Source of the DNA: Saccostrea cucullata
Lineage: Eukaryota
Direction of reading: 5' to 3'
Length of the DNA: 64,000 nucleotides
Assembly: GCF_032062105.1 (NCBI RefSeq)
Contig: NW_026936832.1
Location: 1-64,000 of the forward strand
A program made the position numbers and the translations under genes. Within the stretch, counting starts at the first letter, position 1. Each line of letters begins with the position of its first letter. Positions 1 to 64,000 of the stretch are shown here, piece after piece. Under the pieces are notes generated by a model. The model searched no databases, had not been told where the DNA came from, and saw only the letters and a list, made by a program, of their open reading frames with translations.

Positions 1-1332
1 TCCTGTTTCTACACACTCCCACAACGCGGGCTACATCTGCTTGTAGAATCAAGTCCGCCAACCCAGGGGGAATCCCCTGAGCTACAACCCAATGCGGATT
101 TCCTAACTCCGAGAGGGGCTCCTCTCGGAAACCATACGCTACGCACCCACCCATCAGTTCCACTCTCACATCAACTGGACGATGGTCTGCGAGCAACAAC
201 TCCTCCACTGACTGTACCTCACCCCCCGGGATCCTCCGGGGAAACCACAGGCAGTCTACAACTTGAATAAGTGGTATCGTGGTATCCGCTGACCAGGATG
301 GTCGCGGGGCTCCTCCGCTGGCGCCTTCCTCCGGCGGAACAACAACAACAACTGGTGGTGGATGCGGACTCTCCGCCACCACCGTCGTGGTCAACAACTC
401 CCGGGAGCTCGGAAGGCTGTCCGGTACTAAGACCACTCCGCTGCTAACCATGGCCTCGGGTAAGAGCTCGTCCTCCCAGGATTCCGCTATGTTAGAGCGG
501 GATCGTTCCAAACAGTTCCAAGTCCCCATTATATCGGCACCGTTTAACATAATAGCTATTACCAGGGGGTGTATGAACATGGCTACATGGGGTAACTCCC
601 CCATCCGCACCCTGCGGATTTCCGACTCGAGGGGCGGCACAATACCCAGATGGGCAGAGAAACGGATCATCAAGTCCCTCACACTACCGGAAAACCCCCA
701 CTCGACTTTTCCCATCCGCCGGACCACCCACTGGCGGAGATGACCCAGCAACCCAAAGTCGCTGGTACCCTCAGGGGACACCCTGAGCAAACGAGCTAAC
801 TGTAGGAGAAAATCCATGAACACTTGGGGGTCGTCTAACCCCTAGTGTGGTACTCCCAAATGTGAGCCAACATCGGGGTTGCCCCCGAGAACTTCATTCC
901 ACAAGCGTGGACTGCACATCTGCGGGTACCTCTGGCTCTGATACGGCGGGCTCCCGCCCCCTCCGCACCTGCGGGTATCAACCTTAATCTAGCACTAGAT
1001 TACAACCCCGCACGCCCGACTCCCTGGGGTCGGGGTATGCTGGCCTCCTGCGATCTCGCAGGCTCCTGCCCTCCAAGACTCATCTCTACCATCTCCGCCC
1101 AAGATGGTCCAGGGTGAACAGGCTGTCCTCGCCCAGCTGGCGGCAACGGGGGTGCTGCATCTGGAATCCCCGTGATAATCCCTCGACCTCTGGGCGCTCC
1201 GAGGTTCTCTTCCGGCGCTTCAGCATCACTCGCCGGTGCGGCCACTTCCGAGTCCGCGTCACTGCGTTCCCGCATCTCTTCCTCGGCGGAGCTTCCGCCC
1301 TCAAAGACAAACTCATCAACTTCCTTGGACAT
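1..1332 (-). pseudogene. Extra ORF3 of the Gypsy element: acidic N-terminus, C2H2 zinc finger (847-918), then a long open frame (838 to <1) ending in a putative TatD-like domain
   Basis: Manual translation: ATG at 1332, in-frame TAA at 1000, then CAVHACGMKFSGATPMLAHIWEYH. After a 1-nt frameshift at ~840 there are ~279 stop-free codons up to the window edge. Confidence 0.7.
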
Positions 1333-1476
1333 CACTTATGAACCTACAAAGACAGGTAAGATTATCAAACCTATGTCTAACTTACTAATTCATGTACAAG
1401 TCTACTCTAACCTGATGTAAACCCAACTGAGACTAGCACATGCTTCCGCATCATTGCGGAAATCTAACTGCTCTAA

Positions 1477-3476
1477 CTAGCCAGTGTCGACTCCGACGGG
1501 ACTACATTCGGGGCATATATATTGAGGTATCGACTTGGCATAGTCCTCACTTATACCTACGCACCCCGGATGGAACCAGTCCCGACAGTCGTCGCACTGC
1601 ACCATCATCCCCTTGGGATTAGACTGTAAGCAAACACAATATTTCTTGGCTCTAGTCCCCCTAGTGGCTCTAGGTTTCTTGGGTGCTTGGGGTTGTCTTG
1701 ATTGATCTAATCTTTCCCTAACCCGTTTACGAGTACCCATATACGGACCTACTGACTCCGCTGGTTTGGGGCTAACCTTTGAGTGACCCCCACTCCCCGG
1801 GCTCTCAGGACTTAATCCTGAATCTGCGGTCCCTAGCGGTGTTACCACGTCATGTGCAAGGGAACTATCCCCATCTCGGGCTACTGACTGTCCGGGCAAC
1901 TTATTCTTGTAGTTTATTAACCATTTAGGGAGTTGCCTGGACTCGCATCTTTTAAGCTTGTCATGGTGCATGACCTTGACCTCGCGCCGAGATTTTACAA
2001 CAAATATTGTGTCTGATTTGGTTTCTATTATTATCCCAGGACCCCTCCATACTGACTCTACCTTTTTTCCCGCATTGCGGCGCCAGTAGACCAAATCTCC
2101 GACCTTGAACTTACTGGTACGGACCTTAATGTCATGCGACCTTTTCATTGCCTTTTGCGCGACTTTTAGTTTTCCGCGGGCAATGTCGTGCGCTCTCTGA
2201 ACATTGTCTTCTAGATCACGTACATACTTGTCCACCTCACCCTCCTCCCCATTTTGAAAAGACGTGGAAGGCGGTGGGGCGAACATCAAGGTTGCTGGTA
2301 TATTTACTTCTCTACCCAGCATGAGACGATTCGGGGTATACCCAGTATGGCGGTTTACCGCGGACCGCAACGCTCCAGCCAATGGGCCTAAGTACTTATC
2401 CCATGACTTGGGCTGGCCATCTACGTAGCAACGAACCGCGTCCATTAGAGTGCGGTTATAGCGCTCTACCTGGCCATTCCCTGACGGACGGTAGGGTGTG
2501 GTCCTGGCCTTATGTATCCCTAACATGGCACAAATCTTACAGAACAGCTCACTCTCGAAGTTACGGCCCTGATCTGTAAAGATTTCGTAAGGATAGCCAA
2601 ATCGAGAAAAGAAGTCATTGATAGCAGAATTTTAGCGGTGACTTCCGCTGTCTGAGACGGAAGCGGAATACACTCTACCCACTTGGTAAAGCTATCTACC
2701 ATCATAAGGATGTATTCATTCCCGCTATCAGTTCGGGGAAGCGGCCCGAGAAAGTCTAAATGTACCCTCTCCATCGGGCTTCCCGCTTGGTAGCTCTTAA
2801 GCTCGGACCTGTTCGGCAACGAACCTCTCTTATTCCGGGCACATACGTTGCAAGTCTTGACATATAACTTTATGTCCTTTGTCATCCGCCACCAGTAGAA
2901 CTGTTGTTTAAGGCGTTCTTTAGTTCTCTGGATTCCCTGGTGACCAGAGGACGGTATGTCGTGACATAAGTGCATGATCTCGGATCTGAGACTCCGCGGC
3001 ACTAGGAGCCGACGGGGCGCATCCGAGTCATCCGGTTCTCGCCAAACAACTCCTGTCTCGTCGAGATAAAAACAGTCTCTCTCCAGAAGATAACACTTCT
3101 CTTCCGGACTACAGATAATTAAGTCACTTTCGGTAGGCAAGTCCCCAGACTCTAAGTACTGTCTAAGATATACCATAGTCTCGTCATTTTTCTGTGTCTG
3201 GGCTAGGTCTGCGGAACTGTATGAGGATAGCGAAATTCCCGCAGTATCACCTGTTACCTGACAGACTTGAGGACTAACTGTCTCAATCTTGGGATTTAAA
3301 CTCGACACCCCACTGACATTAATCTGGAAACTGGGTAGTGCAGAAGCACTTACAGTCGAGGGAGTATCTTCCCAAGAACTAGAAACAATGTCCTGACGAA
3401 GGGTGGGATCTAATGAACCACAACTACCCCCTTCGGCGGACTGACTCTCCGCTGGCACAGGCGTCTCGTCAAAGAG
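1477..3476 (-). pseudogene. pol: pol: integrase (HHCC + DDE core) with C-terminal PHD finger; frameshift near 2600
   Basis: HD...GHQG...CNVC zinc domain; core motifs RVHLDFLGPLP and NGQVERYNRTL; ends with KYCVC...MVQCDDCRDWFHPGC...YICPEC. Confidence 0.92.
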
Positions 3477-4400
3477 TTAGGACAAAGGAATTACATCGTC
3501 TATTTCAGTGTTAAAGTCATGCCAGCGCTCGTGGGCTCGGCGGCAATAACGGCATCCGCCGCAGGGCAAGTCTTCGACCCTAATTCTCGTCGAGTACCCC
3601 TGGCATGAATCAGGTATGTCCCGGGACAGAGCGTCAGCATTCACATGCTTCTTTCCCGGGCGGTGTACGATCCGCATGTTGTACTGGCTCAGTTTCTCGA
3701 GCCATCGAGCAATCTGGTTCTGCGGATGCTTGAAATTCATCAGCCAGACCAGGCTATGATGATCGGTCCTGACTGTGAACTCACAACCCAGCAGGTAATG
3801 GCGGAATTGTCTGGTAAACTTACTTACCGCCAATAGCTCTTTACGAGTAGTACAGTACCTGCGCTGCTCTGCGGACAGCACAGCACTCCCATACCCTATT
3901 GTTCTCTCTTTCCCACCCTGGACTTGGCTTAATTCCCCGCCTACGGCATAATCCGAGGCGTCAGTGTCCAGGATGAACTGACCTGTACTGTTCGGTATGG
4001 CTAGAACTGGAGGATGAGTCATTAACTGAATGAGTTCCTGAAAAGCACTCTGCTGCTCTTCACCCCACCGGAAACCACTTTTTCCGGTAACCGCATACAG
4101 CGGAGCCGCAATTCTGGAGAAGTGGGGGATAAAACTGCGGTGATAATTGGCGAAGCCAAGAAAGCGCTCTACGCCCTTAACATCACATGGAACTGGCCAG
4201 TCACGCACTGACTCAATGTATTGATCCCCCATCTCAACTCCGTGCTCGCTCACGGTTCTACCAAGGAACTCGACCTTAGTCTTAAACAGCTCGCATTTCC
4301 GAGGCTTGAATTTAAGGCCATATGCTCGGAACCGCTCAAACACTTGTCGTAGGTTATCAAGGTGAGCGTGTGCTGTAGATCCTAAGACTAGGATATCATC
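3477..4400 (-). pseudogene. pol: pol: RT C-terminus and RNase H
   Basis: Motifs FLGFANYHRSFI, LDTDASDYAVGGEL, KELLAV, TDHHSL and HVNADALSR; in frame after the 4401 stop. Confidence 0.93.
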
Positions 4401-7400
4401 TTAGAAACCTAAGGCCATCTTCCAGTTGAGTCTGTGTAACACCAAATTTATGGCCCTAGCAAAGGTCGCGGGGGCATTACACAGACCAAACCCTATTCTA
4501 GTGAATTCAAATAAGCCATATTTTGTAATAAAGGCAGTCTTTTTCCGGTCTTCCGGAGCTATCTTAACCTGCCAGTAAGCCGCATTAGCGTCAAGTTTGG
4601 AAAACCAGCGGTTTCCCGCTAGCGTGTCCATGCACTCCTCAATGAGTGGCAGAGGGTACGTGTCCTTGACTGTCACCTTATTAAGGGCTCTATAATCCAC
4701 GCACCAACGGACGCTGCCATCCTTCTTCCGGACCAGCACTGGGGCAGACGCCCAGTCTGAGGAAGATGGCTGGATGACTCCGGCTTTCAACATCTTATCT
4801 AGATGACCCTCTTCCTCCCCTTGAAAAACAGCGGGGGTGCGTCGCATCCGCTGCTTGACAGGAGACGCATTTCCGGTGTCTATTCGGTGTTCGATCTCGG
4901 AAAAACTTCCGAGATCAAGGTCATCAGTGGCAAAGACGTCGGCAAACTTTTTGACTAGCTCCGCTGCCTCGGATCTGACTTCCACAGGCGCGGTCTTATT
5001 TAACTGCTCTAAGAGTGGGGCAATATGATCATAGGTCTTATCCCCCTCAAAGCTTACACGACGCACTGTGGGCTTAGTGTCATTTACTAGATCGGCAGGG
5101 ACTGCTTTCCCCACCTTAGTACCTGTCTTAACAATATGACTACGGTCTGTCATGTTTAAAATACACAGCTTGGCTCTATTTCCTGCAGTGTTGTATGTCC
5201 GCGAAGCTACTATACCAGGCGGAAATATGCTGGCTGGCTCCAGCATAAACTCTGGCATATCGGAACTAAGGGTACTCTCGATGATCTGAGCAGTGTGCGG
5301 GGGAATCCGCACTCTGCGGACTGAAACCGCATCGAGTACTGGTACTGACTCATCAACACTCATAGCAAATATAGTGTCAATGCCCTTGACCCTCAAAGTA
5401 CCGGCTTCACATGAAATCTCTACACCATGCTTACGTAGGAAATCTATTCCTAAGAGCATTTCATCCTGCAGAGAACCAACATACATCGGGTGAGCAAAAT
5501 CATAATCCCCGATGCGTAAATTAAGACAACCGAGGTACTGAGCGGTCATACCAGCTCCCTCGCCAGCCAACCTAACATTAGGGTCACTTAAAACTTCGGG
5601 CTGCGGCCTCAAAGATTTATTAACTTCACTAGATATTATTGATATGTCGGCTGCGGTATCGATTGTTGCTCGCACCTGTTGGCCTCCAATCTGTATCGGA
5701 ATACGCCAAGCCCCCGAACCAATGACCTGACTACCGGACCTGACTGATGGAATAACATAGGTCGCGTTTACCTTCGGCTCAGAGAACTTGATTTTAGTCT
5801 CATGTTTTGATGCGCGATGTCTGTCTTCATCCTCGCTACTTGTATACTTAAGGCAAGGTTTAGGGGACCCCGATCTACGCCGTCGCTGGCGGATCGGGCA
5901 ATCGCGTAACAAGTGTCCTGGCTCTTGACACTCAAAGCATATAATGGGTTTCGTCGCGCGAGAGCGGCCCCTACCCGGTGACGGATCCCTCGAGGATCCT
6001 CGCTCGGGACTTGATCTTCGGGTGCGGTCCTCCGAGTCACTGGAGTAATGTTTCTTACCTGCATCCCAATCCGGTGACTCGGAGCGGTCCCTACTAGCGC
6101 GGCGATCAGAACGGTCTCTGCTGGCACGGCGAGGACGGTCCTCGCTGGCACGATGAAGACGGTCTCTGCTGGCACGATCTGGGGAACGGTCGTCGCTGGC
6201 ACGATAAGGACGGTCCCTGCTGGCACGATTAGGGCGGTCCCTCGATTCTGAGCGTTTTCTGCGTGCCACGTAAAAATCTTGGCACTCAGAGTCTGACCTG
6301 GCGCGATAAAAACCTGAACCTGGCGACTGACTTCGGTCTCTGGAAAGCGATCTAACTGCCCTCGGCCGGCGGGCTAAAGCTCTACGGCTAAGTTGATACG
6401 TCTTAACCCTCTTAATTGCCTCCTCGAGAGTCCCCGGGGGATTATTAATCAACTGCTGCCCCGCCTCGCCGTCATTACACCCAAGAGCAAAACGAACGAT
6501 GATTTGCTCCTGGAAAACCTCTGGCGAGGTGCCGCCACCGAACGCTTTCTGGGCAGTGTCCATTACTCTGTCCCCCCATTGCTCGATAGCTTCGTCCGCT
6601 CGCTGGCAGATCGAATTAAATTCCAGCTGTGAGGCGGCTCTAAGGGAAGTTTTACCGAATCGCTCCTCCATCCGGAGAACGACCTCACGGAAACTTAACA
6701 GCGCGCCTCGTCGCCTGAGGATGTCAAAGTACTTAAGGGCTGCCCCCTCTAACGTAAGACTTAGGGCAAACAGAGAGTCGGGATCGCTCCACTGATGGTA
6801 CTCGGCAATGGTAGAAAACTTCGAGTAAAATGGACCCCATTCTACATCCCCGTTATATCTCACCCCTTTTACCTCGGCCGGAATATTTCTACTGACACAG
6901 CTACGGGTACCCGCGGGAAGTAAGCTAGGCAATAGGCTCTGATACGCGGTGGTCATTAGCGAATGACTCTGTCCTGCATTATGCAGACCCCCCTGACTGG
7001 GCATAAACGACGGACTACCCCCTAATGCAACTGACTCCCCAACCAACCTACCATAGTGGCCAGCGCCCTGACCACTCGAGTTAGCAACACTAGGATGCGC
7101 GGACGCTACGGGCATTGTCGCGGAAGTACCCACTCGGGTGCACCATGCAACCTGACCCGGAACCGGTGGGCCCGTGCTGGGAAGCACTGGGTAATCGGTC
7201 CCCCCTGACGCGAAAGAACCCAAAGTAATAGTACTCGGCAATCCCGAGACTAAACTGTCATTGCCAAGTGAGGATAGGGAATGACCCTGAGACATTTGTA
7301 CACTAGGTCCCCCCACAGAGACAGGCATATACCCCCCGCTATGTGCGGTCACTACAGGGTTACTTACAGGCATCTGATGTCCGGGTAGTGCGCTAGGGAC

Positions 7401-8143
7401 CCAAGGACTCCCCTGGCTACTAGTCACTACTGGCTGACTGACCCTTTTATCCTGCATGGGCGGGGGTGACTGGGGCTGACTGGTCTTCATTAACCCAGCC
7501 AACATCTGAGTAATATTACCCAACTGGCCCCCCATACTTGTCTCCATGGCACCTATGTTAGATCCCATCGACCCCAGCTGTTTAGACACACTGGTCCCCA
7601 GGGCATCTATCTCGGACCCCATAGTCCCCAGCTGTTTTGACACATTGGTCCCCAGGGCATCTATCTCGGACCCCATAGTCCCCAACTGCTGTGACACATT
7701 GGCCCCCAGGTATCTATGTCCCCTCCCAGGGCCCCCATATCCTGACCTAGGGTATCCACCCTCTTATTAACAGTGTCCATTTCCCCCTGGATCCGGTCTA
7801 CCGCTCCCTCCAGGATCTGTTGACGTTCCTGGAGGAGGGAATAAAAAGCGGACCATCCGGGTGTTTCCCCTGGACCCTCCGAAATAGCTCCCTGTGTGAG
7901 TGACATGTCCCCCTCCCCATACTGAGTGACATTATCCGGGGCACTCCCCCCCTGGGGCACAGGTGTACTAGCAACACCAAGGGCAAACTTCACACTCTTT
8001 GTAGGCGGGACTTTCCCTGGGCTGCACTCTAACGGGGCACCTAATAGATCACTCCGGTCTCCCCCCACCGAACGAGCGTACCAACCCCCCTCGGGTCTCA
8101 AAGCCCCCCTACCAAGACCGAACGAGCTAACCTCTCGGTCCAT
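4401..8143 (-). pseudogene. gag-pol: gag-protease-RT (N-terminal part of the polyprotein); frameshift near 7708 and premature stop at 4401
   Basis: Zinc knuckle CFECQEPGHLLRDC; aspartic protease DTAADISI; RT motifs WASAPVLVRKKDGSVRWCVDYR and LDANAAYWQ. The catalytic motif reads F*DD. ORFs 7661-8200 and 4401-7697 join through a 1-nt deletion inside an 18-codon repeat. Confidence 0.92.
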
Positions 8144-8367
8144 AACACCGGTCCTCAGATCACGCAAAAGTACACTAAACTTTATTAAAAATACATACAA
8201 ATCTCTCGCGGCTAATCCGCTAAGAGTAAATAAAACAATAAACTAAAAACACAAAGGCTTTAACCCTATACAGTTACATAATAAAATACAAAAGTTACAA
8301 AAATCCAAGATGGCGACGGCACTAACGCACTTGGTTAGGCCGGCACCCCGCTGCCAAGACAATAAAA

Positions 8368-8385
8368 CCCTGGATCACAGCGCCA
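8368..8385 (-). promoter_or_regulatory. Primer-binding site TGGCGCTGTGATCCAGGG (possibly tRNA-Ser)
   Basis: Begins with TGG (complement of tRNA CCA) 1 nt after the LTR end. The first 11 nt are complementary to a ...UCACAGCG-CCA tRNA end; the tRNA identity is recalled, not searched. Confidence 0.75.
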
Positions 8386-8386
8386 A

Positions 8387-8654
8387 TATAGTATTTCCTG
8401 TATCTACATAATAAGACTGTGATGGCGGAATAAACAGGCAAATACTATGATATAAAAGTCCGCACTTTATTGCGTTAGTGGTCGCCAATAATATGTGACA
8501 ATTACACAATGACTTACAGAGAATCAAGTAACACGTCCTGTCGGGTCGACAATCAGCATAGAAGAGAGAGTGTATTACGTCATCCGCATCATTGCTGGAC
8601 ACGTGATCGGAGGCTACCGGGGAATTCGTCCCCGGCTCCTCCAGGACCACCACA
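8387..8654 (-). repeat. Putative 5' LTR (~268 bp) of the Gypsy element
   Basis: Minus strand starts TGTGGTGG at 8654 and ends TACTATA (expected ...CA) immediately before the PBS. Base composition changes to AT-rich DNA beyond 8654. The partner LTR is not in the window. Confidence 0.7.
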
Positions 8655-9813
8655 CCCGCAAATCTCCTTTAGCGTGTGTGCAGTTAAGATCCATTTTCAA
8701 TATATGGGTTGTAATTGTTAAATTTGAGCTCAGAGTTCAATATATCCTAGCCATGCCATGTGCACAAACTAACGTGGGAAAGGGAAATAACTGTAAAGTA
8801 TTTACGATATCTAAAAACACGAAAGGAGTTGTTAAAGGTGAAGTCTAAATACCTAAAAAGGTGTAAACACGCGGAGATTATTCTGAGAGAATATCTATAA
8901 ATATATTTATTTTGAAATATTTCCCCATAGTCTAATGTATTTTAATCGAATCCACTACTCATTTAAAGAGTGAGAGAGATATATAGAGAGTGACTTCACT
9001 TACATTAGCTGTTTGTCATATGAAATGTTTAAAATTAGAAAAAAAATATATGTATGTCTACAAAGTCCGTAAAGGTTCAACGATATACGGAAAACTAGTC
9101 TATGACGTCATCTCAGTCAGTACAGAGAATAATGTTATAATGAAAAGATAAGTGACACATTTATTTATATTTATTATATTTATTTATATTTGATATTTAT
9201 ATATTTATGACTGTATGTAACAGTTTTCTTTCGTGACGTCATATAAATTTCCTAAGGCTCTTCATAGGCTAATTTATTTATAGAGGAGACCTTTACCAAG
9301 ATCAGAATACGTAATATCATTTACATCTTTTCTAAATTTCGTTTCTTAATTGTCAAAAACGCAGGATATTTTACCTTTGAAAGACATCGTATTAAAATAA
9401 TTTTACATGAATAGAATAAATAATTGTTATATCCCTCTTGTGGAAGAAACTTAATATTGTAGATTTTAGCTTCAAATGGACACTGTTTTAAAATTATTTT
9501 ACTAATTTGTGGATAGAATAAAATGTTTCTTCTTAAGCATAGTATCCTGACCCCTTTTAGGACCCCTCTAACTTCATCTATATTACGTCTAACCCACAAT
9601 TTGCTTTCTTTGTGGTACGCTACTTACAAAAATTTAGACTGAAAACAGCTCTTTTGTTTATTTAAGGTATATAAAAGGTCCTCTAGTGGATGTTAATTTC
9701 TGGCTGTTCTGCCTGTCCGAGTTGGTTTGTTTGTGTCTCATTTGTAGTAGGCGGGGTATTTCATCGATTTAATGAAAGCATTCAATAGGGCTCCACTTAT
9801 AATAGTTTCAATC

Positions 9814-10287
9814 AACTCTATTACATAGAAATGAACTGTATTACATAATCAGGAACTCTTTTACATTAACAGGAACTCTATAACATAAAGAAGAACTCTG
9901 CAACATTAACAAGAACTGTTTTACATTTACAAAACTCCATTACATCAACATGTACAGTTACTCTTTTACATTAACAGGAACCTTATTATATAAACACGAA
10001 TTCTATTACATTGACAGGACCTCTCCTACGTTTACAAGAACTCGATTACATTTACAGGAACTTTATTACATTAACAGACACTTCAATACATTAACTGGAA
10101 CTCTATTTAAAAAAAACATGAACTCTACTACACTTACAGAAACTCCATTACAATAACACAAACTGTATTACATTAACATAAATTTTATTACATTAGCAGA
10201 AACTCTACTACATAATCAGGAACTCTCTTATATTAAAAGGAATTCTATTGCATTTTTTGGAACTCTATTACATTAACAGGAACTCTG
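9814..10287 (+). repeat. ~21-bp degenerate minisatellite (AGGAACTCTATTACATTAAC-like)
   Basis: About 20 or more imperfect tandem units are visible. Confidence 0.85.
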
Positions 10288-12339
10288 TAAGATTGCTAAG
10301 AAGGAAGGGAATATTGAATCTGAGAAGAAAAACTGTATATATTAAGGTTCACTATCCATTTGATAGGAGAGATAACGCCTACAGTAATAAGTGGTGTTTA
10401 TTGTTTGTCGGTTTGCTTGTTTTAAAGCACGTGAAATGGTCATTTTTGTCAGTTTGTGAATATCTTAATAAAGAATTAGATTTTAATCGGAAACTTAAGA
10501 AAAAAAGTTAAAAAGGAGATAAAGACAGATCAGGTACTTGAACAAAGGCCTTTCTTACAATAAATGATACGTTCAATAAAAGTCAAGCCACTAACACACG
10601 GGATTTCCACTTTTTTAACAATATCTTAGGTCCGCCTGCGCCTGGATTTTAATAGAAAAGAAAGACAACACAGCAATACTATATAAAAGCAACGAAAACT
10701 ATTAAAAAATTAATTAATTACTCTTGTCAAAATAGGTAAATTGCTCATTTTTCGACATTTGAAATTATAACGAACTAATTTCTATAGGTTAATAAACTGT
10801 ATTTTTTTATCCGTTAAAATTAGTTGATTATATCTTCAAAGAGTGGAAATTATCCAATCCATCCTATGTTTTGTGCCTTAGTTATAATTTTTTATTTACA
10901 AACGAAAACGTATGAATTATCAGCATAAACATATTTCAATAACGATCGCGAGACATTTAGTTAAAATTCCTGCATGTGTTTCCTAGTACAATTTCATAGT
11001 TTCATTTTCTTCGTACCTTGATTCAAATCAAAGTACTCAGAAGTACAGAGAGCCGGGCTCATTTACATAGTAGAATGGATTTCTTACATGAATCACGTTT
11101 ATGTTCTGATGAAAAAATTATTTTAAAACTATCAATATAAATGATGAGACACTGACAGTGAGTTTTTCAATCCTAATACCACGGTCCGATTTTGTCAGAA
11201 TCAGAATTAATCTGGTACCGCAGCTGAATGTAAACAAACAGGCCAGTCTGGTTCCCTCTCCTGCTTTACCTCGTATGTGTAGAGAACTACGGTAACACTG
11301 ATTATCAAAAATCCTTACGCTAATGAACTATGTTCTTTGACTTATGAAGTTTTCAAAGTCATTACTACTAATGTTTATTTTAGATAGATAAAACTTCGTT
11401 CTATTTTTGTTGCTTTATTTAGCATGTTTAGCATTTGTATTATCTCAAAAGCGGTTGAGAGTAAGAACTATATTTTTGCACGTAACTTTAAAATGGCGAC
11501 TATTGGGTTAACATCCTGCCTTGAACAGGATCACATAAGCCGGCAATTGCTCTTTAAGCAATAAGCCCGGCTAAAAATCACTGTGGTAGATTGCTTTGGA
11601 GTTGCTAGTAATATAAAGCGCCTAGATAGGGAGGTCAATTGAGTGCACTTTTTTATGCAAATGAGGTCAAAAATGGTGGATTTTGATTGGCTGGGAGGAT
11701 AAGGGGGTCAAAGGAGTGCATCCCCCTGGGGATAGAGGGGTTCAACTCAGTGCAGTCCTTGGGGGATAGGTGGGTCAGTACATAGCTCCCTAAATATAGT
11801 GTTTTACACTCTACGTGGGTACTACGTTTTAAATGTACACAGGTAAAAAATACTTGGCAGTGACTCAAAAGAATGTGATTATGACGTCACACCATTTCAT
11901 TCACAGTCTAGACAGCCTAGTCTAGCCAGTTTGAACTGGTTTTTACTGAAAAAAGACAATAACAAACACACAATACAAGAACAAGGCAATTTTTATTCAG
12001 AATGAAAAATACATCCAATTACATTTTCTTCTTCTTCTGTGCCTTTTCAGTCATCAGGGGTAGTTTCCTCTTGTTTTCCTGAGGCTTTTTTTCTTCAGTT
12101 TTTTCTATGTCTTTTACTAATACGTAGCATGGATCCATCTGTTTAATTTTCTTACTCTCTCCTGATCCCCCTGGTCCTTCTTTTTTCTGGTAAGTGCTTT
12201 CTCCTCCTTCTCTCATTTTATCTTGGGTGATAATGACTTCTAATTTGAATAATTTGCCACAAATCACAGCAAATTCACTGCTGTTATAAGTTTTCAGTTT
12301 ATTCAGCTTGTTATCAATATCACTCACCTTGGTGTTCAG

Positions 12340-12340
<1 letters not shown>

Positions 12341-12385
<45 letters not shown>

Positions 12386-12471
12386 CATTTTGTCCGTCGT
12401 CCGTCCGTCCGTCTGTCCGTCCGTCCGTCTGTCCGTCTGTCCGTCTGTCTGTCCGTCTGTAAACTTTTCAC

Positions 12472-12502
<31 letters not shown>

Positions 12503-36900: not shown

Positions 36901-39900
36901 ATATAGGTATCTCCTTGATATCCATGAAATAATAATTTAAATATATCAAAATTTCTCCTTTTTAAAATCAAAATACAAGAAAAAATTAAAAGATAATAAA
37001 TGTAAACAATTTTAAAATAAACTACATGTATTTGTGAAAGATTTTAATTTTAGTAGATTACTAAACTGGTCTTATCATTCCTACTAAATTAACAACCTTA
37101 CAATTTCCAAGTGTCATGTTTTAAACTGTTACAGTAGATATAATTATACATTTTACTTGCAGCTTTATATGTACAAAACTCATCAGTTTTCAGAAATACT
37201 TATTTGAGCATATTAGGTCCTGGTAAGAACAAAATTTAATGAATAAAAATATTAATCTTAATTGTTCATGTATTAATTTCTTTGCAATTTTACAAACCCT
37301 TTTAAGAAACTTGTTGCAGGTAGGTATAGAAAAAAGTAACCTTCAATTAATACCTATATGATGTATACATTTATTTTACTGAAAACAAATTCAAAGATGG
37401 ACAAACAGAGCATGCACTGCAATCATCACATACACATATTTTCTAAATATATGGGAAATATCATGTATATACTAGATAGGATGTTTTTAAATATCTATAA
37501 TCTATAGACATATAAAAATATGCATTGGTATAACACGTCAGAAGTTCTTCTCCAAATCTCCATTGATTTTGCTATGTCTGGTCTAACATCTTGGCTTGAT
37601 CCATCCAACTTTCTTTAATATTCTTGAGCTGATATGGGATGACCTCTACTTTGATTGATGGCACAAATCTTTTAAGGAAACACTGAAGTGCTTTTTTTGG
37701 TTCTTATCTATTTCAATTAATGGCCCGTGATCTGAAATCATATATGTGTTCATTTTTTCAATAACATTTAAGGAGTTGCATAAGGAATTGCACTGAGTTT
37801 CATTCACTCAATGAAATGAATAAATTTCCAATATAATCAATGAAGAATCAATATGAAATTATTGAAAAAATTTATAGATTGAATTAGTGAAATGCAAATG
37901 CTTGAACCAGAAAATTAATGTTCTTGTCATGCACAATCTGTATCTCTTTTTTATTAATTAGAAAATGAGATATTAATTAAAATCAAACCTCATTTAAAAA
38001 GGTAACTTGAACAATTGAATACCTGTTCCAGTAATGTTATAGATATTATGCCTAAAAAGCAAGGATTTTATTTTTCATAATTTCTTGAATGAATGCATTT
38101 TTATTTTTTTGGCAATGTTGGGATATTAGTCACATCCTGACATCATTGTACCGTTTATTATTCGTTTTTAAATCCGTAGTCAGTAAATCATTCATAACTT
38201 TCAGTAAAATGAAGAGTTAAATAATTACCTGAGGAAAATACTATCAACAATCAAACTGTCAACATCATCATTGGACATGGCCAAATGCACCGTGACTTTT
38301 CTTCCCTGTTCGGACTGCACATAGCATAATAGGTCTGCTTTACAGGATACTCTCAGGTCTTTTCTTTTTTTCTTTCCCATTCTCACTTAAAATTTAAGTG
38401 TAGTGGTGAAGCGAGAAACACACAACAGCACAATGCGTCAATGACTTTCTTCTGATCGGAATAGCCGTGTAACTTGCCACGTTCCGTATCGAAAATAAAC
38501 AAGTCCTCCTTTATTGGTTCATCCACATTCATCACGCTAATCTCAAAGGCTTCTAAGATTCCTATGCTTTGATTTGTTATAAGACCTTCTCCTAAAAACG
38601 TCCTTTGTTTTTACTCCTAACAATAACTAAGTGACAACAAACATCAAGTATGACAGAGGAAATTCGTTACCGAGATGCTTAGCATCGCTGGTTTAAATTC
38701 GCCTGTTTCAAACGCTTTGGTGATTCGCAAGAGTTATCTCCCTGTAAACGCAAACCTTACCTTAATTTCCAATGGTTTTTCTGGTCATCAAATAGAAAAT
38801 ATATTGAAATATATTGAAACATCAGCTGTATCAGTGATAAAGGGTTTTTAAAAAATATATACAGGGTAATGAAATAAAGAAAATTTTCCGCCTGTTACAG
38901 ATTTTGGATATGATGAATCCGGAAACGTAGTATACGATAATACAAGAGGAGTTCACAGGGGGAAATATAAAGGATTGAAAAGAGAATCAGGAGAATTTGG
39001 GAAAAGAATTTTAGGATTGTTTGCAGGATCCAGAAGACTAGAAGGAATAGGAAGATAATATGGAGGATCCAGCGCTCGAGCTGCGATTCGCCATTTGCGC
39101 CAATTGCGAATTTTTTTCAGAAGTGGCGGAAAAAAATTGAGAAGTGGCGAAAATGATTTTTGCAATAAAATGTATGTAAAATGTGTCTTGTGTTTTCATT
39201 TTTTACCTGAGGCTGTTTGTTTATTCAATCAGACTGTTATCACAGTCATGACACGTGCGACCGGAAATTTCTCGTCGCTTCAATGAACACACTGTGTACA
39301 GGTAAACTAGTAGAGACAATAGCATGAATAACCCCGGGCAAAATTACCGAGTGTTGTATATTGATTGAAAGCTGTGGTCAATTAATTGGCAATCAAATTC
39401 TCACCCACGCAGTACAGTTAAGGCAACATTTTCTATAAAAAGTCACCGAAAAAGATATAATTAATGTTTAACTATTTTATTTTTCAGCAAGACACTCTAT
39501 AGTCTAGTCAAATTATCAAATTTTCCATCAAAATGTGAACTAATTGCAACAGTTTCAAAACTTAGTTTTAATCAATCTATGATATGATCTGAATATATAA
39601 CAAAAAGTTTAGAAAAATTTATACATGGGAAAATTGAAAAATTGAGGTCATTATTGGGACGTATTGTGTTCACTCTGATTAAGTGTTAAACGAACAATGT
39701 AAAGTAGAAACTTCTATACTGGTTTAAAAAAAAACATGTAAGTAGGGAAATAAACTTAACTGAATAAACTGAATTGGAAAAATATTAAATTTTGGTTACT
39801 ATATGTGTTGGTTGCCATGGAAACAGTATAAATTGAGAATGTCACCTACTTTTGAACAATGAACCTTTACAAACACGAATACAGTCACTACATTAGTTTA

Positions 39901-41361
39901 CACACATACTCAAAATGCATTCTTTTGCCATACATGCTTCAAAGAAATTATTTAGAAGATTTCTGTAAATAGGTAGTAACGTACATGGATACATTATAAA
40001 TGAATTTTACATGAAAAACTTCGGTATTTAGCAATGCTAAGTATAGCACGAATATACTCAATCACCAAAAGAAACAATAAACATGTTTTAATTCATATGA
40101 AAAGTAATATCCAAAAATAATTAGGAGCAGATTTAGAGGGGTCAGGGGACATCCCCCAATAAGAATTTTTTTTATGAAAAAGTAGCAGAAAATGCCCCCT
40201 CCCCCCAAAAAAACCCGTATCCCTCCTGTAACTGAAAGGTTTTCCCCGTATATGAAGAAAATTGTGGGAAGATCTCATAGAACCCCATTCCTCCCTGAAA
40301 TACATTGATGTTTTTATTCTGGATTAGGTAGGTTGTTATTTTTTTTTGTCAAAAAATATTCTGAAATCTGAAATTTTTTTTACGCACAGCAAAGCTGTTC
40401 CCCATAGATTACATTGTAGTTGTGTTGTCCACCCTTCAGAAAATTTTCTTTCAACATGTGACACCATGGCAGTTTTGAGTCCCTGCAATATGATTGTTTG
40501 GTAACTTGTATAAAATGCTCAGAAATAAAAAAAAAATATTCTGTTTAAATCAGTATCATATAATGCTTGTACACTATAATGAGTATGATGGTTCTTGCTT
40601 GATCAGAACTTGAACCCACCCCCCACCTGGGTACCCTACAGGGTATTTCTTGTCATGAGTTTAATAAAAATGCTATCTTACTCATATCAAGTGGCTCAAT
40701 GCATTTTTTTTACCCTCCACATAATGAAACCATGCCCTCCGGTGTGATAGGAACATAGCAACATTTAATGTTGCTTCATGGATGGTGATATTCCAAAAAT
40801 ATTTGAAGTTTTTTTTTCAGTGTAACCCTCAACTACATTCAATAATATGAAGATAAGACACGTTTTAGGATAAAATCTGAAATTGTTATCCCTTGAAAAT
40901 GATCATTGTTGACCAAGATGTAGCCGAATCAACAGTAATTAAATTGAATTGCGTACAAAATATCGTGAAATGTGCGCGCAAAGGCCCTGTGCAGTTAATA
41001 ATTATTATATTTTTACCCTTCTTAAATCTTAATGTATTTCAAACCGTTGCTATGTAATGTTACTATAAGAGGGTGGGGGCAATTGAAAGCACACAGTAGA
41101 TTATTTTATTCTTATTGATAAAAAAAAAATCTAAGGTCAAATTAAAGCACTTATACAAGTGGAATGAAGTAAAAGAAAGCAAGCCAGGTATTTGTTTCAA
41201 GGAAGAATTAAATGTTAAACTCTTGGTAGATACTGGTAGTCAATTTTTACTTGTTCAAATTCATATGTAAAAGTATTATTAATGTTTGTTATATTTTCCC
41301 CAAATATTTTTATCCTAACAGTAATAGAAATTATAAGACTTTGGTTTTGATCTAGGAATTC

Positions 41362-41645
41362 ACCCGCATGGTGCAGTGGTTAGAGCATCTGCTCTACAGT
41401 TGCGAAGTAAGGAGTCGATCCTTACGTCGCGGGTTCGAATCCCACTGTGGGATGTGGAGACCGGTCGGATAAGACCGTATAAACCGAGGTCCCGTGTCGC
41501 AGCAGGCACTGGCACGCAAAAGATCCCTCACTGCTTAATGGCCCTAAGTGCTGAGTATAGAACAAAATGTGCAGCTCTCCACCGGCAAGTAGTGGCATCT
41601 CCATATGCATGAAAAATTCTTGAGAGGGACGTTAAACAATATACA
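41362..41645 (+). mobile_element. V-domain SINE nested in the hAT element
   Basis: A box TGGTGCAGTGG, B box GGTTCGAATCC, and the same body as the 25166 copy. Confidence 0.87.
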
Positions 41646-43934
41646 ATTACAGTAGAAAGATTCATGTCCATCTATTCTTTTTTCAATGTTGCTCTTATTA
41701 AGAAGTGACTTTGAAAGTGTTCCAGATTGTTCACATTCTAAAGCATGCTCATGGAAACGCCGTTATCACCAGTCCCCATAAAATGGAGCTTCAGTAAGTG
41801 CCGCATCAGGCATTTTACTGTTGCAAAAATGACCATATGATGATCAGATCTACAAGAAGTTAAGTTTTTAAAAATGTGTTTAAAATATTTTGTTAAAAAG
41901 TTACATTAAAAAATTTTAAAAAGAGCATTTAAGCATTTAATTCTGTCTAAACGATTCCATTTGAATTATTTCCATTACTATAAACAAAATGCAGCTTTTC
42001 CACATGTATAGATGCATGGTGCAGTCTTTATAGAGAAAAAGGTCAATATCAATTAGCTTTTTATATAAGGTTCGCTACTCTTTACAAAAGCAATAAGCAG
42101 TAAATTTGGAGAGCAAAAAAATTGTTTGAATCACACAGTTCAAATTTAAGTTCCGGAGATACCTGAATGAAATTAAATATTTGATTTGTTTAACTTCAAA
42201 TCAAATCCTGTTCATGAGATTCCATAAATTCTGTACTCTTTATTTCAAAATGATAAATTTCTATAAAGAACTCTAAGTGGTATATTGCATATATTTGCCC
42301 CCACAAAAGTCAAATTTTGAAAACTTCCTGAAATGTGCTGAATTCAATAAATTGTATGGGAAATATAAATTAACAGAAAATATTGTAGTGTCAAAGCAGT
42401 GTATTAACAATTTTTGTTTTTATGATGTCACAAAGTAGTCCGATTTTATATCCTTTTTTCAGAAAGAGGACAAAATGGACAAAATTTCAACAGTTTTAGC
42501 TTTAAAATTTATAGAGCGCAAGTTTGTTCAGGAACAATATTGACATATTTCATTGATATTATCATTCTACACATTATATCAAAATATTGATCCTGAACAC
42601 ACATGCGCTCGGTGACTTTTACTCAAAATATCGACGAAATATGTACATTTTTCTGTAAAATTCATAAAAAACTGAAATTTACGTCATGTTTGTAACGTCA
42701 TTACGTACATACAGCGTCATTACTTAAGAAAATATTCAGTGCTTTGAAGTCAGCATATACTCCCCTGTTTAAGTACTTAATTAAATATATCTCCATCAAA
42801 GTTTGATTTGGGTGGCAATAATGGTTATTACCGAATAAAGTTCTTTTCTAGATATTTAATCAAAATATATTCTGTGATGATGCAATTGTAACAACTCTGA
42901 TATAAATTGTACATGTACTTGTCTGATAAGCTTCCTTGCAGAATTCTTTAGAAAAGGCTTTTTTGACTTATTTTGTACACAAACTGTGTTCCATACATTT
43001 TTTGTTCCTGTATAAATTCCAAAACTACTGGGGTATAAATGTCCATCAGGTGTTTACTAATAAAATGAAAGTAAACACATTCACATTTAGGAATTCCACA
43101 TACAATATTGTGAATACAAACAGCGTTCCATACTGAATGGTAATTGCAACCATTATATATGTGTAGATGATATTTGGCCGGTGTGGAAGTCAATACTTCA
43201 CTTCTTTGGGAAAAAAAATATATAATTTTTTTGATTTAGTTTTGATTGCATAACAAACTACAGGTTAAAATAACAACCTTTAATGCTAATTGGCTATTGT
43301 TTTCAGGCTGTCTGTCATAGAAAGCTCATATAGAAAAAGTACGGTGTGCAAATGGGTAATTCTAAATTCATATTCATCCCTAATTTTAATCTTTCGATTT
43401 CCCAACTTTCCCCTGAGTGAATTTTTCTAAACTTTTTATATGTGAGTTACTAATAACTTATCTATAAATCTGCATTAAAATATATACTGTTGCAATTAGT
43501 TCTCATTTTTCAGTAGAATGACTAGACTACTAGTTAAAATAGCTTTATGTTATCTTGAAGAGTATGTCCATCGCTATTCACCTCGGAATTTTTGTGATCA
43601 TGTGACCCTCTAAAGTCACGTGGGCTCCGATTTTAGGTCAACAAATGAAATGTTAAATTTAACCAAAAAGTTCAAGGGCAAGGCAAACAAACAAAAAACT
43701 TTACAGTGCTTTAAATTGTCCCTATGTATCTATACTTTCGCAAAAGTGATGCTCATTCAGTTGGTTTTCCGATACATTTAAGTTATTCACCTAAAACAGT
43801 CAGTAGTATATCAAAAATATTTTTAAAAAGTTGCAAACCTCTCAAAATAACTATTCTTTACACAGAACTTTTACATCTCTGAGGAGATAATATAATCAAG
43901 CATGGAAACAATTAAAATCAAATTTTTATTCATC

Positions 43935-46161
43935 TCTTGCTGATAAAGTCAGTGATAGTACTAACAATACAAAAAAGTTCTGGCGAAATTTTGACAATTA
44001 TAAAATTAAACAGCATGAAAGCACTTCAGCTATTAAAATGGAGGATTGGGTGAATCATTTTTCAACATTACTAACATCCAAAGAAGATAATCCTTTTGGA
44101 AGTTACTTAGATAATACCTATTTAGATGAGAAATCGCCCTTAGATTTCCCTTTCACCTGTAAAGAAGTAAAGATAGGAATTAAAAATTTAAAAAATGGAA
44201 AAAGTTGTGGACCTGACTTAATTTTGAATGAGTTTATAAAAACAAGTTCTAATATTCTCCTTCCAACATTGGTAAAAGTATCTAATAAAATTCTTAATAC
44301 TGGTAAGATACCACAAGCATGGAATCAGTCATTTATTATGGTTCTTCATGAATCAGGTGATCCAAATAATTGTAACAATTACAGGGGTTTGAGTGTAAAT
44401 AGTTGTTTAGGAAAATTATTTAGTGGACTACTGCAAACAAGATTGTCAGATTATCTAGAAAGTAATTCTCTTCTAAGCCCTTTCCAGTCTGGCTTTAGAA
44501 AGCAGCGTCGTACAACTGATAATATATTTGTTTTAAAAACATTAATTAACAAATATGTTTTCTGCAAAAAAACAGAATTATATGCTTGCTTTGTTGATTT
44601 TAAAAAAGCATTCGATACTGTGTGGAGACCTGGTCTTCTTCATAAGCTTTTAAATAAAGGTATTGGAGGTAATTTCTATAGAATTATTGAACATGTATAT
44701 TCTACTACTGTGTGTGCTGTTAAACAATCAAATGTTCATACTGATTTTTTTCCTACAAATCGTGGAGTAAAACAGGGAGATAATTTGAGTCCAACACTTT
44801 TTAACATTTTTATTGATGATTTTACAAAATATTTAGATTCTTCGAAAACATGCCCTGTTCAATTGAACGACATTAACTCTAACAGCTTATTTTTTGCAGA
44901 TGATTTATTACTTGTATCTGAATCAGTAGATGGGCTACAACAATGTCTTGATTCACTGGAAAGATATTGTTGTGAATGGAAGCTAGAAGTAAATACACAA
45001 AAAACTAATGCTATGGTATTTTCTAGTAAAAAACTTAAAAAACTGAGTTGTAAAACAATGAAGTTTAAAGAAGATGTTATTGATTTTGTTGATGAATATA
45101 TGCATGCGAGAATTTAGCAGGTAGAGCAAGGAAAGCATATTTTATGATCAAATCAAAACTACCAAACAATGTTAGTCTCTCAGGAAAGGTTCAGCTTAAG
45201 ATATATGAATCATGCATTATACCAATTTTAACTTATGCTTCTGAAATATGGATAAGTGATTTTAAGAATATTACAAAAGACTTTGATAAAACTCCATTTG
45301 AAAAAATTCAAAATTTCATCTTGAAAGACATTTTAGGGGCCCATAATAAAGCTTCTAATTTAGCAGTTAGAGTAGAGTTTGGTGCACTTCCCATTATTTT
45401 CAGAGTTTATAAATTATTATTTAGATATTATTATAGATTTAAAAAACTTGTTGCAGATCAAGAGAATTCAAACTTACTTTTACAACATGCATATTTAGAG
45501 GATGAAAAACTTGCAGGAAGTGGGAAAACATGTTGGCATAACTGTATACAAACTATACTTGATGAAGTTATTGGTTCAAATGCTAATACATTATCAATAA
45601 ATGATTTTGAAAATAATTTGAAAAAATATTTTGAGAACATAGTTTTTAAGGATATAATAAATATCAGAGAAAAGGGTAATGGCAAATTATCATTCTACAG
45701 CCAGTTAATAAGTCAAGGGAATCTAAACAAACTTGAAATTCAACCATACTTAAATTTTTCCATTTCCAAGAATCTTCGTTCTTTTTTGACTCTATTGAGA
45801 ATAAGTGCTCACAAATTACAGGTAGAGGTTGGCAGATAATGTAACCCAATTATACCAAGAGATGAAAGATTTTGTATTAATTGTAAAAATGTCGTTGAAG
45901 ATGAACATAATTTTTTATTTGTATGTCCTCTATAAAAACAACTAAGAAGTGAATTTTGTACACTTTTTAATAAAACCTGTATATCTTATGAAATTTTTAA
46001 TCCAGCAGATGTTAATTCTACAAGGAATATTTGTAAATTCATACGTGATGCGTGTAATATAAGAAAATCTATGTGACTATATATTTTATATTTGTTTACT
46101 GTATGTATGACTTGCGCCACATGTGGTTTTTGTCAAATTGAATAAATAAATAAATAAATAA
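43935..46161 (+). mobile_element. 5'-truncated non-LTR retrotransposon (RTE-X-like) nested in the hAT element
   Basis: RT motifs NYRGL, FVDFKKAFD, GVKQGDNLSPTLF and FADD; C-terminal RISAHKL.VEVGR...C..C...EDEH...C; (AATA)n tail at 46140-46161. Confidence 0.88.
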
Positions 46162-49100
46162 AATAGGGTATTTTCCTAATATCAACGGAAATTATAAATT
46201 ACCTAAAGGATTACAAAGAAATGAGCATCACATTTTGAAAACTATGCAGTAAAATGAATAATTTAAAATAAAAACCTACTTATTAGACCTTATTAGATTG
46301 TTGCCTTGCCCTTGCCCTTGAACTTTTTGATTAAAAATTGACATCTTGGTACAGTCAGTCTAAATATAGTTTTCAAACGCATCGTTGACCCAGCATGGGA
46401 GATAATAGTACTTGATAAAGTTTGTTTACCTCGTAGATTTAACTAGGCCTATATACTTGCAGACTGCGCTGGGATCTTTTTACTAAATCGAACAGTATGC
46501 ATAAAACACTTGATATTACTTTCTATTTTGTGACTTCGTTCTTTATACAATGTATGAATTATGTACTTGTATGTTATAAGACGTCTTTCAGACCTTCTGC
46601 ATTTCCGGAATTTCCTCGAATATGTGTAAATACACATGCAGCTACATGTAGGTGTAAAATTTGCCGCAGCATGTAATCTAAAACGCCGATTGTTAATAAA
46701 AATGGTAATATTCAATAATAATAATTAATTGATAGCCTCAATCAATAATTAATTCGATAACTATACCCCTCTGTCACTACTGTACATACACTTGTGTACA
46801 AATATTTTTTTCGCATACAAAATTCTATCATGGCTTTCTTTCAAAACTTCAACTCCTATGGGATTTAAGTTGTACGTGTTACAATCTAATTAAAATTAGA
46901 TCTTTGATCCGCTCCAGTATTATCGCTACACACATTTTATTCAAAAAGAGGGGGGGGGGGGGTTAGATCTCAAAAAGGTTGAAAATAAATATGTCCCAGA
47001 CTGGATAAAAAATAAATAATCTGCCCAAGACCAGTTTTCCCCCTCCTATTAATTATTATTTTTAGCTTGTCAGACATTTTTCAATAAATATATAAATAAT
47101 TTGTCCTTCATCTTATTGGAAATAAATATTTGTAGACCTGTCCTTCATTGACATGAAAAGAAATAAAAAAAATAATGACTTGGGAAAACTTGCCAACCCC
47201 CCCCCCTCCTTTCACAATAAAATGGTGGTTCAATTTCCTGTTTTGAATCAATTAGGGGAGCCTTTAATCTCCTTTTTAGTTACTATTATTAACAAATAAA
47301 ACAAATAAACACAATGTACACGCTTGAAATAAAATCTTGATCATGGACATTGACACCCACCACACAAATATATGCAAGTCAAGATTATCAAATCTTAATA
47401 GCCTTTTCAAAACCTGTACAGTAAGTACATGTATATGAAAAAGTCAAATCATTTTTTATGAAGAAATTTTATTTCATTAACAGCTTTTCAAATTAAGGTA
47501 GACTGTACAAGGGATACTGAGCAGCTGCAAATTATTTCCTTCACTTCTAATTCTTGTGGATGAAATCAATTCTGAAAATACATGTATGAGAAAATCAGGA
47601 TATACATGTATTAACATACCATTATTGAGAGTAAATTGGTGTTTAAAATTGAATTAAATTCAGAACAGTGCATGGAAACATGCACAAACATTGGATGCAT
47701 AATTAAATGTTTGCAATTCTATTGTTATATTTTATTGTTTGCCAGGAATATTGCATGGTAATTTGGTTTATAGCTAATATGGAGCATACCATTTTCCTTT
47801 AGTTACATGATGGATTAACTTGCTGCCTGAATGAATCCATTGTTCCAATTCTTTAGGAATAGCTGCAACACATTATATATGCTATTGCTATGAGATATTC
47901 TAAATAAAATACATTGTATAATAAAATCACATTACATTTGACAAAACAATTCATGATATAAATGTATACTGTAGTGAATTTATGATATTAAAATTATATT
48001 AAAATGTAAATGGAAACAAAGTTGTGTTACAAAACTTTTCTGGGAAATTAAAACCTCTGACATTTACAAGAACAAATATTTAGAATATGAAAAAAACATT
48101 CTTTCATCTTTACCAAAATGAAAAATAAATCTAATCATGCACACGTGCATGGTTTAAAAAATGTGAAATGCTTTTTAAGTGTACATACCCTGTGGAGAAA
48201 TGGATGCATTTTGTATTTATTCATTCTTCAAGCCTTGAACTCTTGACTGCTACAGTAATAAAAGTATTATATATCATATAATTAAAAAAAAATTACATGT
48301 ATGTATAAATTAAAGAAATTAATTGACTTGACATGAAATCAAACTAAAAAAATAAATATTTTATTCCCCATTAATTTAGAAATTCTATGAATTTAAAACT
48401 ATAGATCTAAAGTGGAGGTTCTTTGTTTTCACATAATGATACAATTTTTTTTTACATTATGTAGCATGTTTGTATGTCAAAAAGACAACAGCATTACAGT
48501 AAATTTTTGTCAACTCATTGACTGCAACAATGAAATTTCAAATTTAATTTAGTTTAAGTTTGTATTACTGTTGAACCCCCTTATTATACATGTTGTCTCA
48601 AAGAAAATAAGCTAATCGACTCTATATTTACTTCATTTACATTTTTAAATTTCTAGTAAAAAATGTGATCAACTTTATGTGGGCTGTTATGAGGGGGGGG
48701 GGGGGCACACAAACTGCACTGCATTAGTTTTTCACTGACTGTAATACATCTAAATAAACACGTACATACTCGCGATCGCCTTTTTTTCTTCGATGTTAAC
48801 AAAAGCATATCTACATATTGTACATACATGTGCATACATACCTGGGCTGAATGCACTGCAGTGATGGATCTAGAGAGCTAGTGCAGATCGTCTCAGTCTT
48901 CTATCATCTTCTTTAATAATGTCCTCATATTCTCGTATTAGGGATAAACAATGCCTTGTCTCTTATCTTATCCCTATTTTCTTTAATGAATGTCTGGTTA
49001 TTGCATTAAAATTCAACTGCATATCTCAGCTGATGTCGCCACGTTTTTAGATGTAAACAACATTCCGTGTCATCGAGTGCAAGCGCTTGGCTGAAGCCGA

Positions 49101-49460
49101 ATGCAGCCAAACGGCACATAAGAAAGAGAATTATTTTAAAAACATGCTATTCTGTATAGGAGAAAATCGCTAATAATTATTTATTTAAATATTATCCTGA
49201 TTACTGCATAGGCATCGATTATGTTGATGTGCTGTTTATTTACGTCCAAGCTTGTTGTTGATAAAAACATTTTAATTGAGATGTGTTTGTCTTTACTTAA
49301 GATGCAGCGAATATTTTATAAACAATAAGTCGGTAGCTATTGATATGTACATAGCAATTTACATTAATAATTTTCTTTGAAGTTTAGTACGTACCAGTAT
49401 AAAAAGGCCATGCCAATTCTACTCGATACCCCATTATTTTTTGGCATTTGGCTTGTCAAA

Positions 49461-51932
49461 ATGGGGAAACGCAAACTTTTAGATTCTGACTCCAGTCAGT
49501 CTAAAATTCAGAAATTGTCCATGTTTGGCTTTACTTCCAATTCGGGGTCTGATCATTCAACCCCAGCCTTTCAAACTTCGCCAACAGTCCCAAGTCCAAA
49601 ACCTTCTACACCAAAACGTAAATTTAACGTCAGTTGGAAATTAAATAGGGACTGGTTAAGATATGATTCCAAATTGGGCATGATGTTTTGTGACATCTGT
49701 ATTTCGGCCAATGTACGAAATGTTTTTACTGAGGGTACAAGCATTATGAAGAAAGAAAACGTAGTCAAGCATGAGAAGGGAAAAGGTGCTTATCTTCTAA
49801 TAGTAAAATAAATTGTAATTTTTAAATAATAAAGATTTTTTTTAATTCTACATATATAATTTACCACAATTTTTAAAAGATTTTTTTCCCTATATTCTAC
49901 ATATATAATTTAGAATCAAAGGATAAATAAATAATTTAAAAAAAACAACAACACAATAAACCTTATTCGACGTAAAATACTAATTTTTTTCTTTTCTATT
50001 AATTAGGTGACAATAGTCACTCTGCAGCTCTACAAAAGTCCAAATCTGCTGAAAACATGGAAACTGTCAGACAAAATGCCCTCTCCAAGAGTAAATCTGC
50101 AATTATATCTGCCTTCGAAACACCTACTTTGCTGCATCAAATGACCTGCCCAATTCCATGGTTCCCAGACTAAACAATTTATGCATATCCCAGGTAGTAA
50201 TTAATTCCATCATCATTTTCTTTCAAAAATTAAAATTAAATTTGTATCAATCTGAATCTTAAATCAAAATCTATTTAAGGTCTACTTAAATAAAAAAAAA
50301 TAATTTTTTGTTTATTATTTTTAGGGTAGTTCTCAGCTTAAAGATCTCAATGTTGATTCCCATACAACATGTGAGAGTAACAGCAGTGTTCAGGAGTTTC
50401 AGCAGTCGTTGTCCGATGTGATTCTTGATAGGCTCGTAGATAGGGTTAGGGGTAGCTCTGTATTCATTGTAATGTTAGACGAGTCTACAGATGTCTCAGT
50501 TCACCAGAATCTCATAGTATATGTTAGGTTTTTAGAACAGATAGGTAGTAGGGTAGTTCCATCTGTAGACTTTCTAGGCATTAGGCAGTTGTCAGTTGCA
50601 AATGCAGAGGCAATTTCTTCAGAGTTGATAGGTTTGCTTAAGGATAAGGGATTAGACTTGGATAGGTTAGCTGGTGTTTCAACAGATGGGGCTTCTGTGA
50701 TGGTAGGGTGTAAGAGTGGAGTAGTTACTAGGCTTAGAGAAATGTATCCAGGTATCTTAGCAACCCATTGTATAGCACATAGGTTAGCACTTGCATGTGG
50801 GGAGGCAGCTGATAAGGTCACTTACTTAGTTAAGTTTCAGGCAGTTCTGAATGATTTGTATAAGTATTTTGAGAGATGTCCTAAGAACATGGCTAGGTTA
50901 GAGAAGGTTCAAGGAATCTTAGATTGTAGCAGGGGCACTAGGCTCAAGCAAGTTTCCCACACTAGGTGGTTAAGTTTTGAGGGTAGTGTTCAGGCAGTAG
51001 TAGACAATTATCAGAGTGTAGTTGCAGTCATGTTAGAGGAAAGTTCTGCTAAGGCATTAGCTCTCCACAAGCCCATTTCTTGTTACAAGTTTCTGTATGT
51101 TGCACACTTCTTAGCTGACGCTTTGAAGCCATTAGCTGTGTTGTCAAGGTCATATCAAAGGTCAGATCTAGATTTCACTGAGGTCAATTGCCTTCTGCAT
51201 TCAACTGTCAAGGTCTTGGACAATTTGATTAGCAACCCTGGTGGTAACTTGTCTGCCTTTCTGCAGCATGTTCCATCTGAGCCAACTCTTGATGAATCAG
51301 GTCTTTACACATTTGAGTTTCAAGGTCACATAGTAAGGGATAGTCTAGTACAAAGGTCAGAGGCAGTTAGGGCATGTAGCACTTTTATAGAGGGTGTTAA
51401 GGCTAGTTTGCAGTCTAGGTTTACTGATAGGGGTGATGCTTTGGTTTTGTCAGCTTTGAGTAGGTTTTTTGATCCTCAGACAGTTGTTGATAGGACTCCT
51501 CCTTCTGAGGACATAGATATCATAGCAAACCATCTTTCAGTATGTAAGGTAGCCAAGGTCAGAGATTGTAAGGATGAGTTACGGAATTTTGTAGAGTTCT
51601 GCAGGGCTAAGGTAGACTCAAATTCTAGGGTAGGGTCTAGCAGCTTAGATATTTGTCAGGTAGCATTTAGGGCTAGGGCAATGTTTCCCATCGTGGCAGC
51701 TGCTGCTGAACGCCTGCTCACTGCTCCTGTCAGCACTGCAGACTGTGAACGAGGTTTCAGCCGGCAGAACCTAATCAAGACCGATGTGAGAAACTCCCAG
51801 TAAATTTCCACACTTGAAAACCTTATGAGACTTTCCATCTCCAGCAAATCAGAGGAAATGGACTATGAGGAAGCCTTCCAAAAATGGAGTCGCACCAAAT
51901 CCAGGAGGATTTTCTCTGTGAACTTTCAGTGA
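49461..51932 (+). pseudogene. hAT transposase (TTF-type zinc finger, ZNF862-like), three exons: 49461-49785, 50007-50193, 50325-51932
   Basis: F..SW...RDWL.Y....MFCDIC; LDESTD; STDGASVMVG; HCIAHRLAL; TRWLS; CERGFS. GT-AG introns with compatible phases; 1-nt frameshift at ~50116 and TAA at 51801. Confidence 0.88.

Positions 51933-64000: not shown

Follow-up and report, generated by a model that had tools for sequence, protein, structure and literature searches.

At one end of a contig of the oyster Saccostrea cucullata (NCBI RefSeq assembly GCF_032062105.1, contig NW_026936832.1), a broken reading frame follows the pol gene of an LTR retrotransposon in the env position. The original prediction read this frame as a C2H2 zinc finger fused to a divergent TatD-like domain with replaced metal-binding histidines, and hence as a possibly dead nuclease that would be an unusual accessory module. 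This raises the questions of what kind of gene it is, whether the loss of histidines reflects the decay of one copy or a property of a family, and what the protein could do for the element. The window analysed here is the whole stretch of 64,000 nucleotides from position 1 of the contig.

A Ty3/gypsy element with a third gene at the contig end

The minus-strand copy in the window is a Ty3/gypsy-type LTR retrotransposon with ORF3 at its contig-end side (Table 1). According to Pfam matches on the window frames, gag and then protease, reverse transcriptase (RT), RNase H and integrase lie upstream of ORF3 on the same strand, and it is this domain set that places the element in the Ty3/gypsy type. 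The integrase ends in a PHD finger, as had been proposed. The window copy is a dead element, its gag-pol being interrupted by stops at 4403-4401 and 3479-3477 and by a frame change near 2630; in two other copies, gag-pol is a single frame of about 2,200 codons.

Base 1 of the window is the contig end, and the 3' LTR of this copy lies beyond it. What is left of the third gene (1332-1, minus strand) is its broken 5' two-thirds. The predicted details of this part are all present in the sequence: the ATG with an acidic N-terminus, the TAA, the finger C-x4-C-x3-F-x5-M-x2-H-x4-H, and just behind it a frame change, followed by 280 codons without a stop (841 to base 2) that contain the quoted motifs. 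We take the spacing of the two cysteines and two histidines to be that of a C2H2 finger.

Table 1. Coordinates of the retrotransposon and its third gene in the window, in the direction of transcription
Feature	Position	Strand	Remark
5' LTR	8387..8654	-	268 bases, TG...TA; matches paired LTRs of other copies
Primer-binding-site-like sequence (putative)	8368..8386	-	directly behind 5' LTR
gag-pol	1477..8242	-	Pfam and ORF list
gag CCHC knuckle	5939-5898	-	within gag-pol
Protease	about 5660	-	within gag-pol
RT	4793-4251	-	Pfam on window frames
RNase H	3977-3621	-	Pfam on window frames
Integrase zinc finger and core	2972-2308	-	Pfam on window frames
PHD finger at integrase C-terminus	1504..1644	-	PF00628, E 1.7e-10
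Splice-acceptor-like pyrimidine tract ending in AG (putative)	1344..1360	-	11 bases before ORF3 ATG
ORF3 acidic N-terminal tail, predicted disordered	921..1332	-	pLDDT under 50; N/S 0.24
In-frame stop TAA, codon 111 of ORF3	1002-1000	-	window copy
C2H2-type zinc finger	847..918	-	C139, C144, H157, H162 of intact protein
Helical domain packed with finger	461..846	-	pLDDT 88.6, pTM 0.82; frame change at its start in window copy
Low-confidence linker	272..460	-	
First third of TatD TIM barrel	1..271	-	cut by contig end
DCLWF replacing HxH	259-242	-	window barrel
GIPP replacing GxHP	88-65	-	window barrel

Further into the window, an ORF run at 15366-24092, mostly on the minus strand, looks like a Polinton/Maverick-type element. 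Its integrase (23493-24092) has a weak Pfam match (E 0.002), and presumably, by resemblance, 17588-18103 is protease-like and 18277-19098 capsid-like. Remnants of two other reverse-transcriptase elements and of a hAT-type transposase are found at 33087-33974 (minus), 43891-45839 (plus) and 50325-51803 (plus).

Intact, broken and deleted copies of the family

A search of the genome's own DNA for this family gave at least 42 matches. Eighteen loci were taken with their flanks, and 15 distinct long copies were kept; two fragmentary loci (C11075 and C20934) were left out, and so was C10285, whose flanks show that it duplicates C10223. In 13 of the 15, the element is bounded by paired LTRs of about 265 bases that are 88-100% alike and have TG...TA ends, and 4-base target-site duplications are visible at family copies with LTR pairs. 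Together with a primer site and a purine tract, the family thus has the hallmarks of Ty3/gypsy elements, and whole elements measure about 10 kb. The copies with paired LTRs bear out the prediction that the third ORF lies within the element: in one intact copy, 147 bases separate the integrase stop from the start of ORF3, and another 424 bases lie between the end of ORF3 and the 3' LTR. ORF3 is conserved in the family, with an uninterrupted frame of 625-627 amino acids in four of the 15 other long copies; it is broken in the remaining 11 and in the window copy.

In fifteen further copies (15 of the 31 studied), ORF3 has lost an internal part by deletion, and the junctions fall into a few recurring types (with 3, 1, about 10 and 1 copies). 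An ATG could be located in 13 of these copies, and there the frame closes within 60 codons. LTR pairs were seen in nine of 12 examined, 91-100% alike (seven of them 97-100%), and the deleted copies have their own distinct flanks. Paired, similar LTRs and distinct flanks imply that copies without a working ORF3 transposed repeatedly. That such copies spread while the gene is under selection in others (see below) fits supply of the protein in trans, or a benefit that is conditional. In three deleted copies (L106, L110 and L117), an additional ATG near the ORF3 start, out of frame with the first, opens into what is left of the barrel, so that a truncated TatD protein could be made from it; the database protein P0124 has this truncated form.

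The splice-acceptor-like tract before the ORF3 start is kept in 27 of 28 family copies, and by eye a T-rich tract with an AG close before the start is also found in six of seven other families with a spacer. This suggests that ORF3 may be expressed from an env-like spliced message. Four of 24 RNA runs were aligned to one whole copy; reads were sparse (110-190 per run, both strands), and no splice joint to the ORF3 acceptor was found among them. A single joint in the raw reads (a skip of 880, three reads) was rejected as splicing, since a matching deletion is present at the DNA level. We also discarded the reading of the deletions as introns removed by splicing, the aligned joint having GT..AC ends.

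Fold of the ORF3 protein

The predicted TatD-like domain is a TatD barrel. All four intact copies match Pfam TatD_DNase (PF01026) with 51-56 bits against a cut-off of 27 (E about 1e-14), and no other Pfam model matches the intact proteins. The window part of ORF3 alone has no TatD match in Pfam because 181 residues lie beyond the contig end, among them the expected GExG-like motif: in other copies, GEIGLDY follows just past the edge. Searched by sequence against the PDB, the one intact protein tested finds E. coli TatD (E 4e-5). In a model built from a 25-row alignment, pLDDT is mostly 80-97 over residues 355-620, and the Foldseek top rows are YcfH, TATDN1, TatD and TATDN3 (E 4e-10 to 4e-9), bearing in mind that the alignment behind the model included other TatDs.

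Residues 130-290, folded alone from 46 sequences, give a confident model of a finger packed with a helical domain (Table 1). Two short strands and a helix carry the four finger ligands, and six helices follow; the finger part has a pLDDT of about 95, and its ligands are conserved in 90% or more of the aligned sequences. Conserved ligands and the two-strand-plus-helix fold of the model both speak for a C2H2-type finger, in line with the prediction, although no Pfam finger model matches it and no solved finger is among the fold matches. The finger/helical model has no match at E 0.001 in the Foldseek PDB and viral sets. A wide fold search reached at best Z 4.3 over 67 residues, below the tool's noise level, to small helical bundles of the peptidoglycan-binding type. 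In the Atlas, the finger/helical model falls among unnamed clusters (0.89-0.90); a weak lead points to zf-met, to which 11% of members belong at a score of 0.89. The finger/helical domain is thus without a clear structural match, from which novelty of the fold does not follow.

Active site and selection

The active site was read codon by codon in 31 copies, namely the window copy, the 15 long copies and the 15 deleted copies. All five metal-binding histidines are replaced throughout the family, as the prediction had it for the HxH and HP motifs in the window. The two histidines of HxH are Leu (L362) and Phe (F364) in 20 of 20 readable copies each. The GxHP histidine (E. coli H62) is Ser, Pro or Ala (S422) in 31 of 31, and the second-site histidines are Val or Ala (V484, E. 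coli H127; 27 of 27) and Arg (R519, E. coli H152; 26 of 28). In the two exceptions at R519, the codon is for His and differs from the usual one by a single change of the CpG type. Since the N-terminal motif reads L-W-F in 20 of 20 copies, it is not the HxH of Group II (TATDN2/3, YcfH), nor does DCLWF hold the (G/A)xN of Group I (TATDN1, E. coli TatD). Of the motifs that intact copies might have restored, GExGLD is present, as GEIGLD, but the HxH and HP histidines are not. The residues that replace the histidines show synonymous variation at L362, F364, S422, V484 and R519, and on the codons read, the loss of the histidines is a fixed property of the family and not a decay of the window copy.

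The three acids, in contrast to the histidines, are unchanged: E450 in 30 of 30, E568 in 28 of 28 and D570 in 28 of 28 readable copies (E. coli E91, E201 and D203). This invariance is unremarkable, since 113 of 259 barrel columns are invariant, among them 15 of 27 D/E columns. The nearest outside relative, P0001 (listed as Saccostrea echinata), has three of the histidine losses in common with this family, and two of its three acids are changed, with Asp in place of the bridging Glu and Asn in place of the Asp. Shared histidine losses and changed acids make catalysis look relaxed on the common branch. Loss of ligands recurs in other branches (L103, P0065, P0132, P0157). Within the same protein clade, P0065, from a 36-member cluster, and P0132, from Pinctada, represent separate lineages whose TatD barrels are poor in ligands.

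Selection was assessed by N/S, which counts types of variants close to saturation at synonymous sites and is not a likelihood model. For variants shared by at least two copies, N/S is 0.12-0.14 in the barrel, 0.10 in the finger/helical part (0.05-0.10 in the helical domain) and 0.24 in the tail, compared with 0.01-0.04 for RT, RNase H and integrase and 0.04-0.07 for the PHD finger. Singleton variants have a higher N/S than shared ones, as expected for changes after insertion. The barrel also has an N/S of 0.13 in the deleted copies, which was not counted as selection in those copies, as intact lineages have the same variants. Pairwise dN/dS among uninterrupted copies ranges over 0.018-0.097 in the barrel and 0.047-0.074 in the finger domain, and two young copies differ in the barrel by 17 synonymous changes and one non-synonymous change; dS to the sister family is saturated. 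By these counts, the His-less barrel is under purifying selection (N/S 0.02-0.14), and such low values indicate that the His-less protein is maintained. At synonymous sites, ORF3 is more diverse than pol (dS 0.52-1.4, compared with 0.25 for the integrase of one pair), which suggests that modules may have been exchanged by recombination.

TatD genes across the gypsy clade of the genome

A TatD profile matched at least 151 places in the genome, of which we examined 60 loci, 58 in order of score and two for their long frames. RT, RNase H or integrase lies upstream on the same strand at 40 of the 60; seven have only a protease or PHD remnant, and 13 none of these. Among the 13 are two TATDN3-like host genes and two loci cut by contig ends. 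LTR pairs are in view at seven representatives of other families, six of which enclose the TatD gene by position; one further locus has no LTR pair. The RT and TatD trees of 19 elements, all from families of the S. cucullata genome, recover the same main groups, and RT and TatD distances correlate across ten families (rho 0.75; 2 of 2,000 shuffles). Judging from this agreement, TatD is the standing third gene of the whole gypsy clade in this genome and has descended together with RT. The third-gene TatD of the prediction is therefore real but not peculiar to this element, where it is a derived form of a clade-wide gene.

The nearest sister family, L091, is at an RT distance of 0.18 from the His-less family and keeps all eight site residues. 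Its ORF equals database protein P0002 letter for letter; P0002, like P0124, which is tied to L110, was not counted as outside evidence. Named relatives come from Saccostrea, Crassostrea, Mytilus, Pinctada, Strongylocentrotus and Patiria and are known from protein entries, with their DNA context unseen; one Mytilus "tatD" protein includes an integrase zinc-finger domain. The site is complete in 119 of 137 tree rows, host and bacterial rows included, and in 75 of the 91 rows with all eight sites readable. The element TatDs appear to group with fish TATDN2 (FastTree support 1.0) in a tree that has long branches and includes two named TATDN2 rows but no TATDN1 from a eukaryote. The finger/helical domain was found in 147 of 328 proteins compared and is absent from the two fish TATDN2.

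Several loci depart from the common layout. The integrase PHD finger occurs in only one of the two main branches of the TatD clade (L057-L097 versus L047-L067). L065 has TatD and integrase in one frame of 1,079 codons without a spacer stop, and the Mytilus protein P0050 may have a similar single-frame arrangement. In copies of the L047-type family (L051, L069, L084, L089, L090 and L101), RT to integrase is deleted and TatD directly follows the protease. L103 (G000 C18394, minus strand) is an intronless frame of 1,102 amino acids that combines a degenerate TatD barrel with two repeats of the finger/helical domain; no pol was found within the 10 kb examined, and it is possibly a domesticated host gene. 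P0157 has the same doubled layout. L045 and L046 (G000 C14024, about 321-333 kb) are intronless TATDN3-like genes arranged in tandem together with fragments; their active site is complete, and pol is missing from their surroundings.

Discussion

The position of ORF3 inside the LTRs, its domain layout, its TatD identity and the spread of ORF3-disrupted copies are established. For the function, we propose, with a probability of roughly 0.45-0.47, that the ORF3 protein is a trans-acting, nucleic-acid-binding pseudo-nuclease that helps the element spread. An ancestor of the clade would have captured a TATDN2-like host nuclease. The protein would be made from a spliced subgenomic RNA, as env is, and would act in trans, so that deleted copies could borrow it. 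With both metal sites stripped, the barrel would bind rather than cut, its most likely ligands being RNA:DNA hybrids, R-loops or single-stranded DNA of the element. Binding could shield or chaperone the nucleic acids of the element, cDNA included, against host nucleases and silencing, while the finger/helical domain would direct the protein to its target or recruit a partner protein. In humans, TATDN2 is an R-loop-binding enzyme that degrades the RNA strand of these structures (PMC10711561), and medaka tatdn2 is required in primordial germ cells (PMC12709183), which would be the very cells in which such elements have to move. However, R-loop binding by TATDN2 was weak in the E593A mutant and absent in the isolated barrel (PMC10711561), so that a metal-poor barrel need not bind. 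We are doubtful about a wider version of the proposal, in which a bivalve-echinoderm gypsy clade made TATDN2 a trans-acting third gene and several lineages independently turned it into a metal-poor decoy that shields hybrids, with the finger/helical domain as its targeting part.

The main alternative, though on balance we think it unlikely, is that the protein is still an enzyme that works with its acids alone, either as a Mg2+-dependent 3' exonuclease or as an R-loop RNase, with neither zinc use nor AP-endonuclease activity. It would then clear hybrids at the element locus, or trim cDNA or integration intermediates. The three acids that it needs are invariant, and E. coli TatD loses activity in E91A, E201A and D203A and keeps it in H127A, H152A and H64A (PMC4176340). 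TATDN1 H77A lowers AP-endonuclease activity 10-fold and leaves the exonuclease unaffected; E112A alone hit both activities, and H149A and H174A were mild (PMC10085689). TATDN2, too, requires E593 and E705 for activity (PMC10711561). As the acids are kept and single histidine mutants are often active, the sequence does not prove a dead enzyme: of the "possibly dead nuclease", the replaced histidines stand, but deadness does not follow. The mutants cited are single, however, and here five histidines are gone together, one of them to Arg; moreover, E. coli H62A is significantly reduced (PMC4176340), the invariance of acids is weak evidence in so conserved a barrel, and P0001 has altered two of them.

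The finger/helical domain could instead be the working part, acting on a host silencing or chromatin protein, with the barrel as a scaffold or protein-binding surface. We consider this rather improbable. The domain is a hallmark of the clade that fish TATDN2 lacks, folds confidently, is as constrained as the barrel, and is doubled in L103 and P0157, both of which have degenerate barrels. Yet most clade members keep a complete site, which makes nuclease chemistry the ancestral state, and no structural match points to a partner.

That ORF3 is a decaying passenger without function is very improbable and largely refuted by the N/S counts, which are far below 1 between subfamilies. The many deleted copies that still spread, the broken frames in most long copies and the sparse transcripts would all suit it, but most copies are broken in pol too, and ORF3 has been kept alongside RT across deep splits. 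We give hardly any credence to an env equivalent for cell entry or exit, which has the env position and the acceptor-like site before the ATG in its favor, as the modelled protein is a soluble TIM barrel and a hydropathy scan and the model revealed no N-terminal hydrophobic stretch, signal peptide, membrane anchor or N-glycosylation sequon, the only hydrophobic window (1.78) sitting inside the barrel.

Several points count against the pseudo-nuclease reading: the barrel is not basic overall (26 K/R versus 29 D/E), the RNA reads are sparse and on both strands, and the spread of deleted copies would equally suit a gene of conditional use. With many young families, a pair of a His-complete sister and a His-less family, and natural ORF3-disrupted copies, the role of the gene can be tested with purified proteins. 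The findings tie a host germ-cell R-loop nuclease to transposon biology and add a confidently folded domain without a clear match. They also bear on annotation: most of the examined loci among the at least 151 TatD matches are retrotransposon genes, and databases label relatives as host "tatD", "TATDN2" or uncharacterised.

Comparison with known systems

To our knowledge, there are few cases of enzyme-type third ORFs in LTR elements, and none with a tested role. Among the papers listed, a title and abstract search, with Repbase, Dfam and most subscription journals outside its reach, found none on TatD in LTR retrotransposons, and "TatD" is absent from the main texts of PMC5408684, PMC6238403 and PMC13524379 and from the supplements of the last. 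Within that scope, what is new is a bivalve TatD clade in one genome, its co-descent with RT, the folded finger/helical domain, the deleted sublineages, and a conserved His-less TatD variant beside an intact sister family.

With the TatD family (E. coli TatD, YcfH and YjjV; TATDN1/2/3), ORF3 shares the TIM barrel, GExGLD, E-S-D-S-P and the three acids. It differs in having neither HxH nor (G/A)xN, in the replaced GxHP and second-site histidines, and in being an intronless gene inside a retrotransposon with an extra N-terminal domain. TATDN2, with which the element TatDs appear to group, has a long and partly disordered N-terminal extension like ORF3, but it keeps all ligands and lacks the finger/helical domain. 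Maelstrom and EXD1, described in PMC5408684 as inactive nuclease derivatives that bind RNA in the piRNA pathway, offer a model of how ORF3 might work; they are host silencing factors with a DEDD fold and are not homologous to it.

The closest parallel in arrangement is provided by the Juno and Vesta LTR elements of bdelloid rotifers, which likewise have an enzyme-type ORF3 in the env position (PMC5408684); enzymatic third ORFs are also treated in PMC6338049. The ORF3 of Juno/Vesta is either a DEDDy exonuclease (3'-5', with its role untested) or a GDSL esterase, is family-specific with intact catalytic residues, and shows no clear departure from neutrality within the genome (PMC5408684). The oyster ORF3 does not have the DEDD/DEED motifs on a DnaQ-like fold. 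It is a TatD TIM barrel joined to a finger/helical domain, found clade-wide and diverging along with RT, under purifying selection, and in this family without its histidines.

Follow-up and report, generated by a model that had tools for sequence, protein, structure and literature searches.

The window analysed here (64,000 nucleotides of the oyster Saccostrea cucullata; assembly GCF_032062105.1, contig NW_026936832.1, positions 1 to 64,000) contains a decayed Ty3/Gypsy LTR retrotransposon whose integrase ends in a PHD finger. The copy belongs to a broad lineage of marine-invertebrate Gypsy elements, marked by a conserved H3K4me2/3-class finger and a TatD gene, that appears to be undescribed. 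It lies on the minus strand, and its pol follows the order protease, reverse transcriptase (RT), RNase H, integrase according to Pfam. The copy is dead, as two in-frame stops (4401-4403 and 3477-3479) and one frameshift near 2630, inside the integrase core, interrupt its coding sequence; the initial annotation does not mention the frameshift. Its features, in the direction of transcription, are as follows.

8387..8700, minus strand: probable 5' LTR; outer boundary approximate, placed by a drop in GC
8375..8385, minus strand: probable primer-binding site, with a comparable motif after the LTR of related loci
5895..7763, minus strand: gag region in a single gag-pol frame; CCHC knuckle and a weak PNMA-like capsid match, below cut-off
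5433..5702, minus strand: aspartyl protease (Pfam)
3477..4733, minus strand: reverse transcriptase and RNase H, with both in-frame stops (ORF listing and Pfam)
2632..3002, minus strand: HHCC zinc domain of the integrase, then the initial portion of the core, split from the rest by the frameshift
1900..2631, minus strand: integrase core (second half), then the SH3-like C-terminal domain; same frame as the PHD finger
1642..1899, minus strand: linker of 86 residues, Ser/Gly/Pro-rich and then basic, predicted disordered
1504..1641, minus strand: C4HC3 PHD finger, ORF residues 331-376; cage Y331, M343 and W352, with N338 and D347
1477..1503, minus strand: pol tail of eight residues and the stop codon (TAG at 1477-1479)
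1333..1360, minus strand: candidate splice acceptor, a pyrimidine tract and AG (1345-1344), 11 nt before the ORF3 ATG
1..1332, minus strand: ORF3, an extra ORF that runs off the window edge; stop at 1000-1002, frameshift near 845

The primer-binding motif may resemble the 3' end of tRNA-Ser. No LTR pair is seen within the window because the 3' end of the element, with its 3' LTR, lies outside it; several related loci have terminal repeats or are circular assemblies. The closest named protein is also from S. cucullata, with 93% identity from the RT to the start of the integrase and 82% over the remainder. In P0001, the named relative closest to this copy, the PHD finger has lost two of its zinc ligands.

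The finger occupies the C-terminal end of a 384-residue minus-strand ORF (2631-1477). Pfam PHD (PF00628) matches residues 332-376 across all 47 model positions with 41.2 bits (cut-off 24, E 1.7e-10), and all eight zinc ligands are in place (C332, C334, C346, C349, H354, C357, C373 and C376, corresponding to window positions 1638 to 1504), confirming the proposal of the initial annotation that the integrase ends in a complete C4HC3 finger. The integrase matches in the same ORF (rve, MLVIN_C and Integrase_p58_C) each fall below their cut-offs; the fusion is considered real because the second half of the core and the SH3-like domain share the frame of the finger. The retention of Tyr, Met and Trp cage residues, also claimed previously, is equally evident, with Y331, M343 and W352 aligning with Tyr7, Met20 and Trp29 of PHF2. 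The fourth cage residue, PHF2 Tyr14, aligns with the non-aromatic N338, so that the PHF2-type cage is three-quarters complete in this copy. The linker had been described as low-complexity and basic; its basic character is confined to the last 33 residues (13 Lys or Arg), while Ser, Gly and Pro account for 25 of the first 53. At 86 residues it is unusually long compared with the median of 14 among 132 relatives. An AlphaFold model of integrase, linker and PHD was poor (mean pLDDT 56, pTM 0.28), with the linker predicted to be disordered, and a fold search with this model returned integrases as its sole matches and is uninformative on the cage.

Because a query with the PHD-bearing ORF would be biased toward PHD carriers, relatives were ranked by RT and RNase H alone; the best 120 proteins were taken, 67 of which reach the integrase end. 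The finger is present in 62 of these 67. The remaining five comprise two with PHD stubs, one truncated just before the finger, one with a repeat tail, and one distant fish element. Of another 107 cluster members, 44 extend to the end of the integrase; 42 of these match the PHD profile, 40 with the full ligand pattern. The initial annotation had named absence of the finger from other full-length copies as grounds for rejecting its reading; these counts show the finger to be the rule instead. Two other sets are PHD-biased and were left out of frequency estimates: a search with the PHD-bearing ORF (complete finger in 107 of 120), and the locus scans, which used a PHD peptide as one of their two patterns. 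The finger occurs in the named hosts Saccostrea, Pinctada, Haliotis, Nucella and Lytechinus; matches filed under Thiodiazotropha or Sedimenticola almost certainly represent DNA of the hosts inside symbiont bins. Several clusters hold 80-150 members at 90% identity, which suggests recent activity in some hosts. In IMG/VR, 156 pattern matches included no relatives of the element.

Phylogenetic analysis places most fingers in one part of the tree. In a FastTree phylogeny of 236 integrase regions, built without the PHD columns, a single group (support 0.93) contains 134 PHD-bearing members among 145, compared with two among 91 elsewhere. Likewise, a maximum-likelihood tree (IQ-TREE; RT, RNase H and integrase of 54 long proteins) requires three changes of state, against 17.4 with shuffled labels, and supports a 20-row core including the proxy of the window's element at 98. 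The node joining all main PHD rows is weak (SH-aLRT 73), and two PHD-bearing proteins, P0140 and P0244, fall outside it; the finger may thus have had a single origin followed by losses, or may have been captured two or three times. P0244, a distant relative, carries a different finger at the same integrase position, which we take to be ING-like and which suggests a second capture of a K4me reader. Across pairs, PHD identity tracks integrase identity (r 0.69), with medians of 47% and 56%, respectively. Codon comparisons used 40 loci, in pairs above 62% integrase identity that are non-independent and mostly saturated at synonymous sites; non-synonymous differences in the PHD were mostly near the integrase level and somewhat higher in some pairs. 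In pairs without saturation, non-synonymous change in the finger was far below synonymous change (L034/L036, pN 0.01 versus pS 0.38; L005/L007, pN 0.02 versus pS 0.15), a pattern indicating that the finger is under purifying selection in the lineage.

These observations bear on the alternative that the finger is a chance match, a neutral passenger, or a host exon lying beside a transposon fragment. The decay of this copy would be compatible with such an explanation, as would the annotation of one related fragment, P0262, as 'death-inducer obliterator 1-like'. However, P0262 itself has an integrase C-terminal domain, and over 130 distinct integrases carry the finger at this position, uninterrupted by introns and under purifying selection. 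Together with its frequency among relatives, among cluster members and in the tree group, this refutes the alternative, to which we assign a negligible probability.

The finger most closely resembles known readers of methylated H3K4. A profile of 43 family fingers found PHF2, CXXC1, DIDO, BPTF and PHF8 as its best matches in the PDB (70-78 bits), in line with the CXXC1/PHF2/DIDO type assigned by the initial annotation, while ING, KDM5 and TAF3 scored far lower. For the window's own finger, the top solved matches were plant EBS/SHL, CXXC1 and PHF2. Among 134 relatives, the cage is conserved as Tyr or Phe in 130, Met in 132 and Trp in 133. The fourth wall is more variable, being Asp in 66 and aromatic in 42 relatives; CXXC1 also aligns with Asp at this position, which we take to be the equivalent of BPTF Y17. 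The Asp following the third Cys (D347 here), a likely part of the H3R2 pocket and presumably the counterpart of BPTF D27, is kept in 111 of the 134. At the position equivalent to PHF2 Glu22, Gln is found in this copy and in 104 of the relatives.

In PHF2, according to the available text, the K4me3 cage consists of Tyr14, Met20 and Trp29 capped by Tyr7, with R2 bound through Glu22 (PMC8166343), and the Y17E variant of BPTF is described as preferring Kme2 over Kme3 (PMC4589357). Judged from these residues, binding of the family finger to H3K4me2/3 is likely, and we hold this with good confidence. Selectivity for me3 is not assured; because the fourth wall is Asn here and often Asp, H3K4me2 would be as plausible a ligand as me3. 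A different possibility is that the finger binds a non-histone ligand, such as an H3-tail mimic within a host or element protein, or that it has a structural role in the intasome. H3K4me3-type fingers, including that of PHF2, are indeed described as binding H3-mimic N-termini (PMC8166343). The cage, however, is kept from molluscs to echinoderms, as it should be if the ligand, like H3, does not vary, and the linker, which ranges from about 8 to 86 residues in relatives and is predicted to be disordered, argues against a fixed structural contact. We consider such a role very improbable.

If the finger binds methylated H3K4, the next question is where it would direct integration. PHD-guided integration is physically workable, since an ING2 PHD joined to the integrase-binding domain of LEDGF is reported to have shifted HIV-1 integration toward start sites (PMC8149907). 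The insertion sites themselves provide little information, as most of the 97 related loci are fragments or elements that have collapsed through the LTR, with almost no flank. The sole apparent flank among them, in L090, follows an assembly gap, and although 44 of the 97 scanned for tRNA genes contained none, the flanks are too short for this to inform. The visible flank of the window's copy is transposon-rich, with a Polinton-like element and LINE, hAT and other fragments. Among its 27 further ORFs of at least 85 aa, nothing resembles a host exon until a GPCR fragment at 63.1-63.6 kb, about 54 kb away. This host-exon-free stretch argues weakly against promoter targeting, the survey being limited to one visible side of one old insertion and to a length threshold that short exons would escape.

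A finger that tethers the integrase to H3K4-methylated tails without targeting promoters deserves consideration. Tethering of this kind may serve chromatin access or mitotic retention, or may lead to H3K4me1/2 flanks, enhancers, or non-genic K4 sites that are safe for the host. The transposon-rich flank fits this explanation, as does the frequent Asp at the fourth wall, given the Kme2 preference of the BPTF variant. However, CXXC1 shares this Asp, and fingers of its class read H3K4me3 at promoters; moreover, the flank belongs to one old insertion that has been filtered by selection. Further support comes from Chlamydomonas, where the PHD-bearing Gypsy-7a is described, in the part of the preprint available, as inserting mostly between genes (bioRxiv 10.1101/2022.06.16.496473). 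Against promoter targeting itself, Grau-Bove et al. argue that a transposon aimed at active chromatin should suffer from it (bioRxiv 10.1101/2021.11.30.470311). Overall, we regard tethering without promoter targeting as rather unlikely, while giving it appreciable weight.

The second hallmark of the lineage, passed over by the initial annotation, is a further ORF of about 500-1100 codons, found in related loci directly after the PHD stop. Of 23 ORFs of this kind, 22 match Pfam TatD, with scores of 96-152 bits (cut-off 27); the 23 had been chosen as long ORFs, most of them already matched by P0416, and two come from PHD-less loci. TatD structures were also matched by profile search and by a model of good confidence (mean pLDDT 76); the model adopts a TIM-barrel fold, and its best Foldseek matches are all TatD. 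A conserved C2H2-like finger and a helical domain precede the barrel. A search of the ESM Atlas with the N-terminal 350 residues of ORF3 found no match above 0.78. The TatD metal ligands (DxHxH, Glu, two His and Asp) are well preserved, with the His and first Asp columns intact in 23 of 23 and the Glu and last Asp columns in 22 of 23, the exception being a gap. Where at least 2.5 kb of sequence follows the integrase (35 loci), 33 loci have both PHD and ORF3, a count that is partly circular because the ORF3 profile was built from 23 of these loci. The other two, L044 and L048, have ORF3 without PHD, so the TatD ORF may predate the finger.

In the window, ORF3 begins with an acidic, Pro-rich stretch, followed by a C2H2-like finger (about 847-918), a helical domain and the start of a TatD-like barrel. 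On its own it has no Pfam match above noise, and its family-profile score is below zero. The connection to TatD was instead made via two close relatives, one of which, P0416, has TatD at 36.6 bits, and by a profile alignment that is colinear but weak (probability 47%, E 2e-4). The N-terminal HxH is absent from both the window and P0415, and P0415 and P0416 have other residues in the later His columns. Since metal-binding histidines are thus absent in the parts covered, the ORF3 protein of this subfamily is probably a pseudo-nuclease.

Expression of ORF3 may involve splicing. A pyrimidine tract and AG precede the first ATG in 17 of 24 loci, compared with 43 of 293 internal ATGs, a control that consists of coding sequence, and the ORF3 ATG in the window is preceded in the same way. 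A cruder count of acceptors (37 of 55, against a shuffled mean of 12.9) is not strand-specific, as 29 of 55 were found on the opposite strand. The upstream tracts suggest that ORF3 is translated from a spliced message.

The pairing of finger and ORF3 raises the possibility that the finger has no role in target-site choice and works after integration or on the element's own chromatin, for example by keeping the LTR active or by recruiting repair, possibly together with the zinc-finger/TatD protein. The same caveat was raised for the MBD of Copia elements by de Mendoza et al. (2019), as far as the accessible text shows. The co-occurrence of PHD and ORF3 in nearly all of the long loci would agree with such a role, in that the finger accompanies a second chromatin or nucleic-acid module. 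The two modules are nevertheless separable, given the two loci with a TatD ORF and no PHD. In LTR elements, moreover, integrase is a minor, particle-packaged product, and a finger attached to it is placed for action at integration. We consider a role without influence on the target site decidedly unlikely.

Taking these lines of evidence together, we propose that early in the lineage the C-terminus of the integrase acquired a host PHD finger of the PHF2/PHF8/CXXC1/DIDO/BPTF class, which has since been inherited together with the integrase, consistent with the presence, clustering and selection documented above. Provided that it stays on the mature integrase once the protease has acted, the finger would tether the integration complex to K4-methylated nucleosomes, and this tethering would bias insertion toward promoter-proximal open chromatin. 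Such a mode would be akin to that of the chromovirus chromodomain with the opposite mark, or to that of MLV integrase and its BET-binding tail, except that here the element brings its own reader. The separate ORF immediately downstream, probably expressed from spliced RNA, would supply a zinc-finger/TatD protein resembling a 3'-5' exonuclease or AP endonuclease, with the element's cDNA or integration intermediates as its probable substrates; the version encoded by the window's subfamily appears to have lost catalytic activity. Against this account stand the weak node uniting the PHD rows, the loss of two zinc ligands in P0001, the rarity of an aromatic fourth wall, and the prevalence of Gln at the Glu22 position. 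As a whole, a decayed Gypsy copy with a lineage-inherited PHD that tethers integrase to K4-methylated promoter-proximal chromatin, with an ORF3 nuclease alongside, is in our estimation moderately probable. A stronger version, in which an undescribed, widespread lineage uses a built-in H3K4me3 reader to insert at active promoters and encodes a zinc-finger/TatD nuclease in a spliced gene, is possible, and we put it forward tentatively.

The closest functional analogy is to the chromoviruses. As described in the available sources, these elements (e.g., MAGGY) also carry a reader of histone methylation after the SH3-like C-terminal domain of the integrase, and a similar tethering logic has been proposed; their reader is an H3K9me chromodomain, whereas that of the present element is an H3K4me-class PHD. 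The initial annotation spoke of a PHD finger 'rather than' a chromodomain, which can be kept as a positional analogy only. Pfam found no Chromo family in this ORF, and none appears among the families shown for 53 relatives, of which 46 came mainly from outside the PHD group and four long proteins were judged by their best five families. Because relatives show no chromodomain, the finger appears to have been added to a chromodomain-less integrase, with nothing replaced.

Other mobile elements with PHD fingers are known, and de Mendoza et al. (2019) call retrotransposon PHDs widespread in the text available to us. As far as the accessible portions of the following reports show, one such element is Gypsy-7a_cRei of Chlamydomonas reinhardtii (bioRxiv 10.1101/2022.06.16.496473), a Gypsy Gag-Pol with a PHD proposed to guide insertion. 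It differs in belonging to a green alga and in having the PHD between RNase H and integrase, an order given in a figure legend; no TatD ORF is mentioned in those portions. Among animals, Grau-Bove et al. (bioRxiv 10.1101/2021.11.30.470311) describe cnidarian retrotransposons that carry a fused PHD able to read H3K4me, but these fingers are of the PYGO1/2 type and orthologous to PYGO, while our family-finger search of the PDB had no Pygo chain among the best 60 of 83 matches. In Ginger1-9_HM (Bao et al., 2010, PMC2836005), an accessory PHD follows a Gypsy-like integrase on its C-terminal side, but the element is a DNA transposon with Ulp1 and PHD; CR1/L2 elements reportedly also have accessory PHDs, located in a non-LTR ORF1 (Kapitonov and Jurka, 2003). 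Tethering through a reader toward start sites likewise characterizes the C-terminal tail of MLV integrase, which engages BET proteins, and the engineered ING2-PHD-LEDGF fusion (PMC8149907), where the reader acts in trans and is host-derived or engineered, unlike the covalent part of Pol found here. For ORF3, the nearest parallel is provided by bdelloid LTR elements, which encode a 3'-5' nuclease-type enzyme in a post-pol ORF3 (Rodriguez et al., 2017, PMC5408684). That enzyme is a DEDDy exonuclease, in contrast to the TatD amidohydrolase-fold barrel behind a C2H2-like finger and helical domain.

The term 'PHD' is absent from the main text of two surveys of mollusc and annelid LTR elements (the MolGy1-16 paper, PMC6238403, and PMC8556966) and from a BEL/Pao survey, and in the relevant sense also from a 2026 DAM-LTR preprint. 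In the literature searched, the scope of which excluded Repbase Reports, most subscription journals and supplements, we found neither a description of this animal lineage nor a report of TatD as retrotransposon cargo, and an earlier mention is possible. Thus, a reader at the integrase tail and PHDs in retrotransposons were known already; what appears to be new is the combination, in this animal lineage, of finger and TatD.

Several consequences follow for the biology of these elements and their hosts. The elements account for certain mis-annotations, namely a 'DIDO1-like' oyster gene and, in the genome bins of symbionts, 'bacterial' contigs with TatD or integrase. With the conserved TatD ORF, the cargo of retrotransposons gains a new enzyme class, and one may ask at which step of reverse transcription or integration TatD is needed. 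Chromovirus readers aim at heterochromatin, and a natural reader of an active-promoter mark on an integrase would represent the opposite strategy; the stronger version above, if true, would make the lineage a mirror image of the chromoviruses. Sister families with and without the PHD, in the genomes of oyster, clam, abalone and sea urchin, offer a clean test of active-chromatin targeting. If promoter targeting proves true, these elements would probably generate regulatory variation in farmed shellfish, and they would provide a compact natural example of reader-guided integration.

Beyond the decayed Gypsy element, the window holds fragments of several other mobile elements and repeats, together with a stretch resembling a receptor exon.

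13037-13712: tandem repeat with a 331-bp unit
~14000-24500 (-): ORF cluster of Polinton/Maverick appearance
17588-18103 (-): cysteine-protease-like ORF of this cluster
18277-19512 (-): capsid-like ORFs of this cluster
23493-24476 (-): integrase-like ORF of this cluster
33087-33974 (-): probable Penelope-like reverse transcriptase (RT) fragment
43891-45839 (+): LINE RT fragment (Pfam RVT_1)
49371-51803 (+): transposase of hAT type, carrying a zinc finger similar to that of C17orf113
56969-57400 (+): another Gypsy RNase H fragment
63103-63615 (-): exon resembling a GPCR of the rhodopsin family (7tm_1 match below cut-off)
63403-63475: tRNA-like stretch interrupting this exon

For the ORF cluster, a weak rve match was the only one obtained, and the Polinton/Maverick label is our assumption from resemblance. 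The RT-like fragment on the minus strand had no match in Pfam; by likeness, we take it to be probably Penelope-like. The tRNA-like stretch is possibly a SINE.

The Gypsy element itself carries several modules besides its integrase PHD finger.

1-1345 (-): extra ORF downstream of the PHD finger, with a C2H2-like finger, a helical domain and a TatD nuclease
~3480-3590 (-): four-cysteine motif between RNase H and integrase (Cys, then LPC-x2-C-x2-C)
6100-6250: Arg/Ser/Asp-rich repeat preceding the CCHC knuckle of gag
7510-7770 (-): short tandem peptide repeats (11-residue unit) at the gag N-terminus

The extra ORF is conserved in related genomic loci (L002:5650-7785, L081:2827-6129 and about 30 others), including the PHD-less sister elements L044 and L048; in the window's subfamily, it lacks the TatD metal histidines. 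The four-cysteine motif was found in 47 of 54 long relatives, PHD-bearing or PHD-less alike; it is probably an additional zinc finger characteristic of the broader lineage. Two lineage Pol proteins (P0039 and P0320) additionally match PF01885 (TPT1/KptA RNA 2'-phosphotransferase) at their N-termini.

Genome bins assigned to bacteria (Sedimenticola, SUP05, Nitrospinota and Thiodiazotropha) also contain entire elements of the lineage (loci L081-L097, proteins P0062, P0089 and P0106), almost certainly as contamination from the host.

Other terminal PHD fingers occur among the related proteins. A distant relative, P0244, ends in a finger of a different kind from that of the lineage, one that is ING-like, and P0233 ends in yet another, partial one. 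The P0244 finger suggests independent capture of an H3K4me3 reader.
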